From: Polymyxa betae A26-41
Taxonomy: Eukaryota; Protista; Endomyxa: Phytomyxea
NCBI GenBank assembly: GCA_003693705.1
Contig: RBZT01000423.1
Location: forward strand, 1 to 64,000
Length of the DNA: 64,000 nucleotides
Reading direction: 5' to 3'
A program made the translations under genes and the position numbers. A model generated the notes under the pieces. It made no database searches. It had not been told where the DNA came from and saw nothing but the letters and a program-made list of their open reading frames with translations. Below, piece by piece: positions 1 through 64,000 of this stretch (position 1 is the first letter of the stretch; the number at the start of each line of letters is the position of its first letter).

Positions 1-800
1 CTTTTTACTCGATCCTAACACTCTGCTGAACAATCTTCTGGGCTTGTTCGCTGGTCAAGTTTCCTCCAGTTGCAGTTGCACTGCGGAATTCCGCCAAGAT
101 TTTGGATATAGTGGCCTGGGTCAGTTTTTCAAGTTGAAACTCATTCTTGGCCCAATCAGCAAGGCTCGTTTGTTTCAGCTTAGGGAAAGACAAATGTCTC
201 TGCCAAATCTGCGAGCGTTGCTCTTTTGAAAGCTTCGTTTTTGATCTTGAAACGTCGGGTCCAACGCACGGAGTTGTAACGTTCTCATGACCGGACTGTA
301 CGTCAGAAGAAGAACTCCTTTCACCATCAGATAATGAACAAGAATCAGACGACAATTGCAACCGCGGGAGTTGACCAGAGCGCATACATGTTCCAGATTT
401 CGAACACCAGATGCGTTGACCATGTCCTTCGTCGTCGAATTCATAAGGTTTCCCGCAAAACGGGTGCACAGGCTGATAGCACGCAGGACACAGATGATGC
501 CCGCTTATTGAAGAGTTACAAACAACGCAGCAATTCATATCGGTGGTGATTGCGACAGCCGGACGGCGAGTAGAACGCAGCGAATCAGCTTTCAATGACG
601 AATCCAGAAGCGAATTTGAGGGCATTGACCCGGGTCAAATTCGAAACACGCAGATTCCGCGATCCGTCAGTCACGCATAATTTTTTTCGTACGCATAAAT
701 AAAATTGCGAACGCAGTTTATTCTCTTATAATTGATACTCTCTTATAATTGATAAAAACACCTGCCACCGACCATATCGATATTCTGCGAGATTAAACTG
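1..800 (-). mobile_element. pogo/Tigger (CENP-B-like) DNA transposon left end with truncated transposase
   Basis: ORF 5..625 encodes a Cys/His zinc-finger-like segment followed by a CENP-B N-terminal HTH (KTKLSKEQRSQIWQRH...LKQTSLADWAKNEFQL...TQATISKIL). A CAGT-starting terminus (cagtttaatctcgc on the minus strand) lies at 800, with a duplicated subterminal motif ctcttataattgata. Confidence 0.7.
5..625 (-). pseudogene. CENP-B/pogo transposase N-terminal part; stop codon before the second HTH/DDE domain
   Basis: HTH motif is present and the ORF terminates at TAA 5-7. Any remainder would lie outside the window. Confidence 0.55.
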
Positions 801-1454
801 CGAGCGCGCAGCCCAGCGCAGCCCGGAGGTTGAGGGATATTTAATTGCACGCCTTGGGGAGGTTCCTGAGGCGACTTTGATTGACATTACTGACGAACCG
901 TTTCAACATAATCCAGTTTTTCTTGCAAAATTATTTTAAGGAAGTCTAACTGAAGTTCCGGTTGATTCATTTCAGAAAACTGATATTATGCTAAAATGTG
1001 AGTGGTTGTGTCACGCTAGGGTTTTCCGATCGAGTAGGATTTATTCAATTAAACATGGTTTTTGTGAGATTCTGCATAAAGGCAATATGGACTTGTCCCT
1101 TGATGAGGTGTTATAAAACGTTTCGCTCGACGAAATCGCAGAATACGGTGACGAGTGTGATCTCAAAAATGACGATACGCAATGGCAGCATCTGAAGCTG
1201 AATCAATTCGGCAACGTTTCCCTTTCGTTGATAACGGATCATGGGTAACTTCTTTCAGTTGCAAACCAAGAGATCCGAGCTTTTTGCAGAAATGCCAGAT
1301 AACATGCAATCAGGTCGAAGGTTTCAGGCTCGACCCGTGAAAATCGGAAGTCAGCATGGCCACAAGCTCTACTAAGTGAGCAATAAATGAAATTGTTCAA
1401 CCTGGTCGCCGCAGGGCTCGTTGTCAGCGTTAAAAGTTAAAATCGACGACGCAG

Positions 1455-1710
1455 TTAGTGTCTATATAATATAGACACTAAGGAATTTTGATAGGGGACT
1501 CCGTGGCCAAAATTTGCGAAAAATCGGTCAAGCAAAACATGGCGTGAATTTCAGCTCTAGTTTAGAAAAATCAAAACTTTTGGATCGTGGACAGCCAATC
1601 CTACGGCGATTCGTTACAATTTTTCTAAAAATATTTATCGGAACGAAGATATTTTACGCTAAAAGTCTAGTGTCTATAATATAGACACTACGGAGTGCGT
1701 ATCAGGGTTA
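1455..1710 (-). mobile_element. piggyBac-like/MITE terminus with two palindromic subterminal repeats
   Basis: Palindromes ttagtgtctatat-a-atatagacactaa (1455-1481) and tagtgtctata-a-tatagacacta (1668-1690). Terminus ...cagggtta(g) at 1703-1711 resembles the piggyBac AGGG|TTAA end. Confidence 0.45.
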
Positions 1711-2115
1711 GATAGGTAATAGAACCCAGATAAATAACGAAATTATGTTTACGAAGAAATAGAGAGATTGGTTATTTATTGCAGACTTAAATGTGATATT
1801 TTACTGTACATCCAGATTTCTGTAAAAACCACCAATGGATTGGATCGAATCGTATAACAAGCCTAGAGATAATCAGATGAGGTTCACAGATAATCAAACA
1901 AAAAAGTCGATTGGGGATCAGAACAACATAAATAAATAACATCAGACATCAGTCCACTACTCCATTTGTTGCATACATCATATGATGAAGATGGGAATAA
2001 TTACATACCTGTTAGTGAATTAGATATTGACATTTCAGACATCTAAGGAAGATAATATAGATCATGTTCCAAGATCACTATATAGTAGATATGTCATCAT
2101 GAATGTCAATATATA

Positions 2116-2161
2116 ATCACTACTGTATATATGCCCCAATGCATGGATATACAGTAGTGAT
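2116..2161. repeat. perfect 15-bp inverted repeat (hairpin)
   Basis: atcactactgtatat...atatacagtagtgat. Confidence 0.8.
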
Positions 2162-2477
2162 GTCATACTTCTATATAGTCCTCTCAGAATACGAATGTTT
2201 CAACAAGGCGCGTGTTTCAGCGCTCTGAAGAACGAAAGTTGTAGAATTTGATGATTTCATCATAGAGGGTCTTTTAGAGGAGGACATGAACTCGTAACCA
2301 AACAAATCACAATGACCAAACCTGGAGATTGTGGCTCATTGAATCGCTTCAGAATTCGGACTCCGTCACGGACTTTCAATATATCAGCGATGCTCTAAAA
2401 TGATACATTCCTCTGAACTAAGAATTTATTAATTGACTGGATTATTGAAATATGTGAGTTATTTAATAACTAGATAA

Positions 2478-3037
2478 CTAGATAGGTTTAGTGAATTGTG
2501 TATGTCTCCCATATCCTTGATAATTAGATCTTCCATCATGTATATCATCACACCATGAATATATACTTGTAAACTCTTTGATATTTGCTATCTCACCCTC
2601 ATACTCACGTGGACGTGCACCTTTATGCAACACAATACGTGCAGATATGTCGTCCAGCTTGTCTTCTTGTTTAACTCTCTCAGTATTCATGCAACTCTGA
2701 TATTCATCCATTGCTGATTTCCATATATCAGCTCTATCTCGTTCTTGCCTCAGATATCGATATGCAGCACTCTTGGTTCTAGCTGCTAATGATGCTGCTT
2801 CTGTTAATGCAGCATTTGATGTAGAGGATGTTACAGTTGAGGATGTTAAATGGCCGAATACTCGTTGAAATGATGTCTATAGAGAAGATGATCATTATAC
2901 ATTTTTTATCTAATCTCATACAATATAACAACCTGAGACTGAGCATCATCTCCCGATCCACCCATCTCTCGTAGAGCCATCTCTTCAACCCAATTTCCTT
3001 CAAGCATTCCATGACCATGTCCAGCTTCCTTCCACAT
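2478..3037 (-). CDS. ciliary microtubule-inner-protein-like (SPAG8/FAP143-like), at least 2 exons
   Basis: Spliced reading MWKEAGHGHGMLEGNWVEEMALREM...|TSFQRVFGH...SIYSWCDD...GYGRHTQFTKPI, containing the GNWxEE motif and a C-terminal FxKPI motif. Confidence 0.55.
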
Positions 3038-3096
3038 TCCAACAATAAATGCAGGGTACCAGGACGATCTTCAATAATATCATGGAACCAAGGGTA

Positions 3097-4799
3097 TTAC
3101 AGACATTTATTAACAGTATCTGTAACAAGTACAGAAGAATTCTGTTCTTGCTCTTCAGATTTGAGTCGATAGGCTCGTGTCAGTTCTAACCGCTTATTCA
3201 TCTTTGAACGTTGATTATCATTAAGTCTCTCAAGTCTATCATCAAGTGATGGACAGACAGATCTCTTCAACAATTGTAAATGTTGTCTTTGCCTTCTCTT
3301 CATCTCACTTCCGTCATGGCCCTCTGAAGCTCGACAAAAGAATTGCTCTTTCAAAGCCGCCACAATTCTAAACAGCACTCATTATACAGCCAACATGTTA
3401 TTAGTGGCTTACCGAGGTTGTCGCCATTGCTCATGTAGAACCCGAACCATTTCACCTTTAGTAGTGGTTTTTACATGCTTATCAAACTCTAGATCGAACT
3501 CGCAGCGGGTTAAGACCAATGGAAGCTGAGAACTTGTTTGAATAACACTTTGAGCACAACCTCTTAACTCACTTGGTTAGCGAGTTCATACTGAGGTTTA
3601 CAAGGATTCTCTTCAACATCAAGTAGAGCATCAATTAGAGAAATATCCTCAAGCCGGCGTCCAATCAAGAAGAGACATGCTACCATACAACGAACCTGTG
3701 AATATACTATATCAGATATAAAAACTTATTATATAGATGCAGATACCTGATTATAGAGAAAAGAATGCCCAGTAACAGTGATGGCATACAATGTATCTGG
3801 ACCGGTTCGTTGATCATAATGATCAGCAACGTCAATTGTTATAGAAACCAATGTACGAATAAATGAGCTACATGATACCACATTCCTATCAACAACTTAG
3901 ACATCACATAACAAAACAGCTGGTACACTGAGTATACATTCGACAAAAATTTCTAAAATCATGAGTACCAATCAGCTTCTGAGCAGCCATCCTCATTAAA
4001 TCCAGGTCCATTCCGTCGAGAAAGAAAAAATACTGGAAACCATTTAATAGCACTCTAATAAGAGTTAAGTTCGATTACCTGATATGTTCGACTAAGACAA
4101 TGATAACGAGCATTGAAATCATCAGGAACGAATGCGAATCTATTGACATAATAAACATGAACCTCAACATGCACATAAACAGATGATTTCTGAATACCCA
4201 GTGACACGAATATCTTCAGGTAGACAATTGTTCATAATTGCCATATAATCAAATGGTTCACATTCATCTGGAGTAGCACGAACATCACAGGCGACAACAT
4301 TTTCCAGAGCAGATACACCCTACGAACCCCAGTTTACAACTTGCTAAGAAGATCGCCGATACAATGTTCCTACTTTATCGGTTCTGCCACAGCGAGAAAA
4401 CCTACACGAATCTCTGGATCTAATCGCGATGATATCAATAAAATGAATGATATACATTAAAACATTTACCGACTGGATTAACTTCGCTCGTTCTAATGCT
4501 CGATAGAAATATTCTTCAATAGTTTCATCGGTTGTCGCCTGAATTGCTAAACCACGATAACGCTCCCCGAAATAAGAAATTCGAAATGCCACTCTCCTGA
4601 TCATAAATCTAGACCAGTCCAAAGATTTCTTGGAATTTTTTTCCCGAATCCGATGAGGCTTTCCACCTTGATCATATTAGTGAAATCGCACTCCAGATCG
4701 AAATATCTTACAAATCTGATGCAGCAGCACGATGAGCTCTTGTTTGGTCATTCGACTCAAAGTCGCAATATTGGGCAAGCGATTGTTTCTCCTGGTCAT
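3097..4799 (-). CDS. PUS3: tRNA pseudouridine(38/39) synthase, TruA family, multi-exon
   Basis: RRVAFRISYFGERYRGLAIQ, FSRCGRTDK|GVSA (catalytic Asp), VPDDFNARYHC, HDFRNFC, FLYNQ|VRCMV. Confidence 0.9.
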
Positions 4800-5068
4800 G
4801 ACGACGATTCAGAACCCGGAACTCGAGATGAATCAGACGAAATATATCTCGGGTCAGAGATGAAGTCCGAGATCAAGATCTCGCTATTATCATGACATTT
4901 GCAATATGATGTATGGTATAATATTGTTAACTGAATGTAGGACTATATATTAAATGTTACACATACTCTGATCTGTGATGGCTTAACGCTCATCAGACTT
5001 AGTATCAGCTCTTCACCACTTCAACTTTTATTTCTTAATATATGTCTACCTGATCTGGTTATCACCTA

Positions 5069-5953
5069 ATGTCATCATATCATCGAATCACAACTATTGT
5101 TGCTGTTATCGCTCTGATGCTTATTCTAGCAAGCTTTATTCTCCTGCGATCAACTCAGAATCCGCCAGGTAGCGCCGCTTCTGCATCTAAATCTCTTGAG
5201 GCCAGTATTTATCATCAAGTATTGGTCCTACGAAAGCTCACCAATCAGCTGTCAGAAAGGTTTGATGTTGATATATACAAAACTTACGATTCGGAAATGA
5301 GGGCGCTTGATGATCTCAGAAGGGAATGCAAAGAAAATCTGACCGAGATCGCGGAAATCTTGAAGAACTACAAATATCGTGTTAATTTAGCCATTGATCT
5401 GCATAGATCTGCCTCTGTCAAACTAGCCAGGGATATTTCTCTGTACATGGAGAGGTATCAGCAGAATCATACCAAGGCCTTAATCCGATTCTCTGAACTG
5501 GATCAAGATTGGGATAATAGTTTCATTCCTGTTTATCATCCTAATGCTTCTGTAATTTATTTCTCTTCAATATATCGCAGTTTGCGTCCGTCCACGAATT
5601 TTCATACTATCCTTAATAGCAATGAGCTGAAAAAGGGTCTCCAGCAAGCTGTCGTTCAGACTTGCTCGAACCAAATTAGTGATCTTTCTATCAAGCAAAG
5701 TTTAAACGAATCAAGAAGTCGTCTGTTATGGATCTCAAACGAATACAAAAAATTAGTGAGCAGGATGGTTCCGAGACCAACCAATACGGAGACATTCTTT
5801 TATGATCTCTGCTTATTATGGTCAATACATTTGAAGAGACAACAGCTCTGGCGTGTACCAGCTGGAATATTATCATCCGACGTCATTGCTCACGTTTTCA
5901 AATCGTTTCTGCTTCGATTACAGTATCATATGACTGAATTAGTAAGAATGTGA
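5069..5953 (+). CDS. hypothetical single-exon protein with N-terminal signal anchor and coiled-coil
   Basis: 294-aa ORF; hydrophobic ITTIVAVIALMLILASFILL followed by a helical region. Confidence 0.65.
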   Translation: MSSYHRITTIVAVIALMLILASFILLRSTQNPPGSAASASKSLEASIYHQVLVLRKLTNQLSERFDVDIYKTYDSEMRALDDLRRECKENLTEIAEILKNYKYRVNLAIDLHRSASVKLARDISLYMERYQQNHTKALIRFSELDQDWDNSFIPVYHPNASVIYFSSIYRSLRPSTNFHTILNSNELKKGLQQAVVQTCSNQISDLSIKQSLNESRSRLLWISNEYKKLVSRMVPRPTNTETFFYDLCLLWSIHLKRQQLWRVPAGILSSDVIAHVFKSFLLRLQYHMTELVRM

Positions 5954-6055
5954 TAAACAAGTACTTTATAACGACACTCTGTGCATGCTATAAACAACAT
6001 CGTCATTTCAGCGCACATTTCATTTAGAGTCTGTCCTCACTTCGTGCTATTCCTT

Positions 6056-6804
6056 ATGAGCCTTGATTATGAGCAATTAGAAGTTGATATTATACATGAT
6101 CTCCATTATGGCAAATTGCATCAAGCTTCGCGTTTGCTAGCCAACCTTCAGGTCCAGTTCCCAAATAGCATCCGAGCTCAGCGTCTGCAAGCGAAACTGT
6201 TTGCAGCCCGAGGACTGACTGACAAAGCAATTGATACGTGTGGCGAGATTACTGCCAGCAATCCCGCTGATATCATGACATTGAAAACCTTAATCAGCTG
6301 CCGGAAAGGAGCTGGTTGTTTAGATCTTGCGGTAAACGCGCTTCTGGATCTTATCGATTTGATTCCAAGTGATGTAAACTGTTGGCGTGAGCTTGTTGAC
6401 ATCTATATTCGTCAGAGGCAATTTTCGTATGCTTTGTTCTCTATTGAAGATCTTCTTCTTCTTCAGCCCTCCTGTTATTCATCGTATCTCATGTACGCTG
6501 AAGTGTTAGTTAGTATTGGCGATAAGAAATCTTTAAAACAAGCAAGACAGTACTACAGCATGTCCATCGAATTAAATCCCGAACGAAACCCGAGGGCGCT
6601 TTATGGATTATTATTGGTACAAATTCAGAAATTGTATAAAGGCTATGTATACTAACCATTAAGCTGAAGTTATGCAGAAATAACGCTCAGAAAATGCCTA
6701 TCGTTCAAGAGCTGCATCAATTCTCGTTGAAGAAACTGTTGGATGTTTATGAGGCCAAGAATTCCAAGTTGATTCGATTTGTTCGTCTGATTGGAACCTT
6801 TTGA
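6056..6804 (+). CDS. EMC2: ER membrane protein complex subunit 2 (TPR protein)
   Basis: QFPNSIRAQRL, DVNCWRELVDIY, FSIEDLLLLQP, ARQYYSMSIEL...RALYGL; one 3' intron. Confidence 0.85.
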
Positions 6805-7233
6805 TGCACAACTGCTAATAAGCTCGAGCAGGACAATTCAGATTCAGATCCATAATCAACAACCCAATCATCGAGTCATAAAATGAATTGGTATCAAAAC
6901 ATTATTTGCTCTGTAAATATCTTATTTTACGCGAAGAATAAAGAACAGTCTTTGATTGTTGAATTCTAAATTATTTATCACTTCAGAAAAAGCAATATTC
7001 TGCAGTGCAGTGGACGAGAGTGGGCTTTCTAATAGAAACTGAGGTTTTGATAAGGAGATGTCTACTAGTTAGCAAAGAACTCGTCATCAATGAGAAGTTG
7101 AATTTGAGCAACACTGCATGATGGAGTTAAATTAGACGCAACTAACGTATTAGATACGGAGTCATTGCGGTCTTGGTGCTTGTCGCCCAATCCTAATCTC
7201 CAATCAGGTTCCAGGTCCAGCATAACTTCAGCT

Positions 7234-8214
7234 ATGACCGCCCGAGCACAACCTGCTCCTGTACCGATGGATGGTGATAACTCTAGTGATGTTGGCGCCA
7301 ATGAAGATGAGGAAGAGGAGTACGCCTGGGTCTCTTATTTTTGTAGTCTTAAAGGCAATGAATTCTTCTGTCAAGTACAGATAACACAACCTTCTATAGA
7401 ACAAATTAGCCTAAATGTTTATTCAGGTGGAACCTGAATATTTACATGATGGTTTTAACCTGATGGGATTAAGCTCCCAAGTTCCATACTACGAATTTGC
7501 TCTTGATATTATTTTGGATGTTGATTATGATGATGAGAATCTTACTGAAGAACAGCAAGAGATGATTGAAAGTGAGGTACGCCATTCTTTTTCCTCTCGT
7601 AAAAAAACTTAATCCACCTTGGCGCTTAGGCTGAAAATCTCTATGGGCTGATTCATTCTCGATATATTCTAACAACTCGAGGTCTCGCTGCTATGCTTAA
7701 GAAGTACCAACAAGTTCAGTTTGGAAGATGCCCTCGTGTTGCATGTATGGGACAGCCAATGCTTCCTATTGGTTTGTATGATACGCCTGATAAAGCTCCC
7801 GTTAAGCTTTATTGTGCCAAATGCAATGAGATATATAGCCCGAGATCACATAGAGCTGAAAGTATTTATACTGTCATCATATCTCTAGATAATTTAATAA
7901 GGATGTTGTAGATGTCGATGGGGCGTATTTCGGAACAACATTCGCTCACTTATTTTACCTTGTCAGTAATCAATCATGGGTAAACAATCAAATTCTTATT
8001 GCTTGTTATGAATGCAGGTTTATCCTGAATTATATCCTTCCCCATCTCCAAGTAACTATGTACCACGTATCTTTGGCTTCCAGTATGATCTTGTTTGTCG
8101 TTCTGTTCTCAGCTTTATTTATAATTTAGACTGCATCGGGATGCTCATCAACGCGCCCTGGAGCATCGCAGTGAAAAAGATAAAGTCGTGATGCCAGGTC
8201 AAGGGACGCGATGA
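7234..8214 (+). CDS. CSNK2B: casein kinase II regulatory (beta) subunit
   Basis: [51 protein letters not shown]...[17 protein letters not shown]. Confidence 0.97.
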
Positions 8215-8657
8215 GCTTGTTAATTTAATCGGAGGCAATTGTTTTAATCAATAATCTGTCAATACAGAATGTCTATACCGTATGATATGTGAACGCTTTC
8301 GCTGAGTTGCTTTTCAATCTAAGACTATGTTTAATTCTACAGCCCCAAATTACTGACTGTTTTCGATGGATATTGTCATATTGGTTCAGGTAGGGGTTCT
8401 TTAGGCAGAAAAGATGATTGTCAATACTATAGATTTCCCTACTAGGTTATATTACTTATATATTATTAATAGAATAGATGAGAGGAGTCCGGCCTTCCTC
8501 GTCTCCCTGTTCTTTCTTAACATCACAGCTTTTATTTATTTTGCAATCCTCATTTGATAATTCATTTCCCTTTTAAACTCCCAGATCGGACTCTAATATC
8601 ATGTAATTCTTTTCCAACGTTATTCTCAGTCAGTTAAAGCTATTCAGGCTGAATCTT

Positions 8658-11600
8658 ATGCATTCCACCCAATTAAATGCTGGCATTCGCAGCAGTAATC
8701 CAGAAAAAGGGACAAATCACTTAAGCGATTTACTAAGGTACATACATCAAGCAAAACCAACAATCGACGACGACCTGCACCGAATCTACGACAATCTTCG
8801 CTCACTTCGCCAAGAAATTGTTTCATCGTCGCGATCGAATTTCATTCTTGAGCGAGAACTAGACAGTATTGATGAGAAGATCAGGTTGCTTATTCGAAAT
8901 CAAATTAGTCTTCAAGATGTTATCAACAGCGTTCAGGTAATAATATTCCTCTTGTCGCATGCTCTATAATAATATCGGTTGTCTGAGTTAAGGTTGTTGA
9001 GCGGAAAACTACTGGCCTTTTAGATTCCAAAAGACGCTTTGCTTATGAGCATGTTCTGTAATATTATTATAGTAGAGAATGCTTTACATTCTAAGAGATT
9101 TACAGGTATACCTTACAAACTGAACCTATTCACTTTGCAAAATTGTCTCGCGTTATTACTGCTGGTCAAATCCAATCCTTCGTACAAACTGTTGTCTTTG
9201 ATTTCTATGGAGATCAATATGATACACGAGATGAAAGGCTTCTTCTGTCATTATTTGGACACGTTCTTCATGCTGAATTTGCATCTGTATTAGAGACATT
9301 TTGAATACCTTAAGAGTGGCTGATTTGATATCAATAGGCACCCAATATGGGATCATTACTTCGTGCCAATACAGTCATCACTAATATGCTCTCTGCATAC
9401 TCAAGACGAGGGATGGGACTTTCTATTCTTTCAGATATTCTTTCAGATCCTCTGCAGCGTATAACTTCTGAAAAAGATCTGGATTTGGAGTTAAACCCCG
9501 TCGTTATTTATCGGCAACTCATTGCATCGAATTCGACCAAATTCCAAGATTTTTCATCCTCAAAGTTGTGGCAAATCTTGGATTTAATTCAGCATCTAAT
9601 TATTGTTATGTACAGAGAGCTATCGTGTGAAGAATGTCTACAGATACCAGAGATTCAATTTATAATTAATCAAAGGCGCTTACGTTTGATTACGTTTGCA
9701 AGCGAGATATTACATCGAATCTGCGACAATGTACAGACAATTCCCTATGGGATGAGATGGATTTGCAGAAAAATTAAGGAATTGGCAATGGAATTCTTTC
9801 CCGAGGTATTTAAATAAGACTGCCCAATATTCTCAGTACAATTGTGTTTGCAGGCGGATAATCGTAAGGTTGGCTCATTAATCGGTGGATATATTTATCT
9901 GCGTTTCTTTAATCCTGTCATTGTAACTCCAGATGTAAATGTTTACCCTGTTTGTTATATAATTACTGATCTGAATGTAGACAGTAGATATAGTTCGTGG
10001 CAAACTACCTAAAAATATGCGAAGGAATCTGATTCTGATAGCCAAATTGTTGCAGAATCTATCAAATGGGCTGGAATTTGGGGAGAAGGTTGTACAGCCT
10101 CAGTATGATTTAGCGTTGGCAATTTGATACTGATCCAAGGAACCATACATGATTCTATGTAATGAATTCATCGACAAATCACGAGATACGCTGCAGAATT
10201 ATTTCAATGAACTTGTCAATGTTCATGACCTGCAAACCGAATTAGTTATGGATAAATGGCTTGAACTAACGACTAAACGAGAAATCCAAATTCAGGTATT
10301 GAAATCTCAATCAATGGGACAATTGTTAAGTTCATTTCATTCAGTTGTCGTTCAATCAATTATTTTTTCTTCATTCATTGCTGGATCAGCACGTTGATCT
10401 GTTATGTAATAATAATCATCCCTATCTTAGAAAGCAGATTATGCAGCTGGGGCCAGCACCCAGCCAACTTAAGCCGCAAGACAATCTTATTGTAACCTCA
10501 ATGATTCGTTCATTAATTCCATTCAAGGAGATTGATTAGGTGGGAATTGAGCTCAGGCGATCCGTGTCAGATTTAGCAATTGATGCAATTACTGGAGTTC
10601 CACGTGATCGTATTCCTTCATCTGATATCGAATCTAGTCAATTGCTCAATCATGAAGATGGACATCCACTTTTTCAGGATGCTGCCCGTTTATTGATGCA
10701 ATTTCTTGTGTTGATTCCTCCTGAAATGATCAACTGCAGAAATTTTCAACAATTACTCCGAAATGCTCTGGTACCTGTCTTGCACTATTTGCAATCGCAT
10801 TCTGAGATTAACAGGAATGTTTCGAACGAGCTGGAAACAATCAGATTATCGAAACTGTGCATAATTTGTCGGATGTGATCGTTACGCTGAAACGTTTGAA
10901 ATTGATTCGGTTCAGTTCCAATTTTAGTGATACATTTGACGTTAGTATTTGAAATAATTTTGATTAGTGAGATTAAAATGCATTTAACATTGTAGGCATT
11001 TGTTGAGAATGTTTATCACAGCGTCACATTTCGCACTAAACATTTACAAACTGTGACTCAGCGAAGGGCTCTGATTGCTAAAGTCATGAGTTCATCACTA
11101 AATAGTGTCTGATTATTCTAACTCGAATCTGTCAGGTTGCAGCAACGATCCTCAATCATCATCAATATCTGGAATCACGTCTAGCATTATATCGTCAGGT
11201 ATGCAGTTTCGTTTCCATCGTTCGAAATCATGAACCTTATTGATCAATTGTCAGTATCTTGATAATGTTCGACTTGGTCCAGTCGGCTCTGCTAACGGGA
11301 GCCTTGGTCATGGGCCAGGGCGTCTTCTACACGCTGCTGTTTGCTTCAAGATATCCCATTCTGAACTAGAATCGTCAGGTAAGCAATTGCGGCAATGGTT
11401 TCTTCTAACCTGAACATAATTGTAGGATTAATTATTGCTGTGGATCCAGAGGTAAGAAAACCCCTTTTAAAAAAGGCATTGTTCATGTTTTCCTCGACCT
11501 CCAATCCAAATCAGTTTATTATGTCTGTACATTGCAGCAAATCCAGGTACGTGTATATAAAACTGATTTTCCTTTCAAGGTCACTAAATTGGGTGGTTAG

Positions 11601-11751
11601 GTCACCATTGAGTCCAATATTGCTGGATCTGGAGGAATTACTGGATATGCAATCCAATAATCAGGCTACAATCAATGTACCAAACATGGTCCTGAGCGTT
11701 AACCTATTAATCAACCTACTTAATACTAAATTTCTTGTAACAAGACGGTAA
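8658..11751 (+). CDS. Ras GTPase-activating protein (Sar1/Gap1/IQGAP-related, RasGAP + RasGAP_C)
   Basis: GSLLRANT arginine finger, IPYGMRWIC, YLRFFNPVIVTPD, RRNLILIAKLLQNLSNG, C-terminal VNLLINLLNTKF. Confidence 0.9.
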
Positions 11752-11782
11752 TAGAAATATAAACGTGTATAATGCAACAGCA

Positions 11783-13860
11783 TTAAGAATCTCTCTGGAA
11801 TATGCGGCCTGGCATACGAAGATCCACATTTTGACCAGGCGCAGGAATGTCATTGGGAGTAGAAGAAACAGAGCCAGGAGCTTTATCTGGGCTTCCCCAG
11901 TCAGCATAATCTGTTCTCTCACAAGCCTTGTATTCTTCAATTAGATTATGTACAATTTCACGAGCATCGTCCAATTCATCCAACCCATCAGCAAACATAC
12001 TTTCCTGGAACTGCACTTTAGGCGTAAAAACTGGGTAACTGGCAGAATACCTTTCTGTATTGCTCAAGGAAAGCATTACGTTTTCTAAGCATATCGTACT
12101 GCTTGAGAGATTTGGCGAACAGGTGATGGATTGAAGTGTGATTAGCAATCATTAAGCCATTAACGCGATGTGATGTCGTCATATATGGACTTTTTTTTGA
12201 CAAAGCCACCTGGTCAGAAATTTAGATAGCCATAAAGGATCAAAATCAATACTTATGGGAACCTGGATGGAGGCTGGACCCCATGAAATAAAATTAGCAA
12301 GCTTTCGTTCACGAATGCGTTGAAGACTCCTATGTACTTGACTTGGATCAACATCACCTTGAATTATATTAAGAATAGATATGTATGCTCCCCTATTGCA
12401 AAATAATTGATAATGTCGTCTAAATTGTGGATCAATTCAATACCGGCGGGTATTACAGCTAACCATGATGTTCTTTGATTGCAAAAGACGGCGCATGACA
12501 TCGATGACCGAGGTCTTTCGAACGGCACTGTGTGATGATGGAATAGTCAATGGTGTATAACCTAATAACAGTTAATGAGCAGAAATATAGAAATAATAAT
12601 ATAATGACCAGTCATGAGGAAATGACAACGAGGTGTAGGAATCAGTGATGCTATAAGTCCAACTAGATCATTATTCATATAGCCAGGATAACGAAGCGTG
12701 GTTGTCGAGGCAGCCATCACCTTAACATTTGATGTCAGTCTCCAAATGATCCCAATTTAATCTGTGCCAATATACTGTTGAGACTAACGAATTAGTTTGG
12801 GTAAAAGTTGGGTTCTCAATATGTAATCGATCAACAGCAATCCGATTCAAAGCAGTATTATCCAAAACTACAACAGCATCGGCATTAACTATACAGATTA
12901 CGATCAAATTATACTTCACATTGTTATATCGGCAACTACTACCTGTTAATCGCTTTAGGGTAAGAACTGAGTTATAAGGTTGAACTACAACATCAGATGT
13001 CTCCTGTGAATTTGGAAATACTGAATATCTACAAAAAGTTGTTGAATACTATATGAAATGGATACAAACATTGCTTACGTCTGAATTAGTTTCTTGGGAT
13101 AACGATCATTCAGGGTTTCTAATAAATAACTTCCCATACCCGAGCCAGTACCACCTATTTCATATGTGTTAAATTGAAACTTAAACAACAGTATCCTGAC
13201 GAACGCAATTAAGCATGAAGAATATCAGATAAAAAGCGATGATGACTAATAAAAAAATATAAACTGGCTCAAGTACCAGCAATAGAATGACACAGAACGA
13301 ATCCTTCTAATGAATCAGATCCATCAGCTTCCCGATCAATCATATCCACGATCTCCTCAGCAACCTGTTCACCAACAGCATATCCTTTAGCCCAGATATT
13401 TCCAGCACCTCCTGTTAGCGCTCTAATCAAAAGTGATGCTATAACATGGATATAACAGACCTCCATCTTGCCAGACATAGATATTCTCAGGATTATACAG
13501 ATTAGCATAAGGTGAAGCCTTAATGGTATTAATAACACGAGGCTCCATATCGATTAATATAGCTCGTGGAATATATTGCTCATCATCAGCTTGATAGAAG
13601 AAGACATCCTTACGATCATGACCTGGTTCAGCAGCAAATGTCTCTAATATTCCATCACTATATCATGTATATGATGTCTATAATATAATATAATACACAC
13701 AGATGACCTTCGTATTCCATGTTCTAAACATAGCTGTTTCCAGAACTCACTACCAACTATATTACCCAATCAATCAAAATATAATATCATGTGTTATCTG
13801 AGGAATATTACTCTGATTTCCACATTGTCCAACCTGAAGTGTAATAATCTCCCTAGGCAT
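11783..13860 (-). CDS. TUBG1: gamma-tubulin
   Basis: [69 protein letters not shown]. Confidence 0.98.
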
Positions 13861-14088
13861 GTTCTACTATGAATATAAAATATTGTGTATAGAGACAGGA
13901 AGATTGAGATGGATGATGGATAATATATCCCGGTCCCCCCCCCTTTATTCCCCTCTCTATCTCCGGGGTTTCATTATAAATATAAAAATAGAAATATCTG
14001 TATTTAACAGATACACTTTCATTACATAATTACATACATTACATGAAACAAAAATGAGATTTCAAAGAGAATGAATGCAGAGTGAAGT

Positions 14089-14490
14089 TTATTGATCAGA
14101 TGGTTCATTGGATTTACAGAACACATGTCGAAGGATCTTGGAGCCGGATTTGATGAAAGCGGTGTTGGCCCGTAAGACAGCCATGGTATTTGGTGATATT
14201 GATGTGTTATCAGGTCTTGAATAGGTAATCTTAGCATTAATGATATGATCTAATGTCTTACATGATAATGATTGTAATAAGACAGGTAATGTAGATTGAA
14301 TATATGTATCTACAATACTTGTATCTGGATCACATAATTCTGTACATATTCGTACTGATTTGACCTTAGGAGTAGGAGGAGAACTGCAACTTTTTATATT
14401 AACAGGATCATTAGCTTGATCATTTGAGGCAGCCAGTATCATAGCAATCAATATAGAGAATATTACAGTATAGATAGATGTGATTGTCAT
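14089..14490 (-). CDS. small secreted protein, unknown function
   Basis: 133-aa single-exon ORF with signal peptide MTITSIYTVIFSILIAMILAAS. Confidence 0.65.
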   Translation of the reverse strand: MTITSIYTVIFSILIAMILAASNDQANDPVNIKSCSSPPTPKVKSVRICTELCDPDTSIVDTYIQSTLPVLLQSLSCKTLDHIINAKITYSRPDNTSISPNTMAVLRANTAFIKSGSKILRHVFCKSNEPSDQ

Positions 14491-14945
14491 GATAAACTCC
14501 AGATCTTATTGATCAATGAAATGCAATCCAAATTGACGAATTAGACGCGGTTCTAGACCTGATTCAGATTGCAGTCTAAAGATCAGTTGATGGAGATTAA
14601 TCATTAGTCTATAATCAGACTATTAGTATACGACTATAGGCCATACATTCATATATTAATATATTATTATATGCATGTTATACAACTATCAGATATAGAC
14701 ACAAATATCATCAAATTGACCCATTTCATGCAGTTCTGCATATCTATTTCTAAGATCATCACCTTGATTTATGGTTGAAAGCTAACTCGGATATGCTCTG
14801 CTCGAACAAATGCAATTTCAACGGATCCCGAAAGGAAACCTAAACTAACGGATCCAATGCGCTTGTTCCTTGATTGTTAAGGTAGAAAAATGATTTTATG
14901 AATGTCAATACGACTTGTAAGTACAGATGTTGCAAATAGCAGATA

Positions 14946-16940
14946 TCATTGTACAGGCTCGATTGGTATTTGTTTAGCTTCCTGAAGCCATCTTTGTAAT
15001 ATATCTGCAATATGACGTCGTCCTAATATCATAGCTTGTGAATCATTAGGACGTGATGATCTCATATCTTCACAATGTGATGCCCCCGATATTAATACTG
15101 CTTCTTGATCATATGCAGGCTGATCTTTAACCACACTTAATACTCTCCAGGGATCTAATCCACCATTTACATAGAGTAATCTATTAGAGAAATATGAGAT
15201 CTGTGTCAATGAATAGAATATAATGGTATATATATATACCTGTATGCATTAGTTAGATATCCACCAGTTCGTGCATTTGTACTACGTATTAGATCTGTAA
15301 TCTTATCCTCTGTGATACCAAATAACTCAAAACATAATCTCGAATAGAATTTCTTATCAATCTTGGAGCTGAATATACATCCTTGATCTGGATCACATTG
15401 CTGATAATAACCAAATTGTGTACAGAACTGGAATGTCCATTGTCTACAAGAACCATAATGATTAGATGATATATAACAATATACAATATACAGACCTGTC
15501 ACTTGAATGTTTATCAAATGTCGTATTCGATAATGACTTGATATAATTATCCCAGGAATAATCATAACATTGACGTTCTTGTGCATTTAATACAGCATGA
15601 ATAACATCAGTTAGATGTTGTAATGCCGAACTTGAATGTCCATTGAATAGATTACAGATATTAGCTACATTAACCTGTGCCTATAATACAACCATGTATT
15701 TAGACATGATATTACATGAATATAATACATACCTGGTTATTATATTGGACAGCTTCCTGAAAGAATGATGCCAGGCTCTGTAGCATGAGACTATAATCAC
15801 GATATTGATTCAAAGGCGAGCATGATCTGAATGTATTCGAGATCGTTGATATTCCTAAGCCATGCACACAGATTTAGTTTCAATTCTTAGTGTTATGCTT
15901 ACATGAATACCATTGTTATCATTATCTGCAATACGCTCAATCTCTCGAAATGCCTGTCTAATACGTTCTTGACAATGTTGACTTCCACCAATATCTTCAT
16001 CTGCAAATGCACGTCCAACTTCCCTCATATATCTACATATCAATATATCAATACAGATCTCAATCATCTCATACAATCACTACATACGCACTGAAATCTT
16101 TTCTAGCACGAACTGGTGAAGATGATGCTACAGCTCCAAATACTTGACTTGGAAATTTCATACGAAACCATGCTGATAATGCCCCTGTAATATGGATATG
16201 AATATAACACAATACATGCCATATCCTATAAACATGATACATACCAGCATAGCTACCACCAAATGTAATTACTTGATTATCTGGACCAATCTGTAATCGT
16301 GGTCGAAGGTGATCTAAGAATCGACCAAGGTCTTCTAATGCTTGCATCCATGTCAAATATTTCATATTATCTACTGACATATCTGGCAGATTTGGTATAG
16401 ATTCACCTAACAGAACATTATTCAACATTGAAGATACTCTGTGAAATGAATTAAGAATATAAGAGATAGTAAATAGGCAGTATAGAATATCAATGTAAAT
16501 AGACAACTAACCATAATAGCGATGTTCAATAACGATCAATAAAGCATTGAATCGTTTAGCAAGTTCAGCTACATGACCAAGATATACATCATATGGTGTA
16601 ATAGGTGCTTCACCTCCAATCAGGAGAAATACTGGCCCAGTCCGATTAGATTCTATCCAAGATTGATCATTGAGATAGAATCTCTGCCAGAATACCCGAT
16701 CATCTTTCATATCAAAATGATCAAGTTTCTGTTTGAAATAGCTTGCTTGTGGTAGGAAAGATTCCTATGATGAGCATCATTGAGGTATGTGATTATTAAT
16801 GAACTCATATCGATTACATTGAATTGCTGAATTTCAGCTGGAGATAGGAACAGATGATGAGGACGTATTGATGGATGCCATACAATTGAGCTAATACCAT
16901 GCTCAATGATCAACATCATAATCAGTATCAATAGCAACAT
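14946..16940 (-). CDS. serine peptidase family S28, secreted
   Basis: FWQRFYLN, PVFLLIGGE, IEHRYYG, FGGSYAG (Ser), WFRMKFP, NGGLDPW (Asp), GASHCEDM (His); signal peptide MLLLILIMMLII. Confidence 0.93.
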
Positions 16941-17030
16941 TGATTGAATCTGGAAACGGAACTTGGTCGAATAACAATGCGATGGATGCATGACTCAATA
17001 TAGATTCTGATATAACCAATGTCTAGACAT

Positions 17031-20000
17031 TTATTTGACATTGACTTTAACTCTAACATTCATAGCAGCTAATTCATTAACAAGGAATGTGAATACATAT
17101 GGAATATGTATGAGAACACAATCATGTGTTTTACATGATGTACAGAGAGTAGTAGTACCATATCCTATTGATGAAATAATACTTGAACATGATCTGCATA
17201 CATATACTACATAATTGTTATCAGCATTCATATGATAATATATCTCATCTCAATACTGACCTTGGTGATCATCAGAACATTTCAGTAATCTATCATTAAG
17301 TAGATATGCTGCTCCATGACCAAGTAATGAATCACGTTCCATCTCACCAAATCGAATACCACCACGACGTTTACGTCCTTGAACTGGCTGATGTGTTATC
17401 TCATTAGTTGGACCAGTAGCTCGAACCTGTCACAATACTCAATATAACATTTATATTCATATGCAAGTACCTGAGATTTATCTGATACCATATGACGAAG
17501 TCGTTGATAATAGACAACACCAATAAAAACATCAGCTTGGAACTGCATACCCGACACACCAGAATACATCTCTTCATTACCCAGATAATTATATCCAGCT
17601 GCACGTAACTATCATGGAAATTAGACTCAAAGATGCAGTCTGGAATTAGACCAACCTGGGCACCGAAATAATCCACAGCCAGATCATTCTCATTAAATTG
17701 GAATGGAGTTCCATTAGCAAATACACCATGAAGACATGCAGCCTTGCCAGCCATTGATTCTATTAACATTCCAATTGTCATTCGTGATGGGAATGCATGT
17801 GGATTAATAATAACATCTGGAGTTAGACCATCACCTACACATATAGATGAATCAGCACAGATCTGATATTAACATATATATAAGATACAAACCTGTAAAT
17901 GGCATATCTATCTGATTCCATAATTGTGATAGGACACCCTTCTGTCCATGTCTAGATGAGAATTTATCCCCAAGAACACAATTACGATTATATCGTAATG
18001 TAATTGATATTGAGAATGGAGATCCAGATCCAGTACTACGTCCAATAATACGAACCTGTAATTGTAGAGTTAGATATATAATTATATGAGTATAATATTC
18101 ATATATAATACATACATGATCAATACGACATAATTCAGATGATTTATGTCTGACACAGAGAAACTTCTGTGTAGTTGAATTATAATAAGAATATAATGGA
18201 TCTCCATGATTGAGATATGATCCAACAATAGGTAGACCATCAGATCCTATCCCTTTATATACAATCTTCTTAGATACAGGATCTATATTGCAGAATACAT
18301 AGGGACTAGATCTATTGCCAACCTGTACAATACATTTAGATGTTCAATATCTGTGTAATTATAACCATGTTCATACTCACTTGTAGATCATTCAAATCAA
18401 CGAATTTAGTAGTGTAGACAGATCCATGACCAAATCCACGTTCAAAAGCACTCTTATTAATAATCATAGCATCTTCCATATCATAACCTATAACACATTA
18501 AGTATATACTAATTACTATAATAAACAGTAATAAGAACCTGTATATGAGACAACAGCTACAACAGCATTACATCCTAATGGATATTGATCCATATCTAGA
18601 TCTGTATATGTCTTATTACGAACTATTGGAGTCTGTATATTCTGTATACGATATATCTTGTTATCAGTACGATGTATATGACTATGATATGGTGTTCCCA
18701 TTGTCTGTTTACCCATTTGACATTGATACCTAATAACACATTAATTATATAATCATCACACCATTCAACACATTCAAACAATCACAAATCTAGTAATGGA
18801 ATGCATGCAAATAACAACCAGATGGAACTGATGTTAAAGACAATGAAGATAATAACGCATTGATAGACTACGTACATATTTCTTGGAGATTGATTAAAAT
18901 CAGAGAATGGAGTTAATGATGCAATAACACTCAACATATTAACTGGATCAATCTCCATATGTTGAGTATGTGGTAGAATCTCTTCATTCTGTATAGCAAT
19001 ATCTAAGAACATTTGCTCTAATGGTGATATCCATTCCTGTAATAGACATTATCAACACAAACAATAATACAATAGAACTCGTACAGTTTGTTGTGTTGGT
19101 AGATATCGAACAGGACGAATAAATCTGCCAAGATTGGCGAATAGATAGAGGCCAGGATATGCACCAGATTCATAACTGTATATATGATATTAGCTGTATA
19201 CAAATCAATATATGAATGTTAACCTTGGAATTAGAACAATTTCTAATGTATTTGGTATATAATAAGTATCTGGATCTGTCACCTATATTAATAATATATT
19301 TCAATATACTAGATGAGAATCATATACAAATAGACCTTGAGATATCTCAACTTATTCGATAATTGAACACAATCCTGAACTGGAACAGATCCAATCATAA
19401 CACCATCATACATAATTGGTAGATGTTCATGATTAATAGGACGTCGATCTTGACCTCGATATGTATCCATTCCTAGTTAATATCATATCAGAACACGTCT
19501 GATATCCAATCTCCAATACCGACCTAATTGCAACAATTGTTGAATAAATCTATCTCGATATTGATATTGCTGATCATAATGACATTTTACTTGACAAGGT
19601 GCAGTTAAATGATTTAATAGACCACATGGACTACCATCAGGTGTATGTACAGGACATAAAAACCCAAAACATTCAGGTAATAACTTACGAACTATATACA
19701 CGAATTAGTAGCAAATATGAATCTGACATAAATCAAATAGATACCTGTTGTGGTTTTCATTTCAGCAAAGAATGCACCACGATGAATAGATCGGAAATGA
19801 GCAGTATATCGGTAATAATTTCTATACAAATATTCAGATTCAATGGGATGGTCTAGTTGATATTATAATACAATTTCTCAGCAATAATTGTATAACCAGA
19901 GACTTGCTGTAAATCAAGACCAGTAGTAGAAACAAGATTTCCAGTTGATATCAAATTTCGTAATCTTGGTCCAATATCTGGACATTGTCCAGCTATATGA

Positions 20001-21629
20001 CGTATATAAACATCATCTGTTAAAGATACACGAGGATTCTTTACATTCTCATCCTATTCATAATACATAATCAATATCAGATACGTTGCACAATGAGATA
20101 ACACACCCGAATTATCTTAGATCGGATCAGATAGAGAAGTTCTTGAGCTCGTTCTTTAAGTAAATTAGCATATAAATGTCCAGGTAATAAGACTTCATGA
20201 GCCGATAGAGCATCAGCATTATCAGCTTGTATTAGACCTGAATATTCCCAATAATCAGATTAATATCAACCAAGGACAAACATGATAAAGATCACCTTGA
20301 ACCAGAGCAAACAGCTTCTTAACCATCAGAGCGAGAACATCAAATTTCTCGGCCTCGTTCTCACAATGTACAAAGAAATGACGTTGAAGCAGAATACGGC
20401 CAGCTTGTGCATCAGATATCTATTTCAAATGAATGATTTTACACAATATGACAAATCTGATCCAAAACATACATCATCATTAAGCTTAAGAACAGCCCGG
20501 AATCTGGCGCCAAGATATGCACGATAATCAGAACATGTCTTAAGATTTAATGATTTCACAGAACGAAGCATCTGAAAATTTCAAAACATCAGCTGTTAAT
20601 ATAGATTTCTATTGATACTAACTAACCCTTTCCATACGATCTGATGAGAATGTATCTCCAACTGCACATATCGATTGGAAGATCTCGTAATCGGTTGTAT
20701 CAATTAATGCATGAAAGATCAATACAACAGGTGTCAGATATCTGTATAACAGCAGAATCAATATATAGAAACAATTGTTAATGAAACACATAATGAATGA
20801 AAATACATGATGGACTGGTTTAAACAATGAATAATATAATAAATTGATATACAGAACATACTCCTGTTTGCTGATTGTACATTTAATAGTACATGTTCCA
20901 TCATTAATATAATGACATGTTATTGTCTGTGAAGATTGATCAGGTCTAAGACATCGTATAGCAGTTGCATATTCAGTATATCCAGCACCACGATTACTGA
21001 ATGATGATCGCGTTAGAGCAGAGATATAATTACGTTTTGGTAAGATCAAGAGTCTCATGACTTTCTCAAGGCCATTAATAATGAAATACCCTCCCTGATT
21101 AATATTAATATTAGAATACGATATTCCTGAATAGTGCAGATCAAAGAACCTTCTCAGTCTGTTCCTCGCGATATTCAACGAGTTTGTCAGCGTTTAAATA
21201 TCTAAGATGACAGGCTCGACTCTTTACCATGATTGGAGCTTGACCTGAGCTCACAACCACATCACTTAGATATTGCTCATTGATCTGTCTTGATATAGTA
21301 ATCGTTAAGGCTCCTGTATAACTACAATGACCTTCGCGACATTCATTCGGGAATAGACGACTATCAAGCCCCTGATCCGATTTCGATGGTTGAGCGATCC
21401 TATTTACAATCTGAATATCATATTGAATAATAGAGATATGTCCTGACCTAATCTGTTTAATAGATAGTCTACATGCAGGTCTATCAGTATCGGTATTAGA
21501 TGGAATATCTACTGGATCTATATATCGTCCTAATAGATCCAGACCATTATTCAATAACCAATCAAATGATTCAACATGAGGTTGCACAATATTGTGCACA
21601 TCTGATTGCTGGGTATCACCTGACATCAC
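17031..21629 (-). CDS. RPA2: RNA polymerase I second-largest subunit
   Basis: [90 protein letters not shown]. Confidence 0.97.
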
Positions 21630-21827
21630 AGATCCAGCTTACAGAAAACAGCCAGCTGAAAGAATGTTTCAGAACGACTTTCTCAAATACGGACTCCGTC
21701 ACGGACACCGCTTCATTCTTTCTGCGCGATTTTTTTCGATTTTGACACTTTTTTCGATCCATGTTTGTGTTTGGTGATCGGGATTTGTGTCAGATTGCTG
21801 ACCATTACAATTACATTGAATAAAAAT

Positions 21828-23150
21828 CTATTGAGACACGTAATCCATCAGCCTATACTGTATTCGATAGATTATCGTGATATTGAATTTCTATGTCAAG
21901 GCTGCATTTAGACAGTTGTGTTGATATCGAGTTTGAGATCGATCTGTGATATGATATCTCTATTAAGCTCTTCTATAATATGACATGCTTCTGGAGTCTT
22001 GACCTTGGATTTAATCAGCTGGCGTAATATACTGAAAATGTACAATAAACGATGTGCACATTGTTCAGTAATCATGGAGTGGTTCAGATCTACAACTGGA
22101 TCTGGTTTCGAACAGATCGTAATGACTGTTAAACTCGCCTTCATATCAACTCCATGATTTAATGTCATTATCCTGAACCATACAGTTGGAAAATGGTTTC
22201 CAGATTATCATTCATTTCGCCACCTACCGATATTGTAGTGTTTCTAGAGCATTGCGAAGACGATCATGATCGTCTTGATTACTGATACAGTTGGCAACAT
22301 GATTCAATACATCTGCAACGATATAGAAAGCGGATTGTATGGCAGTTTGTGGACTAGATGCCAATAACTGCTCGTCCAATGTTTTCAACCGACTTAACGT
22401 TTCGCCATGATGACGATATATAATCTGATCTTGAGCCTCCAGCTCAGCATCGTGTAATTGTTTGGCGTTGAAGAATACGACCGGACCCGTACGTGATGAC
22501 ATAATCCAATAAGATATTTCGATTGGTCGGATAGGAGATATGGAAGACCAACCGGATCTCAAAACACACTTACTGATTCTGACCCTAATTGATTTGAAAC
22601 TGAACAATTCAAATCCCACAAAGAGGACTGCTGGAAGATGATACAAACATTGCAGGTAATCATTGCAACAATGTCAGTTGCTGGACCTGAAACAGAAACG
22701 GCGATATTGCATTGGGAACAGGCCTGGATTATGTCGACATCAGCATGTCATATATAGAAGCAAAGAGAACAGTTTATTACATGAACTGTAATGACTGTAA
22801 TACAGATTGTAGAAAGGGTCTGTTATATGGAGAGTGGTGTTATGCTTAAGTGGTGGTATCATAATAGACAGTGAAGCGCAGCCATCTTTTACACAATCAC
22901 GGAGTATTCTACCGGAAAGGACTCCATCAATTGTCATCATAAATTGATGGATGGTCTGCTCAATGATGACATTGTTAGTAATCGGATTTCGATGGCAACA
23001 ACAGGACTAAAGGATTTTGGACCTTCCTATTACCATGACAGTCAATATTGGAATCCTATCAGGTTATGCAATATGCTGTCGTATTGGTTATATGGTCCAT
23101 TACCTTTCCTGCCGTCATCATGCAGATGTTGGCATTTCTGAGAGCGCATT
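21828..23150 (-). CDS. hypothetical multi-exon protein (5' end uncertain)
   Basis: Consecutive minus-strand ORFs (22740-22940, 22224-22646, 21908-22168) separated by GT..AG segments. Confidence 0.45.
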
Positions 23151-23196
23151 TCATCTTTTTCTTAAATGTACTAAATAAATGTTTATCGAATTTATG

Positions 23197-26144
23197 TTAT
23201 GCCGATGTGGAAGCTGTCTTTGCCATTTTCTTAGCTTGTCTCATTCGATAAAGATCTGTGGCTGGTGGGACATTCATATTAGTTGGGCCTGATATCTCAG
23301 ATGCATCTCGTTTAGTTCCAGATTGTCGATTAGCAGCACCATTATCTGTACCAACGCCTGAGGATATCTGATACCAAACCATTAGACAATTTTCGAAAAG
23401 TAGAATTAAAGACTATGTACAGAAACAATTTTAGGTTTAGCCTCCATAATCCAGCTCATGAGACGATCGATCTGAACAATGTCAGGTCCGGCACTGCATG
23501 GAAGCCTGCAATTTGTTTGTTCAGATTTTGCTGTCCAGAGATATTACTATGGGAATCAAACCTTAGTAACAGCGACCGTAATGCTGGACCAATATCCAAC
23601 GAAAGCGTAAAGATCGGATTCCCGTTTTCTAAGACCTGAGGCGAAAAATTCAGCAACATATGAGGTAGATAAGACAGACCGACTTTGCACATTTCGCCGA
23701 CATCGGGCTTCGGTAAAGAATCTAATTCAGATCCCGAATGGGATTCATCACCACTGAGACCCTGCTGGTTCCTTTTGGATTCTAACAATGAAGGACCCAA
23801 GGCAACTGCATTACGATATGCCTCCGAGCAGGGATATAGATCCTGAAAATAACCCCTTAACGCATCATCAAAGAATCACGTTAATAATGGCGACGAACCT
23901 GGAAATGTCGCCTGCCAATGACTCCAGTAATATCGAAATGTGTCGCTAATGGATTCTGAGCGCGACTATTGGTTTTTGATAACACCGAATCTCGACGTTG
24001 TTCGGCAGCTTCGACTGTGGGAAAATCAGAAACCTGGACACCATATCAGAAACTGAAGGAGATGGAGATAAGAACTTTGGAACCATTCGTTCTAGTTGGA
24101 CATAACGATCGTAGATTGGAGCGACATCCATATTCTCAGCTAGCTCTCGAAAGCATTGCTCAAATATCAGTCGCATATTCTGGTGGTCATTGCGACTGTA
24201 TAAGAAATCCAGATATTCACACTAATTACAAAGAATGGGGGATTTGAAGACAGCAAGTTCTGATGATTTACCAGGAATGGAATACTGGTAGAGAACTTCT
24301 TCATTCCCAGATTAAAAATATTACTAGCAACAATAGGATCGTTATCGATATGGTCTGAGAAACAAATTGAGCAGATAATAATCCGATGTTGAACTAGACT
24401 TGCATTCCATTAAAGCTGCCGCACAGTATAGATGATAGGTGCAACTTGGGGACCGAATCAACGCCACCATTTTCTTCCGAGCGGCTTCCGAGCCTTCGCT
24501 GAACACAGAGTCAGAATTGCACTAAGTAGATAGCCAGTATAGGATTACGTCCTTCGAATATATCGTAGAAGTTCAATAGCGCAAAGGGGAGAAGTCGCTC
24601 CTGCAGAAATGTGAAGATTTTCATAAATCTGGCGAGCTTCCTGGTATCCAAATTGAATTCTTCAATAATGGAATCATTGAGACATCAACCTTCAAATTCC
24701 TTTTTCGTTCTTGAAAATCTGCATAAAGGAAATGCATGAGAGGAGTATTCGGCATGACCTCCAGCGATTGCTCAAAAATCTTGACAGCATCGTCTACAAC
24801 GTCGTTGTCAGATTCTATATAAAATATGCTTTCACAAATGTAACCATGGCCACAATTTTCGTCCATAAACATGGCATAGGCATTCCAAATTTGTGGATAA
24901 AAACGTAAGCAGCAGACGCATTGGCGAAAGTAAAATTGAATTCTTGCTTTAAATACAGCACCATCCAGCCGAAGGGGATTTCCCTAAGTGAAGCACAATT
25001 TTAAAACTGCAATAGAAATGATATCATCCTACTAGTTCGTAAGTCAGTAACCTTTGCCAAATTAAAACCTGTCTGTAATCTCGCGCCTGAGCGTGTCGCC
25101 CTGGAAGTAACTATGATACTATGAAGACTGCAATGTAAAAAATTGCCGACCAGAAGGAGTGGGCTTTGCGAGCATCTCCAGCAGAAGACCTTCGCGTTTC
25201 TTTTTCAGTTCCCGTTTGACGTTAAGACATTTTAAGTAGACAGGATGTGATAATGCAATTGTGTTTGTAGCAAGATCCTGCAAACATTTCAGAGACCCTG
25301 ACAGAAAATAATTAACTCAAACTTTATAATGTCGATGTTCCCATGTCTCGTAATTCTTCCAAATAGTTTCGGTTTGATTCATTGGAATGGCGATTGCGCG
25401 CTGATACACCTTTCTGATCAGTCCCAGCTTTTCATTCTCTTCTGTCGCGTTCAGCGCCTGTTAAATTGTCTTGAATCAAGTAGAATTAAGTGACGTTTTG
25501 AGTTTGTCTGCGAACCTCAGATGCCGCTAAAAAGTTGATATAATCCATCCAGATTTGCGATGAGTTAAAATCAATACCGACATGCTCCAGCGTGAATTCA
25601 TAAGCAGTGCCTTTTGGAGAAAACAGTCAGGGAATGATGATTTGCAGGAACTGAGGACATACAAAGGGCAGCACGTTCTCCAGGCTGGTTCTTTTTTGTC
25701 ATTTGCTGATAACGAATATAGGTTCGATACAGTTCCACATCAAGACATATTGGCAGACATCTACTGAACAGATCATCGACCATCTCTTTCTAAATCTCAG
25801 TCCAGTGTCGGTATTGAGTTCAAGCCAACCTACTCCAATTCTTTGCTTCAATTTCTTTATCAAGAAAAAACCTCCACTATTCGGGATATAAGAGCAAGCG
25901 AGAACGCATATGAGCTTGTGATATTTACATAATCAGCTGCAGTCGGGAAATATTTTAAAAACGTGTCAAATATGAGACGAGATTCGTCATTAATTGGTGT
26001 CGGAAGGGTATTATAATGGCGCATAATCACCATCCAGGATGCTGTGTCGTACACATTCCGGGCCAACGCATCGCTAACCTGTTTCAAACTTGGGGGAAAC
26101 CCAGCAACAATATTTTCAGGAAATAATGCTTCCACTACTGTCAT
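23197..26144 (-). CDS. CSTF3: cleavage stimulation factor 77 kDa subunit (HAT repeats, Suf domain)
   Basis: YDTASWMV, FLKYFPTAA, DLFSRCL, HFLYADFQE, Pro-rich C-terminus ending DLYRMRQAKK. Confidence 0.85.
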
Positions 26145-26744
26145 TGGTAACCACGTCCAAGTATCCAGGAAGATGATATAATGCAGAATGGCCTAACATG
26201 CGACTTCAAAACATATAGAATTTACCGCAACGCACTCCAAAATTTCCAAACTTTTATTTGAAAGTGATCTTGATCAAAGGGCTGTACCGGACTCGTAGAA
26301 CTGTGACGCACGATATCATTTGGATACTTTTCTTTGTGATATATCGTATATCCAACTTCAACCTATACTGATATACAGTAGAATCAAGACATATTATATT
26401 CCAGATTTACCCAGAAGGGCATCCTCCGATCTTGTGGCCGACCTCTAAAATTCTGTTGTCCACCTGTAAATTCCATCAAGCCATTGATTGCCATTTCCAA
26501 TTAGACCATTTCTTTTGTCATCTCGCATTTACAGTTTTTGCGAATCTCATTTGTCCAAATACCAGACCTTATTATATCAGGCGGGATTCTTGTCTAGAGT
26601 CGATTCCAAATCTTCAGTTCTAGGCGTCGGTTGTTGCAGGTGCCCTACCTGGGCTCTCACTGCATCTTCACGCTGGTGCTCTTTAATCTACATCTGCATC
26701 GTCCTTGGTCCCATGTCCCCATTGCTAAACGACATTATCGCTTC

Positions 26745-28165
26745 ATGAGCGAGGAAGACCTTCTATCTTCTGCCAATTGCGCCTTCTCTAGCGCCGATTT
26801 CGAAGATATCCTGACAGCAGAGGGTGTCGTTGACATAAACCGGCTCAGAGAAGTATGCCGTTGTTCGTAACCTCTGAGCTGAGTGCTGATGCTGCATTAG
26901 GCAAGCCATACTGGAATCCCTTCCAGCGTTCGTGGAGAAGTTTGGAAGTATCTTTTGGGGGTTTCAAACCCTGATCATAGTGAGAACTATAATGCACAAC
27001 GACGACTTCAGGAGGAGTTCCTTCTTATACAACAACGATCAATTGAAGTAAATATCTGTCACTTGTTTTTGGTATTCTGACTTTATATAGGACACAGATC
27101 CTGCGAGACAATTATCTCCAGATTTAATGAAGCAATTACGCGCCGAGATTCGACGGCATTTCGCTCATTTACAGCGACAATTTGAAGAGACAGAAGACGA
27201 CTGGGAAGGAACGTCACGGCCTGTCTTTGGATTGTCTCCAACGAATACATCCGACGGCGTTCTCGTTAACGGGTAATTAAATGCAATCGGGATCTAATGT
27301 TATTCGGTTAACTCTATTGAAGACAAGAAAACGTTCCGCGAGAAGACAGCGTCGATGGTACAGAGTTGTCTTCTTGCGGATCAACTGTGGCGACAGGCTC
27401 GGGTGTTCCGTATGATACAGAACGTCTGTATTTATTAGGTGAACATGCAGCTTATCATTCAGGTTATTTTTCTCAACATTCAATAGAGCGGTTAATTGTC
27501 ATGTATCTCTCTGCCAATAACGCAGAATTCCATCTTTCCCTGGTCTATCTGTTGGCTCCTTTCATGCATTGCATGCCCGACCCATGCTCAATTTACTTCT
27601 CTTTCGTTGCCCTTCAGGTACTTAACTTTTCACATGTATATGAGATTCTTTGTTGATTCAGATTAAGGATTATATCGAATCAATTGAAAGTGCTGGTATG
27701 GACCGCCTTTTAGCAAAATTTATGATGTTGTTTCGCACTTTTGAACCTGATTTGTGCAACCACTTTGAAGATGAAGAACTGAGACCAAATGAATGGGCTA
27801 TTCAATGGTATCTCTTCAGGTTCTCCGCTTTCAATAATCTCATTGATTGCGCCGTTCTAGGCTGCGACATTTACTTTGTGCAGAGTTGCCGTTCCTTTGC
27901 GTTCTTCGCCTATGGGATACATATTTTGCTCTTAGTTCCGATGTTGAATTACATATGTTTGTGTGTCTAGCTATTTTGAGCCTTTGCAAAGAGTCTTTAC
28001 TTGAATGCGACTATTCGGAATTGAAGGTTGTTTGTCGTTCATTTTATCTAAAATGCTGACTCATTTTAGGGCGCTTTACAACAACTTCCAAATTTAGATG
28101 TGGATCACATCTTAGCTTTAGCGAACAATATGCAGAGGCAGGCCCGGGTTGCATGGACTGTTTAA
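26745..28165 (+). CDS. TBC (Rab-GAP) domain protein
   Basis: GIPSSVRGEVWKYLLG, FEPDLCNHFEDEEL, AELPFLCVLRLWDTYF, HMFVCLAIL. Confidence 0.88.
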
Positions 28166-28273
28166 AAGTTTGACCTATACAGATTAGCTGGAAATGCGCT
28201 GGTTTTGCTAAACACGATTTACTGCAAATCTTTCTGTTCGCTTTACTATTCTCCTGCCGTAGTATTTATGTTA

Positions 28274-30297
28274 TTAAACTATTCTCTGCACTGAAGTCAG
28301 TTGGCTGGTATCTTTTGCGTCAGTGGAATATTTCTTTGTAAGTTGGCCCCAAATATACGTGTGTGCAAATATGGAACAGATTGTGATGTCAGCGACAATG
28401 TCAACCAAAGGTTTAAGAAGGAAATTCGTGACGATTGTAATTATTGTCGCCTTATCGCCATTCTTGTACGCTGAGCATTTTCATTTGTCAACAAGAATCG
28501 TAAGGTAATATGCACTAGTTTGATTTACCGATGAATGTCGTAAACAAATATGAAGGCAGCAAAAGGAGGAAAATGTATGAGCTTGCTAAAGCATTTCCTC
28601 TACCACATATGTACCTACACTCACAGTTACTGTTTTGAGTAGATAAACCATTGAGCTGAATATTACTCTAATAGGAACAACTGAAGAAAAAAGTAAATAA
28701 GAGGCTCTAATATCGAGATCCCTATGGTTAATAGGCTCAATAATGGCGACGTCGACAAAATCTGTGGAGAAAATTAACAACATCTTAGTGCTATTTAGTA
28801 GAACATTTACGTGGGTTTCCAAAATGATTTCTGCATTCTGTATGAATCGCTCCATTAAAACTTTCGCAAGTTCTTTGATCTGCAGTGCGACAGATCGCTG
28901 AGCAGGATTAGATGCAGGTCTAGCAACAGCTCCTGAACGATAAAATACCATGAGCATGGAATTGAATCTCGTCTTCGATAGTACCTAAGCAGATTCCAAG
29001 TCGGTGTCGTGTTGATTTTGCTTTGATCAGACTCATGGTCAGCTGATGGTTTTGCATAGACTCGCTGCAATTACATTCAATGCAAGCTTGGCTAGATGCA
29101 GCATGTAAGGCCTGATAATTTCAATCAAACCAAAAAAATTACAAATTAAATTATACCTTGAAGCGAGCAACTAAAAACTCGCCAGGCATCTGTGTCGTAT
29201 TTCCGCAATAATCTTCAGCTGTTCTTGTTTCAATCCAAAACCCAAACGGAACTGAACAAAACAATCTGTCCAAGAAGTAGAGGTTATCCGGTTTCAGCAT
29301 GGTGCCCGTGATAAATTCACGACGAGGATCATCAAGCTCGTAAACGAACCTTACTTGAACTCAATGCAATATAGCATAAGTGTGCTTAAAAGCTAACCTT
29401 GCAACGGCCATTTCGTCCAGAATGATTTTCGGCGATAAAAAGCACACGATAGGTTTCCTGAGCTTATCTTCTGCGTATGCCATGGAGAGAAATTCTAGAC
29501 ATCTGAGGTTTGCTTTTCTTGAGGATGTCATGCTGATTCTCAACACTGAAATCTAACGAGACAGTAGTTAGCAAACATGCAAACACATGCATAAGTTTAC
29601 CTTGACGCTGTTAATAGCAATCAAATTTTCTATAGGCGCGTCGTCCAATGAAGGGTCAAGAGGCTCTGCAGACAAGTGTGTTCGAAGAAACCGGTCCAAC
29701 ACAGAGCAAGATCCGCCGTAAAATAGTAACAGTATTCTTAGTCGATGCGTTGGGAATTTGGAGTTGATTGCAGCACGGATTGAAGCCAAAGTATCCTCTT
29801 GCGACTCATCACCTCGCAAACAGTATATTACTACAAAATCTCGATGACCTTTGATAGTCTCGTATTCATCCCGGAAACGTTCAACTGCCAATGATTAGCG
29901 ATCACGTGACATCCTTAATCCAACTTTAAAAACCTTCAGCTCGTGATGGAATAAACCGAGTTGCATCTATTGAGCATGCTAACTTAAACCAGATTACAAA
30001 TATCAGCAGAACCGCGTCAATGACAAAAACTATCGGCCAATGTTGAAAGAGATCGGAAGGCCATCGCCTGCCATTGAATAGATCAGGTATAGACAAATTG
30101 CTGAACACTGTCCAGAAGAATATGCAATTAAAAGCCGTAATGGCAATAATAAGGAGAAGTGGTATGATGCGTTTACGTGGCTCATATATGAATACATATA
30201 TGAGAGCTATCGTGTACCCGATATATGTGATAGCTATATGGTATAAACCTGAGACTAGATAAAGTCCCTGAACTATCTCCCAACCACCACCTGCCAT
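28274..30297 (-). CDS. multi-pass membrane protein, divergent GT2/chitin-synthase-like
   Basis: N-terminal TMs, a cytosolic segment with RTAEDYCGNTTQMPGEFLVAR, and C-terminal TMs ending ...HTYIWG. Confidence 0.55.
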
Positions 30298-30616
30298 TCT
30301 TTCAAATAGCCATATGCACAAGTTTCCCACAGACTATAAACGACACGTGTCATGTCTGATGCCATCTTGGTAAAGATATTTGTAAGAATTTTACTTTAGT
30401 AAACAAATCTCATCTGGATGAATTCCCTCCTTGCTTAAATGCTGAATTAGCCTCTATGTAATGAGTCAACTTGGCGTCTTAACTTATTTGACTCAATCAT
30501 TCATGTGGGTGGTATTTTGAAGTTTAATTGACACACATCTTTAATCTATTTCTATTGTTGTTAGGTTCGTCCTTGAATACGTCTGCCTTGTTTCAATCCG
30601 GTCCAGCTAGTCAACA

Positions 30617-32151
30617 ATGAGCAAATCAGAGCTGTTTGCTGCGTCTATAACAAAACCAGAACGCGCCGAGAATAAACCTAAAAATCCACCCTCCCAGAAG
30701 CAATCAACGACTCCATCGTCATTGTCTTTGACTGTGGCAATTGTTGCTGTGTGTATTGCTGGATTAGGCCCATTGATTACCCTAGACCTAATCTCTTTCG
30801 ATCTCAGCCAGTTCTGCATCCTAGCTCCAGCGCTATGCGAAAGTCCATATCTAGCTCCTCAGACAATGGATAAACCACTTACACACTATTCACAAGCCAT
30901 CTCGCTTGAATTCTTCAATCGCTTATCGATTCAGGTCAACACCTATTGGAAAGACTATTCAGGCGAAGAGCAATTCTGGTTTTCGATGGAACCATATTCG
31001 TACACGGGCAACATTTCGTCAATTCGAGGGCGTAATGAACCGATTCTGTCGAAACCCTAATTTGAATTCTAACCGTTACTAGATGTTTGGTCATTCCGGG
31101 CAAGCGACACCAACGAGCTTCTGTTTGAGGAAGTCATTACGCAGAATCATTGTGGCAAGATAATGATCGCCCCATCTGAACACATTGAGGCTCTTCGACA
31201 ATACTGTTCATCAACTGGTCGTGCTGTAATCGGTCACTGGCCACGAGCCCCATTAGTACGGCATGTTCCTCAGCTTGCTCCTTTGGGATCGAAAAAAGTT
31301 TTCCAATCCGATTATACTCAGTTTGAATCATACGAAGGCCGACTTCAATCTCAAGTCAAGGAGGTATTATAGATAACATTACACTTGCAATCTGTCATGA
31401 CTGTTTCTTTAGATTACGATTGAGACAATATCCACAAACCCTCATATGCTGCGTATCGATAATTTCTTGTCAGATGAGGAATGTGAGCATCTGAAGGAGA
31501 TCTCTGCAAACAGATTGCAGCTCAATCCAGATTCCTTGGAAGCTGCTTCCACTTGGTTAGAACATGGTGAATCTCCAATCGTTGCTGTCATTACCAAACG
31601 AATTTTCGATTTAATGGGATTTGATGCTGATGTGGAAACATTTTACTTCGCTGAAAAGATTCAAATCAGCAAATATGGCCATCATCAAGAGTATTTGCCA
31701 CATTATGATGCCATGGATTTCACAACAGCTCAACTATCGCTTCCTCATAACAGATATGCTACAGCTGTATGTATTCAGCGTTTAACACTCCATTTGTACT
31801 GAACTGTGTGATAGATGATATACTTAAATTCGCTTAACAACAAAGATGGGGGAGAAGATGTTTGGCCCAGAGCGAATGGGGCAGATGAATTCGCTCGAGC
31901 CCCATGTGATGCCGAATATCGCATATTGCCAAAAAAGGGCTCTCTGATTGTTATGTATTCGATGTTTGGCGATGGGGTAGTCGATGAAGCATCACTTCAT
32001 GGCTCATGTCCCATTAGAACAATTGATACAGAAAAATGGACAGCAAATATGTTTTTCTGGGTATGCTATTTCATTTATTCCCAGTCATAACTGAAAATGG
32101 TTTTAGGATCCATTCGTGCAATGGCCTGCTTTTGAGCAAACTGTTGATTGA
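30617..32151 (+). CDS. membrane-anchored prolyl 4-hydroxylase (2OG-Fe(II)) with VHL-beta-like domain
   Basis: IDNFLSDEECEHL, YLPHYDA (HxD), RYATA, SLHGSCPI, EKWTAN; N-terminal TM. Confidence 0.9.
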
Positions 32152-32466
32152 TCTCAATCTATCGAATATCTCCTACGTATTCGTATATTCTGATCATGTT
32201 TAAAATTCGTGGTTATAATAAAGCATAGATACTAGATTGTTGGTAAGTTGCCTTCTCAATGAGTAAAGTTTATCAAATGGGATGAGATGTCGTAGATTAT
32301 AATAAGGTATATTTGAGTTTACCTACGTAAGTTGAAGTTCACCTAAATTGACATATAGAATACACCGGGGTACAGTCCTGTGACAAACCAATATGGGATG
32401 CTTACAAGGGACCCTTAACAGTTAACTTTCTATTTTCCCATTCTCTCCGATTCAAACCTATTGTAC

Positions 32467-35122
32467 ATGGGACTTTTAGCTCTTGGCACACCTCTCTCTT
32501 GGCAGCAATCTCAACCATATCTAGAACATGTTAAAACCCATGGAATCGCTCAGTTCATTAACACTTATCGACGATTATCTAATCGCAGTAATGATGAATT
32601 GTAGGTGAATCGACTAATTAAACCACTTCTTACTAAGCCTTGACCGCAGTCTTTGGGGAGATGAGACCGAGTATTTGCTTCTTCATTTAGATCCAGAGAA
32701 AAAGAAAGTTTTTGCTCTCTGCCAGGCAGAAGATATTCTCGCACGTTTGAAGAAAATAGATGTCAAAGACAAAGTTACCTTTCATCCAGAATACGGTCGA
32801 TTTATGATTGAAGCCACGCCTGGCAAACCCTATGGAGGCTTCACTACAGATATCCAGTTGGTTGAGTCCAACATGCTGCTTAGACGCTACCTCATCCAAT
32901 CAGTTTTTCACAATGACAATGATCGACTGATCTCTATGGCTTCATTTCCTCTGCTTGGTGTCGGAGATCATGTAATTCCTGAATGTCCTATTGGTGGTCC
33001 CATTACACATTCTTCTTATGTTTGTGACACAATTATGAACCCTCATCCCAGGTACGTTCTTCTCTACCTTTGCCTTCAAGTTTAAGTATGTCCCAGGTTT
33101 CCTTGCTTAACAGCCAACATTCGGCAAAGACGCACTGAGAAGGTGTCAATAACTATCCCATTGTACAAAGACGCTGATGTAATTGCTGTCGATAAAGAAC
33201 CTAAAAGGAACCAGTTAGGAGATCTTCTGGAAGATACTTCCGATTTTATTCAGTATTTAAACGTTGCTACCGACAAAATTATGCTCTTACTTGTTTAGTA
33301 TGGATGCGATGGCGTTTGGGATGGGATGTTGCTGTTTGCAAGTGACTTTCCAATGTCGGAATATTGATGAAGCTCGCAATCTTTATGATCAGCTTGCTGT
33401 TCTTAGTCCTATAATGCTGGCATTAACGGCTGCTTCTCCTTTTTTTAAAGGTTGCAGACCACATAACTGTTAGTGTTGCTAATACTTCTGTTTCAGGAGC
33501 AATTGCTGACACTGACGTTCGATGGGATGTGATTTCTCAGTCGGTCGATGATCGAAGTCCATATGAGCGAGGGCTCTCTGATGATAAAGGTGACCGTGAA
33601 CAGTTTCGGCTTTCCAAGCCTCGTTATAGGTATCAGGCATTGTCGAGTTGTAGTGGAACTTTACTAACAGATTCCATAGCTCCATTGACTGCTTTATTGG
33701 AACAAGTTCGTCCATGAGCGATTCTTATAATGACATTCCAATTGCCTATCATGAAACTCATTATCAGCAATTATGCCAAGCCGATATTGATCATAGGTTG
33801 GCTCAGCATATCGCTCATCTGTCAGTTGATCTGGTCTCGATTCTTCAACACTGCTAATTTTGTCCGACCCAGATTTGTTCGAGATCCGCTGGTTATTTTC
33901 TCTGAGTAATATCAAGCCGCACGTGTATCTTGTATCTTTAAACCTCACGGTTAATCGTAGAACCATCGACATGGACGATAATGTAGAGACAGATCACTTT
34001 GAGTCCATTCAGAGCACCAACTGGAACTCTGTACGCTTTAAGCCTCGTAATTGCTTTTTCCTCTGAACTGATTATTTGATTAACTATCTCGTCAGCTCCC
34101 AGTCATTCCACAACAGGATGGAGAGTGGAATTTCGCACTATGGAAGTTCAAATGACTGATTTCGAGAACGCCGCTTTTACAGTTTTCATTGCTTTAGTGT
34201 CAAGAGCGCGTAACTTCATCACCTGCATAAATGATCAATACTGCTCACTGCTTTTCAGTTTTATATCTTGGCTTGGACTTCTACATACCCATCAGCCTAG
34301 TGGATTGCAATATGCAAAGAGCCCATACTAGAAATGCAGTCAATGTTGAAAAATTCCATATGCGGGGCCAGCCAAAATCCGATTGTGCTTCATGTTCTGA
34401 AGAAGCCAAATTTTCTATCAAAGAACTGACCATTAAAGAGGTTTGCATATGCTATATTTTTTATATTCACTTACGTCTTTTCACAAACAGATTATGTGTG
34501 GAGAGGGTTTTGATGAAGGCTTTCCAGGGCTATTATCATATGTGTCAACTTATCTCGACGAAATCCAATGTGATGAAGAGTCTCGGAAGCGTATCGATCA
34601 GTACATGGACTTCATCGAAGTCTGTTCTGATCTCACTTTGAACTCTCGTTAAGTATCCTCCTAGATGCGTTCGAGAGGCCACCTGCTGACGCTGGCGTCA
34701 TGGATGCGTGAGTTTGTTCGATCTCATCCTGATTACAAGCATGATTCCAAACTTTCTCATTCCATTGTTTACGATTTGATTGGGGTTTGTGACGGATTAA
34801 CATCAGGCAAAGTACACTCCAAGCAGCTATTGCCGGGTACTGTAGGCGATAAAATAGTGTCTCAAATATTTAAATTTGTTTGACAGAGTATGTTATGGAC
34901 AGTTCTCGGATTGCCGAAATACTTTCGGAATCAGGGATGGCACACAAGGAATCCGGTGTTCCATTATCTATTGACCTTGTTACAATGAGATCTGATATGA
35001 CTCCAGTTTGCGAGGTAATTGCCATAATTGCATCCAGCATCCTCATCTAAGCTGATTAATAGAAAATTCGCAATTCTATGCTGAAGCGTCGCGAGATATA
35101 TGAGAACATTGGTTCTTCATAG
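32467..35122 (+). CDS. GSH1: glutamate-cysteine ligase catalytic subunit
   Basis: [83 protein letters not shown]. Confidence 0.97.
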
Positions 35123-35155
35123 TCCATACTCGATTATGATTATAAACCATACCGC

Positions 35156-36730
35156 TTATTTACTACGCTTTTTGAACTGAAGCTATTTTATCAATTAGGT
35201 CATTGAGTTTTTCAATGCGGTCTGCGAACTGCAAATCATCGATGAATTCGGCCAAAAGATTCCCATTCAACATCGACTCGATTCCAAATTTTGACACTTT
35301 AATTCGATGCTCAGTAATTCGACCCTTAAGAATTTTGAGAAGTCAAACTTGACAGAAACAGTAATCTACCTGCGGGTAATTGTATGTTCTTATTCGCTCA
35401 TTTCTGTTGCCAGAACCCATTTGCGAATTTCTTAGGGTGCGCTCGGCCTGCAACGCTGCTTCTTTCTGCTGAGCATATACACGAGAAGTCAACACCTTTA
35501 ATGCTTTGGCTCTGTTCTTATGCTGTGACCTATTTCAGCATTTGGAACTGAGTTGAAATACCAAAGTTCGAAAACCAACCTTTCGTCTTGCATGCAGACT
35601 GTAATTCCAGTGGGGATATGTACCATTCGAACGGCGCTATCTGTTGTGTTGACAGACTGAAAATACATCAGCAAATGCAAGCTGATGCGCAGCATTATAA
35701 CCAACCTGTCCACCATTTCCACCACTGCGATACACATCCACTCGAATATCGTTTGCAGAAATCTTGCATTGAATTGTTGGAGATTCTGGTAATATGGCTA
35801 CCGACATTGCTGATGTATGGATTCGTCCTTGAGCAAGAGTCTAAGAAAAAAGAATTCACTGCGACATAACCAACCATTTGTTTCCGTTGCAGGTATTCGC
35901 TGAACTCTGTGGACACCACTCTCGTATTTCAGTGTTCCAAACACGTCCTTCCCAACAATAGAGGCTGAGCCTTCACGAAACCCGCCGACAACTCCAGGCA
36001 CGCATTCTGAATTTTATCATAACGTGATTTGGGTCTGTTAGAATGCACCAACCTAGTATGCTGAATTTCCATCCCTTCATACCAGAAAACTTCTCATACA
36101 TTCTGAAGATATCCTATACCCACATACCATAAAGATCTTGAAAGGCACAGTAGGCAAATACCTCAGTAAACAGAGATGCTTCATCTCCCCCTGTTCCTGG
36201 TCGCACTCTGCAAACTGACTCAGTTTAGAGATCGGAAGTGCAATCGGACTTTACTCCAGAATAGCAGAGCAGCAATCATCTTCGTCATTTGGAATCAGGG
36301 CATTTAACACTTCTTCCTAAAGCGCATGAGGCTTAAATCTAGGCTTGCAAAGAGGCGCTTACTTCTCGATAACGCATTTCCTGTTGAATGGCAACGATTT
36401 CATCAGCTGCGAGTCCGGCCATTTCTTTGTCTCTGAGAATCGGAGTAAAAAGCGAGTTGCTTGAGCACATAAATCGGCTGCTAACTGGATATTTTCCTGC
36501 TGAAACTTCTCTAAATTCTCAATTTCATTCTGAAATTTTCTTAGCAGCTGAAAAAGATCTGCAGCTGGCAAAAGCCGGCTAATAATCGAATCGCTAGTAT
36601 GTAGAATGGACCCGCTCATATCGAGCTGATTATACAGGGATGTAATTCGGCGAACAATCTGTGCTGTGGTGGACATACGAGTGCTGTGGCACGCTGTCTG
36701 GATATTCCTCAGACCTAACTTCTTGATCAT
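35156..36730 (-). CDS. MRF1: mitochondrial peptide chain release factor 1
   Basis: [26 protein letters not shown] (PxT), GGNGGQ|[20 protein letters not shown]; basic N-terminal presequence. Confidence 0.93.
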
Positions 36731-36869
36731 GATTTCAAGTTTGAAATTGGATATTTGCAAGAAATTGTCCCAACTTGATATGAGCGAGCCCCCTCCTATC
36801 CAGTCCGAATCATCACATCATGCGCGGCCTCCAACAGTCATTGTTTTAGGGTTTAGACTTTAGGGTATT

Positions 36870-38018
36870 TTAGTGTCGTTCTTTTAGATCTGTATCTGGA
36901 GGCTTTAATCCTTCGTAACATGTCAAACCGAATTCGTTCGTAATCAAGTCATTGGCGCCTTTCGAGATGAGGAATGATGCGATCTTATCATACTGATACG
37001 CGAAACAGTAATGGATCGGCGTCTGGCCTTGATGGTTTTGGGCATTGAGATTTGCCCCGTGTTTCAAACAGGTTTTGATCATTTTCTTTGCTCCGTTCTG
37101 GCATGCAATATGAAGAGTTGTATTACCATTTTGATCGCGAGTGTTAACGTCGACGCCCTTCAACGCCATTAAATTGGAAAAGAAGCACGACACTTGTAGC
37201 TTTACCTGACTAAACATGTCATCGACATTTCGATGCTTATTATTCTGCACATAATCGAAAAGTGTTTTCTGTATCTGCTTCGCTTGTAGATCTTCATCCA
37301 ATTTCTCTGACGACTCGCTCTCTGAGCCGTCTTCTGCGTTTGCTCCAGCATCTGCTGCCGCCTCTTTAGCTTTAGACGCTGCTTCTTCTTTAGACTTTGC
37401 TGCTTTTTGTGCTTTCAGTTCCTAAGAATTCATCATTAGAAATGCCTGTGTTTCTGGGATGCGTGCCTCTTCTTCTCGCTGCTTTTTCGCTGCAATAGCA
37501 AGCTGAATCCCAGCCTCAATAGTCTGCCTTGAATTCTGCTCTAAAGCAAGAGCTTGAAAATCGTATGCCTGGGCACGCTAAGCAATCCGTTAGAAACAGT
37601 TCTCAATACCTTCAGCGGTCGGCCATTGTTGAACTTATTGCCATAATCATCTGCAATAAGTTCGCTATTTGGATTATAGGTTGTATTGTGGCCTGTTTCT
37701 ATCTTAACTTCTAAGCCCCAAAGTTCGGTTGATTTCATACGAATATTAGCTTTCGCCATAGCAGTCGTTGAAATTGCTTTTCCAATGCAATTATTCATCA
37801 AACCAAATGGCTTCTTTTGAACTAGGGCAGTTTTTTCAGGCCGCTTTATATTTTCGATTCGTTTGGGATCTATGCAGATTTGTTTCTCTTTCGGAATCGC
37901 AGACAGCAAGGCGACTCCAATTGATGTACTGGCCCTATATGGAGGTTTCCTGGATGCATTTGAGTTTTCGTTTGTTTACCGGTCAGTAAGTATGACCTGA
38001 GTTTCTTGTATTGGTCAT
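36870..38018 (-). CDS. ankyrin-repeat protein (5' end uncertain)
   Basis: DVNTRDQNGNTTLHIACQNG, NAQNHQGQTPIHYC, preceded by a charged helical linker. Confidence 0.8.
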
Positions 38019-38589
38019 CAGAAATATATTCGACTGTCGATTGTCTTGGTCGGAAATCGAATTTATTGACCTTGTTGGGTCGGCGAAGAAGGACACCCTG
38101 ATATAGTGCTAATTCTGGATCGTACGGTTTAGGGTCTTTGTATTCTAAGCTATTACATCGTGCTGGCCTGCCTATGCAGTAATTTATTCGTCTTTTATGT
38201 TGTATTTCAAATACTCATACCTGACAGACCAAGAGGATTGGATTCAGAGTCTCCGACTAATTTCATCGACACCTTTTTGATCTTTTGGGTACCAGGTCTG
38301 AACTGATGTAGTCGAGCTAATTACCATGCTAGCGGGAGTATTAGAATTACTGAAATGTATTGAATGGAAAGACTTCGATCTACCGATAAAAGCTATTATA
38401 TCAATTGGTGACATGCCGAATTTGATCGCCAAATGTCCACTCGATGTATGCTTTCAACTGGCATTGCACAGCGCTTTAACAATATCTGAAAAAATCAAGA
38501 CTTTTTTGTGTTCCAGGTTCGATGTCATGTAATTTATACCAGTCAAACCCATCTTCAAAAATTGGGATATCTTGATTAATATTGTCCTT

Positions 38590-39293
38590 ATGCTCATTCT
38601 GTTCGCGATAATGATGGGTATGCTGCAAAATTTTGATGAATCTTTGTCATCTTATATCTATCTCAAATTTCATCACAATATTGCACCATTAGAATTGATC
38701 GGCAACAGTGTAGATGCAAGTTTATGGCTTGCACACTACAGTCTTAAACCCATGATATTCATCATGATTAGCACGTTTGCTATAGACCAGCGTTCATTAT
38801 CATCGAATGTTGCATGGGCATTATTTTCTAAAAATAGCCCATTATCTGTCATTTACGAGTGCTTGCTGGGCTCATCTTTGGCATTTTTAATTGAAATCGC
38901 CATCAAACGCTGGGCTCAACGAAAGCGTCCATCAACAGCCAGCGGTAATGCTTACTCAGTTTCTAAATCAGAGGAATATTCATTTCCTTCTGGTCACTCT
39001 ATGAGATCTGGAATGGCAACCGTAATTATACTGAATTCACAAGCCATTCGATGGTAACCAACAATCTTAATTTCTGTTTCTCTAACTGACATCTAATTAG
39101 GTGTTTGATTTCACAAACGATCACATTGACGTGGTTTATCTTGGTCCCGATAAATCGTGTTTTATCTGGGAAACATTACGTTGGTGATTGTTTGGTTGGA
39201 TATCTTGTTGGAATTGTGCTCGGTTTATGTTTAGTCTACACGCAGCTGTTTCACCTAACTATTCAATGCATTACAGCCTTATTGTTCTGGTAA
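38590..39293 (+). CDS. PAP2-family lipid/polyisoprenoid phosphate phosphatase
   Basis: KRWAQRKRP, YSFPSGH and RVLSGKHYVGDC motifs; TM segments. Confidence 0.9.
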
Positions 39294-39300
39294 TTAGAGA

Positions 39301-40361
39301 TCATGCTGTATTCAATAATACAATATCATCCATGTTTACAGTCTCATCATTTTCAGAATCTTCGGATTCATGTTGTGTGGGAGTAGACTGCCTTTGTTGA
39401 CGAATTCTCAAAGGTACATCGACATAGGCTTGAGGAGCATCTCGATCGACTAGCTCTCCACCCTTTTCAAGCTTCTCTCTTCGATTGTTAAGATCATCTT
39501 TTACAGCTTTGTCGATCAATTCTGCAAAAATTTCGGTTTGATTGCAAGCAAGCCGAATGCAATTCTTTAGCTGATCGTGCTCGATAGGAATGCCACCAGA
39601 TTTTGATATCAGGCAGATATGCTTTCTGATATTACAGGCAATTGTGATATGGGCTCCAGCAACCGCTGATTCTTTCTCTGTTGGATCTAAGATGACGACA
39701 TTATTGATAACGGCAAAGGTAGTGCAGACTGGAAGATGATGTAATTGCAATGGAACAGGAGCTCGTTCTTTCTCGGAATGAACTGTTAACTCAATACCAA
39801 CGACAGTTACTGATGGACGACAGAAATGTCGTAATGATGCTATTGCTGCTAAACAGATACAATCCATCAGGTTACCACACTAAATCCAAATATTAGACAG
39901 ATGATAACATACGAAGGCGTGAGTAGTCACATAGGAAAGAAGCAAAACATGTAATCTGATACCTGGTCAATAACAGCAATCTCAACTCGTAAATGCCAAA
40001 CTTTAACACCACTAAGAACACAAAGTGTTTCGAGATCGATAGCGCCAGAATCACGAATACATTTCTCAAGAGTATTCGATATGATAGCAGAAGCTTCCCT
40101 GTCACCAGACACATCGACAAAGAACCGGATCTGACCCTCAGTAGGACGTTCAGGAGATGGTGTCACTAAATCACTAGCAACACGAGCGAATGCTCGCGTT
40201 CTTCCAATCTGGACCAAGGCAGCACCCAGACGCCCAGGGAATGTGATATTTACAGATCGATAGTCAAATGGGCGGCGTCCATCGACACGATTGGGGCGTA
40301 ACTGACTTAAAGCGCTGACAATGAACTCCTTCTCTACATTTGAAATGAGAGCAGTTGCCAT
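39301..40361 (-). CDS. RRP45: exosome complex component RRP45
   Basis: ISNVEKEFI, RVDGRRPFDYR, PERPTEG, AIDLETLCVLSG, LRHFCRP, LDPTEKE. Confidence 0.93.
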
Positions 40362-40679
40362 TAGAAATCAGTTATAGAAATCTCTAAAAATGATGATACA
40401 GATCTCTACGCAGTCCTTCAAAATGGTAATTGCGAGCAATTCGTTACAAATATTGCGTCTCAACAACCATGATAATACGCTGTCAAAGATCTGAAGATGA
40501 ACTGAATATGACAGGCTTTAAAGAAAGTTTTCGAAAAAACCAAAATGGCGAATGTTTGGATCTTACATACAACTGATATGCTTCTCATTCGACTCAAAAT
40601 GAGCTGTAACGGATATTAACCAAAAAGGTTCTATTTTACATTATAATCTGATTCAGCTTGTGAATAATATCCACAAATT

Positions 40680-41460
40680 TTATTCTTCCATATCCATATT
40701 AGATGAGTGGACAGAATCAAATTGGCCATTGGACCACATATGCAGTACATCGATCTTGAAAGTAGCAAGTTGTTGTCCGAACAATTTCAACAGACGACAT
40801 TGTTCAGGTGTTAGGACGTCACCTTCAGAACATACTTTGTGATCACCAAGCAACTCGATAACACCTGAGCAATTACATAAGAGATTTATATTTGCAGTAT
40901 CAGAAAACAGGGACATGCCTTTGTTAAGTTTTGTATCGAGACCAAGTTGTCTTAAGGCAGGTTCCATAGAAAAAGGCAGATCAATGGGTCCTTTAGGAAC
41001 ACAGAATTCTACATTTGATACAAAACCAGTTCGAGCATATTCAGCGACCTGATTTTTCTCAAAATATGTTTGCAGCTCTTGCAAAGAAGAGTTGGTAAAC
41101 ATTAAGCCGCAATCTCCTTTAATGCAGGTCGATAGCTTACTCAGTAATGGTTTATATTCATCATGTTCAGTTCTGCCCAAGGCCACTGTCATGATTTTAT
41201 TCTAAATTGTTTCACAATCTTAGCATATTCAAAGATACGATAAAATTACATACCTTGCCAAAGAAGAATTTCGATGTGGGCCAATCTGATCGTACTTGCT
41301 TAATATGATTGTTTCGCATGTTGTTGACTTGAATAACATAAATGTATTTGAATTGATCAACACATTCACGAACTAGATCAACATGAGCAGTCTTAGCTGG
41401 TCGAGCCTTCTTCAGAGTTTTCGTCAAGGAGACGACTTTGGCACGCTTTGATCTTGGCAT
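40680..41460 (-). CDS. MRT4: ribosome assembly factor Mrt4
   Basis: MPRSKRAKVVSLTKT, NMRNNHIKQVR, FFFGK, FSMEPALRQLGL, LTPEQCRLLKLFG. Confidence 0.96.
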
Positions 41461-41677
41461 TGGTATAGATCAGGGACTAACAAGGTGGAATCAAGAAAAA
41501 ACCAGCCAGAAATGAAGGATTCTCGATTGTCGTGAAAGGTCCGAGACGGAATGCGCCACGGACATATCAACCATCACCAAAAAACGTTTCAGAAACTTTT
41601 GCACGTTACCATACAAGTCAGAAACGTTTTCGTGAAACCGCGAAGTGCATGTTCTTATGAATTTGGTCAATAAAGGG

Positions 41678-43684
41678 CTATTGAAGTTTACTGAATCCTT
41701 CCGTTGTAGATAGCGGAAGCGAAATTTTCCCATATTCGGTATTCCAGAATGCATCCATCAGCGTCTGTTTAGGTTTTGCACCTGATCGGGCATTTATAAC
41801 AGATACATGGCGAACTTTGCCGATTATGTTTGCTGCAGCTCTATGTACATCAGACCATAGGTCAACTGTTGCTGCAACTACAGACAACATCGTCCACATT
41901 GATTCATATACAGCGGGAATAACAGCAGCGCTGATAGTATGCGGCAGGAAAGTTGCATCTCGCGATATTGATGCATCTCGTAAGGCATCGATAGCCACAG
42001 ATAAGTCCTGAATTTCGGACCGCTGCAGATCAGGCTTTAACATGGTGTGAATGCAGGTGGAAACAATCGTCTGCAGGCGGCAATTTCTCCAGCTAGAATT
42101 CAGTACAACTTGCTTCGGATCCAATAGAGACCCTAGGCGCCTTCTTAAACGTGTAGAATGTGATTCATTGACACACGATGATCTGACGGTCATGATCTTA
42201 GCAATGAGATCGAATTGTTGCACGAAAGATTGAACTTCATCTGGAATGACAGTCTCATTCAGAACAGGTTGGGCAACGGGTGCTGGAACAACATCATGAA
42301 GATAAAGGCGATTTCCATGAAGCCCCATTATCTGTAATACGTTTAGTTCTGAAAATCTTTGCAGCATATTTAGGGCATACCAAACGAGGTGGTTCGTCTT
42401 CCTTATTAGAGAAGAACAAGTAACTGTTTGGGACAAGGACAGCTTTCATCAAAGGTGCTGTCAAAGGCGAAGATAAGTTCGATGGGGTCACGATCTGAAT
42501 CGATGCAAACATGGTCCGAAAAAAATCGAAGTTCTCAGGAGCGTGGGACCAAAATACATCTTTAGAACGTCTGGTCAGCCTGGTAACTCAGATATTCAAT
42601 TCGAAGCAAGCTGAATACAAGCAACCCGACCATGATGAAGACCCAAGTTGAATTAATCCATGTGAGATCTCGTTCTGGTCTTGAATGCGATCAAGCTCGT
42701 TCTGTTCCGGATTTGGATACAGAAAAGAAACACTAAATCGTTTTCCGATATTCGCTTGCTTTCTTGACTTCTTCATTGGGATTCCGCTGATATTGATGGA
42801 GCGAAGATCTAAATGTCGTTGTGCTAATTCCCAACAAGCCGTAAATATCTGATAACTTCATAAACAACATACTGGTGTATAGCGACGTTAATACAATGTA
42901 CATTATCGAAATGCACCACAAACGTCTCGACCGCGATCGGAAACGCATCCGACAAAGAGAACGGTGCCATAATCGTGCAACTGGAACTGAAACATGACAG
43001 ATCTGTCTCAATCTGATCCATAACAACACGAATGATGGTTAATTTGATATGGGTTTCTCTTCCCAGTGCTAATACTGCATTCTGCACTGATTCGAAGATA
43101 GAAACAGGAGATTCAACATCGTCTAATTTGATTTCTGTATCATGAATTCCCTGAATCCAAACTATACTTACATTTCCGTGCCAGAAAAAATGTTTAACAT
43201 TTGAAACAGTGTTATATTTCCAAAACCATGAGAATGTACAAATTAAGGAAGAGAGAAACGCTGAAAAAATACGGTCATGAGTGCTTACCCTTTGATATCG
43301 CATCATTATGACGATTCTGTCACCATTTCGCAAAGATTGGCAGGCAAGAGCAATAGATTGTTGCCAACCAGCCAGCGTTAAATCCGAACAAGGACCCAGA
43401 TCTTTGTTCTGATATGGATGATGAATGTGAGGATTCAAACCAGTGCAAACAACTGGCAATTCAATTGGCTCAAGACTGATATCACGAACCAGACGTTCAT
43501 ATTCGCTAATGCCTTCCAGACAAGAATCAATCATGCTACGATGATATACTGCATTGAGCGTCGGCTTCTTCTTCAGCTCGATGGACAGTGCTGACGATAC
43601 AGGATTGGAATCGCAGCAGTCGACGAGGAAGACAATGGGAGATGCAATGGTTTGATGACGTTTGTCATGAGACATAATAATCAA
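41678..43684 (-). CDS. INTS13: Asunder/Integrator subunit 13-like vWA protein
   Basis: IVFLVDCC...RSMIDSCLEGISEYERLVRDI, IPMKK...FSVSFLY and LHGNRLYLHDV parallel conserved Asunder blocks. Confidence 0.6.
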
Positions 43685-45069
43685 TGATGATGATGTTTGG
43701 ATTTAGCTCGCACTTCATAAAAAGAGAAAAATGCCTGCTCTAAGAATAAGAGGTAGTGTAATGAGTATATATGATGATGGGGTGACAATTGTTGACACTA
43801 ACATCCCATTTCTGATTTCTCTATGATTGTTTTAATACCCAGTCAATTTGGTTATTAAGCTATAAAGACAATATGTTGGCGTTGATAGCAACTTCCACCC
43901 ACGTGAAGCTCAGCCATCTGTCAAAAAACAGGTATCGGCTCCAGCTTTCCAATTGAACGCCATTGCCTGACTATTTATTCTCGCCAATGCCTCTCAAAAA
44001 ATTGGAATGATTGAAAATCAGGAGAAGCACTCTTTCTGACGTCTTCTGTGCCAGGTGAGTGGATGCATTAAAATGTCCACGCTCGAGTATCTACGCTTGC
44101 GACGACGATGGTTCCTTTTGGTTACAAAAGCACATTCGACTGGGTAGGAGTCTAAAACGTCGAAATGGGGGGGGGGGGTGTCTGCTGCTGCTGACGTAGA
44201 TTTAAACACCCGCTTTGAGTTCGAAATCTTTGGTTAGGTTGACTTCTAACGACAGTCTAAGGATTATATAAATAAGCTCTAGCCCTGAGGGTCTAGCCCC
44301 TCACCTCGTTCTTGCCTCACCCTGAGCCTTTTAATATAAAACAAAGCATAGTTGTACATTGGCGTTGAGCATTTTGATCTGGATGTGAGTGAGATGTACA
44401 GCAAAACGATGGAGCGGGAAAGCAATCGATTATCCAACTCCCCAGGGCAAAGCATTGAGATACCCTGCATCGCTTATCTTAGCGTTTTTAGTATTACATC
44501 TGTGTTTAAATCGGTGTACAGTATTTTATATACTGTTTGGTGAGTTCTCGATCCCAGTGTGTGGCTATCCTGGTTTTTGCAGAGAAATGGATTCTAGTCA
44601 ATGCAAACAGCACAAGATTGAAACACATAGCAGCTGAGCTTTACATTACCTAAAAAAAGATTTAATTTCTTTCCATATTTTGTTGCGGTCTTCGTTTTTC
44701 CAAAAGTATCAGCAAGACATATCTGTAATAAGAATAGAATAGGGCTTAGACAACTTATTAAATTCCGATCAAGCTCGAGGTATTCTCGCGATAACATGGT
44801 ATAAAGCGTAAAAGTCTCGAGGCGATTCCAGAATCAAGCAAAGACCGCACACCTGTCGACAGAAATGTAGAGAGATTGGGAGAGGAGAACGATAAGCTAT
44901 GCAGCCTACCTTAGGAGGACGCAGCCCATGAAGAAGTGGATTTAAGACTGGATTAACTGGATAGTCAATTAAAATACGCATTGAGGTGTCCCTCTGTTTG
45001 ATAGCTGGTAAATGAACCGGGTCTGATCTCCTCTCTGCTACAGGATACTTAATCATGATTCTCAATATC

Positions 45070-47219
45070 ATGAAAACATCTTCATTTCTAACTGTCACGC
45101 TTCTGTTAGCATCATCGTTGGCTAGTTCTTCAGATGTTATCGGGTTTCGTGGCCCAGCTCTGCACTTTCTGGACGCCGTACAGATTCAAACTCAGTCGAT
45201 TGGGTATATGAACTAACCCCATGCCTTATAGGATCACCCAGTCTATTTCAAAGATGCTTTATTGGTGGTAAATGCCACTTCAGGAACTGTCCTGGACTTC
45301 GACGAGTTTCAAAAGATCTCAGAAAAATTTGTCTTTTCCTCTATCCGAACCTATTCGTCAGATCAGCTAATTACGCCTGGGTCTGTTTCCATTCAATATA
45401 CATTTGCTATCTGAATTTGTTTATTCGACTTAGGTTTATTGATTGTCATTCACATGCTCCACAGATAGAGTAAGACCTCGTTGCCTTACAGTTTGCCAGC
45501 TTTTTTAAATGGGATTTTACAGTATGATAGGAAGTTATGGCTACAGCCTAGAAGAATGGCTGCATGATTATACATTCCCAAGCGAGGCCAAATATATGGA
45601 TGTCCAATTTGCTGAATCCAGCACAAAACGATATTTTAATCAGCTGTTGCGGTCAGGGATTACGTCTGCTTTAATTTATAATGCCATCTTCTCTGAGGCA
45701 ACAGCTGCTGTGTTCAACGAGGCTTTGAAAAGAAATATGAGGATCATCACAGGAATTAATGGAATGTCAGATTGTGCATATGCGCCCGAATTTCAAGACA
45801 AGCAAGGCAAAAAACATCCCATGTGCAACAGCTTTCGTTTTGATGACCGTCAGGGAGAAATCAGCGCTAAAGTTATTGATCATGAAACGAGAAGACTTTA
45901 TCACCAGTTCCATGGGAGTGGGCGCCTTCTGTATGCCCTCATGCCAAGGTACGATTTGTTGCCAAAATATTTCTAAAATCTAACTTTAGAGTAGGTTTTT
46001 GACGACTTCTACTCCAGCAGAATTAGAAACCTGGGCGAAACTTTACCGAGATCTGCCGGAGGTGTTCTTCCACACTCATATTGCTGAGAATCTTCAAGTC
46101 CGAATACATTATTTACGAATCAGAAAAATCTGTTAAATTGTAGTCTAGGTAACAATAAGCAGTGTTGCCCGCTTCAAAGAAAAAGCGGCAAGATTTTATG
46201 AACCTGATTCTAAAATCCTGGACGCTATTCGCTCCAGCGTTACTCAGTTGGAGATCTGGAATGCGTATGGTCTGCTCACGGATCGGACCAGCTTCGCTCA
46301 TGGCATTCGTAAGGATTAGAAACACTTAAGATGATGCGCTCAATGTAAAATACAGATTTAACACATCTCGATTACGAATTGTTGCGAAATTCGTCAGCAA
46401 CACTTTGTCACTGTCCTACCTCGAAGTTAATATGACATCTCTATGACCACACTGATTACTAATTTCACTTTAGCCTGTTTCTAGATAGTGGGTTATTCAA
46501 CCTTGGAGAAGCTATTGCAAACAAGCTTGACGTTGGAGTTGGTACTGATATTGGTGCGGGTACTACATTTGAGTTGCTCTCAACCATGGGAGAGGTGTAC
46601 TTTAAGTATTTTACTTTATTACGTAAGAACTGACTTCTGCGTTCCCAGGTTTATAAGGTAGCAATAAGCAGCGCTGAATCTGTTTCCAACATCGCTAAGC
46701 CTGATGAACCATATTTGAACACGAACAATACGAAGTCAGATTACAGAATTCCAGTGAAACAGAGCTATCGCGTGTCTCCTTTCACTCAGCTGTATATGTT
46801 AACACTTGGAACTGCCCGTCAACTTCGTGTCGATAATTACGTTGGGAACTTTGTCAAAGGAAAAGAAGCAGACTTCGTTGTACTAGATCTTCTGCCGAGC
46901 CCGTTGCACGCCCGAAGATTGCACGCATACGCTCTCAACAACAATCCATCTGACATCGAGGTAAGCACCATTATGGGTACGATTTTTTCCTGATTCCTTT
47001 TTTCTACAGTATTTATCTCAGGCGATCTTTGGAATAACTGCGGTTGGGCACGACAGATCGGTTGCTGAGACTTATATTCTGGGAAAGAAAGCCTATGATC
47101 GGGAGTTGAACTATCTGGATCCTCTCGATAACGATTATTTTTTAAATATGACAGACGGCAGGGAAATCGTTCACTTGGATAAGTCCAATTCGGTTCCGAT
47201 CATTGTATCATCTTTATAA
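45070..47219 (+). CDS. guaD: guanine deaminase (amidohydrolase) with signal peptide
   Basis: PGFIDCHSHAPQ, LEEWLHDYTFPSE, HTHIAEN, FAHGIH, HCPTSN, GVGTDIGAG, GKEADFVVLD. Confidence 0.92.
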
Positions 47220-47416
47220 ATGCTACCGTTCAGGATGCATCAACTGCAATCTTTCTTTGATGCCATGTGCTATGAAATGTTATTAAAAGATTACTAGGGA
47301 GTTTCCAGAAACCATGAACTATACCAGTTATGTGTTTTCAAAACAAAGAGAAGGCTCAATCGACTATTCCATATGAATAGGCTGATCGAATTAGAATACG
47401 TTCACTACTGTACCGT

Positions 47417-48063
47417 ATGGCTATGACTGAACAAGTATCAGCGAAGACCTCTTCATCGCTATCCAATTTGCTTGAGCAATCTCTTGATGGTCTCAACACA
47501 GTCCGAACTGAGAATGATCGAGTAATATTCACAGGTTTACACTTTAAATTCTCCAACTTTTTCTTTTGTAACTCAATATCCAGCTGACATTAAACAAGTT
47601 CGAGCTACTCCGACGCCCAAAGATAAGGTTAGTTTAGGCTAACACTGGATAGCCTACAGATTCCCAATTGCCATCGTGTCAGATTGTTCCAGCTCCGATA
47701 GTTGAGATCTCCAATCTGTATGCGGAAAGCCTTCGCGAAGTTGAAAAAGAATCTGGAAATAATGTAGGCATTGCTGTATTTGCTGGAGGTATGGCGATAT
47801 TGTCATCTCTTCCAGCTTATAGAGTGTCCTATAAGACAGCACTTAAAGCATTACATCGAGTTTTCTATATCGCTAAACGGAGAGGTCTTCAAAGTGTTAA
47901 TGAGGAAGCTTTTGCTTGTTGGCAAACACATTGTCTGAGGAATTTTGATAAGAAGGCAAGTGTGGCTATGTTAATCATTGATGCTGGAGCTGGGACTAAG
48001 AATGATCGTGATATGCTACGACGATATGGATATGAATGTCCTGATGAAACAGAACAGTCATAA
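47417..48063 (+). CDS. hypothetical protein, probably 3 exons
   Basis: ATG at ~47417, two GT..AG introns, 131-codon terminal exon. Confidence 0.5.
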
Positions 48064-48296
48064 CAAAACTCAAGACAAAACCCTAAAGCAAAAGTTTTCT
48101 GCAAACGGCATTCATCATCAGTTCATCACCAATTTGAATAATTTTCATAATTTCGTATACAGTTTCGCGGAATAATTCAAAATAAAATTCCGTAACTTTT
48201 CAAAATTTTGCACAACGTTTGTTGTGAAACAAAATTGGCGAAGTATCCCAGCAACGACAACTACAACTGGAAACCTTCCAGAATCTTATCACGAAG

Positions 48297-50050
48297 ATGG
48301 ACCCAGAATCCAATACAAATCCCTGGTCAACGCCTAGAAGTCATTCCTTAGCAGATGCGACAAACCCGATTTTGATGGTAGGCAGTCCTCCAGGTCCTGA
48401 ATTTGCTGTTGGTAGCCCTCCAACCAATGATCCCTTACATAATCTGTATAATATGTTCCCTCAGGTCTTTCTGAACAATCGCCATATTTACTATTCTAAA
48501 CTTTGCCTAAGGTTGATTTGAATACCGTTAACTCGGTGTTTGAACGTTCAGGTCGAAACCCGAGTGTGTGTGCTGAAATGCTTCTTTCAATACATCCATT
48601 ATCACAATCTGGTGATTATTGCAATTTTGCAGAACCGTTGGTCGTGTCAGATTCTGGCAACGTATAAAGATTTTGCTCTATAATGTGAAATAACTTGTTT
48701 TGTGATGTAGGGGGCCAGCATCGATTTTTTTCGAGGATTGCCTTTCGAGACAATTAAGATGATTGCAAAATTTTTAACTTTATTCGATTTGGCAAATTTT
48801 GGCTGCGTTAATCGTGAATGTAAGCGTCTTGCTGAAGAAGAATTATGTACGATCACCATGCTTCATAACGCAGGTATTTTCATTTCTTTCTTGTTTGTAT
48901 ACAACGAATATATCGATTTGATGATCCAGGTGGTATGCGACAGGCATCTGATGAACGAATATTGAATATGCTGGCTCGCTTTCCTCGCTTAACCACTGTT
49001 TCTCTATACAAGTGTGCCGATTTCCAGAATTTTGCTTTATTACCGGTCGCGCTGCGAAATACTCAGATAATGTGTGTTTTTCAACTGAATCGCTTTTCAA
49101 TTGCGATATAACGTTGATGTTCCCAGGAGCCTTAATTTGGGGTTCTGTGAGCATCTCAATGATGATGATATTCGTGTGATTATGAAAGGACTTCCAACTC
49201 TACAACAACTTGACCTTACTGGAACTTATATTTCAGATGAAGCTCTCGAGAGCATCTCTGCTTTTGGCGCTGGCAGATTGAGACGTCTGATTTTGTCAAG
49301 CTGCGAAAATATAACCGATTTTGGTACGATATCTTGCATGTACTTCAAAGTTCCATGAGCATTGTGCTTAGGAATTGGTTTTGTAAACGCAAGGTGTTCA
49401 ACCTTAGAAGAGCTCGATTTAAAATTCACTCACATCAAACCAATTGCATTAGAACCAACTACCAGTGGTGCTAGGCTGATGAAATTAGTTATGTCTTCTT
49501 GCAAGCGAGTCTCCAGAGTCACATTCGCTAATGAATTCGCATCGCTTAGGACGTTAGTGTTATCATCGAATCAGAATATGACATCAGTGGTTACTGATTT
49601 ACCAAATTTGAATGCTCTTAATCTTTCGACTTCCAAACAGCTCAGAAGGCTGGTTCTGAATTCACCTGTGCTTATTGTTTTAAATTTAAGCGGATGCAGC
49701 CGCCTATCTGAAGCTGAATTTTCGGTTGCGGCATTAACTCGTGTTAATCTGTATAATTGCAGGTAGTTGAGTATTTGTTGAATGGTGTAGGCGGATATTG
49801 ATTATTTACATATAGGTCTCTGCCGTTCAACAGTATAGACTCGCTTATTCGAGGCAGCAGGAGTCACCTGCAGGATGTTGATCTAAGGGCATTGCCACAG
49901 CTGATGGATGATGAAACAGCACATCTCGTCAGTCTCTGTCCTGCTATTGAACGATTCGATGTTACTGGCTGTAAAGCTTTGACACCAGCTGGCGCTGATG
50001 TCATTTCCGGGTTAGTTCTGGCTGCAATTAGCAGAAGGTCAAGGCCTTAA
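48297..50050 (+). CDS. CUE + F-box + LRR protein
   Basis: LYNMFPQ|VDLNTVNSVFERSGRN...AEMLL (CUE); LPFETIKMIAKFLTLFDLANFGCVNRE (F-box); LxxLxLxxC repeats. Confidence 0.85.
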
Positions 50051-50128
50051 TCCTAACTTCTAAATACAGTAAATATAACATTCATAAATGTGTCAAGAAT
50101 ATTCAGGTGTATTTTAAAATCAGGGATT

Positions 50129-53100
50129 TTATCTGAAGTCTTGATAATCGTGTAAGGAGGACATGTGACGTTCTTTGGAGAGAATATCTGTGATATCAAA
50201 TGTACCTGGCCCTGATGCTTCCTCCAGATCAGTTGACACTTGAAATAAAACTTTTTTTACGTCAGAATTTGTGCAAGAATTAATCACGTCTGAAAGTCGT
50301 TCTTTGAAGGCTGGATTGTGCTTATACAGAGCTGGGTGATTCAATGCGCTAAAAGCACTTGAAGCAACTTTCTTATTAGAGGACCGGCAAAGTTCTAGAA
50401 GCGCTTCGATCACGTCAGGATAGTCGAAATGGTCAGTTGCAATAAACGATCCAAAGGCGCGACAGACATTCCACTGAATTTTGACATTTAAGGGATGGTC
50501 GCTCAAAAGCAGCAGCAGGTTCGGAATAACTAGATGTGCCAGTTCTCGGAAGGCATCTTTGAGCAATAGATGAGCAGAGTTGAGAGCATTCAGCATGAAA
50601 GCATTACCTAATGTAAAAACCGATGCACATATTCTAAGAGCATTAATGATTATCGGAATATTTTGAGATTCCAAGTATTCCTTGACAATATGTAGCACGT
50701 GTTTTGACTCGCAAAACAAAATATCGGCGCCTGGTAGCTTGCAAATTAACAGCAGCAGAACTACAGCCCAAAAATCTGTACATTTCGATGGAATATTTAG
50801 ACAATCCAGAATATCGGAAAGCGCTTGAGCAGCACGGTTTCGGGCTGATATTGTTTTCTTATGGCAGCTATATCTGAGGATATGAGGAAGGATGTATTGA
50901 ATTATTGATGAATCGACCTAGAAGCAGAATTATATAATTATAAATAAAAATCACCCATAGTATTTTACACTGTATGAACCAAGTGCACCAATAAACCTAA
51001 AAAAGGCACTTTGTAATCGTTCCGCAAAAGACGAGAAATCGACATTGCAACAGTAGAACCGAATGAGGTCGCATAGCTGAAGTCTCAGTGATTCAGTGAT
51101 TTCATTCGTCCAAGAATGACGCGAAATCCTCGAAAGAGTTATCAAACATTTCGACTTTAGATGCAATGATGCGCTCTGTGACTTCTCAGAAAACTTTCAT
51201 CATGATAACGGTTTTACCTTGGCATCTTCAACGATAATTTGCAGTAACTCTTCACCACCTTCAAAAGTCAAAAATGTATTTATTACTCCTATACCAGCAC
51301 TCAAAACTAAACATTGCCAAGTTTACGATGGATTACCTTCAGTAGTACTAAGCCATTCTTCAATCAAGGTCAATGCGCTAAGTCGTACATGCTCATTACG
51401 GTGTCGTAATGCATCAAGTAGTTTTAGGCGAATTTGATACCAATGTTGCGAAAGCGCTAATGGACGACGCCTGGAAATTCTGCCAATAACTGTAAGCGAA
51501 TTTGGAGGGCTTCGATTATTATCGGATTGGCATTCTTTTAGCAGAGTTGACACCGCAAAATCTGAAGAAGAATTAGAAGATTCCAGTAAATTCGTAAAAG
51601 TGTATTGATAAACTGTACCGATAACAGCATCATCATACACCACTGGAGCGCTTGCAGTAGAAGCTAAACATGTAAACAAGTCGTGCTTTATGGAACTATG
51701 GCAATGGGGTAAAATTGCAAGCAGTTTGGCAAATATTTGGGATAAATATTCTCGTGAATGAGCCAGTGAGCTGTATGATAGTCTGAGCCTGACATTTAGA
51801 AACATGAAAACCTTCTCAAGTGGGTACGACCTTGTTGCAAGACTAGAAATAACCTTTAGAACAGCAAATTCAGGGCGATGACTAGAGAGACTATGAAGAC
51901 AGGCAAAATGCAAAGCATCAACGATCTCTTGAATCCGAGGGTTTAAACATGAGGCGCCTTTCGAAGACGAGCAATTGACTGAAGTAGCAGAAATAAGGGT
52001 TAGAATTTGCAATTAATGAAAATTACCGAAGTCGGTATGAAATGGAGCGCCTTCTATCATAGCAACAAGTGCTTCAGAAGATGCAATTCTTCAATAATCA
52101 GAGATCCTGTTACTTCTGACGCATCTGACATACCTGATCTTGGCGGCTGGATCAAAAAGCATGAAGGTTACCAGAGTGGGACCCCCAAATGGGTGACGAT
52201 CAACAGCAGAAGCAGCAGATATCGGAAGAAAAGATGACCAGAATCCGTTGACAAGAGACGGTATCATATGTGCAATTTTCTTAACACAAGCGAGGGCAGT
52301 AAAGCGAATTGAAATAAGTAAAGTAGTACCTAACAGCATAGTTATTACTCGATTATGAAATTATCAAAGACAGAGCTACCATCTGAATTAGCTTTTTTGC
52401 CAGACAAATCTAGCAAGAACTTTTCTGTCAAAATAAGGGATTTACGAAGAATCAGCACTATGGACGTTGATGATGCTTGAACCTGACGAATTTGAGCGAT
52501 TCAAGAACAAAAGATCTAGATAAGGTACTAACTGATGAAGTGGCGAACGGAATAATAGTTAGAAGGCATTGCAGTGAAGTTGATAGATTTTGCAATGACT
52601 CGCGCTTTATAATTCGTGGAATTTGTGATAATAACAAAATGAGTTCTCCATGAGCATTAAACTGCATCCCTTTGACAGGACTTAATCCAATAATTCGGGC
52701 TGCAATCAGAATTCAGAATGTACCAACTCGCTCAGCACTTTGCATACCGATGTTTTCAATAGCTAGTCGCTGAGTAGCTGGATCTGATGACTGGCAAAAT
52801 GGATACAGAACCTTTCTTATTCGATCGAACACATATATTATATTGGGGTTAAATAAATGAACTAAAGAAAGCAGGGTTTCTAATCCGTTAATTACAAGTG
52901 ATGGAAACTCCAAGCACTTCTCTAGAGCTGAAAGGATATTTACAGATTCTAAGAGCCAGCTTTACATCAACATTGGAAACAAGCAACAGAAAAATTTACC
53001 TAAAAGAGTCAAAGATGGCGACCAGTGGGCAAAATTCTGACATATTAAGCATAATACATGAGCATGATCTGGTTTTGATACATGTTCAATAAGGTATGAG

Positions 53101-53250
53101 ATGATAGAATGCAAACGGTGCTCAGGAATGGAACGATTTGCTATTTGGATGTTAATTTTGGAAAAGACGACAAGAATGGCGACCTACGCCTTCCCGGCTG
53201 GACTACTTGTAGCAGACTCTGGAAAGCATCGTCAATCAGTCGTTGAATGA
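50129..53250 (-). CDS. HEAT-repeat protein, HEATR6/DUF4042-like (5' end uncertain)
   Basis: FWSSFLP...PTLVTFMLFDPAAKIR, KIQWNVCRAFG, NKKVASSAFSAL; helical repeats. Confidence 0.7.
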
Positions 53251-53479
53251 TGAGCAGATCGATATGATCTATGCTAATATTGTTATGATTGATATTGTGT
53301 CTATCTGTGGTTTGCATTGATATTGTTACTCATACTACTTGTTTTGGGGTGATGGGGTCTTCACTCTTTCATCCTTCACGCAAACATCTCTTCTCGCTCA
53401 TTATCGCAATTTTTATTCCAAAAACCTTCGCTATCAATGCGCGTGTCTTGCGACCAGAGCTCGATGATATTTTCTCTCC

Positions 53480-54654
53480 ATGGGAAACCGGATTGGGAGG
53501 AAGTCGCCAACGGCTAATCATGCAAATGATCCTGATCCTACTGAGATCTCTGATCTTCGAGCTCTACACCTTAATGGAAGAGAATATTTACAGGATTTGC
53601 AGAATAAGCTGTTCCAAACGGAAACTGATCGGGATACACTTGAACAAGAACTTAACACTGTTCGCGCTTGGCTCGATCGTGTAGAAGCTGGTAATGCTGA
53701 GCTTTTAGAAGCATTAAAAGGTTTCCTCTTCTGACTCCGTCATTAATACACTTCTCACTCAAAGCCTGTAGACGCTAGGAATAAAACCACAGTCTTGACA
53801 TCTGAGCTTGAAGTAAAGAAGCAGCGTATAGTTGCTCTTCAATCAGAGGTCGAATCTCTTCACGATCAAGTTGCTTCATCGGAATATGCAACAAAGGTCT
53901 TTTTTGTAATCGCTGTCTATCTTGACCAAAAGCTTATCTTAATTCCAGGGATCGCAGATTTCTAGGAACGTGTCTTCCAGCGAACTTATTTCTTTATCAG
54001 AAAACACTCGTTCTATAGTACAACCGGAGTCAGAAAAGGATAAGGCGATAGCACAATATCAGAAGGAGATTAGTGGTCTGAAACTTGAGTTACGAAAGAA
54101 AGATCGTAGCATGAGGAAAGAGATGCGGTATGGTGAAATTATTCAGCGCTTTCATTTCAGCTCAGTTCAAGCCAGTCGTCATTCTAAACAGCTTCGTGAT
54201 GTTTCGGAAGCTGAAGTTGCTAAAGAATGGCATTCCGATCAAAGTTTGTTGATCGATGCCCACAATACGAAATTTCTTAACAGATCTGTAATTTCAGCAT
54301 ATTGCGATTTCATCCCGATGCTGATTGATGACAGATCGATATTATTTTTAGGACGCAGAAAGCAGCCCTAGCACGAGCTGATGAATTAAACCAAACACTT
54401 TCAGAACTGAATATGGTTCAATCAAAGGGTATAAGATTGTTTTATAACGCTCTAGAGATTAAAAGTTGTTTCCAGAACTAGAAAAGCAACAGCATGAATG
54501 GCAATCACAGCGATCTCTCCGTCGTGACTGTATGAAATCATTAGGTGTTGTCCCAGGTTTACAAAAGACTCATATCAATATCTCTTTAATGAATGTTAAC
54601 GAAGAGAAATCAGAAGCAGAATTAGATATGTTCGCCATGAACATCAGCAGCTAA
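53480..54654 (+). CDS. coiled-coil protein, multi-exon
   Basis: Heptad-rich exons (LQDLQNKLFQTETDRDTLEQEL; YQKEISGLKLELRKK) joined by GT-AG introns. Confidence 0.65.
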
Positions 54655-55033
54655 ATCTGCTGCGTTATATCCTTTGTTAGCGCAAAACATCAAGAAAACC
54701 CCGATAAAATTGGTAAACATTTCTAAATTTGGGTTTCACTTTTACCGAAAAGAATTGCTCGATAATGAGTTGTATATGTATGTATGCATGTAGAATGCAG
54801 CAACCAGAAGTAAGACGTCTTGGCTTTTCTTCGGTCATGAACAGGAAATCGATTCCTGGATAAATAAGAACCGAGGGTTTCTCGAATATAGGTTCACCTG
54901 AAAAGAATTCGACGATAACATTGGGATATGATATCTATCCTTCCTGTGTCTTTTGAAATAAGTTTTCAATCAAAATATTCTAAAGAATTGAAGATTGAAG
55001 ACAAAAAACGTTTATTGAAGACAGGGGAACGAA

Positions 55034-56524
55034 TTAAGCGCAAAGAGCGACGATACTCATGTGCTTGACAGTACCGAAGCATGGGTCGCCAAAGACGTCA
55101 TTTTCAGCGCGAACAGAGCAGGATGTCTGTCCAACACAGCTGCTGGAGACGACACCATCGGAGCTCGAAGCATCACACCAACCATCCTGGAAGTTGGGGA
55201 AGCTTCCACCTGGCATACCGTATGAGGCGAACTGAATCTGGGTCATTGTCTTGCCATCAGGGCAAACCAGGTTCATGGTCTGGTGTTCGCCAACGGTTCC
55301 ACCGATCTGAACTGGCTGGGGACGAGCCTGGCATTTACCATTGTCACTGCATTCTTGGCCATTGTCACAGTCGGAAGAGGTCAAGCATCGGTAGCATCCT
55401 GGAGCACCAATGTGGCAGAGATCGTGAACAGACATGCCTTCGACGTGATCGTTCACGTATTGGATTGCAGCCTCGACAGCGTTCATATCATCAACACGGT
55501 TTTGAGATTGAGATTGGAACTCGGTGTTCTCGTTAGCGACTTCAGCGTCCAAGGCGGCGATCGCATCCTTGGTAGCTTGTTCGCTGGCCTGCAGATTAGC
55601 GAGGTTCTCCTGGGCCTGAGCCAACTGGTTCTGAGCATCAGCGATCTGGCCGTTTACGTCAGCAAAGTGGGCCAGATCAGCGTCTCGCTGAGCCTCGAAG
55701 TCGCTGATCAACTTGGAGTAGCTTTCGGAGGTCTGGTTGAACTGTTCCACTTCAGCCTGAGCTTCTTGCACGTAAAGGGCTCGCGATTGTTGAGTGCCAT
55801 CCTTAATCTGGTTCAGCAAGTTAAGCAGCTTCTGCTTAATGTCATTCTTGGGGCCTTTCTTCTCGATCAGCTGGATAGTGGACTCAACCAATAGGGCGAT
55901 ACGAGAGTGCTTGCGGTGCAAGAAGTGGTGGCGCTGCTTGTTCAGGAGAGCCAGAGCTTCGTTGAACTGGAAGTTGGAAACCATGTCGATCAGCTGTTGG
56001 AGAATAGCCAGAGAGTCGTCGTGGCGCTGGATGATGTCAGCGTAACGAGCAACGTTGGCTTGATGGTCCAGGTTTAGACGATCTAACATGGCCCCGTACA
56101 GCTTGGCCTGAGAGTCGGCCTCGTTCGCTTCAGCTTGGGCTTCATTAGCTTCACCTTGCAGCTCGGCGATGGCGCCGGTGATCTGGTTGATGGTGTTCTC
56201 GGTGTCCTGGATCTGGCCTTGAACCGAAGTCAGAGTGTCAACAAGGTTGGAGCGCTGTTCGGCCTTGGTGGAAACGAAAGTGTTGTGGGCTTCAACGGCG
56301 CCATTCTGTTCAGTTCGCAGCTCGGTCAATAAATCATTGAGCTGGTCGATAATCTGAGATTTGGGATCGGATAGAGAGACCAGCTGCATGGCCTCATGGT
56401 TGGACAATCCATAACGGGATGCGATCTCGTGCACAGATGACTTCAGATCTTTACTCAGGGCGACTTGAGGCGACGCCAATGTTGTGGCGGCCAGAGCGCA
56501 GAACAGGGCCAAACGGAAAGCCAT
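55034..56524 (-). CDS. secreted trichocyst-matrix/granule-lattice-like coiled-coil protein with C-terminal SUEL (Gal/Rha-binding) lectin
   Basis: Intronless ORF. Signal peptide MAFRLALFCALAATTLA, two coiled-coil halves, a Cys-rich linker, then LVCPDGK..IQFASYG.P.G...C...C.GQTSCSVRAENDVFGDPCFGTVKHM. Confidence 0.9.
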   Translation of the reverse strand: MAFRLALFCALAATTLASPQVALSKDLKSSVHEIASRYGLSNHEAMQLVSLSDPKSQIIDQLNDLLTELRTEQNGAVEAHNTFVSTKAEQRSNLVDTLTSVQGQIQDTENTINQITGAIAELQGEANEAQAEANEADSQAKLYGAMLDRLNLDHQANVARYADIIQRHDDSLAILQQLIDMVSNFQFNEALALLNKQRHHFLHRKHSRIALLVESTIQLIEKKGPKNDIKQKLLNLLNQIKDGTQQSRALYVQEAQAEVEQFNQTSESYSKLISDFEAQRDADLAHFADVNGQIADAQNQLAQAQENLANLQASEQATKDAIAALDAEVANENTEFQSQSQNRVDDMNAVEAAIQYVNDHVEGMSVHDLCHIGAPGCYRCLTSSDCDNGQECSDNGKCQARPQPVQIGGTVGEHQTMNLVCPDGKTMTQIQFASYGMPGGSFPNFQDGWCDASSSDGVVSSSCVGQTSCSVRAENDVFGDPCFGTVKHMSIVALCA

Positions 56525-56589
56525 TCTTGACAACGAAGCCGATTCGATTGTCGAATGAACGAAAACAAATACCGGTTCAATACCAGCTG

Positions 56590-56645
56590 ACCCTGGGTAC
56601 GATCGTCAGACTTTTTCACCCTGGGTACGATCGTCCGACTTTTTC
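56590..56645. repeat. 28-bp tandem direct repeat (x2) upstream of the 55034-56524 gene
   Basis: accctgggtacgatcgtc(a/c)gactttttc twice, one mismatch. Confidence 0.9.
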
Positions 56646-57053
56646 AAAATAATCGATCGACATGGTGGATCGGGTACAGTGATGCAGATCAGAAACTACA
56701 TTTAGTACTGCCATGAACGTACAGGAGATGACGTTGGTCTATGACTCTGCAGATATTGCTGATCGCTGTCAAATAACAATAGGCAGACCTTGATGCCGTT
56801 AAGAGAGGTATCATTATTAATATGCGTGTGAACGGTGAAGGCTGCTTATACCGCCCATCTATCAACTAAATAATGAAGAGGACGTAGAAAAAATGAAAAG
56901 AAAAACTAATGAAAGAAGTCTGTAGCAGAATGACATGTTGAGTTAACGTCATCACTATCTATTCATGTGGAATATACTGCCCCAAGCTATATGTTTTGTG
57001 GTTTCATTCGGTCGCAAACAAACAAAACCGCGTTTAATTCGAAAAGACAGTTA

Positions 57054-59518
57054 CTATGCCTTGACTGTGTCGGGAACGATGGCGGCATCCTCTTCCTTAA
57101 TAATTCCCTTGTTTTTCGGTTGCAAAGGAATGAATGGTTGGTGCGTTGTTCGAATCACTCGTTCCCTAAACAAATTTTAGACGCAAAGTATTTGAGATAA
57201 AAGTTATTAGAACCATGTATGGCCATTGGGATTCAGGAAAGTCGGACTGGCATCAGTAATCTATACAAAATCCAATAAATCCAATAAGGGATCATCATGA
57301 AGCACACACCAGATCAATTGGAAGCATAACGGTTCGATTGTTGACAAGACCCGAAGTAAATCCTGTGAACCCAGCCATGGCGCCGTGCTAACATTACTTA
57401 ATCAAGATGATAAGTTAAAGGGACCGATATACCACAGCATTTTGTGCAAGAATCATGCAATAAATCGAATCGCTTGCATTGGCTGGAACACTTCGAATCT
57501 GAAAATTGTGTTTCAATGATCAACACAAGCAATAGGCGACTTCCATACCATATATGATGGGTCGTTATATTTGATCGAGACATCAACTCCAGCCAAACGG
57601 AAATGATTCTTGAGTACCGTTTTCAAATGAAGCCCAATATCTTCGGGAATAACGTTGCCGCTAGCATCTTTAACATCCGATTTCTGTATCAAATAAATCA
57701 AGCGGAAACCGGATGTACATTATGACTCATACTTGTAATAAATTACCACCAGCGCCTTCAGCCAATACAATAGTGCAATGGCCATTCTTTTCCAGGGCTA
57801 CAACAAATATCAAAACACAAATCTATAAGAAATTGCGAATCAATAAGCACCTTTCCTGATATGATTCAATATACCAGAATCGCCTTCAAGCTGAATAGGA
57901 ATTTCAGGAACCAGACACAAATCGACTCCACGACCGGCTAAAGACAGCTTATCGGCATTAGCTTGTAAATGAACGAAAATATACTGCATACCAAGAGTAG
58001 CGTGAGCAGCAATGAAGCCAGCATACCGGCCCATGAGCTTAACAAGCCCAATCCCATAAGGAGTACATGATGCTTCGACTTTAGCGCTGAGAACAGCTTT
58101 CTCAGCTTCTTCGACGGCTGTATTAAACCCGAATGACCTGCAATTAATCAAGAATTATTGTATCGAGTGAGTAACTGAAAACGGACCGGTCAATGATGCC
58201 GATATCGTTATCAATTGTCTTTGGAATCCCAACCACAGATATCTTGAACCTACGGCGGCGAACTTCCTGTCATGAGTTTAGTAAGCAAATTTGGGAAAAT
58301 CAAACAGCGATGACATTATAAATGATGTTAGCACCACGGTGAGTACCATCACCTCCAATAATATACACTTGAGTAATACCATGACTAATAATTGCTCCCA
58401 GTATTTTGTCTAGCGGTATTCATGAGAAAAATCTAGGAAACTTAGAAATTAGATTACCAAGATCGAAGCCGCCTCTGGATGACCCTAGTAAAGTCCCCTA
58501 AAAGGCATTGATTCAAAACAGTTGAAACATTTCCGTTAAATCATACTCCAGTTTTATGCATCGGTCGCACACGATCCGGTGTTAACTCCATATAAGGAAG
58601 GTAATCAGGATCGTAAAACCCTCGATATCCACAGCGAATCCCATAGATTCTATCCACACTGTAATTATCTATAAAAAAACAGTTGAAAGGTTGAATCCAG
58701 AAGAGATCCGTTTTCAAGCATACAATAGAGCATCTGTACAACTTCGTGAATGACATCATTCAACCCAGGACACAGACCACCACACGTCACGATGCAGGCA
58801 ACAACCTAAACAGGTTTTGGGGAAGAGTTTTCTTGATATTGTGGAGTCACCAACTTGTGAAGGGCGAAAACAAATACTTGCACGAGGACCAGCACGAACG
58901 AAAGCGGTACCTTTATGGTTTGCAGTAGTTCGAACAAGATCGCCAAGTATCACTAGAACACAACTAAGATGTTGACATCTTAAGGCCTCGAACTGACCCT
59001 GATCGTCGTTAACAGGAACAGAATATCCCTTTCGAGAGACATTGCCTGTTCGAGTACGAAAGAACTCGTTGTCATAGAAGTCCAAATCAGGGAGATAATC
59101 TGTCAGCTTTGGAACTCGATGAAGCTTAACTTCGTCAATATGTTGCCTGCATAGAAATGAATACATTATCGCCGTTGTTTGGCAAAAGATAACCCGGTAG
59201 CTTCAGTCTTTGACTGGATTTCAGCAGTAAATAGCTTAGCCTGTCCTGAATGATAGAGATGAGCCCCATTGGGGGTGGTCAGCATATAATCGGGTACAGT
59301 CTCCTCTGCAAGCAAACATGTCAACAATGTCAACAACTGGTGACAGCTGGAAAGAGACCGGAAGCGACCCGATGAGTTGGAGAGTGTGAAACTGGCCCGA
59401 CCCGTCCTTTTTTCCTCTTGAATCCATATTCGGCTCCGAATCGGGCAACCGACAAGAATGCCAGAAATGTCCCAAAAAATATGGCACTTTCTTGCCATGC
59501 CGTTATGGAATCGGCCAT
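57054..59518 (-). CDS. PFK: ATP-dependent 6-phosphofructokinase (plant/protist type) with N-terminal hydrophobic anchor
   Basis: [68 protein letters not shown]. Confidence 0.95.
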
Positions 59519-59769
59519 GATAAAAAAGGTGATGGGGCTCCCTTCAATGAAAGTCTGAAATAAATGGCGACAAATGTTATGTGGTGGGTGTGCCCATTAA
59601 TCGAACTTAAAAAACTTGTAAATTTGTTTGAAGTGCGCTGCCCGTGACGACCAACAGCTATGTCGGCAAATCTCTCAATCTTTGTTATAGGTATTTTATA
59701 CTACCTCATTCTGATGGAAGTTCCACAACCTTCAGCGAAGCTGCAATTATTACGTTTGATGTTTATACG

Positions 59770-61216
59770 GAACAGTTTATATACAAAAGATGTAACATGA
59801 CATCTCAAGTTGAGCATTATCTTCCCTGAACTTGTTCAATGCAGGAGCTTTCGGCTAGCTTGCGCTTCAGGAACGCAATCTGTTTCCGATCATATTCGAA
59901 CTATACAGAATAACTTTTAAATAAAGGAATGCGATAATGTAATAAAGTCAGGTACCTGCTCGAGCGTCGAAAACAATTGCCTTTTTAGGCTCTGCACTTG
60001 GTCTTGGTACATAAGCGATACATCGGACAACGCCTTTCGTAATTGTTCAACCTCAGAACTTGCATGTATCTTCTCGGGTATCAACCGAGGGAGTGCCTCT
60101 TCAAAGCCGTCTTCATCGTTATACAGGCCCATTAAACAGGTATCGTCCTTCGGCAGCGTTTAAATTACATGATCATTCGCAACAGATTTCTGTTACCCCT
60201 AATTCGCTTTCAAAATCTGAGGCGTTCATGCCCAGCCTGGATCCGGACAACTTGCGTTTTTGCAAGCTAAAATTTTCCACAGAGAGGCCATTTGCCTTCT
60301 GTTGTCTTGTGATGTCACAAAGAATACGATTTTGAGAGCGCGATGGTATTCCCTAGTCGAGAGTAAAAACAATAAACAATGGCGAACCATGGATGGCTAC
60401 CTCAGCTCTGTTAGGCCATTGCACAGGATCTGTCAAAATCTGGTCCCAGTGCTTGGAGGAGTCCTTGATATGGACTGACTGCATTACAGAATCGTCGTCA
60501 TCGCTCTCGAACGGAGATGGATCCCTGAGAATCGGGAAGTGGATTGAGCGTTTCGTCAACGGCTGCTTTAAAGTTTGTTTGCGCTTCAAAGAACTTTGCC
60601 GATCCTTTGAACCGGCGGGCGATCGTGATCGAGGCTTACTTGTCTTAAAAGGCAGTTCGCTTTGCGAAATGGTAGACTTGCTTTTCGACGGGAATCCGCA
60701 AACCGATTTTGAAAGAGCCGAACAAAAATTGGGCCTTTTTAAAACTGACGGAACTGAAACTGTTTTCGACACCGAAATGCTGCTGCTGATTGACCTGCGC
60801 TTAGACCACGCTTCTGTGTCCCTCATGAATCCTGGAACGGAGTGCTTTTTCTTGGCTTTCTGGGCCTCAGCTGATCGCCGCCGCGGATATGTTCCCAATT
60901 TGCTGACCTCGGCGAATTTCTCTCGCCCAAGCAGCTTGAAGTTGAAATTCGGCAGCGAAGCTGAAACCGAACAATGCGTAGAATCACCAGGATTGCGTTT
61001 AACCGGGCTCTTGTAGATGTCAAAGCTGATCGTCTTGCCGTTATTGAATTCGGCAGCGAAGTCAACGGGCTCTATTGGAATTTCATACCGGGGATCCACC
61101 TCCATCGGCTTGGTATCGCATTCAATCAGCGCGGAACGCAGCCAAGCCTGTTGCTCGCCTTCGGACGCCTCCGACCAGGAATCGTCAGCAACGTCGTCCT
61201 GGGCGCCAGGACTCAT
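59770..61216 (-). CDS. hypothetical protein with a Ser/Lys-rich disordered region and C-terminal coiled-coil (3' end uncertain)
   Basis: 287-aa first exon plus downstream exons (EVEQLRKALSDVSLMYQDQVQSLKRQL). Confidence 0.6.
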
Positions 61217-61891
61217 GGCTATCTCTCGTCAACTCAGACGATACCAATCTGAGCAGAGCTCATAGCTGTTGATAGTCTTGGGCGTGGCCTCTGTAATCAG
61301 AATGTGGGGTCCTGCTGCTTCCCAGCGTTTCGATCTCATAACATTGCACTGATGACGGGCTCCTCTCTATGGGCCCTGCACTCGTATAGGGTTCCGACTG
61401 CAGCGTGTTTAACTGTCACCCTGTTCTGATCTTTTGTCACTCTCGTACTATGCATCTCTGCCCCTGAGTCTGTCCTGTGTCTCCGTGGGCCCTGGCTGCT
61501 GTCACCTGCCTCTCAGCCGTCACCTAGGGGTTCTTAGGTTAGGTTAATCTCGCAAATTGCATCCGGATTCCGGTCGGTAGAACGTATAGAGTTATAGTTT
61601 ATGCTGTTGGGTCAGTGTAGCTTCTTTTAACTCAAATTGATTCGAAACTTTCTCGCAATTGGGACGCCGACCAGTCGTTGGTCAGCTCTCAATCAATGAG
61701 TGGAACCGGATCCGAGTTGAACCATCGGTGACACTTTTATGGGAATTAGGACGAATTCAATAGTCATATTTCCGAAATGATATAATGTCTTGACTGCCAA
61801 TAATACAAGTATTTCTGCCCTGGATATTCACATTCTCTGTTTTCTCCTTATCTTTGCGGAGTATCTTTGTCCAATTTGTGTCAACCCTACG

Positions 61892-62615
61892 ATGCTGGCG
61901 AGTCTATTCGCTCGCTTTCTACGGGTCATATTTGTTGTCTACCGCTGGCTCAGATCAGTTTACGATGTCGTCTTCGTCGAAGAGATCACAGCCAACAAAA
62001 TCCCGCGCCATTTGACGGTTGCTGTAAAAGCTCCTAAGTTTGCCAGCCCCAAACAGATTGTCGACCTTGTCGGATACGCCAGAAATTTTGGCATTCCCGA
62101 ATTAACTATTTATAATACCTGCAATTGGAAGCAGGCTTTGGATGATCTCTCCGATGTTATTGGAACCAACGTTTTGATTATAAGCGAAAACGAATCAGTT
62201 CACATCGACCACGATGGAGTTGTTGCAATTGTAGATACGGTGTCTATCAGCGACCAGTTCGTTCTAAGAATGATTCCTTTTGATTACGAGCAAAGGTCCG
62301 GCCTGAAAGATTTCCTTGTTGACAATCCTGAGCCTAACAAAACTATTCGAGGTGTGCTCGGAGAATATTGATTCAGATAGAATGCTGAGATTGTCCTTAG
62401 ATAAATGGCAATTGCATAATAATGGTCTGCCTGATCTGGTATTAATCTGTGACGGTGCCGTTGCCTTCAACAGTATTTCTCTCTCTGGATTTCCATCATG
62501 GCTACTAAAGACAGCTGAACTCGGTTCTCTGCCAGATCTTGACACTGTACGGAAAGGACATCTATACCGCGAGCTTGTAAAATATTCCAAATCGACACAG
62601 AAATTTGGCCATTAA
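61892..62615 (+). CDS. NUS1: cis-prenyltransferase complex subunit Nus1/NgBR
   Basis: N-terminal TM, KIPRHL, GIPELTIYN, PDLVLI...LSGFPSWLLKTAE, KYSKSTQKFGH; one intron. Confidence 0.85.
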
Positions 62616-62676
62616 GTTTAGGCAAACAAAAAATAATCTTTCTTTTGTTTAGTCAGTATTATGATGCTTGATATTG

Positions 62677-63498
62677 TTAATGGAATAAGAACATAGGATC
62701 ACGCTTAAATTTGACCTATTTTTGATTAGCGAACGGCAGCTCTTTACTATGAGACTACCAACCTCAAATTTGGCAAGCCACCTGTCAATAGCATCGGGCG
62801 GGACTTGTAGTGTATTTCTTAGAGGATCGAGGCTAAATGAACCAATAAAAGTGCAAAGGTCGCGAGCAATGGCAACTGCTAAAGTCGCATGGGTCGCTGC
62901 TCTTTGCTCCTACCAGAAACGGTTTATAGAAGGTGCCTAAGTTTGAAGAAAATTCTACCTCGGCTTTCTCGTTAAGATTATTGATAAACTGCTCGGTTTC
63001 TATCGAAATTCCGATAACAATTTCCATGGGATCTCCAGCTGTGCAATACCAATTGGGTACGCAAGCTAGCTGTGCAGTCGAAACTTACATCGACTGATAG
63101 AGGAAGTTACTGCAACAGATGTAGAAGGTCTTAATGGACTGACACTACCGACGAAAGTATAATCGGTGATGGGAGCTTGCGCCAACTATAATAATTTAAC
63201 TTTCAACGTCTCGATGGAAGCCACATTTACCTGAACGTTAGCGTATATTGCCAAACCGTGACCGATAGGTATCATGTCTGATCGAAGAAGGCAAATCGCA
63301 ACTGTTCTGTTTACCATAATTAGAACCAAGAGACTACAGCGAATAGAGCTAGTACGCAGCGATGATTTACCCGAGCTCTTTTGTGGTAATCGACGGTGGC
63401 AACGGAATTCGACAAACAGCGGTCGTAGGTCCCGAGCTTTCAAAATGAGTCTGCAGTGGCAGACCAGGTACGACCACAGCTATGAGATTATCAGCCAT
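62677..63498 (-). CDS. Hikeshi/OPI10 family protein
   Basis: Spliced reading MADNLIAVVVPGLPLQTHF...GHGLAIY...RPS...IGISIE...IARDLCTFIGSF...VPPDAIDRWLAKFE|VKFKRDP. Confidence 0.75.
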
Positions 63499-64000
63499 AT
63501 TATCGCCGCTATGACTTGGCCAAGAGGTCTTTGAAATGATTCAACGCCTTTGAGATTGAATTAAAAACGTTCAACATCACGATTCGAAGTCAACGGCAGT
63601 CCGCGCGGAACCTTCCTGATTCCATGTTGAACGTGATTTCGTCAAAGGAGTGAAAGGACAACCCTGCATTTCACAATAATAAAAACATCGATTTCATGGT
63701 TCTATTTCGCTGGAAAAGACGGTATCTGATCGCAAATCGCATCTAGACAAGAGCACTGAGGTCCATTCCGAATAAAAGAGATAAGGCAAAGTTGACGAAT
63801 AGTAACCATGGCTTTTCATCTGAGTTTTTACTAGAGCAGTTCACGATTTTCATCTTGCATCGTCAGTTTTCTAAATTAATATGTAAAATTTGGAACTTTA
63901 AAAGCTGGATTCTGCTGTCTGTTATTCAAGGGGTCCACAACCATTGCGCAATTTTTAAAGTCACGGACAAAAGAATTCACCTTTTTTACAAGGAATTGTG

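Follow-up and report, generated by a model that had tools for sequence, protein, structure and literature searches.

A Polymyxa betae gene joining a trichocyst-matrix-type helical module to a SUEL lectin: a candidate adhesive matrix protein of plasmodiophorids

The gene at 55034..56524 on the minus strand of the window (the whole stretch of 64 kb of Polymyxa betae DNA that was analysed) is best explained, on profile comparisons, as a plasmodiophorid member of the trichocyst matrix protein/granule lattice (TMP/Grl) type, that is, PF27870-like, extended at its C-terminus by a six-cysteine knot and a SUEL lectin. With a confidence slightly better than even, we take its product to be a TMP-type matrix protein with a lectin, most likely adhesive material released at encystment or host contact.

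Gene and domain order

The reading frame is intact from the ATG at 56524 to the stop at 55034-55036 and requires no introns; GC is 53% and GC3 62% in the coding sequence, and GC is 40% in the window. The encoded 52-kDa protein of 496 residues consists of a signal peptide, two helices of ~130 residues with a basic/His loop between them, a six-cysteine knot and a SUEL lectin, in that order. A sequence-only reading of the same DNA had claimed these very elements (signal peptide, helical units, basic/His spacer, Cys knot and SUEL lectin), and all are present in the translation.

56593..56646, no strand assigned: tandem 26-28-bp element, two copies, CTGGGTACGATCGTC[A/C]GACTTTTTCA, 70-120 bp upstream of the ATG
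55034..56524, minus strand: complete, intronless coding sequence, 496 codons and a TAA stop (translation, ORF analysis)
56471..56524, minus strand: signal peptide MAFRLALFCALAATTLAS, aa 1-18, with basic R4, hydrophobic core LALFCALAATTLA and small residues before the predicted cut (direct reading of the sequence)
56363..56470, minus strand: pre-helix region, aa 19-54, candidate pro-region (alignment; low pLDDT)
55976..56362, minus strand: long helix 1, aa 55-183, 14.2 kDa, pI 4.3, first half of the TMP-type domain (AlphaFold2, profile alignment)
55847..55975, minus strand: hairpin turn and loop, aa 184-226, aligning with the loop of ciliate TMP-type proteins (AlphaFold2)
55901-55939, minus strand: basic/His spacer KQRHHFLHRKHSR, aa 196-208, inside the hairpin loop
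55445..55846, minus strand: long helix 2, aa 227-360, 14.9 kDa, pI 4.1, second half of the TMP-type domain (AlphaFold2, profile alignment)
55331..55417, minus strand: six-cysteine knot, C-x6-C-x2-CL-x4-C-x5-C-x5-C, aa 370-398 (alignment)
55271..55330, minus strand: short Pro-rich linker (RPQPVQ), aa 399-418 (translation)
55040..55270, minus strand: SUEL-type (D-galactoside/L-rhamnose-binding) lectin domain, aa 419-495, six Cys (Pfam, PDB profile search)

The leader, called by eye, aligns with the signal peptides of the paralogs and of ciliate proteins. In the pre-helix region that follows, the motif LS.D...S...IA.R(F/Y)G(L)S..EA..LV.LS.PK is kept across the plasmodiophorid members. The tandem element upstream is a possible promoter element; a genome-wide search returned no other copy of the 28-bp unit, and comparison of the upstream regions of the five family genes revealed no common 8-10-mer.

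Residues ~45-367 constitute one global TMP-type domain, modelled as an antiparallel hairpin ~19 nm long and composed of two acidic helices. In the AlphaFold2 model, the cores of both helices (55-183 and 227-360) exceed a pLDDT of 90. The translation places IIDQLNDLLTELRTEQ at aa 58-73, IKQKLLNLLNQIKD at aa 229-242 and VEAAIQYV at aa 350-357. The computed mass of the N-terminal module (aa 19-365) is 38.5 kDa with a pI of 4.69, and a cut in the basic/His loop would leave halves of 19.7 and 17.1 kDa; the excess of the full protein over this module is accounted for by the added knot and lectin. Because the end of helix 2 adjoins the start of helix 1, knot and lectin would project together from the open end of the hairpin.

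The second acidic unit had been proposed to be homologous to the first, a claim that stands at the level of family profiles, where hhalign aligned helix 1 with helix 2 in register (probability 98.2%, E 4e-14, score 77, against scores of 30-35 and E near 1e-5 for reversed controls). Single-sequence BLASTP of one half against the other gave only a weak match (E 0.003, 26% over 62 aa), which moreover lay off the register originally suggested. By their profiles, the two helices are kin through an old duplication. The accompanying caveat that the coiled-coil halves lack cysteines was correct, since the stretch from aa 19 to aa 369 is free of Cys. About half of the examined ciliate-type sequences have a cross-hairpin Cys pair; it is absent from the 496-aa protein and is not strictly defining. 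When aligned, the pair whose two Cys occur together in the same set of 9 ciliate-type sequences falls at positions 87/329 of the 496-aa protein, and a pair in two paralogs (C256 and C45) falls at 73/343, a displacement of 14 residues that keeps the register. The position sums of both pairs equal 416, which fits a single antiparallel register.

In the seven plasmodiophorid members with the knot, none of its six Cys varies, and the knot matched no Pfam family; DUF7107 and Dickkopf_N reached E ~0.01, in one paralog only. The lectin domain matches Pfam PF02140 across the entire model (1-80 of 80; 54.6 bits against a cut-off of 31.4, E 1.5e-14), and among PDB entries the L-rhamnose-binding lectin 5h4s (E 2.5e-42) and CSL3 (E 4e-16). 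The match to SUEL/rhamnose-binding lectins is full-length (5h4s; chum salmon CSL3, 2zx0; the C-terminal domain of a plant beta-galactosidase, 5iaz), with ~40-45% identity to the repeats of 5h4s and the YG and GDPC.GT.K motifs in common. Its own motifs, ASYGM and GDPCFGTVKHM, retain the Y, G, D, P, C, G, T and K positions, and replace R by M and YL by HM, giving YGM for YGR and KHM for KYL. The six Cys found here leave two Cys of the aligned 5h4s repeats unmatched. A further difference is the single copy that tips the coiled-coil hairpin, in place of lectin repeats in tandem.

Relationship of the helical module to ciliate granule-matrix proteins

The module shares with ciliate TMP/Grl proteins (Paramecium T1/T2/T4, Tetrahymena Grl; PF27870) a signal peptide, membership in a small multigene family, and an acidic domain of ~340-370 residues composed of two related long helical halves and a loop. 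Its mass and pI lie within the range of TMP precursors, which are made at 40-45 kDa and processed to polypeptides of 15-20 kDa with a pI of 4.7-5.5 (bioRxiv 10.1101/607622). When the N-modules of five plasmodiophorid proteins were aligned by hhalign with 20 ciliate-type proteins, the probability was 99.8% and E was 1.2e-27 over 309 co-linear columns, for a ciliate-type set initially gathered with a plasmodiophorid profile and hence biased toward its most similar members. Every ciliate-type protein from the database search carries a precomputed PF27870 match, the family that the ESM Atlas names 'Trichocyst matrix protein T1-F'; these are unnamed PF27870 proteins, with no curated Paramecium TMP or Tetrahymena Grl name among the database matches. 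An ESM Atlas query with the N-module placed ciliate TMP clusters in the top three positions (0.89, 206/256 features), and the Atlas also gave a hint of a cluster of fragments from Foraminifera. On the plasmodiophorid side, a precomputed PF27870 match is present in the orthologue P0001, graded 'weak'.

Searched in the opposite direction, the 27-Mb genome in six frames gave the present gene as the top match of the ciliate-type profile (E 9e-27, model 8-358 of 368), followed by the paralogs C256 (9e-24), C45 (9e-20) and C966 (5e-6), and nothing further below 0.2. With the 20-sequence profile, the 496-aa protein scores 96.5 bits and its reversed sequence 4.9; the maxima are 1.2 bits among 300 shuffles and 20.9 among 300 heptad-block shuffles. 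An HMM restricted to five proteins whose source ciliates are identified (Climacostomum virens and Pseudomicrothorax dubius) still gives the 496-aa protein 59 bits, as a single global domain over model positions 41-351 of 361. Under that HMM the reversed protein gives no match, 500 block shuffles stay at or below 18.7 bits, and generic long coiled coils score from -13 to +10.

These controls bear directly on the idea that the TMP likeness is an artefact of coiled-coil composition, the N-terminal part being a helical spacer specific to the lineage. Pfam, in a library version without the PF27870 model, offers only sub-threshold coiled-coil families for the N-module, and the 20-sequence profile awards 36-46 bits to certain generic long coiled coils, a score summed over many stretches. 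Foldseek against the PDB and an ESM Atlas shape search likewise return only generic antiparallel coiled-coil hairpins (the MCP signalling domain, MukB/SMC/Rad50 and the dynein stalk), and the combined family profile finds among PDB sequences only partial, short coiled-coil matches of at most 33 bits. The outcome of the PDB and structure searches is due to the fact that, to our knowledge, no TMP structure exists. Against an artefact stand the reversed, shuffled and heptad-block-shuffled controls at 21 bits or less versus 96.5, the generic coiled coils at 10 bits or less versus 59 in a single global domain, a reciprocal genome-wide search that retrieves only family members, and local motif likeness such as YNSETEERN in the plasmodiophorid orthologue P0002 versus YESETERRA in Climacostomum. 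We regard this explanation as very improbable and already largely refuted. Judged by these comparisons, the resemblance to TMP/Grl proteins exceeds that of a generic coiled coil, as the sequence-only reading had supposed.

Faint matches of some ciliate-type relatives also brought up a ClyA/HBL-type alpha-helical pore-forming toxin, which was rejected, there being no PF05791 match at E up to 1. The sole toxin-like trace in the PDB profile search was a 17.5-bit partial match to the NHE component 6ezv, amid other generic coiled coils.

The protein nonetheless departs from its ciliate counterparts in several respects. It occurs in Rhizaria, not Alveolata; a six-cysteine knot and a lectin have been added, an architecture seen in none of the recovered ciliate-type matches; and the genome holds five TMP-type genes, compared with about 100 in Paramecium.

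Paralogs and orthologues with exchanged C-termini

The paralogs anticipated by the sequence-only reading were found. The five TMP-type members of the genome differ in what follows the helical module: the SUEL lectin in the gene described here, a beta-rich domain in C256 and C45, a knot only in one, and nothing in the bare C966 (370 aa), which has two Cys in its helical part. The beta-rich domain gave a weak Laminin_G_3 match, below the cut-off at E 2.8e-4; its AlphaFold2 model from two sequences has a pLDDT of 47, and Foldseek found no match for it. GC3 differs strongly among the paralogs. Contamination behind the odd GC3 of C45 was rejected, as its flanks are back at 44-50% GC.

Orthologues of the same architecture are P0001, P0002 and Plasmodiophora brassicae PBRA_002083 (CEP01477.1 / A0A0G4J1T2; SPQ93242.1), whose N-module matches the family profile at E 3e-41. 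PBRA_002083 shares N-module and knot with the 496-aa protein and has SUEL sequence in the equivalent place, but there three assemblies give it 3, 4 or 5 SUEL domains in tandem, in proteins of 715, 815 and 915 aa. Its annotation is solely that of a Gal-lectin protein, and it appears in Schwelm 2015 only in a list of Gal-lectin domains. Our literature search found it named in the text of no paper, this lectin-domain list being the only place where the gene came up.

The tandem lectins may be a sign of selection on avidity, as would suit a soluble secreted lectin effector in which the hairpin is a mere oligomerising stalk (compare collectins and tetranectin) and the multivalent lectin masks, agglutinates or signals, with neither lattice nor organelle. 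The combination of signal peptide, coiled coil and C-terminal lectin does resemble an oligomeric lectin. The stalk, however, matches one specific granule-matrix family globally and is not a short generic trimerisation coil, and C966 and C263 retain the TMP-type module without any lectin, which argues for an independent role of the module. We consider an effector of this kind quite unlikely, and return to a matrix protein as the preferred reading.

In a tree, which is unrooted and has long branches, the plasmodiophorid group separates from the ciliate-type group with support of 97/91. Recent transfer from a ciliate is unsupported, the plasmodiophorid sequences nesting in no ciliate-type subgroup of that same unrooted, long-branched tree.

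A proposed lectin-bearing discharge matrix

The predicted signal peptide directs the protein into the secretory pathway. If the homology to ciliate TMP/Grl proteins extends to function, hairpins would line up laterally to form an ordered, acidic, Ca2+-sensitive matrix within a regulated secretory organelle. The protein would probably co-assemble with its four paralogs (one bare, one with a knot only, two beta-rich), and a cut in the basic/His loop may yield pieces of about 20 and 17 kDa. With knots and lectins protruding from the open ends of the hairpins, the discharged matrix would become a regular, multivalent lectin array. Released from a zoospore or cyst at encystment and host contact, such material could glue the parasite, or a portion of the Rohr/Stachel/adhesorium, to glycans that bear galactose or rhamnose. 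Plasmodiophorid cysts enter the host via this apparatus (PMC4815078), and attachment of Spongospora zoospores falls after roots are treated with PNGase F or trypsin (PMC9944879). A projectile lattice of the Rohr/Stachel, cleavage at the spacer, Ca2+-driven expansion and binding of host galactans or rhamnans are features that we infer for this protein.

An analogy, drawn from general knowledge, is offered by the microneme adhesins of apicomplexans, which likewise bear lectin-type adhesive domains and are secreted in a triggered manner at host contact. Microneme proteins differ in having no sequence kinship with the 496-aa protein, and they are mostly membrane-anchored and form no lattices. In plasmodiophorids themselves, we know of no trichocyst-like organelle that has been described in molecular terms.

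A hairpin of this kind might instead build a static layer, in which it would be a fibrous component of the zoospore cyst wall, the resting-spore wall or the sporosorus matrix, with the lectin serving to cross-link wall glycans of the parasite itself. The protein is indeed secreted, acidic, of a self-associating type and lectin-bearing; at least 20 other SUEL domains are encoded in the genome, many in surface-type proteins; and Gal-lectin and chitin-related wall proteins are over-represented in plasmodiophorids (PMC4471660). The DNA of the assembly came from sporosori (PMC6328671), a circumstance that has no bearing on expression. All TMP/Grl members of known function, by contrast, are cargo of regulated, discharging granules, and the protein has no feature specific to a wall. 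On balance a wall role appears unlikely, and released adhesive material is again the interpretation that we prefer.

A bolder version would assign the whole five-gene family to the Rohr/Stachel/adhesorium, the bare and knot-only subunits forming a dense projectile or sheath and the lectin-tipped ones (SUEL, and the beta-rich C256 and C45) a glycan-gripping coat, and would derive the extrusome matrices of Rhizaria and Alveolata from one homologous family predating their split. In this full form the proposal is speculative, and we would sooner bet against it.

Plasmodiophorids include the pathogens of clubroot and powdery scab as well as the vectors of rhizomania and cereal viruses, and their Rohr/Stachel apparatus has been known from microscopy for decades. 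Our literature search found no report of a molecular component of this apparatus, nor any paper that brings trichocyst matrix proteins and Plasmodiophora together. The gene and its four paralogs would supply concrete molecular candidates for the plasmodiophorid attachment or penetration apparatus. The presence of a ciliate granule-matrix family in Rhizaria as a separate, well-supported group bears on whether extrusomes share an origin across the SAR lineages. Furthermore, the union of a lattice-forming module with glycan-binding domains that can be interchanged, which occurs in no recovered ciliate-type relative, suggests a route by which a discharged matrix may become adhesive.

Gene and domain layout

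The window gene (GC 53%, GC3 62%, against 40% GC for the window) is one open frame of 496 codons from ATG to TAA, intact and intronless, so that neither exon joining nor read-through is necessary. Every sequence element that the sequence-only reading had listed, from the leader to the SUEL lectin, was found in its place on translation. The features, read from the translation except for the lectin (Pfam), are as follows.

55034-56524, minus strand: window gene, uninterrupted reading frame
N-terminal end, 18 residues, minus strand: hydrophobic leader
The 36 residues that follow the leader, minus strand: region kept among relatives
From aa 58, opening IIDQLNDLLTELRTEQ, minus strand: first long helical stretch
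KQRHHFLHRKHSR at aa 196-208, minus strand: inside the loop between helices
IKQKLLNLLNQIKD at aa 229 to about VEAAIQYV (aa 350-357), minus strand: second long helical stretch
aa 370-398, minus strand: six-cysteine block (knot), 29 residues
Between knot and lectin, minus strand: short Pro-rich linker
aa 419-495, minus strand: SUEL lectin domain

Upstream, 70-120 bp from the start codon, a 26-28-bp element built around a palindromic ACGATCGT core occurs twice in tandem (56593-56646); a genome-wide pattern search allowing up to 3 mismatches found no copies beyond these two.

Without leader, knot and lectin, the helical part, or N-module, has a computed mass of 38.5 kDa and a pI of 4.69, and cutting at the basic/His loop would give predicted fragments of 19.7 and 17.1 kDa. 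Ciliate trichocyst matrix protein (TMP) precursors of 40-45 kDa yield 15-20-kDa polypeptides with pI 4.7-5.5, and a scuticociliate TMP T4-B is reported to be related to Tetrahymena GRL3 (bioRxiv 10.1101/607622). The main cargo of mucocysts is Grl proteins, matured by proteolysis (PMC4978903).

Relationship of the N-module to trichocyst matrix proteins

A profile of five plasmodiophorid sequences was searched with HMMER against 1.8 billion representatives. Alongside generic coiled coils matching in multiple stretches, it yielded a distinct class of 338-400-aa proteins with a single co-linear match across almost the whole profile. Named ciliates account for five of this class: Climacostomum virens and Pseudomicrothorax dubius, the second being a classic species with trichocysts. 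Every class member that the annotated database returned carries a precomputed match to PF27870, named 'Trichocyst matrix protein T1-F' in the ESM Atlas; P0001, a metagenomic orthologue of the window protein, has a weak one. The top three Atlas entries for the N-module are ciliate TMP clusters (0.89, 206/256 features), and the Climacostomum protein scores 0.97. No protein with a curated Paramecium or Tetrahymena name was recovered in the database searches. P0009, P0010, P0013, P0020 and about 20 more matches, of 630-740 aa, are metagenomic TMP-type proteins of about twice the usual length with several matching stretches, a pattern suggestive of tandem duplication of the TMP domain within single polypeptides.

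Compared profile to profile, the plasmodiophorid set and 20 ciliate-type proteins align over 309 co-linear columns (probability 99.8%, E 1.2e-27). Conversely, a profile from the ciliate-type proteins alone, a set originally found using the plasmodiophorid profile, ranked the window gene first when all six frames of the entire 27-Mb genome were searched (E 9e-27, model 8-358/368), followed by its paralogs C256, C45 and C966. Beyond these four genes nothing appeared at E < 0.2 in this genome search, and the genome's other coiled-coil proteins are absent from its matches. Controls targeting composition and heptad periodicity, scored with a 20-sequence profile and with an HMM from five named-ciliate proteins, bear on whether the TMP resemblance is a chance similarity.

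Bit scores of the window protein, its relatives and controls
Sequence; 20-sequence profile; named-ciliate HMM
Window protein; 96.5; 59 (one domain, model 41-351/361)
P0002 (orthologue); 120.6; 101
C256 (paralog); 86.5; 50
C45 (paralog); 72.7; 46
Reversed window sequence; 4.9; no match
Residue shuffles; up to 1.2 (n=300); this control with the 20-sequence profile only
Heptad-block shuffles; up to 20.9 (n=300); up to 18.7 (n=500)
Generic long coiled coils; 5 to 46 (same match list; P0005 46, P0006 36); -13 to +10

The combined alignment supplies landmarks too: helix 1 opens with (S/G)-P-x-(D/K)...L..L, the loop is preceded by (E/R)H.D(A/S)(I/L), and helix 2 opens with a block resembling PKNDIKQKLLNLLNQIKDG..S and closes with one such as YNSETEERN in plasmodiophorid P0002 against YESETERRA in Climacostomum. 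The TMP/Grl-likeness first proposed from the sequence thus stands as a global profile match beyond generic coiled coil, with reciprocal first rank and clean controls. Homology to TMP-type proteins is very probably real, chance similarity being a most improbable account, and assignment of the window protein's family to the TMP/Grl type is supported by these comparisons.

Predicted hairpin geometry, paralogs and descent

AlphaFold2 predicts helices at residues 55-183 and 227-360, with core pLDDT above 90; structure searches returned antiparallel helical hairpins only (for example MCP signalling domains, MukB/SMC arms, dynein stalks). Cysteines in the combined alignment offer an independent check on this shape. 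Nine ciliate-type sequences carry one at both of two columns, which correspond to window residues 87 and 329, while the pair of C256 and C45 falls at columns corresponding to 73 and 343. Each pair sums to 416, and these equal sums match an antiparallel hairpin in one fixed register with the residues face to face. The window protein itself lacks the cross-hairpin pair, in keeping with the caveat attached to the sequence-only reading. The internal homology of two units which that reading had described is borne out at the level of family profiles, where helix 1 and helix 2 align in register with an hhalign E of 4e-14, against about 1e-5 for reversed controls. Gautier et al. in 1996 and Madeddu et al. 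in 1995 are said to have found that TMP precursors give two similar mature polypeptides; this fits the two related helices of the plasmodiophorid module.

A six-frame search of the whole genome with the window protein identified three paralogs of its N-terminal 400 residues, and with C966 the paralog family that had been suggested for seeking numbers five members, window gene included. C256 (616 aa; L002:1432-3282) and C45 (611 aa; L003:1429-3264), 54% identical, share the N-module and knot, followed by a beta-rich domain of about 190 residues that replaces SUEL; this domain has a weak Laminin_G_3 match in Pfam, and its AlphaFold2 model is too poor for classification. Their GC3 is sharply unlike, 0.44 in C256 and 0.83 in C45, whose flanks are ordinary. 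C263 terminates directly after the knot. C966 (G000:C966:4520-5632, L013:2021-3133) is a bare, TMP-size protein of 370 aa with a signal peptide, two cysteines and a very low GC3 of 0.26, without knot or lectin.

Outside the genome, an exhaustive profile search found three orthologue-type clusters with N-module, knot and SUEL: P0001 (54% identical to the window protein), P0002 and PBRA_002083 of Plasmodiophora brassicae, the closest named relative. The last differs among three assemblies (P0152, P0003 and P0153; 715, 815 or 915 aa), with SUEL repeated 3, 4 or 5 times in tandem, reflecting either lectin-repeat copy variation among isolates or assembly collapse of the repeat. In the P. brassicae genome paper it is present only in the list of Gal-lectin domains (PMC4471660).

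A maximum-likelihood tree of 26 N-modules splits eight plasmodiophorid rows from eighteen ciliate-type rows with support 97/91. The plasmodiophorid rows do not nest within any ciliate subgroup, so the tree does not point to recent transfer from a ciliate; because it has no root and several long branches, no further evolutionary inference is drawn. C966 adjoins the ciliate-type rows, on a branch that is long and has weak support. A 252-aa ESM Atlas cluster of uncharacterised fragments labelled Foraminifera is a feature-based neighbour of the window protein (0.79) and of the Climacostomum TMP-type protein (0.88), a hint that the family may occur in other Rhizaria.

The lectin and a proposed secretory role

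The SUEL domain scores 54.6 bits against a Pfam cut-off of 31.4, matches each of the three repeats in the L-rhamnose-binding lectin 5h4s (combined E 2.5e-42), and also matches salmon CSL3 and a domain from a plant beta-galactosidase. It is probably active as a sugar binder, because it retains the YG and GDPC.GT.K motifs, which reportedly supply the sugar-contacting residues in the CSL3 structure. The six-frame search of the genome also placed at least 20 more SUEL domains on contigs other than that of the window gene, several of them tandemly arranged (C214, C841, C872, C536), in agreement with the Gal-lectin enrichment reported in plasmodiophorids (PMC4471660).

Computationally, then, the window protein carries a secretion signal, a TMP-type hairpin and an intact lectin. 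Our somewhat favoured reading makes it a lectin-bearing protein that assembles with itself and is carried as cargo by a regulated secretory organelle; a static component of wall or matrix appears unlikely, and a soluble oligomeric lectin effector slightly more so. As such a cargo, by homology, its acidic hairpins would line up next to one another inside a regulated secretory compartment and build an ordered matrix there, jointly with the paralogs that are bare or have the knot only. Knot and lectin would protrude where each hairpin is open, and the matrix would thereby display the lectin multivalently. Biology suggests that the matrix might be freed when the zoospore encysts on the root and might bind glycans that carry galactose or rhamnose, serving as an adhesive or as a component of the Rohr/Stachel/adhesorium, the apparatus that punctures the host wall (PMC4815078). 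Assignment specifically to the Stachel/adhesorium is doubtful. When roots are treated with PNGase F or trypsin, attachment of Spongospora zoospores falls (PMC9944879), a drop compatible with lectin-mediated attachment and not specific to it. As for function at the level of the organelle, the proposal is an attractive hypothesis; the sequence comparisons support a rhizarian domain of TMP/Grl type that is joined to interchangeable glycan-binding modules.
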